From contig CM059432.1 in assembly GCA_030390025.1 (NCBI GenBank), positions 30,134,001-30,198,000 of the forward strand: a DNA stretch of 64,000 nt, given 5' to 3'. Both the position numbers and the translations under genes were made by a program. The notes under the pieces were generated by a model. That model searched no databases, was not told the origin of the DNA, and was given only the letters and a program-made list of their open reading frames with translations. The first letter of the stretch is position 1; every line of letters begins with the position of its first letter. Origin of the DNA: Squalus acanthias (taxonomy: Eukaryota). Of this stretch, positions 1 to 64,000 are shown one piece after another.

Positions 1-68
1 TGTTCCAGACCAGCTCTCCCCATCCAAATAAAAATATTTGGAAAGAAAAAAAGTATAACCACAATTAT

Positions 69-1220
69 CATAGAGGCCATTCGGCCCATCGAGTCTAAGC
101 CACCTCTTGCGAAGAGCAATGCAGTTAGTCCCACTCCCCCGCTCTTTCCCCATATCCCTGCAAAGTTTTTCTCCTTCAAGAATTTATCCAACTCCCTTTT
201 GAAGGCTACTATTGAATCTGCATCCACCACCCGATCAGGCAGTGCATTCCAAATCCTAACCACTCGCTGCGTATAAAAGTTTTTCCTCATGTCGCCTGTG
301 GGTCTTTTGCTAATCACTTTAATAATGTGCCCTCTCGTTATTGATCCTTCAGTCATTGGAAACAGTTTCTCTTTATTTACTCTATCTAAACCTTCATGAT
401 TTGAAACACCTCTATCAAATCTCCGCTTAGCCTTCGCTGCTCCAAGGAGAACAACCCTAGTTTCTCCAGTCTGTTCACACAACTGTAATCTCTGGAGCCA
501 TTCTAGTAAATCTCTTCTGTACCCTCTCCAAAGCCTTTATGTCCTTCCTAAAGTGTGGTGCCCAGAATTGGACTCCAGCTGGGGCCGAATTAATGTTTTA
601 TATAGGTTTAGCGTCACTTCCTGGCTTTTATACTCTACCCCTCTATTTATAAAGCCCAGGATTCCATATGCTTTATAACAGATTTGTTAACCTGTTCTGC
701 CACCTTCAAAGATTTGTGCACATGCACCCCCAGGTCTCTCTGTTCTTGCACACTCTTTAATATTGTAACATTTAGTGTGTATGGTCTATCTTCATTCTTC
801 TTACCAAAATGTATCACCTCACACTTCTCTGCGTTGAATTTCATCTGCCATGTGTCCACCTATTACACCAGCTTGTCTATGTCTTCTTGAAGTCTATTAC
901 TATCTTCCTCACTGTTTACTACACTTCCAAGTTTTGTTTTATCAGCAAATTTGGAAATTGTGCCTGTACACCCCCCCCACCCCTCCCCAAGTCATTAATG
1001 TATATCAAAAACAGAAGTGGTCCTAGTATTGAACCTTGGGGAACACTACTGTATACCTCACTCCAGTCTGAAAAACCGCCATTCACCTCAACTCTGTTTT
1101 CTATCCCTTCGCCAATTTTGTATCCCTGCAACCAATGCCCCTTAAATCCTACAGGCTTCAACTTTGCTAACAAGCCTAATATGTGGTACTTTATCAAAGG
1201 CAACATCAACTGCACTGCCC
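69..1220 (-). mobile_element. Degraded CR1 LINE 3' portion
   Basis: [20 protein letters not shown] and WQMKFNAEKCEVIHFG fragments; CR1 3' UTR. Confidence 0.9.
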
Positions 1221-1943
1221 TTATCTGCACTCCAGTGGTCTGCTTTCCTCATTATCCAGGAGATTTTCCGAGGACAACACCTTGAGTGAGATGTCGCATC
1301 ATTTTACAGGCTGCTGTGCTTGTTTTGTTATTTTATTTCATCTCCTTTTCTCAGTGACTAAAATTACACAAATGTTTCTCTTAATTCCATTGGTGGGATA
1401 TTGCTGTACCATAGGTTTCGAAATTCTTGATTTTTCCACCAATTCCTATTATCTGCTGGAGGCCGGGTTGGGGGGGGGGGGAAAGAAGTCCCGTCCTTCA
1501 TGGCAGATAATGCAGTATTTTCTGTCACCAAAGGAAGTTGGTATATAGCTTTGTTTTTTATAAAGGGTTAGTGTTGCGGCGAATCCTGATTTAACCTACA
1601 GGCTGTGACATGAGGCCTATTTGTCGCCCTCCCTCCTTGCAGTCCAGTATTGTGTGATAGAGGTGGCTTGTTTCTGAATGCTATGTGAAGTCTTTATTTG
1701 GTTACTGTCACTGGACTCTTTTTTTGCTTGTTGAGTTAGTTGATGTGGAAGCAATCTGGAGCTTTCAAAAGTAACAGACACATAGGAATTGCTAGACCAA
1801 AAAGACCACGGTCCATCTAGTTCACCATCTACCATCCTGGCAGTCATATGATACAATGATAATGCAACTGTTGACTAATCATAGCAATTAATCTCTATCA
1901 ATTAGTCTACAATAGACATGAGACGAGGAAAAGCCCTGTGGTG

Positions 1944-2087
1944 CAATATTCTCGTTAATATTTTTTTGGGTGCGCAGCCCCATTCAAAATACCGCACGTG
2001 CGCGGTTTTTCTCATTGAAAAGCCGGCGAGCCGGCTGCAAGCAAAGTCCAGAGAGCTGTGTGGCCATGCAGCTTAAAGGGAACGTTG
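1944..2087. mobile_element. hAT-type MITE, same family as 4219, opposite orientation
   Basis: Perfect 8-bp TSD CTGTGGTG; diverged TIRs. Confidence 0.85.
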
Positions 2088-2514
2088 CTGTGGTGAAAAG
2101 CTTTGGGAACCATAGGTCCAAACTCGCCTGTTCCTCCCAAGCTTGCTACAATTACCATATGCCATGCCTCCAATTATTCATATACTAGATGACATATCAT
2201 TCTTAAGAACAGGATATCCTGGAAGTGCTTGGCTGGTGTTAAGAACATGCATTTCATTATTTGAAGATGACGTGATGCACATATAGAGCTGGTGTTGTGC
2301 TGACTCAGAATAAGGAGCTGAGCTGCCATGGCATTGCTCATGAACCAAAAGAATTGTCTACCTTTTCCCATAATGGTCTCTGCTTTTTTCCCACTCTTCC
2401 ATTCGATGTCTGTGTCTCTGGCTTTGTGTTTGTATTCCACTCTCTCTCTCTGTATGGCTCTCATGCACTTCTCATTTGTGTGTCTGTATCACTGTGCTTG
2501 TGTATCTTCCAAAT

Positions 2515-2820
2515 GGGAGGGGGGTTAGGAACCAGGGGACACAGATTTAAGATAATTGGCAAAAGAACCAGAGGGGAGATGAGGAGAATTTTTTTTATGC
2601 AGCGAGTTATGATGATCTGGAATGCACTGCCTGAAAGGATGGTGGAAGCAGATTCAATAGTAACTTTCAAAAGGAAATTGGATAAATACTTGAAAATGAA
2701 AATACTGCAGGGCTATGGGGAAAGAGCAGTGGAGTTGGACTAATTGGATAGCTCTTTCAAAGAGCCAGCACAGGCACAATGGGCTGAATGGCCTCCTTCT
2801 GTGCTGTATGATTCTATGAT
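2515..2820 (+). mobile_element. CR1 LINE 3' end
   Basis: TRGHRFKIIGKRTRG..WNALP; tail TATGATTCTATG. Confidence 0.85.
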
Positions 2821-4218
2821 TTTAGATCCCATGGTAAATAGCAAGGGGCCAGCACTCACACATTGGTCAGGTACCAGGATCTGGGCCAGGAGATAGGCGA
2901 GAAGACAGGCTTTCTGGTGTAACACGTGTGGGCAAGAGAGAAACCGGGTGTTGATGATGCAGCTTAGGGCAGGAGAGTGGGTGCGGATTAAGTCTGTGGT
3001 TAACATGCAGGGAGTTGACAGATGGGATGGGGTTTAGGAAAGAGTAGGGAGCTCCAGGTTTGGGCCAGAAAGAGCAGTCCGGATCCCGGGACTATTTGTG
3101 GTGGTCGGGCTAGAGTCAAAGAGCACTTGGGACCAGGAGTACTGGGCTGGGGTAGCAGGAAGCACTGCATTTTGTAGCGTTGAGGAAGAACATTGCCAAT
3201 GAGAAGGAAGGAGAGTTCTAGGAGAGTTGTTAGAGTGTGGAATGCTTTGTCACAGGCAGAGAACATTGCATTCTTCACGGGAAAGGTGTATAATAATTTG
3301 AAACAGAAAAAGATACAGGGCTATAGAGAGAGAGAAGGGTATAGCAGGATTAGTTTTGAATTGATCTAGCAAACAGGCAGCAGAGGCGCGATGGGTCGAA
3401 TGGCTGCCTTTTGTGCTGCAAGCTTCTTTGGTTCCAAGGAGGAGGACAGTGATTTTGACACGAACAAACCTTACACTGAGGAGTACTAACATCCTGCACA
3501 CAAAACAGGCATCGAGTATCACTGAACTCGTTCACATGGAAAATCCAAGTAGGATTGTCCAGGGAGGGAAGGAAACACAACTCTGAGGATGGAGCAGTAC
3601 GTAAATCCCAGGCTACAGATGTGTTGGCGGGGGGGGGAAGAAGAGGGGGGTATGAGCTATCCGTAAGATGGGATGGGTACTTGGCTGATCATTCACTGGT
3701 TGACTTTTAGTGAATGGATTTTTTTCTTTTGAACAGCAGATGGTTTTTGTTAAGTTGGCTGTTAGTGAATAGACATTAGACAATTAGCACGATTCACTCT
3801 TGATAAGCACTTGCAGCAGCAACCCGAATTTCCTGGATTGTAATTTTTCCGTAAGTGCACCGAAATTTATGCCAGTGTCTGCTCCGATGTTGCAGACGGG
3901 AACTCACTCCATAATTTCCTGTGGAGCTCATTTGGCTGCGCCGGAATGTAAAAATCAGCGTAAAACAAACACAAATGCAGCACCGCCAATTGGTGACCAT
4001 TTGTGTTACAACTGTAGATACTTCATAAGCTATGTTTAAATTGATGTACGCCCCTCAGAAAATAAAGACCGTATTGCTGTTTCGCAGCCTTTTAGAGGAC
4101 TTTTATTTCTAAAATCAGGACGTGTTCACAAGTGTGTGAAATGGAGAACTCTGCTGCTTCACAGCAGCAGTGCTGTATCAGTTAATGGTCTGGCAAGACA
4201 TAAAGAATGAGCGGAAAG

Positions 4219-4361
4219 CAATGTTCCCTTTAAGCTGAGCAGCCGCGCAGCACTCTGCAGCTCCTGGCGTAGCCAGCTCACCGGCTATTAAATAGGAAAA
4301 AACGCACATGCACGATATTTTGAATAGGTCGCGCACCCAAAAAAAATTAAAGGGAACATTG
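4219..4361. mobile_element. hAT-type MITE (143 bp)
   Basis: Perfect 15-bp TIR CAATGTTCCCTTTAA; imperfect 8-bp TSD GCGGAAAG/GCAGAAGG. Confidence 0.85.
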
Positions 4362-4792
4362 GCAGAAGGATGTGTGAATCTCAATTAAATCTGGGTTTGA
4401 ACTCACAGCTGGACAGTTGAGGTCCCTGACATTTCACCGCCAGGTGTGCTGGAGAGGAACTAACTTCTGGTTTAGCCTCTCGTTTCTGCAACTAAAAAGT
4501 CTGAGGCTCCACTGCTATGTCCAGTAGCAGATTTTTTTTTAAATTTTATTCAAATTTTCAAACTGCCATCTTGGAATTGAACTCATGTTCTCTGGATTAG
4601 TAGTCCAGGCCATTGGATTACTAGTACAGTAATAATCACTGAACGACCATAACCAAACAATTGACACAATTTTAATTTAATTGACACTAAACAAACACTG
4701 CGGGAAGCTCATTCATTAAGTACTGTTCAGGTTGGAAATCAAAACCCTGGAATTGTTTGTTGGAAGGTTAATTAAAGGGCTGCAGACATTAT

Positions 4793-5522
4793 GGCCCGGA
4801 ATTTGCGGTGGGTAATGGTGAACTAACAGCGTCGCCGTTTTTACCCCTTTGAAACTGACCTCAACTCCTGGATGTAGTCAAGATAAAAGCAGGTTCTCAT
4901 TTCCTGCTTTTATCTTGTTTAGAAGAATGAGGGGTGATCTCATTGAAACATACAAAATTCTTACAGGGCTTGACAGGGTAGATGCAGGGAGGATGTTTCC
5001 CCTGGCTGGGGAGTCTAGAACAAGGGGTCACAGTCTCAGAATAAGGGGTCGGCCATTTAGGACTGAGATGAGGAGAAATTTCTGCACTCAGAGGATGGTG
5101 AATCTTTGGAATTCTCTATCCCAGAGGGCTGTGGATTCAAGACAGAGATCGATAAGATTTTTGAATTAAGGGAATCAAGGGATATGGGGATAGTGCAGGA
5201 AAGTGGAGTTGAGGTAGAAGATCAGCCATGATCTTACTGTATGGCAGAGCAGGCTCGAGGGGCCGAATGGCCTACTCCTGCTCCTATTTCTTATGTTCTT
5301 ATGTTTCCCTTTCTGTGAGAATTCTGCAATGTGATTGGCTGCTTAGACAGCTTGTTGACATCACAGCAGATTGCGTTAGGGATTCCCCATTATATTGCAC
5401 TGATCTTACTTATGCGTTGAAAAAGGCAAACTTCTCGCCGGAGATCGCGAGATCTCTGTTCAGCTTTCTTTGGGGGCAGCAGCGAATGCCTGTGCATTGC
5501 CGCTGACCACAAATTCCGGGCC
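4793..5522. mobile_element. Harbinger-like MITE with nested CR1 3' end (~4920-5305)
   Basis: TIR GGCCCGGAATTTG(c/t)GGT, 16/17 match. Confidence 0.75.
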
Positions 5523-6339
5523 AATGTCTCTGGCTTTCTGAAGAGTTCTTCCTGTACACTACAAATGACAATCAAGAGATTTGCCCAAAAGAAGTTAACA
5601 CAATTATAATTAGCTCGTACTAAGGCAGAGTGCGGCACATTGAAGGGCAACGTTCACACAGGAAGTACGTGCATTCATAACACGGAGAATAGTGCTTTTT
5701 CCTCAGTAATCCACCAGATAAAGTTAAGATTACAAATTCACAGAACAGCTGATATATCAAAACTGTTTCCCTCCCCCCCATTTAAAAAAAGTAATATCTA
5801 ATCATTTGAATTGAGCAACTTAAATAACATTGCAAAGTGGGAATTTAATGCTAAAAAAAATTGAATCAGATAATTTGAATTAAGCAGCTTTGAATTAAGA
5901 GTAGACTAAACTCCTTCAGATAAAGTTTATTATAAATTTAATCAAGCATGCCATCGTTTATGTGGAGTACCCTCACCAGCATATCCTGAAGAAAACAAAA
6001 GCTTCCAGAAACAGAAGAAACAAGGTCAGATGTTATTTTTAATAGCACTGCTCTGTAATTATTATATAATAGCTGAGTGGGAGTAATTACTGTCTAAAAT
6101 AATCTCATCCAAGCCTTTTAAATGATTTTTTCTTATAAAAATGCCCCTTTCTCCCATTATTTCTATCCAAAAACTCCCTCTTACCTATTATCCTGCACAT
6201 AATCATCTGGTTATTCAGAACAATAAAAGCAACAACTTGCATTTATATACCGCCTTTATCGATTTAAAATGTTCCACAGTGCTTCACATTATAATACTTT
6301 TTACAAATCGCAGCAGTAAGGTCCAATGCAAAGACTTAC

Positions 6340-7972
6340 CTCAAACCTCCATTTCTCCTGATAATTTTAGTTCTGCTCTTCACTTTGTAATGAGAAGATC
6401 CAGACCCACTCAACGTCTTCTTAGGGACGACAGTGGCACATTCGGCCCTTTTCAGTGCTACAGGTCGCATCCGATGGCCTGAAGGTCCTGTCTCGTGGGA
6501 GTCCTGTGACTTCCACTGGTACAGTGACTTCGATGGGGAAACTGTCTCCGCTGCTTTCCAGCAGTACTTATTCGACGAGGCTCCTCTCTTGTGACAGCAC
6601 CCGACCTTTTTGTGTTTTCCTGCAGATCTGAACTCCAGGCCTGTACCATCGTCTCCCATAGCAACACATTTCGTAGCACTTTTAACCAACTTTGGCGAGA
6701 CAGACTTCCGACTCAGCTCGCCGGATCTCACGGGTTGGCTTGGTTTGGCGGTGTTTGAAACCCAAACGTACTTTGCCTTCCTGCCCTTGCACACTCTGCT
6801 GCAAACAGGAGTGTTAGTCCTTTGTTTCTTAAGTACTTTAAGTGGCAATGGGGCTTTTGATTTCAAAGAGCCTCCGACCGCATGCATTGTTTGAACCTGG
6901 GAAGTGCTGACGGAAACTGGCTCTGTGGCTGTCTTCAAAGTCTCATTCTGGCATCCGCATGATCTAGAAACCACACCGACATCTGGTACTTTCTGCCATG
7001 TATATTTGGATCTTTTAATTGGCGAGGAACCACACGTCACTTGGTCTAGAGAATTTGAAGCGTTCTGAGATTTTCCCGATGTTACACAATCATTCTCGGC
7101 GTGCTCGTCCAACTTGGCAATTTTATGCATTACGGATGCTTTCTGTGACTTGCCTGTTGATGTCTCAGGAATTCCGCATGAACCATCACTTAACTCAACA
7201 ACCTGCCGGAATTTAGCTGCTTCCCTTACAGTCTCACCAGCAACGCAGTGAATTTTACCCTTTACGGAGGCTTTCTGAAGCTTGCGCATTGATGCCTCGG
7301 GACCTGCGCTGGCACCTTCACTTGACTCAACGTGTTGGATTTGAACCGATCCACGCACCGTCATACCGCGACAGCTGGGAGGAACGCTTGCCTGAGTTTT
7401 TCCCACTACTTCAGCGGGCAATTGCTTTTCCACATTAAGTTCCCGTCTTTCCTCTTCCTGCTTCCTCACACTTTTCAAGGTAGACCCTTCTGCAGAGATA
7501 GACGTTGTGGCACCTATTCCGTCCATCCTTCTGGCCATCTTCACTTTGTCCAGCTTCTCCTTCAGTGCCAACAGCTTATTGTTTTTCACTGCAAGCTCAG
7601 AATTCAGGGCCAACAAAGACTGCGCTTTTGGAGTTGCCTGAACTGTTCTGTATGACTTGCCTCTCAAGTTGCCTCCTTCTGGCACACATTTGCCAACACT
7701 GTTCGACTCATGTATACTAGCAGGTGTTATCTCACCTTGAGAAACATTAGCAGGTGCATCACCACTAGTGTTAACGGGCTTCTTATTGACCAGTGAGTAC
7801 TTTGTCCGCCACGAGCTGCTAGCTTCTGACCCGTGATGCACTGGAGCTTTTTGTAGGCAGATGGGTGTGAATTTAGGGTTGCTACTAGTCCACTGTCCTT
7901 GCCTGTGTGGATTACAAGGCTCTGTAGCTGCAGGTACATCTCCATGGACATTCTTGTGGTTAGTTATAAGAG
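6340..7972 (-). CDS. ZC3H3: ZC3H3 coding exon 2 (large, low-complexity, 1633 nt)
   Basis: Within the 552-aa ORF 6336-7994; acceptor ttttctccaaccccacag|CT, donor AG|gtaagt; ends with YKVKSRTKIIRR, which I recognise from ZC3H3 exon 2. The zinc-finger exons lie beyond the window start. Confidence 0.9.
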
Positions 7973-8339
7973 CTGTGGGGTTGGAGAAAAACAAAGAAAA
8001 AATTAGTTTGAAATGATTGCACCAATACTTTTATTAGGGAAGAGGACAGTTATAGAGAGACCTGCAATTATATGGGCCTCATCACGTTTCTCATACGTCT
8101 CAACACACTGCACATATAATCCATGGAAGTGCAGGGACTGTTGTGTCAGCAAACACAGCAGCCATATTGCACAAAGTCCCAAACAGCAAATGAGATGAAT
8201 GACTCGATCGGAGAGAATTAATTGCACTCATTCAAATAGCTCATTCATGGCATTCCCATCTCTGAGTCACCAAGTTAGGGGTTTCAAGCAGACAAAAGTC
8301 TTCCAACATTACAACAGTGACTATACTTCAAAAGTATGA

Positions 8340-8833
8340 TAGCAAAATACTGCGGATGCTGGAAATCTGAAATAACAACAGAAAACGCTGGAAAAACTCA
8401 GCAGGCCAGGCAGCATCCGTGGAGAGAGAAAGAGAGTTAACGTTTCAGGTCGAAGACCTTTCATCAGAACTGTGAAGAGCCAGAAATCAAATAGATTTAA
8501 GGCCAGAGTAAAGCTGGGAAAAGGGGGAGGGGATAAAAGAACAAAGGGGGAGATGAAGAGACATTAAGAGATATGCAAGGCTAGAGGTGGTGTTAATGTG
8601 ACAGATTAAGGCTGAATGAAGTGTGAAATCCACTGGCAGAATGAAGGACAGCTGCCAGCTTCTAGGAGGAAAAAAAAAGGTGGGGGGGGGCAAATGAAAG
8701 GGTGGAAAAAATAAAATATAAATGTGATTGGAGCTGAGGTTATGATCTAAAATTGTTGAACTCGATATTGAGTCCAGAGGGCTGTAGCGTGCCTAAACGA
8801 AAGATGAGGTGCTGTTCCTCGAGCTTACGCTGT
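8340..8833 (-). mobile_element. 3' fragment of a second Penelope-like family in ZC3H3 intron 1
   Basis: Minus strand ~8833-8741 reads QRKLEEQHLIFRLGTLQPSGLNIEFNNFRS* (GIY-YIG C-terminus), followed by a 3' region containing a hammerhead motif. Confidence 0.85.
8435..8471 (-). ncRNA. Minimal hammerhead ribozyme motif (CTGATGA...GAAA)
   Basis: Minus strand AGTT-CTGATGA-A-AGGTC ttc GACCT-GAAA-CGTT-AACT: stem I AGTT/AACT, stem II, palindromic AACGTT, GUU triplet. Confidence 0.82.
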
Positions 8834-9029
8834 CAAATTCATTGACTGTGCTTCGAGACATCCTGAGGCGCTATATAAATATAAAGTTCCTTCTTTCCAA
8901 GCAGTAGCAGCCTAAATTGTTTGCTCATCCTGAAGTAGGGCTTAGACTCGTCACCTTGTGGCTCAGAGAGGAGAGTGCTGCAAAATGAGCCAAGCCGACA
9001 GGGACCGTCTGAAAGGAGAAAGGAAGCAG

Positions 9030-9460
9030 TCAACAGTTTGGCTTAGTGGTGGCACTCTCGCCTGAGACAGAAGGTTGTGGGTTCAAGGCCCACTCCAGAG
9101 ACCTGTGTGCATAATCTAAGCTGACACTCCAATTCAATACTGAGAGAACACCACAATGTTGAAAATGCCATTTTTCAGATGAGACAGTAAACCGAGGTCC
9201 CGCCTGCCCTCTCAGGTGGACGTAAAAAATCCCAAGACACTTTTCAAAGAAGAACAGGGGAGTTCTGGCCAACATTTATCTCTCAACCAATACCACCAAA
9301 AATTGAGCATCTAGAACAACAACTACTTATATTTATATTGCGCCTTTAAGATAATAAAACATCATTTATTTCATTGTTATTGTGGGACATGGCTCTGCAC
9401 TAATTGGCTGCTGTGTTTGCCTACATTACAACAGCGACTATACTTCAAAAGTACAGTACT
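9030..9460 (+). mobile_element. Diverged Deu-domain SINE
   Basis: tRNA-like head and Deu core similar to 28691. Confidence 0.7.
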
Positions 9461-9461
9461 T

Positions 9462-9885
9462 CATAAAATCTTACAGCACAGAAGGTGGCCTTTGGGCCCA
9501 TCGTGCCTGTGTTGGCTCTTTGAAAGAGCTAACCAATTAGTCCCACTTCCCTTCTGGTTTCCCAGAGCCCTGCAAATCTATCCTTTCAAGTATATATCCA
9601 ATTCCCTTTTGAAAGTTACTACTGAATCACCCTTTCAAATAGTGCATTTCAGATTAACTCACTTCTGATTGTTTTGCCAATTATCTTAAATCTGTGTCCT
9701 TTGATTATCAACCTTCCTGCCAGTGAGAACAGTTTACTCTATCAAAACTCTTCATAATTTTGAACCCTTCTATTAAATCTCCCTTTAACCTTATCTGTTC
9801 CAAGGAGAACAATCCCAGCTTCTCTAGTCTCTCCACATAACTGAAGTCCCCCATCCCTGGTACCATTCTAGTAAATCTCCTTTAC
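9462..9885 (-). mobile_element. Degraded CR1 LINE 3' end
   Basis: Similar to the copies at 10277 and 69. Confidence 0.75.
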
Positions 9886-10276
9886 AGCCAATTGTTAGGG
9901 GAGAGGTGTTCTTACTTATGTTACTTCTCAAAATCATAGGGTTCACAGCATTGATTGTCACACATTCACAGATTTATTACGCATACCATATTATTGACAA
10001 TAATGAAACATGTACTTAACAGCAGCACTTACAGCAAAATCTTGCGAGTTAGCCGGAGAATCCAAACACGTTACACTTGCAAACACAGGTCTTATCTAGG
10101 TTGATCAGACCTTAATCGAATTCTAAAGTATCTGTTCTTACACCCACGTGTTGCACCTTTTTGTCTCAACCCTGCTACATGACATTTTGCATGTTTGAGT
10201 TATATTACATAGTTATCATTCAAATACTGATTTGATTGTCCTATCCTTCCAGCACACAGATCCATAACTCCCTTAT

Positions 10277-11958
10277 AGAATCATAGAATGGTTACAGCAT
10301 GGAAGGCGGCCATTCGGCCCGTTGAACCCGTGCCGGCTCTCTGCAAGAACACTTCAGCTAGTCCCACTCCCTCGCCCTGCAAATGTTTTTCCTTCAGATA
10401 CTTATCCAATTCCCTTTTGAAAGCCATGATTGAATCTGCCTCCACCACCCTTTCAGGCAGTGCATTCCAGATCTTAACCACTCGCTGCGTAAAAAAGGTT
10501 TTTCTTATGTCGCCTTTGGTTCTTTTGCCAATCACCTTAATTCTGTGTCCTCTGGTTCTCCACCCTTCTGCCAATGGAAACAGTTTCTCTCTATCTGCTC
10601 TGTCCAGACCCCTCATGATTTTGAACACCTCTATCAAATCGCCTCTCAACCCCAGCTTCTCCAGTCTATCAACGTAACTGAAGTCCCTCATTCCTGGAAT
10701 CATTCTCGTAAATTTTTTCTGCACCCTCTCGAAGGCCTTCACATCCTTCCTAAAGTGTGGTGCCCAGAATTGGACACAATACTCCAGTTAGGGCCAAACC
10801 AGTTTTTTTATACAGGTTAATCATAATTTCCACAATTTTGTACTCTGTACCTCTATTTATGAAGCTCAGGATCCTGCAAGCTTTGTTAACTGCTTTCTCA
10901 ACCTGCCCTGCCACCTTCAACGATTTGTGCACGCATACACCCAGGTCTCTCTGTTCATGCACCCCCTTCAGGATTGTACCATTTAGTTTATATATCCTCT
11001 CCTCATTCTTTCTACCAAAATGTATCACTTCACACTTTTCTGCGTTAAATTTCATCTGCCACACGTCCACCCATTCCACCAGTCTATGTCTTCCTGAAGT
11101 CTATCACTCACCTCCTCACTGTTCACTATACTTCCAAGTTTTGTGTCATCTGCAAATTTTTAAATTGTACCCTGTACACCCACGTCCAAGTCATTAATAT
11201 ATATCAAGAAAAGCAGTGGTCCTAGAACCGACCCCTGGGGAACACCACTGTATACCTTCCTCCAGTCCGAAAAACAACCATTCATCGCTACTCTATTTCC
11301 TGTCACTTAGCCAATTCCATATCCATGCTGCCGCTGTCCCCATTATTCCATGGGCTTCAACTTTGCTGACAAGCCTATTATGTGACACTTTGTCGAACGC
11401 CTTTTGGAAATCCATGTACACTACGTCAACTGCATTACCTTCATCAACCCTCTCTGTTACCTCATCAAAAGAACTCAATCAAGTTAGTTAAACACGATTT
11501 GCCTTTAACAAATCCGTGCTGGCTTTCCTTAATTAATCCACACTTGTCCAAGTGACTGTTAATTTTGTCCCTGATTACGGTTTCTAAAAGCTTCCCCACT
11601 ACGGAGGTCAAACTGACTGGCCTGTAGTTGTTGGGTTTATCCTTGCACCCTTTTTTGAACAATGGTGTAACATTTGCAATTCTCCAGTCCTCTGGCACCA
11701 TCCCCATATCCAAGGAGGATTGGAATATTATAGCCAATACCTCCGCGATTTCCTCCCTCAATTCCCTCAGCATCCTAGGATGCATCCCATCCGCTCCTGG
11801 TGATTTATCTACTTTAAGTACAGCCAGCCTTTCTAATACCTCCTCTTTCAATTTTATCCTATCAAGTATCTTCACTACCTCCTCCTTTACTATGTCTATG
11901 GCAGCATCCTCTTCCTTGGTGAAGACAGATGCAATGTACTCGTTTAGTACCTCAGCCT
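10277..11958 (-). mobile_element. CR1 LINE 3' portion (frameshifted RT)
   Basis: ORF pieces KSPGADGMHPR, NYRPVSLTS, QHGF, DFQKAFDKV, WQMKFNAEKC; (ATTCTATG) tail. Confidence 0.93.
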
Positions 11959-12555
11959 CTACACTTACTTGCTACACTCCCTAACTTTCCAGGTCTTTCT
12001 CGGGCAGATGTTTATCTTCAAGGCTTGAATGAACAAAGATAGCTTTTCTGTTCGCTGCAGTATTTATCAACTAATGCTCCCTGACTGTCTCTACCTGGAA
12101 TATCTTTTAATTAGGTTTACTGTCGAAGCTGACCATTGCTTTTCACTGTATTCTATACTAAATATACATTTATCTAAAATTAAGCAAGCCTGTCTTACGA
12201 TTACACTTTCATTCTTCTAACAGAGACTCACATAACAAGCAAAAGATTAATATAAAGAGAAATCAATAGCAGTACCATACTAGCAGACTTCAAGAAACTC
12301 TGATCAACCCGTTCTTTACACAATGAAGTACTTTTGAAGTGTAGTCACTGTTGTAATTTAGTAAACACGGCAGCCAATTGGCACACAGTAATGTCTCACA
12401 AACAGCACTAAATGACCAGATAATTTTTTAGTGATGTTGGTTAAGAGATAAATATTGACCAGGAAAAACTCCCATACTCTTCCTCGAATAGTGCCATGGG
12501 ATCTTTTACGTTCACCTAAGAGGCCAGACAAAGCCTCAGTTTAACATCTCATCCA

Positions 12556-13022
12556 GTGTCAGCTGTGGCTCACTCAGAAGCACACTGGCCTGAGTCAGAA
12601 GGTCGTGGGTTCAAGTCCCACTCCAGGGACTTGAGCACATAAAGCTCGGCTGACACTCCAGTGCAGTGCTGAAGGAGTGCTGCACTGTCGGAGGTGCCAT
12701 CTTTCGGAAGAGACGTTAAACCCTGTCTGCTCTCTCAGGTGGACGTAAAAGATCCCATCCCATGGCACTATTTCGAAGAAGAGCAGGGGAGTTATCCCCA
12801 GTGTCCTGGCCAATATTTCTCCTTCGACCAACATAACAAAAACAGATTATCTAGGCATTTTCACATTGCTGTTTGTGGGAGCTTGCTGTATGCAAATCGG
12901 CTGCCGTGTTTCCCACATTACAACAGTGACTCCACTTCAAACGTACTTCATTGGCTGTGAAGCACTTTGAAATGTCCAGTGGTCGTGAAAGGCGCTATAT
13001 AAATGCAAATCTTTCTTTTTTT
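12556..13022 (+). mobile_element. Deu-domain SINE nested in an older antisense copy (12320-13140)
   Basis: Same consensus as 28691; flanks 12320-12555 and 13023-13140 are the two halves of a minus-strand copy. Confidence 0.78.
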
Positions 13023-13269
13023 CCATCCGGCACCCCCGACAGTGTCAGCCTAGATTATGTGCTAAAATCTCTGGAGCTTGAACCTACAACCTTTTGACTC
13101 AGAGGCGAGAGCGCTACCACCGAGCCGCGGTTGACACCGGATACATATTAACATTGCGTTTTAATATGTTAACCTTTTTACAATGGTTAATTCCATCTTT
13201 TATATATATACCCAGGATTAGGGCCTGTGAAGACGACACTCATTAGCCAGTGAGTGTACCTGTTTACAT

Positions 13270-13680
13270 ACAATACACAGTATCGCGAGAGGGACCTGGG
13301 CCCCGGTTATAACCAAGACTGAGACTGAGCTCGCTCATTCCCCGGCTACAGGACTGGAGGCTGTGCTCGCTGACACTCACCGGTGAGGAGCTGGATCTGC
13401 CTCTCTAACGCTGCCCGCTCCTCCATGGTGCTCGCTGTTCATGACGACACCCACGGCTGCTTCTTACGCTGAGCCCAGCCGACAACGCCAAACGTCATAA
13501 CGTAACCGGTTGCGGTGCCGCCCAGCATGATTGACACCGCCGTTAGCCAGTCCCAAGCGGCGGACTTAACCACCAATCGGATTCAGTATTCGTCATGAAA
13601 GTGGGCGAGGCGATTGTATTTCTCGCAAAGAACTCTGGGAGGTGCAGTTGTTGCAGATAACCAATGACTTAAAGGGGCAG
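13270..13680 (-). promoter_or_regulatory. CpG-rich ZC3H3 promoter/first-exon region
   Basis: Local CpG enrichment around the ATG; ZNF143/SBS-like AACTGCACCTCCCAGAGTTC (minus, ~13630-13649); CCAAT motifs (~13572, ~13661); CRE-like half sites (TGACG/CGTCA); BANP-like TATCGCGAGA at 13281-13290. Confidence 0.7.
13381..13426 (-). CDS. ZC3H3: ZC3H3 coding exon 1 (MEERAALERQIQLLT+G)
   Basis: ATG in strong Kozak context (gcaccATGG); 46 nt ending in G|gtgagt donor; phase 1 joins the exon at 7972 to give MEERAALERQIQLLTALITNHKNVHGD, resembling the vertebrate ZC3H3 N-terminus as I recall it; lies in a CpG-rich segment. Confidence 0.9.
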
Positions 13681-16600
13681 TTACACTGTGTGCAACCTAT
13701 TGTAAACTGTGATTTACGATTTCATTATGCATAATCTACAGCAGGACTCTTTCCCTTGGATCAGCGTCAGCACTAATAATTCCCTACCACAGTCGAATAG
13801 TCCACTGACACTGTTTCCATTCGCACTTGATTAATCAGCTGTTTGTGCCCATAGAACTGAATTCCAACAAGAGTCAGCATCTTCAGGAGAGGGGAAAAAG
13901 TTATTAAAACAGACCCCAAGTGATATTCAGCTTCGTACCCATTAGGCTCAGGCAAATACGCAATACTCTTGAAAATTTAACACAGGCAAAAAGTGGAAAA
14001 TAGGCAAACAATGATGGAAGCAGGTATTAACATGTCTCAATTTATTTGCAGCGCACATGATACAGAAATAGAAATCTACCATCTTGGATCACAAGTAATG
14101 TCATCATCTGAGAAACACCAAAAAATACATTTTATACCAAAAAAACAATTGATTAGAGAGACACTTAGGACAAAATTTCTTACACACAAGTAAACATTAC
14201 CCCAGACATTCAGAAATGGATGTACAATTACTCAACATGAATCAGACACTTGGCAGTTTTTTTTTTAAATACATTTACTTTTGGTTTCACCCTCTCTTGC
14301 ATAAGAAAAATTAATAAAATGATAAAAATCAGTTTGGCTACAATTGGTGGTTTCTCCTGCATCTACTTCTGGGAATTTTCAAATGACTTTGCCTTGTATT
14401 GAAAACATCAACGGGACAAGTGCATTGTATTTGCGTACCATAAGATATGTTTTAGAAGTCGAAACTTTGTATAAAACCATCCTCTTCAATGGGAAAGATT
14501 AGTGTGAAAAATTGCTCTATTACGAGTGTGCAGCTTATACGCCAGATATTATATCTGTTCCCGTCCTCCCCAAAAAAAGGACTGTTGGATGAGAAAAGAG
14601 AAACACTGGAAACAGTGGTTACGGAGTAGATTACAACTTCCACCTCGCACCAAAGAAGTACAGGGTACTGAAAATGGGATTAAGATGCAATGAGTGGGTT
14701 TCTGGAGAGAGGGTAATACAGACCGAATGGAAAGGCGGTAGATGGGGTTGAGATTGATTAAATGACTTGGTGGGTCCAATGGCCTTTTACTGTTCCTAAA
14801 AATTCTTATGACTTGATTTACACAGCACAACATTGGCAACAATCAAAATCCTGGAACTTCCTACCCAACATTGTGGGAGTACCTTCACTACATGGACGGC
14901 AGCAGTTCAATAAGAAGGGCCACCGTCACCTTCTCAAGGGCAACTAGAGTTGGGCAATAAAAGCTGGCCTTGCCAGTGATGTCCATATCCCGAGAATGAA
15001 TAAAAAAAGAGGGCTACCGAGGCTACTGGCGACTGATCTTTACAGAAATAAATAGTTTTAAAACAAGGGATTGGTGAGGTAGAAGAAAATGAAATATGAA
15101 AAATTGTGCAACATGACCCCATTCTTTCAATTTGCAATACTGCCAAGCCCATGTACAAATAACCAATAGCTTCAGATCAAAGTGCAAGTTAGCACTTAAC
15201 TCTGATCACAAGTAGATATACACTTACAAAAAATAAAAATTATATTTCTATTAGAGCTGTGATATACATGTATAGTGTGACTTCAATGTACAGAACAATG
15301 ATTTAATACAGTTAAATCAAGAATGTGCTTAAAATTTGATCTAAATGAGAGTAATGCCTCAGAATGTGTCATTATACATGATATAAGCATGTTCAGTCCA
15401 TCAAGCTCATCCTGTCTAGTGTTTCAGTGCTGCAGGCAACACCCTCATCAATCATCCTCTGATTTCCTGTCCCTGAATGCTATAATAGAATATTTGCTTC
15501 CTTAATATTACAAAATAGGACAAACCATAGGACAGCCTCAAGGTATAAGCAAGCATCCAGTGGGGGGGAAAAAACCTTCACGTTATACTTTCTACTGACT
15601 ATCATTGCTCTACCATCTTACACAATCTTGGGATGGACTGGGGAGAAATTTCTGGTTAGACTGCAATTCACATTTGACAGGTTTAGGAGGTGTTGCAAAT
15701 TTTGCAAAGGCCTCTGACATCATGATCTAAACCAGCTCTCTATAAAGATACATAAATCTCCTTAAAATCAAGTGTAAAAATGTGTGTACAGTTATTATAA
15801 TTTACAGTTGCCATTCAAAGATCCTAGCAGCTGTACATGCATATAGGTAATTCCCCCACAGAGGGTACAACATGCATGAAAAGGTAACTTCCACTTTTCT
15901 TCATTGTTAAGAGCTATTTTGGTAGCACAATCCATGTGGTTGAGACAGTTGCCTAATGTGTACGGTGAGGCTAGTTACAGTGGGACTGGAATGATGCATG
16001 CAAAATCAGCTGGCGAGGTTTTGCAAATCAGGCAATGTGAATATTCGCTAAATCACGTGTTATATAACTCTATTGTAATGCAAACACCATGTTCCACATT
16101 TGTAACATATTCAATATAACTGCCCAGTGTCACACACAGTAAATGTAATTGTGCTTTAAAAGGAAAAAAACTACAAATGCTGGAGATACACAGCAAGTCT
16201 ATTTGCATAAAAAGCGCAGGTTAATCTTTTAGTGCTATCTCATGAAACTGGCGCTAATGGTGTTCCAGTTCAGGATATTTTCCCATCTGCCCTCCTCCCC
16301 TCTCCAAAACAAACTGAAAATCAGACACTTAACCCTTTCACCGTCACAAACCTATACTTGGGTTCAATTTGTGCTTAGGCGGTTCTGACGAAGGGGTTCT
16401 ATCCAAAATGGGAACCTATCCTTTCTCTTAGGTTTAGTTTTGACGAACAACCTAAAACAAAAGTTTAAAAAAATTCTGAACTAATTGCCACTCCAGATTA
16501 TTACCAGAGCAACTTCCTACATATAAGCCACTTGAGAAGGTGGAAGAAGCTAGATATTTTATACACACATGCACAAATGAGTATTATTTGCTAGTAAAAT

Positions 16601-17054
16601 ACAATGCATTTATTTAAAAAAATAAAAATTGACCCCATTATAATCCTGGTGTCAAAGTTGTAAAGCATCTACTCTTCTCGTCATGGAACAACTTGACAGC
16701 TATTATGGTGCTAGTAATAGAAAATATTAGAAAACCAGGAATAATAGGAAACAGATTAAAAAGTAGTGTTCAGTCTATTCAAAACAGAAAAGTACTATTG
16801 GCATTTAGATGATGTTTCTAAAGTACCAAACTTTACTTTCTTGGTTTAAGATCATCATCCAAACCCCTTGAGTGTTTCATTGTCTGTAAAAGGCAGTTTG
16901 TTTGCAAGTGGCCGATCCTATGTAAATAGCTACAGATATAGGAACAAAAAGTAATTTAAAGAAATAACAATGATTAAACATAGCAAGAGGTGAAGCCGTA
17001 CCTGTCCCTATTAAAGTACTATAGCACAATCATCTACATACATCTAAACAATAC

Positions 17055-17192
17055 AGACTACTCTAATTCAAAGGCATTTTTGCACTAAAAATTAAAATCA
17101 TGCAATAATCCAAATTAAATATTAATAAAGTGGGAATTTATGCTAAAAAAATCAAATTATTGAATTAAGCAACTTTGAATTAAGAGTAGACT
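17055..17192. mobile_element. Small AT-rich old MITE; partial second copy at ~5800-5908
   Basis: CAGACTACTCTAATTCAAAG ... CTTTGAATTAAGAGTAGACT inverted ends; AAAGTGGGAATTTA..GAATTAAGAGTAGACT shared with 5833-5908. Confidence 0.6.
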
Positions 17193-17942
17193 TTAACAGG
17201 CAAGAACTTAGTCCTATTTCATGAAGCTGACAATAGTGAAGTAGTAAAATAGATATTATCCCATTCCTCCAAAGAAAACCTAAGAAACAGTCATCTAACT
17301 TCTGCACAGCCACAAACCTACATTTAGGTTTGAAATGTGCAGCCAACATTAACCTATATCCTTTTAGTTCTGCTATATATATCTTTTATTTTAAAATAAT
17401 TTTACAACTTTGCTGCATTTTTTCTTTACTGAAATGGAAATCAATTAAAAAAAAAGTAAACAATAAAATGGACGGAAAAACAGCAGTGATTAGAGATAAC
17501 TTCATATCAACTAGAACTCAATCACTTTGATACCTTGCTTCTACAATATTTAAAGTTGATTCTGTTGCTCAGAATTCACCGTAGGGTAGAATTCAAAATG
17601 TTGGCGGCAACTGAGATGCATCTGCGGCTTGCCCAAACATCAGCTGCTAATACATGGAAAAAGAAAATGGTAGCCAACAGTGGCCCGAGATTTTCCTTTC
17701 AAGACAGGGGATGAAGGAACCTCTCATACATCAAGGAAATGCTGTTAGATGCATTCATTTGCGTAAATACTTCCATGTGATCAGATGTGATTGGGAAAAA
17801 GGATAATTTTCCTGAAATTCTAGACATAAGTTTCAGATTTAAGTCATCAAGCTTGGTGCTAAATCCCTTGAGTAGCAGGTTCTTAACAGCTTCCAAAGCA
17901 TATGTGACTATCATTCAGATCAACCAATGGCTCACCTGTTTA

Positions 17943-18372
17943 ATGATGCGGAGATGCCGGTGTTGGACTGGGGTGGACAAAATTGAGAGGTCGCACAACA
18001 CCAGGTTATAGTCCAACAGTTTTATTTGAAATCACAAGCTTTCGGAGTTACAACTCCTTCGTCGGGTGAAGTAAAGAGATACAGAATCGTCAAAGCATAT
18101 ATAGATAGAGAACAATGCATGTGTAACTTACAATTGCAGACAACTAAATTCAATCATCCTGACTAACTTTATCACACCTCGGCAGATAAACAGTCAGGAT
18201 GATTGAATTTAGTTGTCTGCAATTGTAAGTTACACATGCATTGTTCTCTATCTATATATGCTTTGACGATTCTGTATCTCTTTACTTCACCCGACGAAGG
18301 AGTTGTAACTCCGAAAGCTTGTGATTTCAAATAAAACTGTTGGACTATAACCTGGTGTTGTGCGACCTCTCA
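17943..18372 (-). mobile_element. Non-coding palindromic Penelope-like insertion (181-bp perfect inverted arms plus ~40-nt tail)
   Basis: 17984-18164 is the exact reverse complement of 18192-18372; direct repeat CTCACCTGTTTAA at 17931-17943 and 18369-18381; termini homologous to the GIY-YIG-containing element at 29563-30510. Confidence 0.88.
18287..18324 (+). ncRNA. Minimal hammerhead ribozyme motif (variant core CCGACGA); mirror copy on minus strand at 18032-18069
   Basis: TCAC-CCGACGA-A-GGAGT tgta ACTCC-GAAA-GCTT-GTGA: stem I TCAC/GTGA, stem II, palindromic stem III AGCT. Confidence 0.7.
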
Positions 18373-20134
18373 CCTGTTTAAGGCAGTGAGTAGCTGATAC
18401 AATTTGTTGTTTTAACACATTGTGCCATTGAACGGACAGACTCTGGTTCCAGATTTGAGCTGCACCTGAAAGTGGTCAGCAGAGACTAGATTGCAACAGT
18501 CAAGGGTTGGAGTTGGAGGGGGGGGAATTATTTAAATAAACTGCTAGGATAGTCATTACGAGTCACTCTCAAATACCTCCAAACCAGAGAGATCTGGCAG
18601 TATATTTCACCCATTTTCTCAGCAAATTCATGATCTATGGCATATGGACAAGAGTGGGGAAAAAAAGTGTAAAATAGAATCTTAGAAATTCATAAACCAC
18701 GCGTTTAGGATAACAGCACAACTCAGCTGCATTTTCTTACTCTTTCAGCTATTGCTTTGAGAAACTTAAAAAAAAATTATTCTCAGGACGTAGGTGGCAC
18801 TGGCAAAACTGCATTTATTGCCTGTCCCTAGTTACCCTGAGAAGGTGGTGTTGGGCCTTCTTCAACTGCTCCAGTCCTTGTGGTGATGGTGCTACACAAT
18901 AGCATTAGGTAGGGAATTCCAGGATGTTGACCCAGCAACAATGAAGGAGAGGCGATATATCTCCAGTTAGAATGGTGTAAGACAGAAGATGATGGTGTTC
19001 CCATGACATTGCTAGTTTTGTCTGTCTTAGTGGTAGTCGTCTCAGGGGAAAAGGTACTGTAAAAGTAATCTTGATAAGTTGCTGGAATGTTTATATAGAC
19101 TGCCAGCTATGCCTTAAACTGTAATAATGGTTCAGTAGGTAACTACACTGTGGTATTGGCACTTAGCCATATAAACCATGAAAAAAAGGTTTACTCTTTG
19201 ACCATTCAAAAATTGCTAATTTCATGGCAGTGCTCGGGTGCTACAATAGGGCTCAGTGTCCCTGAATGAAGGAGAGGAAGAAAAGGTCAATAAGGGCTCC
19301 CACTCTTGGAAATGTACAAATGTGGCCATCATATCAGGACCAAATTGTGCGCAGCTGTGAGATGTCGTTCGCCCAATCAAATAACCTGCTGACACTTTCT
19401 AGGCTCGTTCAAAGAATGGCCAGTAGGGCAAGAGACCAGGGGGTTGAATACGGAGCATTCAGAGAGCTTTTAACAAAGGTTACCGCTCAGGTGAACTTTA
19501 ATCTATAAATCAAAAGCTAATCTCATTCATTTCCACTCCCCTTTCTTTAATTATTTTGTTTACACAATATAATCGAGTCTTCAAAGGGGGAACAGAATAA
19601 AATATTGCAAAGTGTCAGACTATAATTTCTGAAAACATGGAATCCTTTAGTATAACATATGTTGCCCAAGGTCATTTTATGAATTGTCAGGAGGAAATAT
19701 GCAAAATTTCCACTGGATCTCGCTTTAACGTCTCCGATAGTGCAGCACTCCCTCAGCAGTGAACTGGATTTTCAGCCAAGATTATGTGCTTATATCCTGA
19801 AGTGGGGCTTGAACCCACGACTTTCTGACTCAGAGGTGAGAGTGCTACCACTGAGCCAAGTTTGACAAATATGAAAAATACTCAGCAGTACAATTAGAGA
19901 GTTAGTCTCAAACTTCGGTAGAATTTTTTTGGCTGTATAACACTAGGGTAAAGCAGTGGTGGTAACAGGTCTGTTACTGGTGGTGAGAAAGATTTAAGGT
20001 GAAGAATTGGAATGTGAATCAAGAAGCAGGAGTATGATTTTTCCTAAAGCTTTTAGTATAAATAAACCCAATAGCATCACTATTGAAACCTTATTAAACA
20101 AGCTCTTTAATACTGGACAGGAATCATAAACAAT

Positions 20135-20876
20135 GGCCCGTAATTTAGGGTTAGGGTTCGGATGCCTCCTATCGGGAAAAAATCTATGCCCTTACCTGAG
20201 GGCTCCTGAGGTCCAGACTCTTCCGATCCTGGGCCTCTCCTGGTGCGCGTGCAAAGGCCCAGGTATCCCAGGGGTGCAGGCAGTTTGCAAGCGTCCCTGG
20301 GATCACGTGGGCCAGGTGAGCCAATGGGAGAAGGGAATCCCCCTTCATACTTCTGACAGATAGACCTGTCAAAAGTATGAATGGGGATCATTGAAAAAAG
20401 ACACTACATTAAATAATTTTTTTTTAAAAATCACGTTTTTAAAATGAGTTAAAATTACATTAAATTAAATATTTTAAACAAAAATTTAATTTTTTGAAAA
20501 AATAATTAAAGTTTTTTACGGGGCTAAAAATAAACTTACCTTTTTTAAAAGTATTTTTACATTATAAATGAGTGAAAAAAATTTTTTTTTTACTTTTTTA
20601 AACTCTTATGCTGGTAAAAGCAGGCCTTACGACTGCTTTTACCAGGCATAAGATTTTTAAGGGATTTCAGCGGGCGAAGGTTCTGCAGAAAGCGGAACAC
20701 TCCACCCGCAGAGGCCCTTCTCCAGGGCAGGCGTGCGATCTGTCAAGAGGATTCTTGACAGATCAGAAGTGCCGGTTTTCAGCGCATGCGCTTCGCATGC
20801 CTGAAACCGGCACTTGAGGTCCCTACGGGTGTGTACACAGCTCGTACACACCCGTAGATATCAGAAAATACGGGCC
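20135..20876. mobile_element. Harbinger-like non-autonomous element, hairpin-rich
   Basis: TIR GGCCCGTA(a/t)TTT; 3-bp AAT duplication; several internal palindromes. Confidence 0.75.
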
Positions 20877-21000
20877 AATGAGTGTTATAGGAGAGGTTGC
20901 AGTATATCCCAGATAACCTATATTAGGGGTGGCATTGCAGTAAAGGAGATATAGTACAAGCACTGGGTTTTTAGATGTGATTGTAGTAGAACACAAAGTC

Positions 21001-21332
21001 TGGAGGTGCCGTCTTTCTGATGAGACGTTAAACTGAGGCCCTGTCTGCTCTCAGGTGGACGTAACGATCCCATGGGATTAGTTCGAAGAAGAGTAGGGGA
21101 GTTATGAATGGTGTCCTGGCCAATATTTTTCCCTCAAATCAACATCACTAAATCAGATTATCTGGTCATCATCTCATTGCTGTTTGTAGGAGCTTGCTGT
21201 GCGCAAATTGGCTGCCGCGTTTCCGACATTACAACAGTGACTACACTTCAAAAGTACTTCATTGGCTGTAAATGCTTTGTAACGTCCTGCGGCCGTGAAA
21301 CACGCTATATAAATGCAAGTCTTTCTTTCTTT
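21001..21332 (+). mobile_element. 5'-truncated Deu-domain SINE
   Basis: High similarity to 28825-29160. Confidence 0.78.
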
Positions 21333-21506
21333 TACAGTATTGTTTTTTACTTACAGAATTTTGTTCAACTCAATCATATGTGCATGACAAGCTGTAACTG
21401 CAAAAGCAGACACTTTCTAACTGTCTCACTCTCCTCCTCATTCCTCCAACAAATATATATATATTACGCACATACTGGTCAAACTGCTCTTCAGGAACTA
21501 AATAAA

Positions 21507-22216
21507 GGGGGAGAAATTGGATACCTTTGCGCCTCCAGTTATCGCCTCCAGGGGGCGATAACGGGGCACTAACCACTTACCGCCAGGGCGCGGCGAGAAT
21601 ATCGCCTCCGGCTAAATTCGGCGGGGGGTTTGTGGCGGCGGTATGGTGGTGTTGAGCCCCGATCTTCTTCGCCCGGAGATCGTGATGTCATTGCCGTGCG
21701 CATCGCCCCGGACACGAACCTCGGTTTCGCCACCTGCAGCATCATTGGGTGACAACACCGGCAGCTGCAGGAGGCGTTCATCGGGAAGCCGGGTGCTTCG
21801 GGGCGATACTTTAAGGCAAGGTGGCCGAGGTAGGGAAAAAAAATAATCAAATGCTCGTTTTCTGTTTTTTTCCCTTTTTTCCCCAGCGCTCGATCAGCCC
21901 GGCACTCTACTGCAGTGCATCAGGCTGGATCGGGGACCAGATAAATTGCTTTCCATTGCAGAGCCTTGGCCCTTCTCTTTAATGGAGGGAAGGAGCCTTC
22001 CAACACGGCCCAGTGTGCAGCGCTGCACACCTACCACCCCGCCTGCTGCCTGTTGCGCCCCAGGAAGGAAGTGGAGCGCTTGATTTAGTGCTCCACTTCC
22101 TTCCTGGAGCGCAAAACCGAATTTTTTTAAAGTTGAGAAACATTAACACCTGGTGCTAATTTTTTCAACTTTTAAAAGTTAGCGCCCCAAACGGGGCTAT
22201 AATGAATTTCTCCCAC
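21507..22216. mobile_element. GC-rich Harbinger-like MITE
   Basis: TIR G(g/t)GGGAGAAATT; related to the copies at 31034 and 47966; internal GCGCC-rich palindromes. Confidence 0.72.
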
Positions 22217-24811
22217 TAAGGGTTTAACTGAATGAGTATTCTGTTGCAGTACAGCAGCAAGCAAAATCTGATGTCACATAATGCACTGAGTATGAGGCCT
22301 GTATTTTCCAGTTTCTGACCTGCCCAAGCGGGTCGGTAGGCCGTGGAAGTCCAGGTTTCCTGGCACAACATAATGGGCGGGTTCCCCGCCCGGAAGCCAG
22401 CCTGATTGACAGGTTGGTTTCCAGTCGGATGGGGAATGCTGGCTGGACAGGATGCTGCAGCAACAGGTAGGTGCTGGGTCCAAGGGAGGGGGTTTCCAAG
22501 CCGGTGAGGGGGTCCGATCCCCAATTCCGGGGCTGAGTTCGATCCCAAGGGGGGATCCGATCCCTGACCCCGGGGGAGGAGTTGTGATCCCCAGGGGGGT
22601 CCGATTCCCCGAACCTGGGGAGGGGCGAGCTGCTGGTGGGTGAGCTTGGGGGTCCGGGAGGAAGCACTCCTGCTCCTCCCGGCCCACAAGGATTGCTCCC
22701 CGAGGCAGTTCCCACCTTGCTGCAGCTACTGGGAATCTCGAGGCCTGGGATTCCCAGCCGGCTGCAGTTAAACCTGCACAGCACATTAAAGCAGAGTCTT
22801 CAGGCCCCATTATCAGATTTAAAATGCCAACCCGCCTCCTGGTAGCGGGTTGGCTGCCCGCCCCTGTCCCGCCTGATTAAAAGTTGAAAGTGGGTGGGTT
22901 GGAGGCAGGTTGCGGTCGGATTTAAATTTTTAAAACTTTAACTTCCCCCTCTCCCACATTCCCACCCCCGCCTTCAGCCCACCCATTTTTTCATGTGAAA
23001 ATTCCCCCCTGACTTTGACATTTTCCTTACTAAAATGAAAACAAAACACAAATGTGTGCCTAAATATAGAGAATGGACTTGGCACAAATAAATTCCTCAC
23101 ATGTTTCTCCAATGGCGAGTCAGTCACCCATGAATGAACTTTTTACAGTGGCAGCTGCAGTTAGCTTCATCGGTTTGCAAAGGACCAACACCTACAAGAG
23201 AATATGTTTACCTAAAAAAAAAAATCAGACATAAACAAGTGCTACGTTTTCTCGTGTTGAAAACAAAGGGGCAGCATATTCCGGTGAATCTCTATCAGTA
23301 TTAGAGCTGCTTCCTTTTTTTTTTAAATTGAAATTTAAAATATGATCGGGGAGGCAGTTAAAGCCAGCATCACAATAGTGGGCCTTCACTGTCTCAGTTT
23401 AGAATGTAGTCTGACCCCTGCCCAAACCCAATCCCTGCCTGGATTACTGCTTTTGGCTCTGCTATTGACTAGTATACATGAAATTTGCAGCATAATGATG
23501 CTCAACAGCAGTCAAGTTTTATAGTCTATAGTTTCTTCCACCCAAAACATTTCCAGGAACATCTAATTAAATAGAGTATATTTTGAAAATATACAACATT
23601 TTCGTTAGATCTTCATGCAAATGATCCAAGTCTCTGGAGCAATGGTAGATTGAAGTAGGAGATCCTTCAGTCTTGTCCCACAGATCTGAGTCCTTTGGCC
23701 ATCAACAGAACTTTAAAGAAAAATTATGAATAGATTAAAGTCTAAAAGCACAGTTTTTGTCCTTAAGATAATCTCTATATGAGAGCAGCATGGAATAAAC
23801 TAAATTAATTCTACCAAGCCAAACCCAGCATGGCTTCCTAATATATGTAATACAGCTCTCGCTGTTTTCTGTGGTGGGGGGTGGGGGGTGGGGAAGGGAA
23901 GCAAACAACACTGTTGCTGGTTCCCAATGTGCAGATTATATGAAGGAACAAACTAAGAGGAAGGTGAGAAATAAATGAACCTGTATTCAATTCTTTATAG
24001 AGCAGAAAGTAATACTGAGACCCGTGGGACAAGTCAGAAGGATCTTGCACCTTTAATCTACCATCACTCCTAAGACAGGTTAATAATACTTTTTTAATAA
24101 AATATTGTCTTCTGATAATCTGCTGGTATGGTGCTGCTTGCTGGACCTTCACTGCTGTTATTGTTGAAGACAGATCACAGCAAGCTGTAGACAGGGATTA
24201 TCACAAGACCAAAATAAAGCTTTGCCTGAAGGAGAAAAATACACGCTCTTGGCAGGCCTAAAATGAAGCAAAGATAAGGCCCAACATGATGACAGATCTG
24301 ATAAAGGTCTTACCCTGGAGCAGCAGCCTCAAATGGTCATTTGTTAATAATGAGTTACAAATAGTTTATAAACTCTCATCCAGTGAAGAAAAACTCAAAT
24401 AGAAATGGAAAATGCTAGAAATGCACAGCATCTTAAAGAGAAAGACAGTCAATGTTTTGGGTGGGACTTTTCATCAGGCCTGACATGGAAAACCCTTCCA
24501 CTTCAACTAAGCTGGCAGTAGTGATCTACTGCAAGATATTGAAACCCTTTTTGCTGTGGCATGTCTCTCCTCACCTCGCCTCGTCCCTCCCCCACCACAA
24601 CTGTCTGCCACAAACGAGCCTTTCAGTAAAGGAACAGTTCACAAGTCTAATACGTGTTCAAGAAGAAAGGGTTGGAGTGGTAATACATCCTGTAGTGCAT
24701 GATTGACAGGGCTTCAAGTGAGATGAACTTCTATAGAACCGTTCTGCATCCTTAGTTGAGATGGGTATGTTTGTGGAGCTAATTCTCACAGCATAGGACT
24801 GACGAGACTCT

Positions 24812-25015
24812 TCAGTAGAATGATCCATCGTCTGTTACGGCAATGAAGGGTAAGCTGTGAGTGCTGCCATCCTTGCTTGTATTTTTCTTCTTGTTCCAGG
24901 TGATCAGCAAGGCTGAACTCTTGCTAGAATCTGCAATTTTCCTGCTGTTCTCTTTATCATTCCCAGAGAAGATGCTTGTTGAGGACATTGTACCTAGAAG
25001 AGATTTTCTGTCAGC
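24812..25015 (-). CDS. RHPN1: RHPN1 terminal coding exon (ADRKSLLG...LPFIAVTDDGSFY*)
   Basis: Polypyrimidine tract plus cagcag| acceptor; open for 67 codons in phase 0 to TGA at 24812-24814. Confidence 0.8.
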   Translation of the reverse strand, partial: ADRKSLLGTMSSTSIFSGNDKENSRKIADSSKSSALLITWNKKKNTSKDGSTHSLPFIAVTDDGSFY

Positions 25016-26092
25016 CTGCTGGAAAGGAAAAGCAGAATGATGATAACAGTTTGCCAGAGGTGTGGTTAAGTGAAAAGTTTAAAAGGGAATGTCCTGAAAT
25101 ATTCCAAGTACCAGCTTGTTTAAAGCATTTTGTTTGGCATAGATACAGACTCGCAATGCAAAACAGTGGAACCCTTTTCAGGACATGACCTTTGAAACTA
25201 AATTAAAAGGTTGCTAGGTGGCATACTGCATTGGCGCTGCAACACTCTTCACCACGGAGTGGTAGGATGTCCGTTTATCCCCTTGATCTTCCACACTATG
25301 GGCTACCAATTTCAGCCATGCCAATGTGGAGAGGGGCCAAGAGGAAGTCAGCTACTAACTCCCAGAGCAAGAATTGGAAAATCAGAGGGAGAGTCACCCT
25401 GGGGGTGCTCCCAAGACCCAGTAACTTTCAGAGAAAGGTGGAGGGCTGAGCAGGTTGCCTGCCTGTCCTCTCTCCTTGCCTTCTGACCATTTTTCATGAA
25501 CGTGCCCAGACAGTAAATGTTGGAAAACTATTCACTCTCTGGGAGAGGCCAGAGCTCAACCGAATCATATCCACATCCAACACTAAGCAAGGATCAATGA
25601 ATAGCAGAGACAGGAACCCGTGCTGATTTTTCACATATCTAACCTAGAGGCTGAGCTCAATGCAGCACTTCGTCACCACTCTTGTCACTCCCCCAGTTGA
25701 GATCAACTAACAGTATAAATGAGGGATCAAACATTCCTGATCTGTATGATTCAGTACTACAGCAAGTGGTGTAATTACAGCAAAGCTGTCAGGAATGCTC
25801 TATGATTTTAGTTTTATTTGGGGCGGGGACAACAGAATTGTACTTAATTTTAATCAGTACATGCTGGTAGCAGCTATCAGTACAGACACCGACTGTCAGT
25901 ATGCACCAAGTCCTTGATCCTCAAGTTGCAGTCTTGCTGTAGGTTTCTAAATAAGTAACTAACTCTAAATTGCTTATTCAGTAAGTTATTATTTTACACA
26001 TGGTGATATCCTAATTATAATATTGACTTGCACAACAATCAGCTCATCAATTAACATCAATCAACAGTCACATCTGAATGGTAAACACTCAC

Positions 26093-26245
26093 ATTGTTCT
26101 GTTGCTCAGAGGTATTTAAAGTTATCACCCCAATGCTGACACCCTCTGTGCTTTTCAATAACTGGACTACATCAGAGTGCTTGGACCATTTGCAATCCTG
26201 TTCGTTCACTGACACAATGTAGTCTCCTTCTCGAAGACCAGCTTC
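26093..26245 (-). CDS. RHPN1: RHPN1 exon, PDZ C-half (EAGLREGDYIVSVNEQDCKWSKHSDVVQLLK...)
   Basis: ttttgtag| acceptor, AAT|gtgagt donor, 153 nt; PDZ GLxxGDxIxxVN motif. Confidence 0.95.
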
Positions 26246-27101
26246 CTACAAAAGTTAATAAAACGTGTGTCAGTCCCAATTCATCTCTTATTATTACAAA
26301 GCAGCACAAGTATTACAAACAGGAACCTATACAGTGCTGCTACAAGTAGCGCAAAACATGCCACATCAGGCGTGCTAATTCATGAGCTCATACCCATGAC
26401 TCCCCACAAAAGGATTTCACCTGTGTCGTGGGGAAATGTAGCGAAAACGATCACAGAGAGGGAGGCACAATTTTTTTTCTTTTTAAAAAGTCACGCCATC
26501 TCATTCCTCTGAATTGGCAGCAGTCTGGCAGCAAATTAATATCTAATTTCCCCCATGGTAACAGAAGATGGTTCAGTAAGACCAAGAGAGGAAATGGAGA
26601 AAATAATAACACAGAGCATTTCTGGTATCAAGCAACACAGCATAGCAACACCCATAATAAAACCCTTTCTCATTCGAAAACTTTTTTTTAAATGTAGAAA
26701 CCTAGGTGAAGGGCCAAGTCTACAGTGCAGAACACCATCTCGGGACTTCCCTATCCCATATGCTTTCAATCCAGCTCTTGGCGTGAAATTTAACAAGGAG
26801 TCATCAAGGCATCAACTATGTCAACCAAGAATAGATTAGATAGGTGGATGAAGGGAAAAGGGATGAGAGATATGGGAACAGGGAGGGTAAATATGATTAG
26901 TACTATTTTCTCATGTGGAGGACAAACACCAACACAGGCTGGTTGAGTTGAATGGCTTGTTTATGTGTTGTAACTTCTATGTATTTCTGTCAGCTTGGTT
27001 CATTTTTTGAAGAGATTCTCTTTTTAAAGATAGCGTAAAGGCAGGAATGCAAAAATAAAAGGATTATATATCATGAGTAAAATGGAGTAAAGTATGCTTA
27101 C

Positions 27102-27248
27102 ATCTGCAGAGCCATCAGGGACAACTCCTGCGATGAGGACAGGGGAATCTCCACGCAGAGTGAATCCAAATCCTTTTTCACTTTTCTCAAGGTGAACCTC
27201 TCTGGCTGGGCTCCACCGGTTCTTGGCAGAGAAAACTGACAAAGGCCC
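27102..27248 (-). CDS. RHPN1: RHPN1 exon, PDZ N-half (GPLSVFSAKNRW...GFGFTLRGDSPVLIAGVVPDGSAD)
   Basis: ttttag| acceptor, GAT|gtaagc donor, 147 nt; PDZ GFGF loop. Confidence 0.95.
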
Positions 27249-27682
27249 CTAAAATGGGAGGAGGGGGAAATGAGGGGAAAAAGGGAAAACATATTGTTTA
27301 TAAATGCAGTTAGGATGATCTACGATTACTGTTTCAGTAGGTAACATCAAATGAGATGAATTTGCTCTCATCCGTCCTCCTTCCATCTGTTCAACGCATG
27401 ACAAATGTTAAAATGAATAGTACTCCCAAATAATACTATTAATAAAATGGAACCTCCTTTATCCACCTCAATGGAAGGGATCCACTGCTCGATAATGGAG
27501 ACGAGCAGATAATCCAGAATCTGTTTTTATATGTATGGTATAGGAATATCCCAGGCATGGGAGTGAAGACCAGTACAATGCAAAGCACAAAAGAAATGGA
27601 GATGAAATGCAATCCACAAAAGAAGCCGTATAATGAGACAATGCCTCACATTAGGCCTTGTCCTGCCAAAATATGGTAGGTA

Positions 27683-28046
27683 CAGGAAACTCTTTATTAA
27701 CCGGCACCCAAATATCCGGAAATCTCTCTTAACCGGCAAAATTCTTGAGTAGGTAACCGGGGTTTTCCTTCATCTCTCGTTTAAAATTAACTTTAAAAAA
27801 AACCCCGAGGTGTTTGCCTTGTATCGGAGCGTGTAGATTGGGAGGGGAATGTGCAGCCCGGGTAGGCAGTGGACACGACAGATGGTCAGCTGGCGGTCCC
27901 CGGGGAGACGGAGCTCCGAATGCAGGCGCATGTCAATGTGTACGGGGCTCTCGTACGTTGGGAGATATAACTCTCCATTATCCGGACTTTTTGATTAACT
28001 GGCACCACGCCGGTCCCATCGGTGCCGGTTAATAAAGAGTTTCCTG
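27683..28046. mobile_element. Tc1/pogo (Tigger-like) MITE
   Basis: Perfect 26-bp TIR CAGGAAACTCTTTATTAACCGGCACC; TA on both sides. Confidence 0.92.
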
Positions 28047-28690
28047 TAGTCAGAAGAGCAGTCAACAGAGGTTCCACTGAATAAAAAAAGGCTTTCTTTC
28101 TTTCAGTCGGCTGTCTCCCCAAGTAACTGCAGCGTGTGCAGTTTTGTGTTGGCTGCTGAGTTATTTGCTACAGTTCCATTCAATGCACAATTACATTGGA
28201 TGATATTAGAGGGCAGCCATCAGTGAATTATAAGACAGTACTCCAGTTATGGTCATTATGCCTCTGAGCTACTTCTTCCCAAGCTCCAAATATATCATCC
28301 GACAGGCTCTTTCCTCCCAGCATTCTTCCAGTGTTGAAATCAAGACACATCTCACTGCTACTCCATCTTTTTCATTCCTGAAAACTGTGGAACTCTCTGC
28401 ATTCCTTCGATAATCTCAGGCATTTAAAGCCCAAGCTTGGCATCAGCTGACAGTTGCCTCTTCACTCCTACAACTTTTCAACTTAGTGGTTACCCACCGT
28501 TAATAGCCTTGGGCCTTCAGCTTGTTTTACAATGTAAGAAAATCAGAGGGATTAAGCTGGTGATTTAACAAATAAAGGACAAGGATAAATAATTTCTATT
28601 CAAAACAACTCACATGTATTGTGCATACCCATCCTTATATCAGCTTCCTAAGCCATACTTCTCTTAACGTTACCCTTCTCTGAATGCCTG

Positions 28691-29160
28691 GGTCAGCTGT
28701 GGCTCAGTGGGTAGCACACTTGCCTCTGAGTCAGAAGGTCGTGAGTTCAAGTCCCACTTCAGGGACTTGAGCACGTAAATCTAGGCTGAAACTCCAGTGC
28801 AGTGCTGAGGGAGTGTTGCACTGTCGGAGGTGCCGTCTTTCGGATGAGACGTTAAACCAAGGCCCTGTCTGCTCTCTCAGGTGGATGTAAAAGATCCCAT
28901 GGCACTATTTCGAAGAAGAGCAAGGGAGTTATCCCCGGTGTCCTGGCCAATATTTAATCCCTCAATCAAGAAAACAAAAACAGATTATCTGGTCATTATC
29001 ACATTGCTGTTTGTGGGAGCTTGCTGTGCACAAATTGGCTGCCACGTTTCCCACATTACAACAGTGACTAAACTCCAAAAGTACTTCAATGGCTGTAAAG
29101 CGCTTTGAGATGTCTGGTGGTCATGAAAGGCGCTATATAAATGCAAGTTTTTCTTACTTT
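28691..29160 (+). mobile_element. tRNA-derived Deu-domain SINE (SacSINE1-like), full length
   Basis: A box TGGCTCAGTGG, B box GTTCAAGTCC; central TAAAAGATCCCATGGCACTATTTCGAAGAAGAG; L2-like tail. Confidence 0.8.
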
Positions 29161-29562
29161 CTTTTCCGACTGCACCAGTCACAGTTCATGGAATGGAATA
29201 TACCAAGGTTAACAGATTGGAATACATGGCAGATTTTTCGCAAAACTTGAAAAAGAATACGTCTAACTACATTAACAATGTCATAAGCCGCAAGAAAAAT
29301 ATTAAGTCAGTTGTCTGATGCCTTATTTGGAGATTTGCCTTATAACTCACAGGTAGCTATCCACGGCAGTGAGTTTTCAAGATTTTTCAAAAGAAGCTGA
29401 ATGAATAACTGGTTCGGAAAAGAATTGATGGTTATAAAAACAGGTATAAACTGAGATGATCAAATGCTCCATTGGACATAATAATTCATGTACTGTGGAA
29501 TGAGAAATGTTGTCTGAGGAGGATAGCAGGCCTAGATTGAACAAATCAATGCCATTAAAAAA

Positions 29563-30510
29563 GAGAAGGCGCACAACACCAGGTTATAGTCTAACAGATT
29601 TATTTAATTTTACAAGCTTTCGGAGCAGTTCGCTCCTTCGTCAGGTAAGTTTAGCAGTGAGAGAATCTCCCAGAATTCACAATTTAAACACAGACAAAAT
29701 ATATTCAAATCTTTCCCACATCAAAGAGCATAGCCAAGACAATGAGATGTGTCCCAGGGGGTCCAACGTGTCAAACCACCTGCTGGCTGCATATCCTGTC
29801 AATCTGTGTAGGTTCTTGGGTTAGCCTTTTTAAAAAAAAACACCTGGGAAGACGACCTGATACGTTGCAGTAAAGGATGCTCCAGAGCATGGTACATCGG
29901 CGAGACCATGCAGACACTGAGACAACGTATGAACGGACACCGCGCAACAATCGCCAGGCAGGAGGGTTGCCTCCCAGTCGGGGAACACTTCAGCAGCCAG
30001 GGGCATTCAGCCTCGGATATGCGGGTAAGCGTTCTCCAAGGCGGCCTTCGAAATACACGACAGCACAAAATCATAGAGCAGAAACTGATAGCCAAGTTCC
30101 GCACTCATGAGGAGGGCCTCAATCGCGATATCGGGTTCATGTCACGATACAGAACGTGACTTGACATCATGGCCAGTCTTCCCAGGTGTTTTTTTTTTTA
30201 AAAAGGCTAACACAAGAACCTACACAGATTGATAGGATATGCAGCCAGCAGGTGGTTTGACACGTTGGACCCCCTGGGACACATCTCATTGTCTTGGCTA
30301 TGCTCTTTGATGTGGGAAAGATTTGAATATATTTTGTCTGTGTTTAAATTGTGAATTCTGGGAGATTCTCTCACTGCTAAACTTACCTGACGAAGGAGCG
30401 AACTGCTCCGAAAGCTTGTAAAATTAAATAAATCTGTTGGACTATAACCTGGTGTTGTGCGACTTCTCATTTTTGTCCACCCCAGTCCAACGCCGGCATC
30501 TCCACATCAT
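29563..30510 (+). mobile_element. 5'-truncated Penelope-like retroelement with inverted pLTRs around a GIY-YIG endonuclease fragment
   Basis: Arms 29563-29853 and 30176-30468 are inverted (4 substitutions and a 2-nt homopolymer indel); centre encodes LIRCSKGCSRAWYIGETMQTLRQRMNGHR...EQKLIAKFRTHEEGLNRD; TSD CATTAAAAAAGAG at 29553-29565 and 30508-30520. Confidence 0.92.
30383..30421 (+). ncRNA. Minimal hammerhead ribozyme motif (CTGACGA...GAAA); mirror copy on minus strand at 29610-29648
   Basis: TTAC-CTGACGA-A-GGAGC gaact GCTCC-GAAA-GCTT-GTAA; canonical core, predicted CUU cleavage triplet. Confidence 0.82.
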
Positions 30511-30655
30511 TAAAAAAGAGGGATAATATTCTAGAAGTTTCCTCAATATCTTGAGGAGATCAGGGACTACTTATTGGAATATTTTCGTAGGCAATTTAGT
30601 GGATGGAACAGAGACCATGAGAGGATAGCGAAATGGGCTGCATTATGTACATATA

Positions 30656-30984
30656 CAGGAAACTCTCGTTTAAACGGCACCTAAATATCCGGAATTCTCT
30701 ATTAACCGGCAAAATTCAGGAGTTGGTTCAGGTAAGTTTTACTGTATATTAGTGGCCATGTAACCGGGGTTCCTGCACCTGTGGCCGTGTAACAGGGGCT
30801 CCTGGATCTGTGGCCGTGTAACCGGGACTCCTGCACAAGTGGCCGTGTAACCGGGGCTCCTGCACAAGTGGCCGTGTAACTGGGGCTCTTGTACCTTGGT
30901 AGGTATACATCTCCATTATCCGTAATTTTTAATAAAGCAGCACCATCCCGGTCCCGTAGGTGCCGGATACCAAAGAGTTTCATG
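30656..30984. mobile_element. Related Tigger-like MITE containing a minisatellite
   Basis: Diverged CAGGAAACTCT..CGGCACC TIRs, TA flanks; same subterminal sequence as 27683. Confidence 0.82.
30752..30896. repeat. 29-bp minisatellite, 5 copies
   Basis: Consensus GTGGCCGTGTAACCGGGGCTCCTGCAC(aa/ct). Confidence 0.92.
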
Positions 30985-31033
30985 TATGTATGTATGTATA
31001 TATACACACACATACACACAGACAATATATATA

Positions 31034-31619
31034 GGGGGAAAAATTTGGTTGCTTTGCGCCTCCCGGGCGCTAACTGGGCGCAAAGCAACTAGCGCCCGGG
31101 CGTGGCGTCGCCAACGCCTCCCGCGAAATTCAGCGGGAGGTTAGCGGCGGCGGTAACCGTTAGCGCCTTGCGGCGCTGCACCCTGCTATGTCCGACGGGG
31201 TCAGGGGGGCTTACCTGCGGCCGGGGCAGCACTAATTAAAGGCGAGGTGCCGGGCGGCCATTTTTGTTGCTGGCCACCTGCCAACACCTGCCCCCGTTGC
31301 CGTCCCCGGCCTCCTGACCAGCCTGCCTGCGGAGTGGTGGCTGCGCTCCGTCATCCCGGCACTCAAGACTTTTGCCGGCACTCCAATCCCTGGTGGCCCA
31401 GTTGGGTCCCGGGTTGCGCTGTGCAAGGCACCTCCCCTTTAAAAAGGGGAGGAAGGCCTGCAGTACCGCGGCGCGACGTGCCACAGCGCCACGTAGCGCC
31501 ACGATATTCACTCGCAGCGCCCCAAGAGGGAGGCGGGGCGCTTCCAGTAGCGCCCCGCTTCCCTCTTGGGGCGCTACCAATGAATTTTGGCCGCGGGGGC
31601 GCGTCTCAATTTTTCCCTC
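31034..31619. mobile_element. GC-rich Harbinger-like MITE
   Basis: GGGGAAAAATT...AATTTTTCCCTC ends, ATA flanks; hairpin at 31517-31574. Confidence 0.72.
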
Positions 31620-32227
31620 ATAGAATCAAATTGGTGATCTATTTTCTTCTTCATTGGTTGTATTCAAGTCCCTGTGTTATTCTCTTTTCAAATTAGTTCT
31701 TGGTTCTTTTTATATTTTCATTCATCACCAATCACATTATACAAAACCTTTCTTCCCAGCTAGATTTGTTTTTAGTATTAATACAGATGTCAAGGGTGAC
31801 CAAATTGAAAATTCCAAGAGAATCGACAAAAATGATTCAAGCAGCTATGGTGAAGGGATCAAATCTCGTCAGGTGCAAGTTAAAACTGGGAAGTTAGGAG
31901 TAAGAAGGGATGCTAAAGTAAAGTTGTGGAATAAGTTAATGGAGAAGGTCATTGAAGTAGACAGTGTAAATGGGTTCAAGAGTCAACTAGATCAGTCTCT
32001 GAAAAGAGAATGGATTGAGGGTTATGATGAGAGGCAGGTAGGTGGGATTAAATCAATGAAAAGGCTAAGGGCTTGTTTGTTTAATAACCTTTTCCTATCC
32101 TTAAAACTCTTCTTTAAATAATGTGAAACATCAAACAATGCAATTATCATAGGTTTTCACTGACCACAATAAGTGGGACATGATACATCAAAAGCAAAAG
32201 CAGAATTCTTATGACCAGCATACTTAC

Positions 32228-32304
32228 CAATCTGTGAAAAATATCAGTGACTTTCACTTTGGAAAAGTTTGGAGTTTTAATTTCTGGTTTCTGCTGCGTT
32301 TTTG
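32228..32304 (-). CDS. RHPN1: RHPN1 exon (PKTQQKPEIKTPNFSKVKVTDIFHRL)
   Basis: ctttgcag| acceptor, TTG|gtaagt donor, 77 nt; DIFHRL|GPLSVFSA junction is typical of rhophilins. Confidence 0.93.
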
Positions 32305-33577
32305 CTGCAAAGGAAGATCAACAGTTACTGGTTGACGTGAATTTAACTTGCTTACAGAATGCTCAGTGGACTGAAATCGCTTCTTCCATTTCCAGTCTTC
32401 GAGAATATGACTGCAAAGGGGTGATCATCAGAGAACTGTCCTTCTGTCTCCGAGACCCAGGTTCAATTCAGCCAACTGATGGGAATTCTCCTCTGTTGGC
32501 TGGTTGAAAAGGTCCTATACAAAATGAGTTTGTTCAGGTTCAATCTAGAATTCTCTCCCCCAAAAGGCTGTAGATGCTGGGTGAATTGAAATTTTCAAGA
32601 CAGATTGCCAGATTTTTATTAGGTAAGGGTATCAAGGGATATGGATTAAAAGCAGGTAAATGGCATTAAGGTGTCATCAGCCATGATCTAATTGAATGGC
32701 AGAACAGGCTTGAGGGACAGAATGGCCTACTCCTGTTCCTATATCCCAATGCAGTTCCATGGACCCACTGCATAAAATTACCACTAATTTAATACTAAAT
32801 TAACCATTTGAATGGAAGTGTGTGAGAAATGGAAGGGAAAAAAAAAATCACATTTATGCAGTAAGAGGTGTTCTTCTGGAGCTGAAATACATACTTGGGC
32901 CAGAGTAGCAGGAGCTTTATGCAGTATAAGATGCTTGTTCAGACACTAATGGGTTAAAAATCACACTCAGGTATGAAATTGATTTAACATTAGAAAAACT
33001 ATTGATATTTTATATTGTCGTGTGGTGCTGGCAGAGTGGTACTCTAGTGGAAAACACTGAAAGCGGCACTGTCATTTTGGTCCCTTTATTTTATTTCTCA
33101 GGGTGTGGGTTGATGCTGGCAAAGTCACATTCGTACTGCACTGAGTGGATTGCTAGGCCACTTCAGAGGGTATTAAGAATCAACCATTTAGTTTGGGACT
33201 GGAGTCATGTGAAGGCCAGACTGGGGTGGCAGGTTCCCCTCCCTGGAGGGCATTAATCAACCAGTTGGGATTTTATGAATCTGGCTGCTTACATGATCAT
33301 TTTTCTGTTGCCAACCCATAAATTACCACATTTACTGAATTCAATTTCAACTCACCATAGTGGGATTTGAGCTCTGAATTGTACCATAAACAGTACATTA
33401 TGGGACCCTAATACTTACTAGGCCCATTTGACGGAAGCCCAACTGCTCCTGGAACCTATGAAAAATTAGGTTCTGGAGCTGTCGGATTCATAGAGTTCAC
33501 TTCCTTTATGTGCTGTGCATAGCAGGACTGGCTGACACTGGCAGCTCATCATCGATATAATAATGCTATTAACTTAC

Positions 33578-33772
33578 GATGAATTTCTGGGGCTTCGACA
33601 GTATCAAAAAAGTCATCCTCGCGATCGATTTCAGAGTACTTCTTTAGTGATCGTTTGTGGGCAACAGCTAGCACCTCCTGCAGGATATCCATCTTCCTCA
33701 GTATCCGACACAGGCTGTGAATCCTCATTGCTTCTTCATGTTTAATTATTGCTTTCTTTAAATGAGACTTCC
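33578..33772 (-). CDS. RHPN1: RHPN1 exon (GKSHLKKAIIKHEEAMRIHSLCRILRK...EAPEIH)
   Basis: ttccatag| acceptor, C|gtaagt donor, 195 nt; end of BRO1. Confidence 0.94.
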
Positions 33773-36518
33773 CTATGGAAATTAAGGGAAAAAAGAAAGT
33801 TAGAGAGATAATCCAAAGAATACTCATTGCAGCGATTACTTAAATCAAACTGCAATTCTGTAGGAGATTAGTGATGAACTGGGATCATAACGGTCCTTTC
33901 ACCTCATGCACCCAAGTTTGAGTCCAACCCTGACTGATGGAATAAAAGTCTGTTCTGTCTTTAAACCTTAGGGATCAGAACTGATGAAATTAGCTTTGGC
34001 CAGTCTTGACCTGGTTGCTGGTGGTCACAAAAGTATCCATAATTTGGTACAAATTTTGCCCAGTGAGGCAATAAGTAGGACTGGCACTGGAAATTGAAAA
34101 CAAAAATTCACAAGGTGTTTCAGGACACAGGTTCATGCTATAGTCCTTACTGTGCTGAGCTCCCAATTTCAGCCATACCACCTTGGGGAAAGAAGGGAGA
34201 ATAGTTCCCACAGAGGAGGCGTGAAATCAGTGACAATTAATCCTGGGCCATTTTCAAGTGCTTCCTACAAACTGGTTCCAGAAGAGTATTGTATTGCAAG
34301 AGATCTGGAAGAAGGTAACATGTTATTGATGACACCATTAGAGGATAGGATGTGCATGTGGTAGCATTATGTGTTAAATCAGTTTTAAAATACTGTACTG
34401 CCAAGCAAAATGTATTTTTCCTGATGAAGTCAACACTATTCACTGGTTAAATAAAACAAAAAGAGAGAAAGGCAGGAATATGAAATAAGAATCTTCAAAT
34501 AAAAATGTTTTGCTTTCCCCATTTTCCATAGTAGGGCCCTGGCAATAATATATCACTCGCTCAGTTGGGCAAACAGTAGGATAAGGAAATCAGAAATAAA
34601 AACAGAAAATAACTTAAATACATAGCAGCTAGTCAGCATCTGTAAAAAGAAAAGGGTGAGTGAACATTTCAGTTCTATACCCTTCATCAGAAGTTCTGAC
34701 TTGTAGTGTTTTTGTTTTGATTTTGATAGCATTGTAATTTTGTTTTGACACACTAGATGGCACTGAAGGTTGGAAACTGGAAATTTAGCACAATGTTCCA
34801 ACACATTTTATTGGTAACATTTTACCTCAAGAAATCAGAGGCTAAAAAGCCTCCCTGTAAGAATCTTTCTGACATTAAGCGGAACAATGGCCTTTTTTAA
34901 AGGCAATAATATCAAAACTATACTGTTGCACTGCTGTAACTCAAACATGAAACAATTTTCTCTATTTTACAATCGCAAGTTAAAGAACTATGCAAAATCG
35001 TTAATCTTTCTTGAAATAAAAAACAGTGCTTTAATTTACCTTGCCACCTCCACCCCTACAAAAAAATGACTTCACTCTGCTCCCCTTCTGAAGAGACTGA
35101 CATGCAGTAGTGCTCCACAGGTGCTTGCAGTGCCTCACCCAAGTAGTCATTCTACATATGTGGGCTGGAGAGAACGTCAGCGGGATATTTGATTATAAAG
35201 AGGGCATTTAGCTGAGCTCAATACGGTTCTCAACCAATTCATGCGTGTACATACATACCATCGAGAGAAAGTGACCTTTCTCTCCCTAGCCCAGGACACA
35301 GAGTACTGTCTCCACTTCCTCCCCAACTGAGATTAACTAACTCAGCACAGACCATGGATCAAGATTAGTTACTTCCAAGTCGCTACACCTTGGTTTCAGC
35401 AGAGGCCGAACATATGATAAACACCATCACAAAGACCATATAAAGAACAATGCCTGCTTCCACCCCTACTTCAGCCCACTGCTGCTAAATCCTCATCCAT
35501 GCCTTTGTCACCTCCAGACTTGACTCTTCCAATGTATACTGGCTGGCCACCCATCTGCCACCCTCTGTAAACTTCAGCTCATCCAAAACTCTCCACCTGT
35601 ATCCTATCATCTATCCTCAATGACCTACATTAACTTCCCAACGCCTCCAATTTAAAATTTGCATCTTCGCGATTAAATCTCTTCATTTCTGCCCCTCCCC
35701 ATCTCTGTAACCTCCTTCAGCTGTACAAACACCTGCCTCCACTCCAAACATCCGCCGACTGGCCTTTTGTGCATCACCCTCCCTTCGTTCCATCAATTTT
35801 CCAGTTTCCCTCCTTAACCCTCGCCATCTCTACCTCCATATCCTATCTTTCAGATCCTCCCTAAAATCCACCTCCTAAGATGTACTTCTTTGGCTCGATG
35901 TCCATTTATTTCTAACTAAGCCTTTGAAGCACCATGGGATGTTTTTCTACATTAAAGGTGCTAGAGAAGTTGTTGTTGTAATCTGGGCTGCAGCTACTCC
36001 AGTGCATGACTGAGGAAATATTCAGGACAGAGGAGGTATTAAACTGAAGTCCTATTTTCCTGTTCCAGTGATCCACAAGGACTCTAAAGACCCCATTGCA
36101 GTATCTGAAAATCTCTCCCAGTGTCCTTGCCAAAATTCCTTCCTTAACATACCACCAAAAATAGATCATTCATCTCATTGCTGTTTGTGGGATGCTGCTA
36201 GTGGAGAACACAAAGTCATGTTTACCTACAAAAATACAGTCACTGTACTTCAAAAAGTAATTCACTGTGTGTAAACTAATGAGATATTTTAACATGATAA
36301 GTTGTCTATAAATGTATGGAATTATTATTACTTATTACTTTAGTAGAGAGCTTGACAATTATGAATCATTTTGAATAGATGCAGCTTTCAAAAGTCCATA
36401 AGTTTCTTAAATTAATTTAGAATAAAAGATAACATTTCAGACATATGGGTGTCAAAGATTAACTATTTCCAATAACATACTGAAATATTTGTCTTGCAAA
36501 ATCCTCGTCATTGAATAC

Positions 36519-36638
36519 CTAATTTGCGCCGCTCCTCCTTATCTTTCAGTACCGTGATTAGCGAGGGACCCTCCGGCATCGTCACATGAAGCTGCTGAAG
36601 GGCCTTTTCTTGTTCACTTTCATCATCGTCAGGACCCA
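36519..36638 (-). CDS. RHPN1: RHPN1 exon (GPDDDESEQEKALQQLHVTMPEG...EERRKLG)
   Basis: tttttcag| acceptor, G|gtattc donor, 120 nt, phase 1/1. Confidence 0.9.
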
Positions 36639-36899
36639 CTGAAAAATAACATGCAAAAAGATTCCTTTTATCCGGTCCTTTTTTCCCCTCAAATTCTCCC
36701 TGCAACATGTACTTTGCAGAGATTTCCCTAGGCATCCAGTGCTTACATGTCTCTGGCTTATTCACTGTCCACTTAGGCTGAACCAAGTGGCATGTTCTGT
36801 TTGAGACTTAGCCAAGCTTTCAGCCCCACATCCAGTCCATCACCAAGACTACCTTCTTTCACCTCTGGAACATTACCCGCTTAAGTCCCTACCTCAACA

Positions 36900-38830
36900 C
36901 TACAACATCATCTTATATTTATATAGCGCCTTTAATGCAATTAAACATCCCAAGGCGCTTCACAGGAGCATTATCGAAAAAACCAAAATTTGACACCGAG
37001 CCATATAAGGAGATGTTAGGGCAGATGATCAAAAGCTTGGTCAAAGAGGTAGGTTTTAAGGAGAGTCTTAAAGGAGGAAAGAAAAGTGGAGAGGCGGAGA
37101 GATTTAGGGAGGGAATTACAGAGTTTAGGACCTAGGCAGCTGAAGGCACGACCACCAATGGTGGAGCATTTAAAATTGGGGATGTTCAAAAGTCCAGAAT
37201 AGGTGGAATGCAGAGGTCTAGGGGGATTATAGGGCTGGAGGAGATTACAGAGATAAGGAGGGGCAAGGCCATGGAGGTATTTAAAAACAAGGATGAGAAT
37301 TTAAAAATCGAGGCGTTGCTTAACTGGGAGCAAATGTAGGTCAGCGAGCACATGAGAGATGGGTGAGCGGGACTTGGTGCGAGTTAGCACATGGGCGGCA
37401 GAGTTTTGGTTGACCTCAAGTTTATGGAGGGTCGAACTAGGGAGGCCGGCCAGGAGTGCATTGGAATAGTCAAGTCTAGAGGTGATAAAGGCATGGATGA
37501 GGGTTTCAGCAGCAGATAAGTTGAGGTAAGGGTGGAGACGGACAATATTACAAAGGTGGAAATGGGGAGTCTGAGTGAAAGAACGGATATGAGGTAAGAA
37601 GCTCAATTTGTGATCAAATATGACACCAAGGTTGCGAACAATCTTGGTCAGCCTTAGACAGTTGCCGGGGAGAGAGATCGAATCAGTGGAAAGGGAAGGG
37701 AGTTTGTGGCGTGAAACAAAGACAATGGCTTCAGTCTTTCCGATATTTAATTGGAGGAAATTTCTACTCATCCAGTGCTGGATGTCGGATAAGCAGTCTG
37801 ATAGTATAGAGACGGTGGAGGATTCGAGAGAGGTGGAGGAGAGGTAGAGCTGGGTATCATCAGCATCTGTGAAAACTCAGGTTGTGTCGCCGGATGATGT
37901 CACTGAGGGGCAGCATGTAGATTAGAAATAGGAGGGGGCCAAGGATAGCTCCTTGGGGGACACCAGAGGTGATAGTGCGGGATCGGAAAGATAAGCCATT
38001 GCAGGTAATTCTATGGTTACGTTTGGAAAGATAGGAATTAAACCAGGCGAGTGCAGTCCCACCTAGCTTGATGACGGTGGAGAGGCGTTGGAGTAGAATT
38101 TTGTGGTCAACCGTGTCAAAGGCTGCAGACAGGTCCAGAAGGATGAGAAGGGATAGATTACTTTTGTCGTAGTCAATTAGGATGTCATTTGGACCTTGGT
38201 CAGAGCAGTTTCAGTACTGTGGCAGGAGTGGAAGCCTGATTGGAGGGATTCAACCAAGGAGTTCTGGGAAAGGTGGGCACGGATTTGGGAGGCGACAATA
38301 CGTTCAAGTACTTTGGAGAGGAAAGGGAGCTTGGAGATGGAGGCGATAGTTTGCAAGGATGGAGGGGTCGAGGGTTTTTTTTGGAGGAGAGGGGTGATGA
38401 CAGCAGATTTGAAGGAAAGGGGGACAACACCAGAGGAGAGAGAACTGTTAACAATATCCCCTAACATGGGAGCCAGGAAGGAAAGTTGGGTTGTCAGCAA
38501 TTTAGTAGGAATAGGGTCAAGAGAGCAGGAGGTCAGTCTTATTGACAAGATGAGCTTTGAAAGGGCAAGGGGGGAGATAGGAGAGAAATTAGAGAAATAT
38601 GCAAATTTAGGGTTAGGGCAGGGGGAAAACCAAGAGGAAATAAGGTTCAGTGGGCTAGGGGGAGGGAGGGAATTGAAAGCAGAAGCAGTTGGACGGATGC
38701 TGTTGATCTTTTTAACAAAGTCCAGGAACTCCTCACATTTATTGTTGGAGGTGAGGAAGGAGGAGGCAGGGGAGGGTGGTTTGAGAAGACAGTTAGTGGT
38801 GAAGAGAAGCCTGGTGTTATTTTTGCCATC
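36900..38830 (-). mobile_element. L2-clade LINE 3' portion
   Basis: SCSLDPIPTKLL, LQSGF..HSTETALTKV, LDLSAAFDTVDH, MSRNFLQLNIGKTE, SRLDYSNALLAGLP; tail with AAAGGCGCTATATAAAT. Confidence 0.9.
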
Positions 38831-40608
38831 TATTGCTCAAACAATCATATTGCCTTCATCACCTCAAGGGTTGCTCTCCTTGCCAGCCTTTCATCCCGTT
38901 TCCACCTTCACAAGCTTCAGCTATTCCACAAGTCTTCAGCTAAAGTCCTCTCCTGCACAAAGTTCCACACTACCATTACATTCTTCTTCACCAAGCTCTC
39001 CTGTCACCTGTATCCCAGTGAATTGATTTTAAGAACCTTGTGCTCGTCAAAGCCCCACAAGACTTCAGCCAACTTATTTGGATGATCTTCTCCAGCCTAT
39101 ATATCCCAGAGCACATCTGCTATTCCATGGATTCTGAATTACTGCCCATTTCCCACTCCACAAGAGGTCAATCTTTAAACAGTTATGCCTTTGTCCCTGA
39201 AATTCCCTTCTGAAATACACTTTACTTTGCTATCATGCTCTCCCTGCTTTGAAAGGACTCTTTAAAACCTCGCTCGTTTACCATGCCTTCAATCTCTCCC
39301 CTGTTATGTTCTTGCACTTCCCACTTGGTGTCCACCTCTTCACTTTGTAAAGTGCCCAGAGATATTCATTTATATGAGGAATGTTACATAAATGCAAGTT
39401 GCTGTTGTTATAGTTACTTGTTCCCAAGGCCCCGTCAACACCAGTCTATCAGCTGCCTGTTGGAGCACGAAAGGGGCTGGGGTGACCAGCACTCCCATTG
39501 TACCTCCTTTCTTTTGGGGGAAGGCTGCACACAATGGCGCAGTGAAAACATATTGGTATTTTTGTTTAAATCAGCTGCTTGGAGATGTTTTAGAGAGGGC
39601 TACAAGGAGCCTCATTTTTCCTCTCCATCCTCTTGGGGTGCAAGGAGTTGGAGAAGCTCTGTTTGTTGTCTTTAGTATCAGCCCAGGAGTTCACTAAGTG
39701 GGGAACACAAGGCTCAATGTGCATCAGTGCACCACACCACTGGATACTGAATTTTTGAAATGTGACAGCTGGAAATTTTGATTGTTTCCCTCTACCGCCC
39801 CCCCACACCCCATAATAGTTACACACAATACCTAGGATAAATCTAAACTTAAGAATCATTTTCTGACTTGCACAGTGCTTGTGTCTAGGTTAAATAATGT
39901 TATTTATTAACATTTGAGCCATACAGCTGGGGGGGATCCATATAAAGCACTGTAGTTTCTGGAGGCACAATCAGAAGGTTGGGAACTCGATCAAATATTG
40001 TTAGCCCACTGTACCCAAAAAAGCAATCATGTTTCCTAATTTATTGGAAAATTATATTTATATTGACAATAAAATTATCTGCAAGCCAGGGCCATGACAA
40101 GTTTTGCCTGATTGGCTATTTTGCTTGCCTGGATGAATAATGAGTAGATACCCTGCCCGTACCTGCTTCATGACTCATACCTCCTAGCTTGCTTTACGTT
40201 GTAGATGCCCCTCCATGACCTTACCCTCACTCCAATGCTGCTGCATGTGCACCAAGCAAGTGTGGGTAAATACTATATTTATAATATTAGGAATGTTACG
40301 TTTGTGTGCACTTCCCATCAACTTTACAATAGAACATACCTTTGTAAACTTGTAATTACAGCACCCCCAAGTAGAGGCGCGGCACATAGGCAGTTTCTCC
40401 ATTATAAATGTGAACATTGGAATTGTAAATTCCTATTATCCCGTGCCCTTCAACCCCACTTCACCCAATGACTATACTCGGTCTTGTGTTCCTGTGTTCA
40501 ATGCCAATCAAGATTGCATAGTATTAAAATATTTTCCCTTAATGTCATCAAACATTACATATACACATTAATCACCAAACAACTGCATCTGATTGTCATA
40601 ATACTTAC

Positions 40609-40765
40609 TTATATGGTCGCACAGTGCAACTGCTGCAAAATAGTGAGAAACAGCTTTGAAATACTCGGATTTGACCTGAACCATTGTTGTCCAAGAGAAC
40701 GGAACGTAGTCTTTCACTGGGGGCTGCGTCATTGTCTGATAGACCAAGGAGTACACGTCTGCCAC
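40609..40765 (-). CDS. RHPN1: RHPN1 exon (VADVYSLVYQTMTQPPVKDYVPFSW...ALCDHI)
   Basis: tgtgtag| acceptor, A|gtaagt donor, 157 nt, in phase with neighbours. Confidence 0.94.
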
Positions 40766-40980
40766 CTACACAGCATTAAAATAATGATTCAGGACACCAA
40801 AATCAACTCTATGTTACTGGAATTACAGCAATTGCACCAATCATGCTGCTTCTATAAAGTGGTAGCAATGTGGTCCCTGCCTGTGGATTTCCCCAAAATG
40901 TGCACACTGGAAGTTGTCAGATCGAGATGCTAAGCAAAGGCTAAGCATAGGCAAATCCCCACCTGCTCTCAGCTGTCCTC

Positions 40981-42229
40981 AAATGCCTAACAAATTTGAT
41001 TGAATTCTTTGAGGAGGTAACTAAGTGTGTAGATGAAGGTAGAGCAGTTGATGTCGTATACATGGATTTTAGTAAGGCGTTTGATAAGGTTCCCCATGGT
41101 CGTCTCATGAAGAAAGTAAGGAGTTGTGGGATAGAGGGAAATTTGGCCGATTGGATAAGTAACTGGCTATCTCATAGAAGGCAGAGGGTGGTGGTGGATG
41201 GAACATTTTCGGACTGGAGACCAGTTACCAGCGGTGTGCCACAGGGGTCGGTGCTGGGTCCTCTGCTGTTTGTGATTTTTATCAATGACTTGGAGGAGGG
41301 GACTGAAGGGTGGATCAGTAAATTTGCTGATGACACCAAGATTGGTGGAGCAGTGGATGAGGTGGAGGGCAGTTGTAGGCTGCAAAGAGACATTGATAGG
41401 ATGCAGAGCTGGGCCGAAAAATGGCAGATGGAATTTAACCCTGATAAGTGCGAGGTGATTCATTTTGGTAGGGCAAATTTGAATAAGGATTACAGGGTCA
41501 ACGGCAGGGTTCTGAGGAACGTGGAGGAGCAGAGGGATCTGGGGGTTCATATCCACAGATCTCTGAAGGTTGCCACTCAAGTGAATAGAGCAGTAAAGAA
41601 GGCCTATGGTGTGTTGGCGTTTATTAACAGAGGGTTTGAGTTTAAGAACCGTGAGGTTATGCTGCAACTGTACAGGACCTTGGTGAGACCACATTTGGAA
41701 TATTGTGTGCAGTTCTGGTCACCTCACTATAGGAAGGACGTGGAAGCATTGGAAAGAGTGCAAAGGAGATTTACCAGGATGCTGCCTGGTTTGGGGGGGA
41801 GGTCTTATGAGGAAAGATTGAGGGAGTTGGGGCTTTTCTCTTTAGAGCGGAGGAGGATGAGAGGCGACTTAATAGAGGTTTATAAGATGATGAGGGGGAT
41901 AGATAGAGTGGATGTTCAGAGACTATTTCCTCGGGTAGAGGCAGCTGTTACAAGGGGGCATAACTATAAGGTGCATGGGGGGAGATATAGAAGGGATGTC
42001 CGAGGTAGATTCTTTACTCAGAGAGTGGTTGGTGTGTGGAATGGACTGCCTGCTGTGATAGTGGAGTCGGACACTTTAGGAACTTTCAAGCGGTTATTGG
42101 ATAAGCACATGGAGCACACCAGAGTGATAGGGAGTGTGATAGCTTGATCTTGGTCTCGGACAATGCTCGGCACAACATCGAGGGCCGAAGGGCCTGTACT
42201 GTGCTGTACTGTTCTATGTTCTATGTTCT
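40981..42229 (+). mobile_element. CR1 LINE, 5'-truncated, with uninterrupted RT C-terminal ORF and (GTTCTAT)n tail
   Basis: ORF 40996-42147: [31 protein letters not shown]; 3' UTR and terminal GTTCTAT repeats. Confidence 0.95.
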
Positions 42230-42609
42230 AATGTCTTCTGGTAACATGTCACAGAGTAGTACTACCAAGTTCACTCAACTCAGCCAAGGTACTACAACTG
42301 GCCTCAGCAACCTTGTGCTAAGAAGGAGAAGGGGGAAAAAAAATCAGCCAAGGTTTCTGCTCTTGATCATCATGCTACTGGAAAGCGCATGTGTGTGTAA
42401 GAGCAAGATCAGATCTGAAGGTAATGCCCTCTACTTTCGAATAGTTATTACACTCACAGGTCTTCCGGATGGCTTTCTTTTTTGGGTGGTTGCCGCTAGT
42501 CATGTGAGACCTGCACATTGGGAGCTGGGAGCACCAGTGTAGCAAAAAACAATCTAAAAAGGTAATGATTTCATGTCCGCCACTAGGCAGATCACCTACT
42601 AATACATTT

Positions 42610-42967
42610 CATAGAATCATAGAAAGTTACAGCACGGAAGGAGGCCATTTCGGCCCATTGTGTCCGCGCCGGCCAACAAAGCTATCCAGCCTAAACCCAC
42701 TTCCCAGCTCTAGGTCCGTAGCCCTGCAGGTTACAGCATCCCAAGTGCACATCCAAGTACTTTTTAAATGTGGTTAGGGTTTCTGCCTCTACCACCCTTT
42801 CAGGCAGTGAATTCCAGACCCCCACAACCCTCTGGGTGAAGACATTTCCCCTCAAATCCCCTCTAAACCTTCCACCAATTACTTTAAATCTGTGCCCCCT
42901 GGTTTTTGACCCCTCTGCGAAGGGAAATAGGTCCTTTCGATCCACTTTATCTGGGCCCCTCAATTTA
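42610..42967 (-). mobile_element. CR1 LINE 3' end
   Basis: TRGHRFK..FTQRVVGVWNSLP; ATTCTATG tail. Confidence 0.88.
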
Positions 42968-43498
42968 TTGAACAAGTAACTTTTTAAAGAGAATTCTGAT
43001 CTCATTGACACCATTTGAAAGGAGACACTTTTGGGAGTCCCATACTTGGATCAGGTAAATAGCCTCCACCGCTTATAGCGGGCACGTTGGTGATAACGCA
43101 ATTTGCCCGCTATACGTGATAAAAGCAAAAAATGAAGCAATCAACATATTTTTAAAGAAACAGTAAGTCTCCACCTAGCAACTGCCTCTCCTAATTGTTA
43201 GCAGTTGCATGCAGAATCTCATCGCAAAGGCAATCGCACTTTAACCAGGTGTGAACAGCTGACTGAAACTACTTGAAAACCCGATTTACCTGAAATCAGT
43301 AGAGACCTTTGAGTCAGTAAGTACAGGGTAATGACTTATTGAACTTCCTGAAATAGTCGGCTTTAATAGGTTATCAGTGGCACCTTTGTAATTGACTCCT
43401 ATGTAATGGCAAATGGTTAGTGCCATTTTCCCAATATAAGCATAGATGGTGTAAGTGGTGGGAATGTATCTATGTGACTATTATTTTACATCTCTTAC

Positions 43499-43686
43499 CC
43501 TTGCAGCTTCCTGTGCGCTCTGTAGCTGTATCAAGAACTCATCCTTAACTCCCGCCACCATCACATTTTCAAAGACGCATTCCTGTACCTGTGCGATCAT
43601 CAGACGCACTAGCATGTTGAGGGATGGTGTGCTCATGTCAAGGCTTGGTGCGTTGGAGAAATTTTCTTTCAAGTAGTTCAAAGCAC
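43499..43686 (-). CDS. RHPN1: RHPN1 exon (GALNYLKENFSNAPSLDMS...AQVQECVFE...AQEAAR)
   Basis: caccag| acceptor, AGG|gtaaga donor, 188 nt; BRO1 AQxQEC motif. Confidence 0.95.
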
Positions 43687-46659
43687 CTGGTGAGGATGGA
43701 CAGGATACATTTGCACTATAACTACAAAACACAGCAAAAGCCTTGTGTAACATATGCAATGTTTAGCATACATGATAGAGGGTCCTTGGAGGAAAAAAAG
43801 AATGTGTAAATCTGCATTAATACAATGCTCATCATGTCCTCAGCATATCCTAAAATGCTTCACATCCAATTAATTGAAGTCACGGTTATGTAGGCAAATG
43901 TGGTAGCCAATTTGTTCACAAGGTCCCAGAAACAACAAACAAGATGAATAACCAGTTAAACTGTATTTTCTTTGGTGGTGATGGTGGAGAGAGGAATGCT
44001 GTCCAGATCACCAAGATCTCCCACTCTTAACCATAGAACCACAGAGGCACAAGTGGCAGCTATTTGGCCAATCAAGCATCTGCCAACGCTTCGTTATCTC
44101 CCCACAGTCTTCCTCTGCTTCAAGTGTTTATCCACTTTTCCCTTAAAAGATGCTTTGGTCTCTAACAAAGCATGCCATGCTCTTAAGCTCTTTGCGTTTG
44201 GAGCACCTTGGACAATTCAGCACTGCCTCAGTACTGCAATAAGTGTCAGCTTGGATTAGGTGCTTGTTAAGTCCTGGAGTGCAATTTGAATCCACAACCT
44301 TTGCTATCAACTGAATCAAGCTGAGATGCCTTCTAAATTTGTGTTCTACACTCCTTTTCTGAAGGCTCTAACTCTTGCTGTAGTATGGTTCCAGGGGTGC
44401 CTTCAGACCTCCATAACCTCACCTGGAAGTTAAGCATCAACAGGCCCAGCTGACCTTGGAAGCCATCAATCTGCATAAAGAGAACAGATGGAAGCCAACT
44501 CCAAAAGAGGCACTTTGGAGGGAAAGCCATTCTAAATTCTGTTCTTAGCTGACTGCCACACAATGACACTTTTCAGCAGAAGTTATCGAATAACGATCAG
44601 AAGTACGAATCCTCACTGATTTTCCCCCTCTCTGGCTCAGGTGCGACGGAGGAAATTGCAACACCAAACTGCTATCCTGGCTGAGATTAGCCAACTCTAC
44701 ACAGACAAGAGAATGAATTTAGGATCATAGTGATCCAAGTGACTCAGGACCATGCCAAATGTTTTGACTATAATTAAGGTTTCTGTTTCTAATAGCTATT
44801 TGGTGACCCCTGCTAGAAAGTGCAGTTTTGTTGTAGTTTCCTGAAAATAGGATTTGTTCGGTACCTCTTTTTAAATTGGCTTTGATCTACTCTTACTGCA
44901 TATTTTTTCACCCTCCTTTGGGAAGTGGCAGCACATTAACATGAGGAACTTAATGTATGTGAACCTACATCTAACAAATACATGACATGGTATATTTAGG
45001 TTTGAATATACAGGTATAGCAGCAGCAACTTCCCAAATCAGGACCTCACTCAATTTTGAAGACCCCTGCAGCTGACTTGCCCATTGAACCTCAATGTCAG
45101 TACTTAAACATGAAATGTGGTCACTTGGACAAAGTACAAGGAGGTCCCAAGCTGACACGTGAAGTATGGCCAGCTGGGTGAGGTATTGATGGCAGCGGTC
45201 ACTCATGTAATCGTATTCCAGCCAGTCACTGCACAAGAGAAGATATTTAAAAATAAAAAACACATTTTCCCTTTCCCTTAATGAATATTAGATGTCCTCA
45301 AAAGTTCAAGAAAAGTGTGCTAATAAGTTTTGCAGACTTTAAAATTATTTATTTTCAAACCCTTTTGAATTTCCTGTTACTACAACAGTGCTTGTGGTAG
45401 CCGTGCTGCAAAATCCAGATCAAATTAGCTGTAGTAGGTGCTTTTAGCAAATAGTAAGTGGAGACAAAGAACAAAAGCAGTTCATGATAGACCTCTCGGG
45501 GGACCAGTCCCACCTTCTATGACACACAATAGATGCCACATTCAGGGATTCCTTTTGTTCAACATTTCTACACCTTGAAGTCTAAGATATGGAAAAGCCG
45601 TGTAACTCAAATCATTACAGCAATGGAAAAGTGAAAAAAGAAATGAACAAAGTAGTATATCTACGGGTCTAAGCTTACAACTGAGCTACATTAATGCCAT
45701 TCTAAGGTTTAAATCCAGATCTCCAATCCTTTGAACCAGCAAAGGTTTTACTCAGTGATTCCTTGGGTTAGCTCCAAGGAATATCATAAATTGTTCCTAA
45801 AATTATATTTGTAATCACTGGTCTTAGAACAACATTGGGGTAAAATTTCCTTCCGAATGGGCTTCAAGCAGGAGGCCTAGGCCTCATTAGCCCCAGAACA
45901 ACAGCTCCAGGCAGAAAGACCGCCCCGGGGAATCCCACCGGCTCTGGGCCGCTGCAATATCAGGGGCCCAGCTAGCTTCCAGGTGGAAGGTAGGTAGGTC
46001 CGTGGAAGGGGTATGCTGGACTTTGTACATTGATTGTCTGACATGTTGCCACTTTTGTTAACAGGAAGAAGAGTACAAACAGCTGAAGCTGATGATAAAC
46101 CAATTCCACACACAAGTTCATGATCTTACTTGCATTTATTTTCCCTCAGGTTGCATTGATAGGTGACCTGTTCCCAGGCCTCAGGACTTCTGTTCCTCAC
46201 TTGGCGCCCAGTGGAGGCAACTCTAACATTTTCCTTCTCACTGGTACCTTCCCACAACAGCTTGCCGAAGGCTCAATTGGAAATTCAATGGCATGAATTC
46301 AATGCCACTATAGAAAATTCTACCACAGCAGCTGCAAGACCCAATGCAAAATGTGTATGGATCTCACATTTCAGGAGCCAAATAAAAGTTATTAGTTAGT
46401 TATCAGGTGCCAACATCAAACAAAATAAAGCCTGGAATTGAGGACAAGGAAGTTGAAATAAGAGTGATTCTGAGAACAGCAGAGGTTGGTAAGTATCATT
46501 TTGTTGTGGCACATATATTATCTTAGCGAAATTCATGGCTCATTGATTGGCACTTAGCATGAAATGTTATTCCTGATACCTAGGCTAAATTTTCATTTCA
46601 ACTGCCCGTACTGTTGACCGAACAAAGATTATTATTCCATCAATCCAATTCAAACCTAC

Positions 46660-46826
46660 CTGCAGCCTTTTGGAAAGCATCAATAGCATGGTCGATGCCC
46701 GCCTTGGTGGTTCGGTCCTGCCGTGCACCAATCTGCGTATATAGTGCACCAATGTTGAAGAGTACACTTCCCTTTTCAAAAGCTAGAGCCCGCTGGTAGG
46801 AAGGAACGCCAGTCAAAGAGTCATAC
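46660..46826 (-). CDS. RHPN1: RHPN1 exon (YDSLTGVPSYQRALAFEKGSVLFNIGALYTQIG...FQKAAG)
   Basis: gacag| acceptor, G|gtaggt donor, 167 nt; RALAFEKGSVLFNIGAL is RHPN1-type rather than RHPN2-type as I recall the paralogs. Confidence 0.95.
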
Positions 46827-47965
46827 CTGTCAAAAAGTTGGGGAGGAGAATAGGGAAAAAAATGGGTTAACAGATCCTTTGATCTGCAGGAAACATTGAA
46901 CTGCAAAGTCAATCCAGATGAAGTGTTTCTGTTTGGGTCTGCATTAGATATTCTCTCGGGTACAGTGGTGTTGGTCGCACCAGTGCCGAGTGCCTTACAT
47001 TTAGGAGTGTGGTTGTACTCCTAAATATCTAATTATACGATAGTGTAACCTGGGGATGAAACAACATGAACCCCTTGTGATCTGAACTGGATATCATGTC
47101 TTTCACATGTGCCCTCACATGCACTTCTTTCAGTAGGCAGACTGAAAAATAGGCTGTTTACTTTAGAGACAACAAGTGAACAAACAAAGTAACAGTTGTA
47201 AAGAAACCTTACCTTTTTTACTAAAATTTTATTTCTCTCCTTGAAAAATTTGAAAAATAAACCATGCACCTGTCCTTCTTGTGAGCTAATTTACTTGTAT
47301 TTTGGAATTACCTTTCTTTCTAGACAACTTCTGACTGCATAATCTGACCTCCTGCATCATTACTTCCAGCATGAGGCCAAGGCCTGCCCCTCACTGTTTC
47401 GGTTTAAACCCGAAAGACTGCCCATGTATTTTTTCTCCTCTGCAATTATAGGAAATGGAAGAATGGTGCCTCCAACTCCTTCTCCACTGGCCCTAGTAGG
47501 CCAGTCAACTAAAACGACTACTCCCCCCAAGAGTATATTCTCAGCAGATATCTTATGCCAGGCTCACCTGAATAGATTCATTCCCACTATAATAGGTGTG
47601 GCTGTTTATTACGCTGGCTCAGATGAGATAACGAACTGCTTAATGTTCTTAGTCATTGTGGAAATCTCTATAATTAACACCTCAATTTCTCCTCTGCCTC
47701 AAAGGCTGCATCTTCTGTTTGTTTTTAAACCTCTGCTAATTTACTTTATTTTAAAACACACCATTTAAACATAACTCATTCCCAAATTTTTTTCAGTGAA
47801 AAAAATGATTAAAAATGTAAAAATGTGACTGGTTCCCTTAGCCACAAATGATTTCCATCATGATGTAAATCCTCACGTCACTTACACAGCAAAATGGTGA
47901 CCCCTTTAATTCTACAGGTTTTGTGCTACAGTTTTCCATACCCCAGGTTTGAAGTAAAAGACTTG

Positions 47966-48843
47966 GGGGGAGAAATTCAGTATCGCCCCATTTGGGGCGC
48001 GATTATCGGCTGGGCGCAAAGTTTAGCGCCTGGCGTTAATTATCGCCTCTGACTGCAAACTTGGCTTTTATCGCCCCTGGAGGTGATTGGAGCACTAAAT
48101 CAGGCGCTGCACACCTGTCTTAAGGCGCAAAGGCTGAGGAGTAAGGCGCTAACTCAGAGCGCGGGCGCAGCGCAGGTGATGTCAGTTAGCGATAGAACAC
48201 AGACACACTGCCGCTGGCCAGTTCTTAGAGAGGGTCGATCTTGCTCTCCATCCACACCTTGCTCATTGCAGCCTTGAATCTCAGCCTGGAGAGACCTGTA
48301 CATCAAATCTGCTGGAAAGAACAATGGAGAGACCCAGGGAAAGATGTCAGAGTGCAGCCCCCATAGTCTCTTCTAAATTGATGCAAGGAAGATCAAATCA
48401 AAATGAACCTGCAAAGTCCTGCTCAGTACCCAAAACTCCTCAACACAGCGTTGAATATCTCCAGAAGTCAGTCTCTCTCACTCAGAATGCGTGGTGCAAA
48501 AATGTCGCTGAAAAAAAAAGGCAGGAACCGGTCGCCTTTAAATAGCGCTCCCCCAGTCCCTTCCCGACTGCAAAACGCTCCCCTCAACCTGTCGTTGCTA
48601 GCGGCAGGCGGTAAGGCAGGGGGCGCCACTCAATATCCGGTCCGGGGCGCTACACGCTCAACTGACGTCACGATCTGCGGGCGCAGGAGATTGGGGCGGT
48701 AGTGTTTAACTCCGCCGCAAAATGTCTGGTTAATTTTGCGAGCGGCGCAAACATTGCCGCGCCTGGGCGCTAGTTGCTTTGCGCCCCATTAGCGCCCTCT
48801 TAAGGCGCTAACGGGAGGTGCAAACCAACCAAATTTTCCCCCC
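47966..48843. mobile_element. GC-rich Harbinger-like element, inverted relative to 31034
   Basis: GGGGGAGAAATT...AATTTTCCCCCC ends, TTG flanks; right end is the reverse complement of the 31034 left end. Confidence 0.72.
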
Positions 48844-50695
48844 TTGTACTATTATAATGCCTCTTAGAAATATCTCAAAGCTCAGCACCATTTCAATTCA
48901 TTAGTGAATTACTGTGACATGTAGTGATTTGTTATGTAGGCAGAAGCAACATACATTTTGTACACAATAAGATCATACAAGCAACAATAAAATGAATGGT
49001 CAATTAATCTATTTTTGGTAGCATTAGTTGAAAGAGGAATGTCAGTCATGAGAATGGGAAACTCCCCAACATTCTTCAATAGTGGATTGGAATCTTTAAC
49101 ATCTACCTAAATATGCAGATGGGAACAAGGTTTAATGCTTCATCTAAAAGATGACATCTCTAGCAATGCAGCAATCTCTCAGGACTACATTGGAATGTCC
49201 ACCTGGATAATGTACTGATGCCCCATAACAAGGCTTTAATCCACAATATTCTGACTGAGGCAAGAGTGCTCCTAACTGATACAAACAGATTCAAATAGCC
49301 ACCAGCTGATAAAGCCAAGAGTCAGCCAGACTTGAAACTCAAAACGATCATCAATTTTGACTGGGAATGAGGAAGGCAGGTAATGGTAGAAGCCGAGTAG
49401 GGCCAAAGCAAATTGGAAATAAGTCAATACAAGAAAGGAAAGTGAAGGATCAACTCAAGAAAAAAAATGTAAAAGGAGGAGGTAAGGTAGCTCAGTATAC
49501 TGCAAACATGTGGTGAGCTACACTAGGCCTTTCTTACAGCCACCCGTCCTCTGCCTGGGATTTCAGATGTAAAATAGTGCACAGCCAGGCTCGAGTGGAA
49601 GCACATGGCCAGGCTAGAGAGGAAGAAGAAAAAGTGTACAACTGCACTGTATTTTATAGTGTAGAATATCAAAGTAGTATTCAGTGAAAAATGTCAGTTC
49701 CCTGAACCAGCCTTTCACAAGAGAAGTTCTCCACAAACAAATCTTGTGTTAGACTGGTCTCTGTTTTAATGTTGGTAACTACTTTAAAACTACATCAAGC
49801 ACAACAGGTGTGTAGGATGTTGGACTCTCAAAGCACTGAGCAATAAAGTGCTGGAACATAGGTTAAGAGTTGAATCCTTCCATATGCTGAGTTCCTAGTC
49901 TCGTCATGTGGATGTGCCAGGCAGAGGCCAAGCACTTTTTACATATAGGCAGGGGGAATGTTAAAAAAAACTTGAGGAACAGAGTCCAGGCTACTCTGAC
50001 TTGGCACTGGTACAGGCCTGGGGAAAGCTCATTTTGCCCACGTAGCCAGATATGGATGGGTGAAAGAAAAGTATGACTTTTGTAAAATGATTTGTATTAG
50101 CTTTTGACAGTCTGATGGAATGTTATGTATAACATGACTCCCACAGCTCCACTTAGCTGTCTCATGTGATAAGCAATGCAAAGCAGGGAACAGAAAAACC
50201 ACAGGACAGACTCTACATTATGTTGGGTGATTTTTTTGATGTAAAGGCAGGCCCTCTCATAGCTCATTTGCTGTTGAATCCTACTGGCCAATGAAACTAC
50301 ATCTTGTCCAGTTCTTGCACACATGTCAATGCTCTTGGAAGAAAGCCCCCTTGTTAGTTCAGCCAGTAGAGACAATAAATGTTTACTTCCCCCAGTCTGA
50401 TGGCTCACATACATAAGCATTTCAAAGAAGGATTGCCTAGGATTGTGCAATGAGAATATTCAGTGTTTTTTTTTTATTCGTTCATGGGATGTGGGTGTCT
50501 GGCAAGGCCAGCATTTATTGCCCATCCCTAGTTGTCCTCGAGAAGGTGGTGGTGAGCCGCCTTCTTGGAACCGCTGCAGTCCGTGTGGTGAAGGTACTCC
50601 CACAGTGCTGTTAGGGAGGGAGTTCATCAGCCATTCCCATTAGAAACGGTTTACGCACATTGCTACAAACGATATGCAAAGAATAGGATACTTAC

Positions 50696-50820
50696 CAATG
50701 AAAAAAGATACCCATGTTTTTATTGGGTGGGAAAAATCGGTTATCAATGAAGTAAAGCTGGTTGTAGTATTCCATAAGAAGCTCGATCCCAGCATCGTTC
50801 CTGGTTGGAGTTCGCATTGC
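50696..50820 (-). CDS. RHPN1: RHPN1 exon (AMRTPTRNDAGIELLMEYYNQLYFIDNRFFPPNKNMGIFFHW)
   Basis: cttcag| acceptor, TG|gtaagt donor, 125 nt; BRO1 YYNQL motif. Confidence 0.95.
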
Positions 50821-51114
50821 CTGAAGTGAAGAAAATGTTATCATTAAGTCTGGTGAATAAATTTAAAATTTCTCGGGGTTAATAGGCAACTGTGCACTGG
50901 AGTTCTAGCACACATAAGCATGGTGTGTGGAGCTTGGATTCATACCTGTAATTCCCCATAAGATGCATTATTGAACAAACAGCAAGTCCCAGAGGAAGGG
51001 AAATGTCATGGAACAGTCAGCTCAGAACCCTTTCACACACTTCCTGGCAGTCATTATTGAAAAGCACTGGCAGAGGACCAGAAGCAGGTCATCTGCCTAA
51101 CCTCCGGGCCATGG

Positions 51115-51885
51115 TCATAGTCATAGAGTTATACAGCACAGAAAGAGGCCCTTTGGCCCATTGTGTCCGCACCGGCCATCAAGCCCTATCTATTCTAATC
51201 CCATTTTCCAGCACTTGGTCCGTAGTCTTGTATGCTATGACATTTCAAGTGCTCATCTAAATGCTTCTTGAATGTTGAGGGTTCCTGCCTCTACCACCTT
51301 TTCAGGCAGTGAGTTCCAGATTCCAACCACCCTCTGGGTGAAAAAGTTTTCCCTCAAATCCCCTCTAAACCTCCTGCCCCTTACCTTGAAACTATGCCCC
51401 TGGTTATTGACCCCTCTACTAAGGGGAAAAGTTCCTTTCTATCTACCCTATCTATGCCCCTCATAATTTTGTACACCTCAATCAGGTCCCCCCTCAGCCT
51501 TCTCTGCTCTAAGGAAAACAACCCCAGCCTGTCCAGTCTCTCTTCATAGCTGAAGCACTCCAGCCCAGGTAACATCCTGGTGAATCTCCTCTGCACCCTC
51601 TCCAATGCAATCACATCCTTCCTATAGTGTGGCGACCAGAACTGCACACAGTATTCCAGCTGTGGCCTAACTAACGTTTTGTACTGCTCCATCATAACCT
51701 CCCTGCTCTTATATTCTATGCCTCGGCTAATGAAGGCAAGTATCCCATATGCCTTTTTAACCACCTTATCTACCTGTACTGCTGCCTTCAGGGATCTATG
51801 TACATACACACCAAGGTCCCTCTGATCCTCTGTCCTTCCTAGGGTCCTACCATTCATTGTGTATTCCCTTGCCTTGTTAGTCCTT
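51115..51885 (-). mobile_element. CR1 LINE 3' fragment
   Basis: ORF 51381-51857 (LVRPQLEYCVQFWSPHYRKD); (CTATGA)n tail. Confidence 0.92.
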
Positions 51886-52019
51886 GGTTATTACGTGGTA
51901 CAGAGAGAAAAAGAACAAATAGAATTCAAAAACACAGGACCCAACAGTTAAAATGGTTATGTCCTTTGCGATGTTACAAGGGTTTGTTTTGGCATTGTAA
52001 TGGTGCAATTGCAGGTTTG

Positions 52020-55000
52020 CACTAGAGGCCTTTATTAACCTATGGATTTGTTAGAGGTACCTCAACGCCGGCACACTTGAAGCCTTCCGAGACCGGTGGG
52101 CACCGCAGGGACTGGAGTGCATCGTCTCCCCGGGAAATGTTATTTTAATATAATGATAAGTTTCATTTGAAGTTTTGTTAATTTAAAGTAGTTTTATGTT
52201 GACTCAAAAAGAGTAGAGGTGCCTCAAGTTGTAGGAACCTGATATGGCAACATTGTAATTTACTATACAGGTACATTGGCATTCATACAGATATTTCTCA
52301 CATTCTTTCCTTCTTCCCCCTTCCTCACGCAGCACTCGGCAGCGCACTGTCCACCTTGTCTTTAAATGAATTGGATCAATTGAATTAGACCTGCGAGTTT
52401 CCCAGCCAATTAAATGGGGTGGGTCTGATGATGTCATCGATGACTCGCCTTGAGCTCAGATATTTAAAGGGGCCTTCTACACATTACACTTGAAGGTTGC
52501 TGGAGGGGGATCACAGCTCTTTGGCAGAGGTGTGGTTGTTCAGAAACGAAAGATTTTCCATCGGAAGCTTGAGGGAAGCATGCAGTCCCAGCAGCGGAAG
52601 GCAGCACCCAGATTCTCGGACTCCTCCCTGGAAGACCTGCTCCAGGGAGTTCGAGCACGTAGGGACATCCTGTTCCTTGGGGATGAGTACAAGAGGCCTT
52701 CCAGTGAGATAAAGCAGGGATGTAGTCAGGCGATCCTGGATCCAGTGCCGCAAAAGATTTAATGATCTCATGAGGTCAGGAAAGGTGAGTGCAATGCCAC
52801 ATTCAACTGCATCCTGATGTGTGTATCACCCCAACCCCATCACTCTGCCTTCCCAAGCTTACCCCTGCACGTCAATCCTTACACCAACCTACCTTGCAAG
52901 GTGCACCCATCCCTCACTCTCTATGCACCTACTCACATCCCTATCTGACTAACCACCACTGACACTCACCCTCATCCTAATGCAATCATAGGAAGTAATG
53001 CCACAGAAGGAGGCCATTTGGCAATGCCACGCCACTCCCTCATGGGCACCCTCTACAGATGTAGCCCATCCATTCCTTACACTCATTTCATCAAACTCAC
53101 TCAAAGTTCTTTCCCTTGCAGAAGAGAGCTCAGAACATCCGGGAGAGACAACAATTTTTGCCCTCCAATTTTTAACCAACTTGACTCCAGCAGAGGAGGA
53201 GGCGCTGCAAATCACTAGAGTTGCAGAGCTGCTGGCGGTGGGAGACGGAGCCCTCCCAGCAACCTGGTGACAGAATTAAATATCATACAGCCACATGGCA
53301 TACAACAGTCACTCATGGTGACTTGATGTCAGAAGCCAGTGAAATGTCATCATGTGCATAATGATAATATCGCTCATTCTTCTCATTACATTTCTAATTC
53401 ATGTCTTTACTCTCCCACAGGTCCATCAAGTGCCCGCACCCCCACTGTCCAGCTGGAAGAGGAAGACGACGACTCAGAGGTAGCTCCACTCTCTGAAGGT
53501 GCACTGTCACCAGACCCATGTGCACCCAGCACCGATATGCACACCTCGGTGGGTCCAGCAAGATATAGAGTAGCGTTGTGATCTGTGAGACACCAGGTGA
53601 CAAGTGAGCAAGAGCAGATGGTGGAGACAGGGACAGCACTGGCGAGTCCTCGCCAGAGGGTGCAAGACACTCCCAGCTCTGCTCAGTTGCGTGCAGATGC
53701 TGAACCTCAGGGGCCGTCGAGAAAGAGGGTGATCTTGGAGGAGCAGCAACAAAAGCACGAGGCTCTGGCAGCTTTTGCAGCTGCGATGTGTGCGACTGTA
53801 CAGAGAATGGAGGAGTTCATCTCCAACATGAGCACCACCATCTCGCAGGCGATGGCGACGGTGTGCTGTTCCATGGAAAGGATGGCCACCTACATGGAGC
53901 AGCAAATGCGCCAGTCGAACAACAACAGGCTTGCTGTGAACAACAGATTGCAGACTCTCATTGACCTCACCTCGAGGAGGGATACCAACTGTAAGCTGCT
54001 ATACATGTGGAGATCGAAATTGCCAACGAATTGTGAGAGGATAACAGACGGACTCAAAATGGAGGAGGTCAGCATGTGGTCCTTTGTTTGTAAGGATTCA
54101 AAATGGAGGTGGTCAGTATGTAGTCCTTTGTTTGGGAGACCACATGGACAGGAAAGAGAAACACAGGATGAAGAGGAAGTCCCGCCCTCACACACATCAC
54201 AGGGACATGAGCGTATCATGCAGAAGGAACACCAATCAGGGAAGGTCAGGAGTGAAGAGGAAGGCAGCTGGAAGAGACACGAGGAGAACATACAGGAGGG
54301 CATTATAAAGAGAAACAGAAGCGTAAAAATTCGAAGGACAAAGGAAGCTGTTTTGAATGGTCAGTCGATTCGTGAAGCCTACCATCAATTCGGACTGATC
54401 AATACAGCTGCCAGGGAATCTGGCACACATGCATGATTATCTTTTTATGGTTGCAGATGAGCTGCACACTGAGGGAGTGGAAGCCCTTGCGGTTGACAAA
54501 GACCCTGGGTGATGATGGGGTGCCTTCGTGGCCACATGTGTGCAGTCGATGACGTCCTGCACCCGTGGGAAGACAACCAGAGTAGCAAAGCCGAGCTCAG
54601 TAACACTGGCTTTGCCAGTGTCAAAGTTGATATAATTGGCTGACTTGTCAAACAGGGCATCGGTGACCTGTGTGATGCATCTGGTGGCTGACTGCGAGAT
54701 GCCACAAATGTCTGCTGCAGATCCCTGGATGGAGCCTGAGGCAAAGAAGTTGAGGGTGGTGGTGACTTTGACAGCCACTAGTAAGGCATGTCCACCATGT
54801 CTCGTCCTGTTCGCCCATCACCCCTGTGCTCGCTGACCTACATTGGCTCCCAGTTAAGCAGCACCTCGATTTCAAAATTCTCATCCTTGTTTTCAAATCC
54901 CTCCATGGCCTCATCCCTCCGTATCTCTGTAATCTCCTTCACCCACCACCCGCCCAAGATATCTCTACTCCTCTAATTCTGCCCTCTTGAGCATCCCTGA

Positions 55001-55741
55001 TTATAATCGGTGGCCGTGCCTTCTGTTGCCTAGGCCCTAAGCTCTGGAATTCCCTGCCTAAACCTCTCCACCTTGCTACCTCTCTTTTGTCCTTTAAGAC
55101 GCTCCTTAAAACCTACCTCTTTGACCAAGCTTTTGCTCACCTGCCCTAATTTATCCTTATGTGGCTCGATGTCAAATTTTTTTGTCTTATAATACTCCTG
55201 TGCAGCGCCTTGGGACGTTTTACAATGTTAAAGGCGCTATAGAAATACAAGTTGTTGTTGTCCTCTGGGCAGCAGGTCTTGTTCCAGCAAGCTACAAATG
55301 TCTGACGACCTGGCGCGATAGCCTGAGCCTCCTGAAGCACTGATGCTCAGTCACGTCTAGGAAGCTCATCCTCTGCCTGTATACCCTGTGTTGGGGGTAA
55401 CGTCTCCGGTGCAGTGCACCCCTGTGCTGATCCCCTCTCCTGTGGAGCATCAGGTCAGTGAGGAGAAGGAGAAGTTCCTGAGGTGCGTGAATCCCTTGCG
55501 CAACCAGTTAAAGTTCAAACCTGATTTTAAAAGGGCAGTTAAGGGTCTGTAAATGAGCAGTTAACTACCTCAATGAGGTCGCCCGCCTCTCCAGAGCGGG
55601 TCCGTGGCGCGCCTGGAAATGCGCCCCAGTGAAATGCGGAAGTCGGTGGGATGACAGCAGGTTCCCGACACAGTCAATTTCAGCGCTTTTAACCGCCGAC
55701 CCGCTCCCAAACCTGCGCTCGCCAATGTGAAAATTCCAGCC
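52020..55741. mobile_element. Decayed PIF/Harbinger transposon with convergent Myb/SANT-like and DDE nuclease genes
   Basis: Plus strand from ATG 52580: RKAAPRFSDSSLEDLLQGVRARRDILF ... WIQCRKRFNDLMRSGK|gtgagt. Minus strand: [33 protein letters not shown] (54437-54778) and RVYRQRMSFLDVTEHQCFRRLRLSR (~55310-55390). Right end AAATTCCAGCC followed by TTA. Left boundary uncertain. Confidence 0.85.
54805..55260 (+). mobile_element. L2 3' end inserted into the Harbinger nuclease gene
   Basis: [14 protein letters not shown]; ends AAAGGCGCTATAGAAATACAAGTTGTTGTTG; splits the nuclease reading frame. Confidence 0.85.
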
Positions 55742-57296
55742 TTAATTTGGGTCTAAAAGGCTTTTTGATTTTCATCAAAAAAAGTTAAATGTTGCCTGCA
55801 CATCAACAAAATTTTTTCAAATTTTCACGTGGAAAGAGTAATTCACTTCATAGCCAGTCTCTTCAGACTCCATAATCCAACAATGTCTAATACAGGGACA
55901 GATACACACTTTTCCCAGCTGTGAATGCACAGGTCAAAGGGAAAAGACTAAAGCTAAAGCTTCTTAAATGAGAAGAGTTTAACTTAAGTGTCCTATGCAT
56001 TCTTAAATTCCATTTCACAATATTCAGCATGCGAACTAGATATATTTTTAACGGAAAACATACACATATTTTGAAAGTTACTAAGAATTAGCAGGTTAAT
56101 AAAGTATTGTAAATGGGCATTCTTTTAAACACACAATGCCACGTATGGTGTGAACTCCTCAATAAGTAGTTTTTAATACTTGTATAGTTACTGACTTATT
56201 TAAACATTAGTATTACCATAGACCAATAAAACAGTAGCAACCTTGGCACTTCCCCAGAGCTAAATAATTAAAAAGTCCAAATTGTGCAGAGTACTCAATT
56301 ATTTTTCCTCCTTTTCCATCTATTTTCTCCCATTTTCTCCTTGCTGGGATATGATTCCCTAGGTGCAGGCTACCCTCTAGTATCTTGTCCAAGTGGCTAT
56401 TCATGTGCAAGACTAAACAATGAGTGTTGGCTGGCTATTTAACCATTAGGGTTATGACAGTCGAGCCCAATACTGTTGAAAAAGCAACTTTTATAGTTAT
56501 ATTTATGTAACATAGAAAAAGATCCCAAAAACTTCTTCACATAGGAGAAAAGGAAAAAAGCCATTTAGGGAGGGTTGAAGAGGTGGCCCAATGCTTGGTT
56601 GAAATTATATCCTTTGACAAAGCTTTTAAAAAGGTAGGGAGGGAGGTGGAGGGATTTAGGGAAGGGGTTCCAAAGAGTAGGGCTAAGGCAGTCAAAGGCT
56701 CTACCACTGAATGTGGAGTGGTTGCAGGACAGAGTCAGAGGACTGGAGGTCATGGGAAAGAGATATTACACAAGAGACGGTTGCAGACATAGGATGGGAG
56801 AGATAATGGAGGGGTTTGCAGGTGAGGACAAGAATTTGAATTCAAACCATTATAGGACAGGGAATCAGTGCAGGTCAGCTATAAGGGTCATCCAATATCC
56901 ACACATATACCTCCAGCAGGGCTTGCTGGATAGCGATCAGGAATAGGAACCCTGGCTTAATTTTTTTCCCTTGCTGAGTCAGGGGATTCAGGCGAACTGT
57001 TGTCCTGACTGAAATCAGATAACCATTGTCATACAGTTGTCCAAGATAAGGGAGTGAAGGGTTATGGGGAGTGGCTTTGAGCCCAAGATCAGCCATGATC
57101 TTATTGAATGGCGGAGCAGGCTGGAGGGGCCAGGTGGCCTATTCCTGCTCCTATTTCTTATGTTCTTCGTGCCTTAGACCATTGACCCATTAGTATACTG
57201 CTTAGTTTTGGAATAGTTGAGTTATTTCCTTTTGCTGGAACATATTCCTTTTGCTGGAACATATTCCCCATCATTCCCCAAAGCCACGCAACTAAC

Positions 57297-57374
57297 CTGC
57301 CGGAGGTCCATAAGTTCCTTCAGTTCCTTTTCGTACTTGCAGCCTGCTTCATTGTAGTGTTCTTCAATAAGATC
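57297..57374 (-). CDS. RHPN1: RHPN1 exon (DLIEEHYNEAGCKYEKELKELMDLRQ)
   Basis: ttttgatag| acceptor, CAG|gttagt donor, 78 nt, phase 0/0; BRO1 helix. Confidence 0.92.
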
Positions 57375-60265
57375 CTATCAAAAATAGAAAGCAGGGCACT
57401 TAGTAGAATTATTTGAAATTTACTTCCGAAAATGCTTCCTTGTGTATCCGTATATAAAATGAAAGTATGCAGTCAGAAACAGATAGGGACAGATGTCTGA
57501 AGAAAAATGACTTTGACCTTACTGAGTTAGCTGATCTCAGTGGAGGGCATTACAACTGGCCAGAATGTCCCTGGCCTAGCAAGACGGAAAAAAAAAATCA
57601 GCTGGGATGCCTGCTCCTGATTCCTATCTCGAGACTCCTGCGAGAAAGTTACATGCAGGAATGTCAGGTGAGAACAGGATCATGTGCAGCTGTTGATACA
57701 CATTTAAGATTCGATGAAGGGCGGATACTTCGATGAGATACTGGAGGACATTCAGCACCATTGAACTGTACCCAATATGAAATACCAGCTTAAGATGAGG
57801 TGAGAGGGGTGGGAGTGCTCCTCCCGATCCCACACTCCAATGCTCTCCACCCCGCCCCCACCCAGGCCTCCGATGTTTGCTGCTCCGGACTTCACTTACC
57901 CGAATGCTGCTGTGACACTAGCAGTGGCCCGATTTTGGTTTCCTCTTCGATGGCTGGCTGTTCGCACCAAGCTGACTCCGTTGAAAGGAGGCCTGAGGCC
58001 CAATATCGGGAGCGGCTTGGGTCTCACCATGCTAGTGCAGAGAATGTAGCACACCCATTTCTACCCCCATCTGTTTTAGTGATGTTGGTTGAGAGATAAA
58101 TGTTGGCCGGGACACTGAGAATTCAGCTGCTCTTTATATAGTGTCATGGGATCTTATATGACTGCTGAGAGGGCAGACAAGACGCTGTTTAACGTGAAGA
58201 TGGCACCTCCTTCAGTACAGCGCTCCCCCAGTATTGCACTGGTGTGTGCCAGTTTAGATTATGTCTGAAATGGGGGGTTGAAGCCATGATCTTTTGATTT
58301 AGCAGCGAAAGTGCTGCAGGTTTTTAATTGAAATATAGTGACAGAGAGTGGATTTAAAAGTTACTGTTTGTTTACCAGAGTTACTTATTCATTTACTGGC
58401 AATGTGAAAGATGTCATTATTTATCCACTCATGTCCAATTTGGGCTTTAAATGTACTTCACCTGCAAGTAGGACTGCAAACTGTGAGTTCCTGGGAGCAA
58501 GTGGCACCTGCATTTTTCCACGTGGCGTGGTACGATTTCATTACTACCACTGTATGCCTGTAACATTTGCTGGGTGGAAGCGAGGGGCTTCTCAACAGGG
58601 AAACTGATTAAAAACTGTAGGGCAAACCTCTCAAGGTTACTTTGTGTACCTTCTCGTGGCCTGGAGAACTATTGGCATAGAATTTGTGAAAGAGCACCTC
58701 GAAGATTACAAGGTTGGTTCAAATGGAGGTGGCCTTTCAGTCAATTTTACCTCAGCCTTCTATATCAATCCTACTGTTTCCCATTATAGCATCTAGCTGT
58801 TTCTTAAATGAGTTCAGAGTCCTGGCCCCAATCACCCTTCCTGGCAACTTGTTCAAGCTGTTCATACATCATCTGTGTAAAGAAAGAACTCCTGTATTTT
58901 TCTCTTGAATTTACCTTACACAACCCTGAGCCTGTGTCTTCTCGTCCTGTTGTCCTGGCATATCTCAAAGTATTGTTTTGGATTGACATCTACCTACTTC
59001 CTCCACCTATCTATCTTCCTGAATGAGCATAGTGAATGGTGTTAGAAGGGAATATAAAAAAGCACTAAGGGCTACATCACATGTTCTTGCAGGTTTTTTA
59101 ACAACCTACCATCCTTGATTTATTACTTAGGAATGACGCAGTGACTGATCTTTGGCCAGCTGGCATAAAAGTCATAGGTGCGGCTGATGTGATCAATTAT
59201 CAGATTTTATGATAAGTAAGTGACAAGGTTCCCATAACAAAATAATTGTCTGTTAAATAGGTTTTAAGCAACAATTAACTGCATGTCATGTCTTTGTTTC
59301 CAGAACTGCCTTAAAGCTCACAAACAAACAAACAGAGAATCATAATGGTGAGCGCAGTGGAAAACCAACTCATGGTTTCAAAGAGTGGAGGTACACAGGT
59401 TTAATTTTTCACTCTGCTGGGTTCCTGATCTCAGGAGCATTTAAAGAGAAGCTAGGTAAGTACACAAGGGAGAAAGTACTAGAATGATATGGTGATAGGG
59501 TGAGACGAAGTAAGGTGGAAGGAGGCTCGAGTGGAGCATAAACCCCGCATAGAGCTGTTGGGCCGAATGACCTGTTTCTGTGCTGTAAATCCTATGTAAA
59601 ATCAGAAGGAACAGTCAAGTAGTCACTTTGATGTGTTCCTAAAGCACAATTGCCAAAACCTCAGGCACAGGACCAGGTTGCTTACCCGACCCACACTCTA
59701 GTTTGCAGGAGTCGTGTAGCCAAGTGAGGCTTGAGAGAGAGGCAGGGCAAAATGTAGTGATTTCATGTCTTGTAAGACAGCAAAGCAGAAAATAAAATAT
59801 TACAGCACCATCTGCAGTGCTCTGACACTTTGATAAGAGTGCACTTGCAGTATGATCATTACCACCTTTGACTGCTTTTTATTAGTCATCTGTCACAATG
59901 ATCTAAATCCATCTTTTGTAAAGATTTAATCTTGCAAGGCAAAAAAAAAAAATCAGCTTTTCTAAATTCTTTGTGGATGGACATTACATTCACTGAGGTG
60001 AGGAAAGTCAATACTGGGAGATGGAATATTTTTCTACTATGTTAAACACAATGTTAGATACAGGAAATCAAGATAAAGCTCTTCTATACTAACAAGGTGC
60101 TTTAATCTCCAGTGCACCAGTGTGAAATACCCATTTTTCACACCTGTACTGAGGCTTTAAAGTGAGACGGACACAGATTATCAATTTGGTGCTAATTAGT
60201 AGTGCTTTGGACTCGTGCCTGCAAGGAGCTGGGTGACACTGTACCAAACTCATTTCACTTGAGGC

Positions 60266-62777
60266 TAGGGTTGCGAAGGGGTGGAAAGTTTCCGGTAAAT
60301 TTCTGGAAATTTTCCACGGGAAGTTTAGCTTGGGAATTTTGCCCAAAAAAGCACATGCTAGCATAATATTGTTTTTTTTTGTATTTCTTTTTTTCCCCCC
60401 CCCCACAGGTCCTCTCTTAAAATTACTAACAGAGATGGAATCTTAATTATTAAGGAATTTCTTAATCAATATATGTTTATCTTCTTACTTGGCTTGTTTT
60501 AATAATTACAAGTTTTGTGTGTGACTGTGAACAAATGTGTCCTGATTGGTTGGATGAGTGGATGAGCGATTAGCTCCCTCTATTGGTGATGTAGCGTCGT
60601 GCGTGCACAGGTCATGCTTCCATCACATGGAGCATCAGGAAAAATGTACTCACCCTGTTGCAATCGTGCTGATCGACCGCAGTTCGACACAGAGACGAAT
60701 GCCCTTTATTTCTCTGCATAGAACAATGCCACGTTTACCGTCGGATGTGTGGAAGCATTTTACCCCAGGCATTAAAGATGGAAAGACTGTGTACATGTGC
60801 AAACACTGTACAAAGCCATATGTAAAGAATGCCACAAAGATGCAGCAGCATTTATCCAAATGCAACAACTTCACTCAAAGCTCACAGCAGTCAGCCCAGA
60901 GTCCCTCTGCTTCCATTCAAGAAGATGATGGTTCACCTTCAGCATCAGGCTCCTTATCAGCAACTCCTGGCCCACTTGGAAGGTTCTTTGATACAATGGA
61001 TAACCATAGCCAGAAGAATGCAGATGAGTGCCTTGCTCGAGCTGTATATGCGACAGGCTCAACCCTCATGCTCTTAGCCAATGTGTACTGGAAGAGATTT
61101 TTCAATGTTATTCGCCCTGCATACTGTCCTCCCACCAGACATGCTTTGTCTACTTATTTGCTGGAGGCTGAGTATAACAGAGTCCAAGGAAAGCTCAAAG
61201 AAACGATAGAGATGGCAGACATTGTTGCAGTTATCTCAGATGGGTGGTCAAATGTACGAGGGGAGGGCATCATAAACTACATCGTCTCCACTCCTCTCCC
61301 AGTGTTCTTCAAGAGCACAGACACGAAGGACAACAGACACACAGGCACATACATTGCTGATGAGCTGAAAGCGGTCATCAACGATCTTGGATCACAAAAG
61401 ATCTTTGCAGTAGTTACTGACAATGCTGCGAATATGAAGGCTGCTTGGGCTCAAGTGGAGGAGGCCTACCCTCATATTACGTCTATTGGGTGCGCAGCTC
61501 ATGGGCTCAACCTGCTCCTCAAGGACATCATGGGCTTGAGAACCATGGAAACACTGTACAAGAGAGCCAAGCAAGTTGTTAAGTATGTCAGGGGAAAACA
61601 GGTAGTTGCAGCAACCTACAACTCCAAGCAAACAACAAAGAACAAGAACACCACACTGAAGCTGCCCAGCAACACTAGATGGGGTGGTGTTGTCATAATG
61701 TACAACAGCCTTCTGGAGGGTAAGGAGTCGCTGCAAGAAATGGCAATATCCCAGTCTGGGGATATGGAAACCACCATCAAGAAAATACTGCTGGATGATG
61801 TGTTTTGGGAGAGAGTGGTTAGCAGCCTTAAACTACTCTCTCCAGTACCATCTGCAATTGTTCAGATTGAAGGAGATGACGCTGTCTTGTCAGATGTTCT
61901 CAGGCTTTTTGCTGATTTAAAAGAACAAATCAGCATTACCCTACCCACATCCCTGCTGCTCAAAGCAGAGGAGAAGGCAATTGTTCAATTCATACAGACG
62001 CGTCAAGAATTTTGTGTCAAGCCGATTCATGCTGCAGCATACATGCTGGACCCAAAGCATGTTGGGAGACCAATACGTTCTGGAGAACAGATCAACAGCG
62101 CTTAGTGTGATTTCTACCCTCTCACGCCACCTCAATCTGGACGTGGGCAAAGTTCTGGGAAGTCTGGCAAAGTTCTCTACCAAGCAAGGTCTTTGGAATG
62201 GGGACGGGATATGGGAATCATGCAAGCATATCAGTGCACATACCTGGTGGAAGGGATTTTGTGCATCTGAGGCCCTGTCACCCATTGCATCGGTGATACT
62301 CCAAATCCCACCTTCATCAGCGGCCTCTGAACAAAACTGGTCACTTTTTGGGAATACGCATACAAAGGTGCGCAACAAGCTGACTAACAAGAGAGTGGAG
62401 AAACTGGTGGCTATCCAGGCGAACCTACAACTTATTGAGCCAGATACAGAAGTGTCCACCACACAGCTAGACAGTGACACAGAGGAGGAAATGGACACGT
62501 CAGAGCCAGAGAATCAGGAGGAGCAATGAGGAGTAGAAGACTCATGAGTAGAAGATTCAAAGGGACAAAATAAGGACAAATTACAGGCTAAATAAGCTGT
62601 TTTTATTTGTATGGAACAGTATGTCTATTTTGATGACAAAGATAATACAGTATAAGGGTCAGAGACAAAAACCATCAGTGTGCAAAAAAAACTCAAAATT
62701 CCCATAGATTCCCATAAATTCCCGAAAATTCCCATGGAAAGTTTCCTCTTAAAAATTCCCGGAATTTTGCAACCCTA
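60266..62777 (+). mobile_element. hAT-superfamily DNA transposon, full length (2512 bp)
   Basis: TIRs TAGGGTTGC(g/a)AA; perfect 8-bp TSD CTTGAGGC (60258-60265 and 62778-62785); subterminal GGAAAnTTCC-like repeats; internal transposase. Confidence 0.95.
60726..62529 (+). pseudogene. hAT transposase (BED zinc finger, DDE core, hATC dimerisation domain) with one frameshift near 62100
   Basis: VWKHF..CKHC..MQQHLSKC (BED), SDGWSN, VTDNAANM, CAAHGLNLL and TRW in ORF 60558-62105; WWKGF..LQIPPSSAASEQNWS..KVRNKL in overlapping ORF 61981-62529. Confidence 0.92.
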
Positions 62778-63329
62778 CTTGAGGCCCTTATAGAATTATA
62801 ACACCATTCCTTTATCTATGGGACCAGAATTCAAATTCAGAATGCTTCGCTCTTCTACAAGTTATGAGTATAGCTACGAGTGTAGATGAAAATTTACTTT
62901 CAACCCAATTTATACTGGATCAATATGGATGCAAGCAGCAAATAATTGAAAAATGAACACAAAATTATAGTCGTCACTGCCCGAGTTGGATTGCTGCAAC
63001 AGTTGAAGGGTAAAGTTATTAAGAACTGCATTGTGTAGTGGTTAAGGTGCATAGTTTACATCTCTGTGGTCACTAACTCCATTTCCAACAACTGATACCC
63101 AAATTTTACCTGCAATATGGATGAAGAACTTCACTGAATATTCAGCTTGAGAGGCTTGTATCAAGTCAGAAACATCCTTAGCATAACAGGATGGTGAAAG
63201 TGAGCAGAAGGAAATCCAGAACCCACTGAAGCAAAGCTTTAACATGGGGAGAGAGGTAGTAAGAAAATATTTGGTAGAGTTATATTTATTTCGAAGGCTC
63301 TGTCACTTCATTAGAAGAAAATTACCAAC

Positions 63330-63405
63330 CTTCAGAGGCATCGTCAATTCAACTTCTTTTGTCTCCTTCAGGCCCAGAGGAATCATGGGAACACTAATAG
63401 ACTCA
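63330..63405 (-). CDS. RHPN1: RHPN1 exon (ESISVPMIPLGLKETKEVELTMPLK), start of BRO1 domain
   Basis: ttgcag| acceptor, AAG|gttggt donor, 76 nt; contains the rhophilin signature PMIPLGLKETKE. Confidence 0.93.
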
Positions 63406-64000
63406 CTGCAACACAAACAGAGGTTCTCAAATGTTTAGATAATCTCTACTTTCAATTATCACCAGCACTACAGTAACGCTTTCTTTAATTACTGACCCTT
63501 TGAATGCCTGATGGCAGATTATGGCTAAATCTATTTAAAGGAGAGTGATATCTATAATAATGATGTGTCTAACTGGCAGTGTCTGTTTACCACATGTTTG
63601 GTTTCTCAAGTGAGAAGAGCACCTATTGTGACCCACCAGTAATTCTGAAATACATATACTCAGATCACCAGGAAGTCAAGAACATTGCTAGTTATTTTCT
63701 CTTAATTCCTAGCTTGATTTGTCCCTTTTCTTTTATTGTTGAGCAGCAGTAATTACAAGTGACCACCCGAGGAATAACTTCAGAGCAGTAGAATATGGGA
63801 GAATATGCTCAAATCAATTAAGTTAGAAAGCACAATATCAAAATCTTACCTGATGTCATTACTGAGTATTTCCTATTCACACAACCTGAGAAGAGTGAAT
63901 AAAATCATGGAAAGCACTATTTAATGACTAAGGGGGCAGCAACAGGACGAGGGTGGAAGAGAAGCTTTTAATAAACTCTCTCTCACTCATCACCGTCAAA

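Follow-up and report, generated by a model that had tools for sequence, protein, structure and literature searches.

The window, i.e. the whole 64,000-nt stretch of Squalus acanthias DNA analysed here, contains a 181-bp inverted repeat without a single mismatch. What kind of sequence is this, and by which route did two identical copies come to lie head to head at one site? A sequence-only reading had proposed a Penelope-type insertion, and we tested the parts of that proposal against the window, against known proteins and RNAs, and against contigs from public sequencing runs.

Layout and identity of the insert

The arms, 17984 to 18164 and 18192 to 18372, are exact reverse complements (181 bp, 100% identity, 27 nt between them), as originally described. 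No other perfect inverted repeat with closely spaced arms in the window is as long, the runner-up having 28 bp, and the folding z-score of the palindrome is -39.5, with 0 of 100 shuffles folding equally well. On the evidence of sequence homology set out below, the insert (element 1) is almost certainly derived from an endonuclease-containing Penelope-like element (PLE). Its features, and those of a related second element (element 2), are:

17931 to 17943, plus strand: target-site duplication, left copy, CTCACCTGTTTAA, 100% identical to 18369 to 18381
17944 to 17983, minus strand: PLE 'tail' of 40 nt, the family's outer 3' terminus, present on the left side only and matching the tail of element 2
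17984 to 18164, minus strand: left arm, a PLE 3' end, part of the 248-nt tailed copy 17944 to 18191
18032 to 18069, minus strand: minimal type I hammerhead motif of the left arm, U4C core variant
18165 to 18191, minus strand: 'loop' of 27 nt, extra 5' sequence of the tailed copy
18192 to 18372, plus strand: right arm, a tail-less inverted copy of the same PLE end, 27 nt shorter
18287 to 18324, plus strand: minimal type I hammerhead motif of the right arm, predicted cut after 18320
18369 to 18381, plus strand: target-site duplication, right copy, CTCACCTGTTTAA, its first 4 nt common with the arm end
29553 to 30520, no strand assigned: element 2, of a related PLE family, with the same layout of 13-bp duplication, inverted arms and one-sided tail

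The insert proper (17944 to 18372) thus consists of two head-to-head, 5'-truncated PLE 3' ends, a tailed copy of 248 nt and a tail-less copy of 181 nt; the whole insert is 438 bp long. The tailed copy ends at the outer terminus of the family and the tail-less copy ~40 nt inside it. Since the tailed copy extends 27 nt further in the 5' direction, it forms the loop, and here an imperfect 6-bp stem (TTTATC/GATAAA), which has a bulge on folding, lies at the inversion junction. The one-sided tail of ~40 nt that had been noticed earlier is real, 17944 to 17983 having no mirror on the right, and so is the duplication of the flanks, CTCACCTGTTTAA being present at both 17931 to 17943 and 18369 to 18381. 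The duplication can be read as 13 bp or, because its right copy begins inside the right arm and overlaps the final 4 nt of that arm, as 9 bp with a 4-nt microhomology.

A tblastn search of 17944 to 18372 with six PLE proteins detected no reverse transcriptase (RT) and GIY-YIG endonuclease ORF, nor any other match, in agreement with the earlier statement that the insert has no coding remnant. It is therefore classed as a truncated copy and not as an autonomous PLE: a dead, promoter-less, non-coding stump whose source was probably a high-copy, Neptune-type PLE.

Three other classes of element were considered and rejected. A microRNA precursor would be expected to belong to an Rfam family; at gathering score Rfam gave no match in the window, its hammerhead models gave none at E values up to 10, and the 12 sub-threshold matches all follow the long hairpin. 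A MITE or foldback DNA transposon does not fit a 40-nt tail that lies outside the left arm only, or arms that are retroelement 3' ends. A non-LTR retrozyme consists of tandem direct repeats, and here there are inverted copies only. A 26-nt pattern from the arm had no matches in metagenome, viral and prokaryotic genome collections.

Element 1 looks intergenic, no coding exon having been found over it. On one side, 4505 bp away, an ATG opens MEERAALERQIQLLT at 13426 on the minus strand. The sequence-only reading had placed the palindrome ~4.5 kb from the ZC3H3 start; the distance to a minus-strand ATG is correct, whilst the gene name is provisional. We presume the gene starting at 13426 to be ZC3H3 from its N-terminus, and the Atlas matches for this name (0.81-0.82) are leads only. 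Exons for BRO1 and PDZ domains, which we take to belong to a rhophilin-like gene, are found on the opposite side (26-27 kb and 46.6 kb). The window contains other repeats as well: two adjacent small hairpins (20265 to 20303 and 20337 to 20388, with 18-bp and 23-bp arms) have no Rfam match; a MITE-like element at 27681 to 28048 is bounded by perfect 28-bp terminal inverted repeats, and a diverged second copy of it (30654 to 30986) lies beside element 2; ORFs at 53500 to 54800 presumably represent a decayed Harbinger-type transposase and its partner gene; and a hAT-like transposon (60266 to 62777) has 12-bp inverted ends (11/12) with subterminal repeats, a 515-aa ORF with DUF659 and a BED finger, and an ORF in another frame (61921 to 62529).

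A second element, PLE relatives and the hammerhead motifs

The absence of homology between the arms and the termini of GIY-YIG retroelements would have spoken against a Penelope-type origin; such homology was found. Searching the window with the tailed half of element 1 recovered element 2, with 87% identity across 131 columns of the 3' part. The arms of element 2 are ~297 bp long and 97.7% identical, and its tailed copy is again the longer one (~656 versus 291 nt), leaving a loop of >300 nt. The extra part of this tailed copy holds, at 29857 to 30150, a C-terminal endonuclease remnant of 98 residues that is 86% identical to the C-terminus of P0001, a 643-aa shark RT-endonuclease protein (one protein search gave 29 matches among 43 candidates) with DKG and YIDD motifs and a CX4CxxC linker. 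Pfam matched nothing in the endonuclease remnant of element 2 itself. In an independent metagenome contig, L001, the same hammerhead, with the motif downstream of it, comes after a Pfam GIY-YIG match (1 confirmed contig, at least 604 candidates), and the endonuclease of L001 is 65% identical. Element 2 thus ties the terminus to an endonuclease remnant and L001 repeats the arrangement of hammerhead and motif, from which we infer that the arms are PLE 3' ends. The Penelope-type origin, the inverted terminal copies and the extreme truncation proposed earlier all stand.

Both P0001 and L001 have a CX2-5CxxC linker before the endonuclease, a feature of Neptune and Nematis elements (PMC8557442), and both are relatives rather than a proven parent. 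The homology between elements 1 and 2 covers the 3' ~130 nt: the upstream ~120 nt of the element 1 arm had no match in element 2, and no parent was found for them; likewise, ~200 nt of element 2, from the ORF end to the hammerhead, had none in element 1. The two elements share other details. Their tail-less ends lie in the same register, TTAAA adjoins the tail in both, and both have 3-4 nt of microhomology at the tail-less end. In L001 (975 to 1095), a 20-nt motif after the hammerhead is almost identical; it is a candidate cis-element worth testing, e.g. as a protein-binding or start-site signal.

Each arm of element 1 has a hammerhead motif with a 4-bp helix I, the core CCGACGA, an extra A, a 5-bp helix II, GAAA and a self-complementary AAGCUU. 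The claim of a minimal hammerhead in each arm stands as regards architecture; the core is not CUGANGA (U4C), a change that the sequence-only reading had not pointed out. Using a descriptor of the minimal type, relaxed at core positions 3, 4 and 8, we found five matches in the window (both arms of element 1, both arms of element 2 and one other) and none in 30 composition-matched random sequences. When elements 1 and 2 and L001 were aligned, 23/23 cells were paired, with double changes in two pairs, compared with 18-54% pairing in slid controls; covariation in these three sequences is not significant by itself, as 77 of 500 shuffles do equally well. At core position 4 both arms of element 1 have C, whereas U is present in L001 and in element 2, whose hammerheads are canonical.

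The fifth descriptor match belongs to another family. It lies at 8434 to 8471 on the minus strand, just upstream of a large ZC3H3-like exon, has the core CUGAUGA and a self-complementary AACGUU, and is apparently a lone PLE end.

A functional hammerhead in the transcript of either strand, which the sequence-only reading had implied, is not borne out: the core is U4C, the type requires a dimer, and on read-through the motif is paired with the mirror arm. Minimal PLE hammerheads are described as dimer-requiring (Cervera and de la Pena 2014, PMC4209133), and U4C is reported to reduce activity considerably in vitro, yet to be tolerated in a viroid (PMC3088659). Because the motifs face outward, read-through RNA from either strand would make the antisense arm first and thereby sequester the motif; in folding calculations the mean probability that the motif pairs with the mirror arm is 0.9995. 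In an unconstrained co-fold of two hammerhead copies, intermolecular helix II pairing was preferred over the active dimer, an outcome that carries no information on activity. The hammerhead of element 1 is a probable passenger, dependent on a dimer, altered at U4 and, if read through, buried in the hairpin.

Contigs from independent runs and the age of the insertion

To compare the locus with independent data, we used assembled contigs, the form taken by all 24 public runs that contain the region wholly or partly (13 with at least half of its words); none of the 24 is recorded as RNA, and in X14 to X24 the share was 0.26 or less. Contigs of four runs (X1, X5, X7 and X11) were compared with 16900 to 18191, which spans the left flank, tail, left arm and loop. 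The figures below rest on the pieces and loose ends listed, and contigs drop rare variants.

In X1 the flank has a depth of 16, compared with 4.8 million for the tail and outer arm and 160,000 for the loop, so that the family exceeds the unique flank by 10^4 to 3x10^5 times, a rough measure and not a copy number. High family depth continues through 18176 to 18191. As all the parts compared, including the loop, are far deeper than the flank, they are repeat-family sequence. Loose ends cluster at 17943/17944 in all four runs (at least 110+24 contigs in X1, at least 94 in X11, at least 20 in X5 and at least 27 in X7) and, among the ends listed, at 17984 in one of the four (X11, at least 29 contigs); these positions therefore mark the two termini of the family, which are the boundaries of the tail. 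Family contigs also traverse the loop in the register of the left arm, to 18189 in X1 and to 18188 in X11 (with four gap letters), so the loop is the extra 5' reach of the tailed copy.

This bears on the suggestion that element 1 belongs to a short palindromic, non-autonomous family copied as a unit, whether MITE-like or a retrozyme-like PLE derivative. In the loop, plain family sequence continues the register of the tailed copy and is abundant as such, and no fold-back joint was listed; the left-half comparison of the four runs yielded no opposite-strand joint at the loop among the joints listed. A contig with a depth of 78 follows the sequence as far as 18189 and then has 28 more letters that are not reported as a strand switch. 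The centre has left a trace only in two X1 contigs, whose eight loose letters at 18164 match the junction of right arm and loop; as both end after the same junction letters, more than one locus could share this junction, which is what a replicating palindrome would produce. Against it, element 2 differs in its centre and in arm length, a transcript of the unit would form a stable duplex (-354 kcal/mol) that hides the 3' end on one strand, and a literature search on shark PLE palindromes, PLE twin priming and miniature palindromic PLEs, with subscription journals mostly outside its coverage, found no paper on such a family, nor any on the shark PLE family of element 1. We regard this explanation as improbable, and the replicating family of the sequence-only reading is not upheld.

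A second use of the contigs is to ask whether the palindrome is a product of assembly or of library fold-back. In three of the four runs (X1, X5 and X7), one contig each crosses from the unique flank and covers 23-25 nt of the tail; these contigs come from three samples, three studies and two organism labels. The 23-25 letters on the tail side are fewer than the bridging threshold of 31 letters, and we treat this support for the left junction as suggestive. The centre and the right junction are without independent confirmation, as an artefact would allow. Nevertheless, an artefact would not stop at the second terminus of the family, duplicate a 13-bp target and re-enter unique sequence, and element 2 repeats the layout with arms that have diverged. 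Given the outer ends at family termini, the target duplication, the left-junction contigs and the layout of element 2, we reject an artefact as scarcely credible.

The letters of element 1 at two positions are in the minority among family contigs. At 17989 its letter is found in 25-29% (4/4 runs), and at 18151 in 0-23%, with no X7 contig having it. At core position 18064 no alternative letter was listed in any of the four runs, an absent row being no proof of identity; the neighbouring loop-II positions 18050 and 18052 vary among family contigs, and loose ends from copies with a different helix II read U4. U4C may therefore be a mark of the subfamily of element 1. The flank itself is variable at 17447, with A in the window and X7 and T in X1, X11 and X5, and both haplotypes enter the tail. 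Two of the runs compared, taken to be RNA by guesswork only, contain contigs of 3.8-3.9 kb that end at 17968, which are not evidence of transcription; a dsRNA substrate for ADAR or Dicer, as envisaged in the sequence-only reading, and an effect on ZC3H3 are speculative.

The description of the insertion as 'very recent' goes further than the data. Identical arms (0 differences in 181 bp) cap the divergence only at 1.64%, i.e. ~12 million generations at 7x10^-10 per generation, a rate that is taken from the epaulette shark (PMC10587355) and may not apply here, and the left junction is seen, suggestively, in three of the four runs. No empty allele was seen among the contigs compared; X11, of which ~55% was read, is uncovered at ~17783 to 17911 and has no bearing on this. 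The arms of element 1 are identical and its five CpGs per arm are intact, whilst the arms of element 2 have diverged, so element 1 is the younger of the two. To call it young for this genome is reasonable.

Identity of the arms could also have been acquired late, if an older, imperfect inverted insertion had been homogenised by arm-to-arm conversion or hairpin repair. The X7 flank equals that of the window, yet no X7 contig has the 18151 letter of element 1, and the entry of both 17447 haplotypes into the tail also favours an older event. The five intact CpGs per arm and the intact 13-bp duplication point the other way, as do the arms of element 2, which at 97.7% indicate that homogenisation is not general here. 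We consider late homogenisation very improbable.

Formation of the inverted copy and comparison with known systems

Our preferred explanation, held at little better than even confidence, combines PLE identity with priming from two ends, in a single retrotransposition event truncated on both sides. In brief, the GIY-YIG endonuclease would make staggered cuts at an AT-rich site (TTAAA by the tail), leaving two 3' ends. From one of these, reverse transcription would begin at the terminal start site; from the other, aided by the 4-nt homology (CTCA), it would begin at an internal one. Both cDNAs would be copied from RNA of one source locus and would halt early, at 248 and ~181 nt; they would then anneal through the imperfect TTTATC/GATAAA stem as microhomology, followed by fill-in.

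Reading inward from each flank, both strands run into antisense element, one at the outer and the other at the internal terminus, as two target-primed cDNAs predict. The arms share the minority letters at 17989 and 18151, which fits a single source template. Both elements of the window have this layout, and their tail-less ends share one register. Moreover, an Anolis PLE protein is reported to cut and extend both strands in vitro at AT-rich sites, with two start sites that bound the tail (PMC11167929).

Other observations are less favourable to two primers. The tailed copy is the longer one in both elements and a small stem lies at the centre, which are direct predictions of a snap-back route. 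The same Anolis study saw no need of homology between primer and RNA (PMC11167929), yet 3-4 nt of it are present at the tail-less end in both elements. The contigs, compared over the left half, also give no direct confirmation of the centre and right junction of element 1, and none in X7 has its letter at 18151.

In the snap-back route a single tail-primed cDNA would stall at 248 nt, fold on the imperfect stem and copy itself back to the tail boundary, and the product would be joined to the other end of the target via microhomology. The bulged 6-bp stem at the centre, a tailed copy that is the longer one in 2/2 elements, the identity of the arms with their common minority letters, and the 3-4 nt of homology at the tail-less joins are all as expected, and palindromes at such junctions have been read as self-priming (PMC3846280). 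However, an extra step is required to stop both elements in one register, which is also a family terminus genome-wide; the stem is weak (-1.5 kcal/mol as DNA); a perfect version predicts GTT where the sequence has a single C; and the loop of element 2 is >300 nt. We view snap-back as possible, though doubtful.

By itself this single locus matters little, being one stump of a very abundant family in a published layout. Element 1 is useful as a clean example: its outer junctions lie at two termini tied in vitro to RT start sites, and shark genomes would offer a possible census on how inverted PLE copies form, a process called undefined in PMC8557442. A wider reading, which we think unlikely, is that a PLE subfamily with a crippled U4C core and a fold-back spot ~250 nt from its 3' end has been amplified to thousands of copies and repeatedly leaves near-perfect 180-bp hairpins, possibly with the same centre. 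This reading derives from two hints, the invariance of 18064 as listed and the two contigs that stop at the same junction letters. If true, such a subfamily would be evidence from nature that PLEs can spread in vivo without ribozyme cleavage, and its many insertions would provide a natural collection for separating two-primer from snap-back integration. A U4C core throughout the subfamily would support the in vitro result that insertion is independent of the ribozyme.

Element 1 is an ordinary truncated PLE insertion in published layout. An inverted, 5'-truncated copy with a one-sided tail of 30-40 nt is described as standard for PLEs (PMC8557442, PMC3846280, PMC8969392). Endonuclease-positive PLE insertions (Craig et al. 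2021; Arkhipova et al. 2013) share with element 1 the head-to-head inverted copy, the one-sided tail, a target duplication of ~9-13 bp and a small palindrome at the inverted junction; in Pen2a of A. vaga the duplication is 9 bp, the tail 31 bp and the inverted pLTR 181 bp long. Duplications of variable length at AT-rich sites are expected of this class; here they are 13 bp (or 9+4) in element 1 and 13 bp in element 2. The difference is one of content: the copies in element 1 are only 181-248 nt, with no ORF or direct pLTR, whereas the published examples mostly frame an ORF.

The hammerheads described in PMC4209133 include opposite-strand pairs 100-700 bp apart; those of element 1 differ by the C at core position 4, and the accessible text of that paper does not name sharks. 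Non-LTR retrozymes (bioRxiv 10.64898/2026.07.22.740005) resemble element 1 in being short, non-coding and PLE-related with a type I hammerhead, but are tandem direct repeats, whereas element 1 is an inverted pair with a tail and a target duplication. The closest experimental system is PAc, a Poseidon PLE of Anolis carolinensis (Frangieh et al. 2024, PMC11167929), which has the same two tail-bounding termini and an AT-rich target, and for which ribozyme cleavage is reported to be unnecessary for insertion. PAc, like Poseidon elements, is without the CX2-5CxxC linker, whereas the relatives of element 1 have the Neptune/Nematis linker. PAc requires no primer homology, and the accessible text of its description leaves inverted copies of the kind seen in elements 1 and 2 unexplained.
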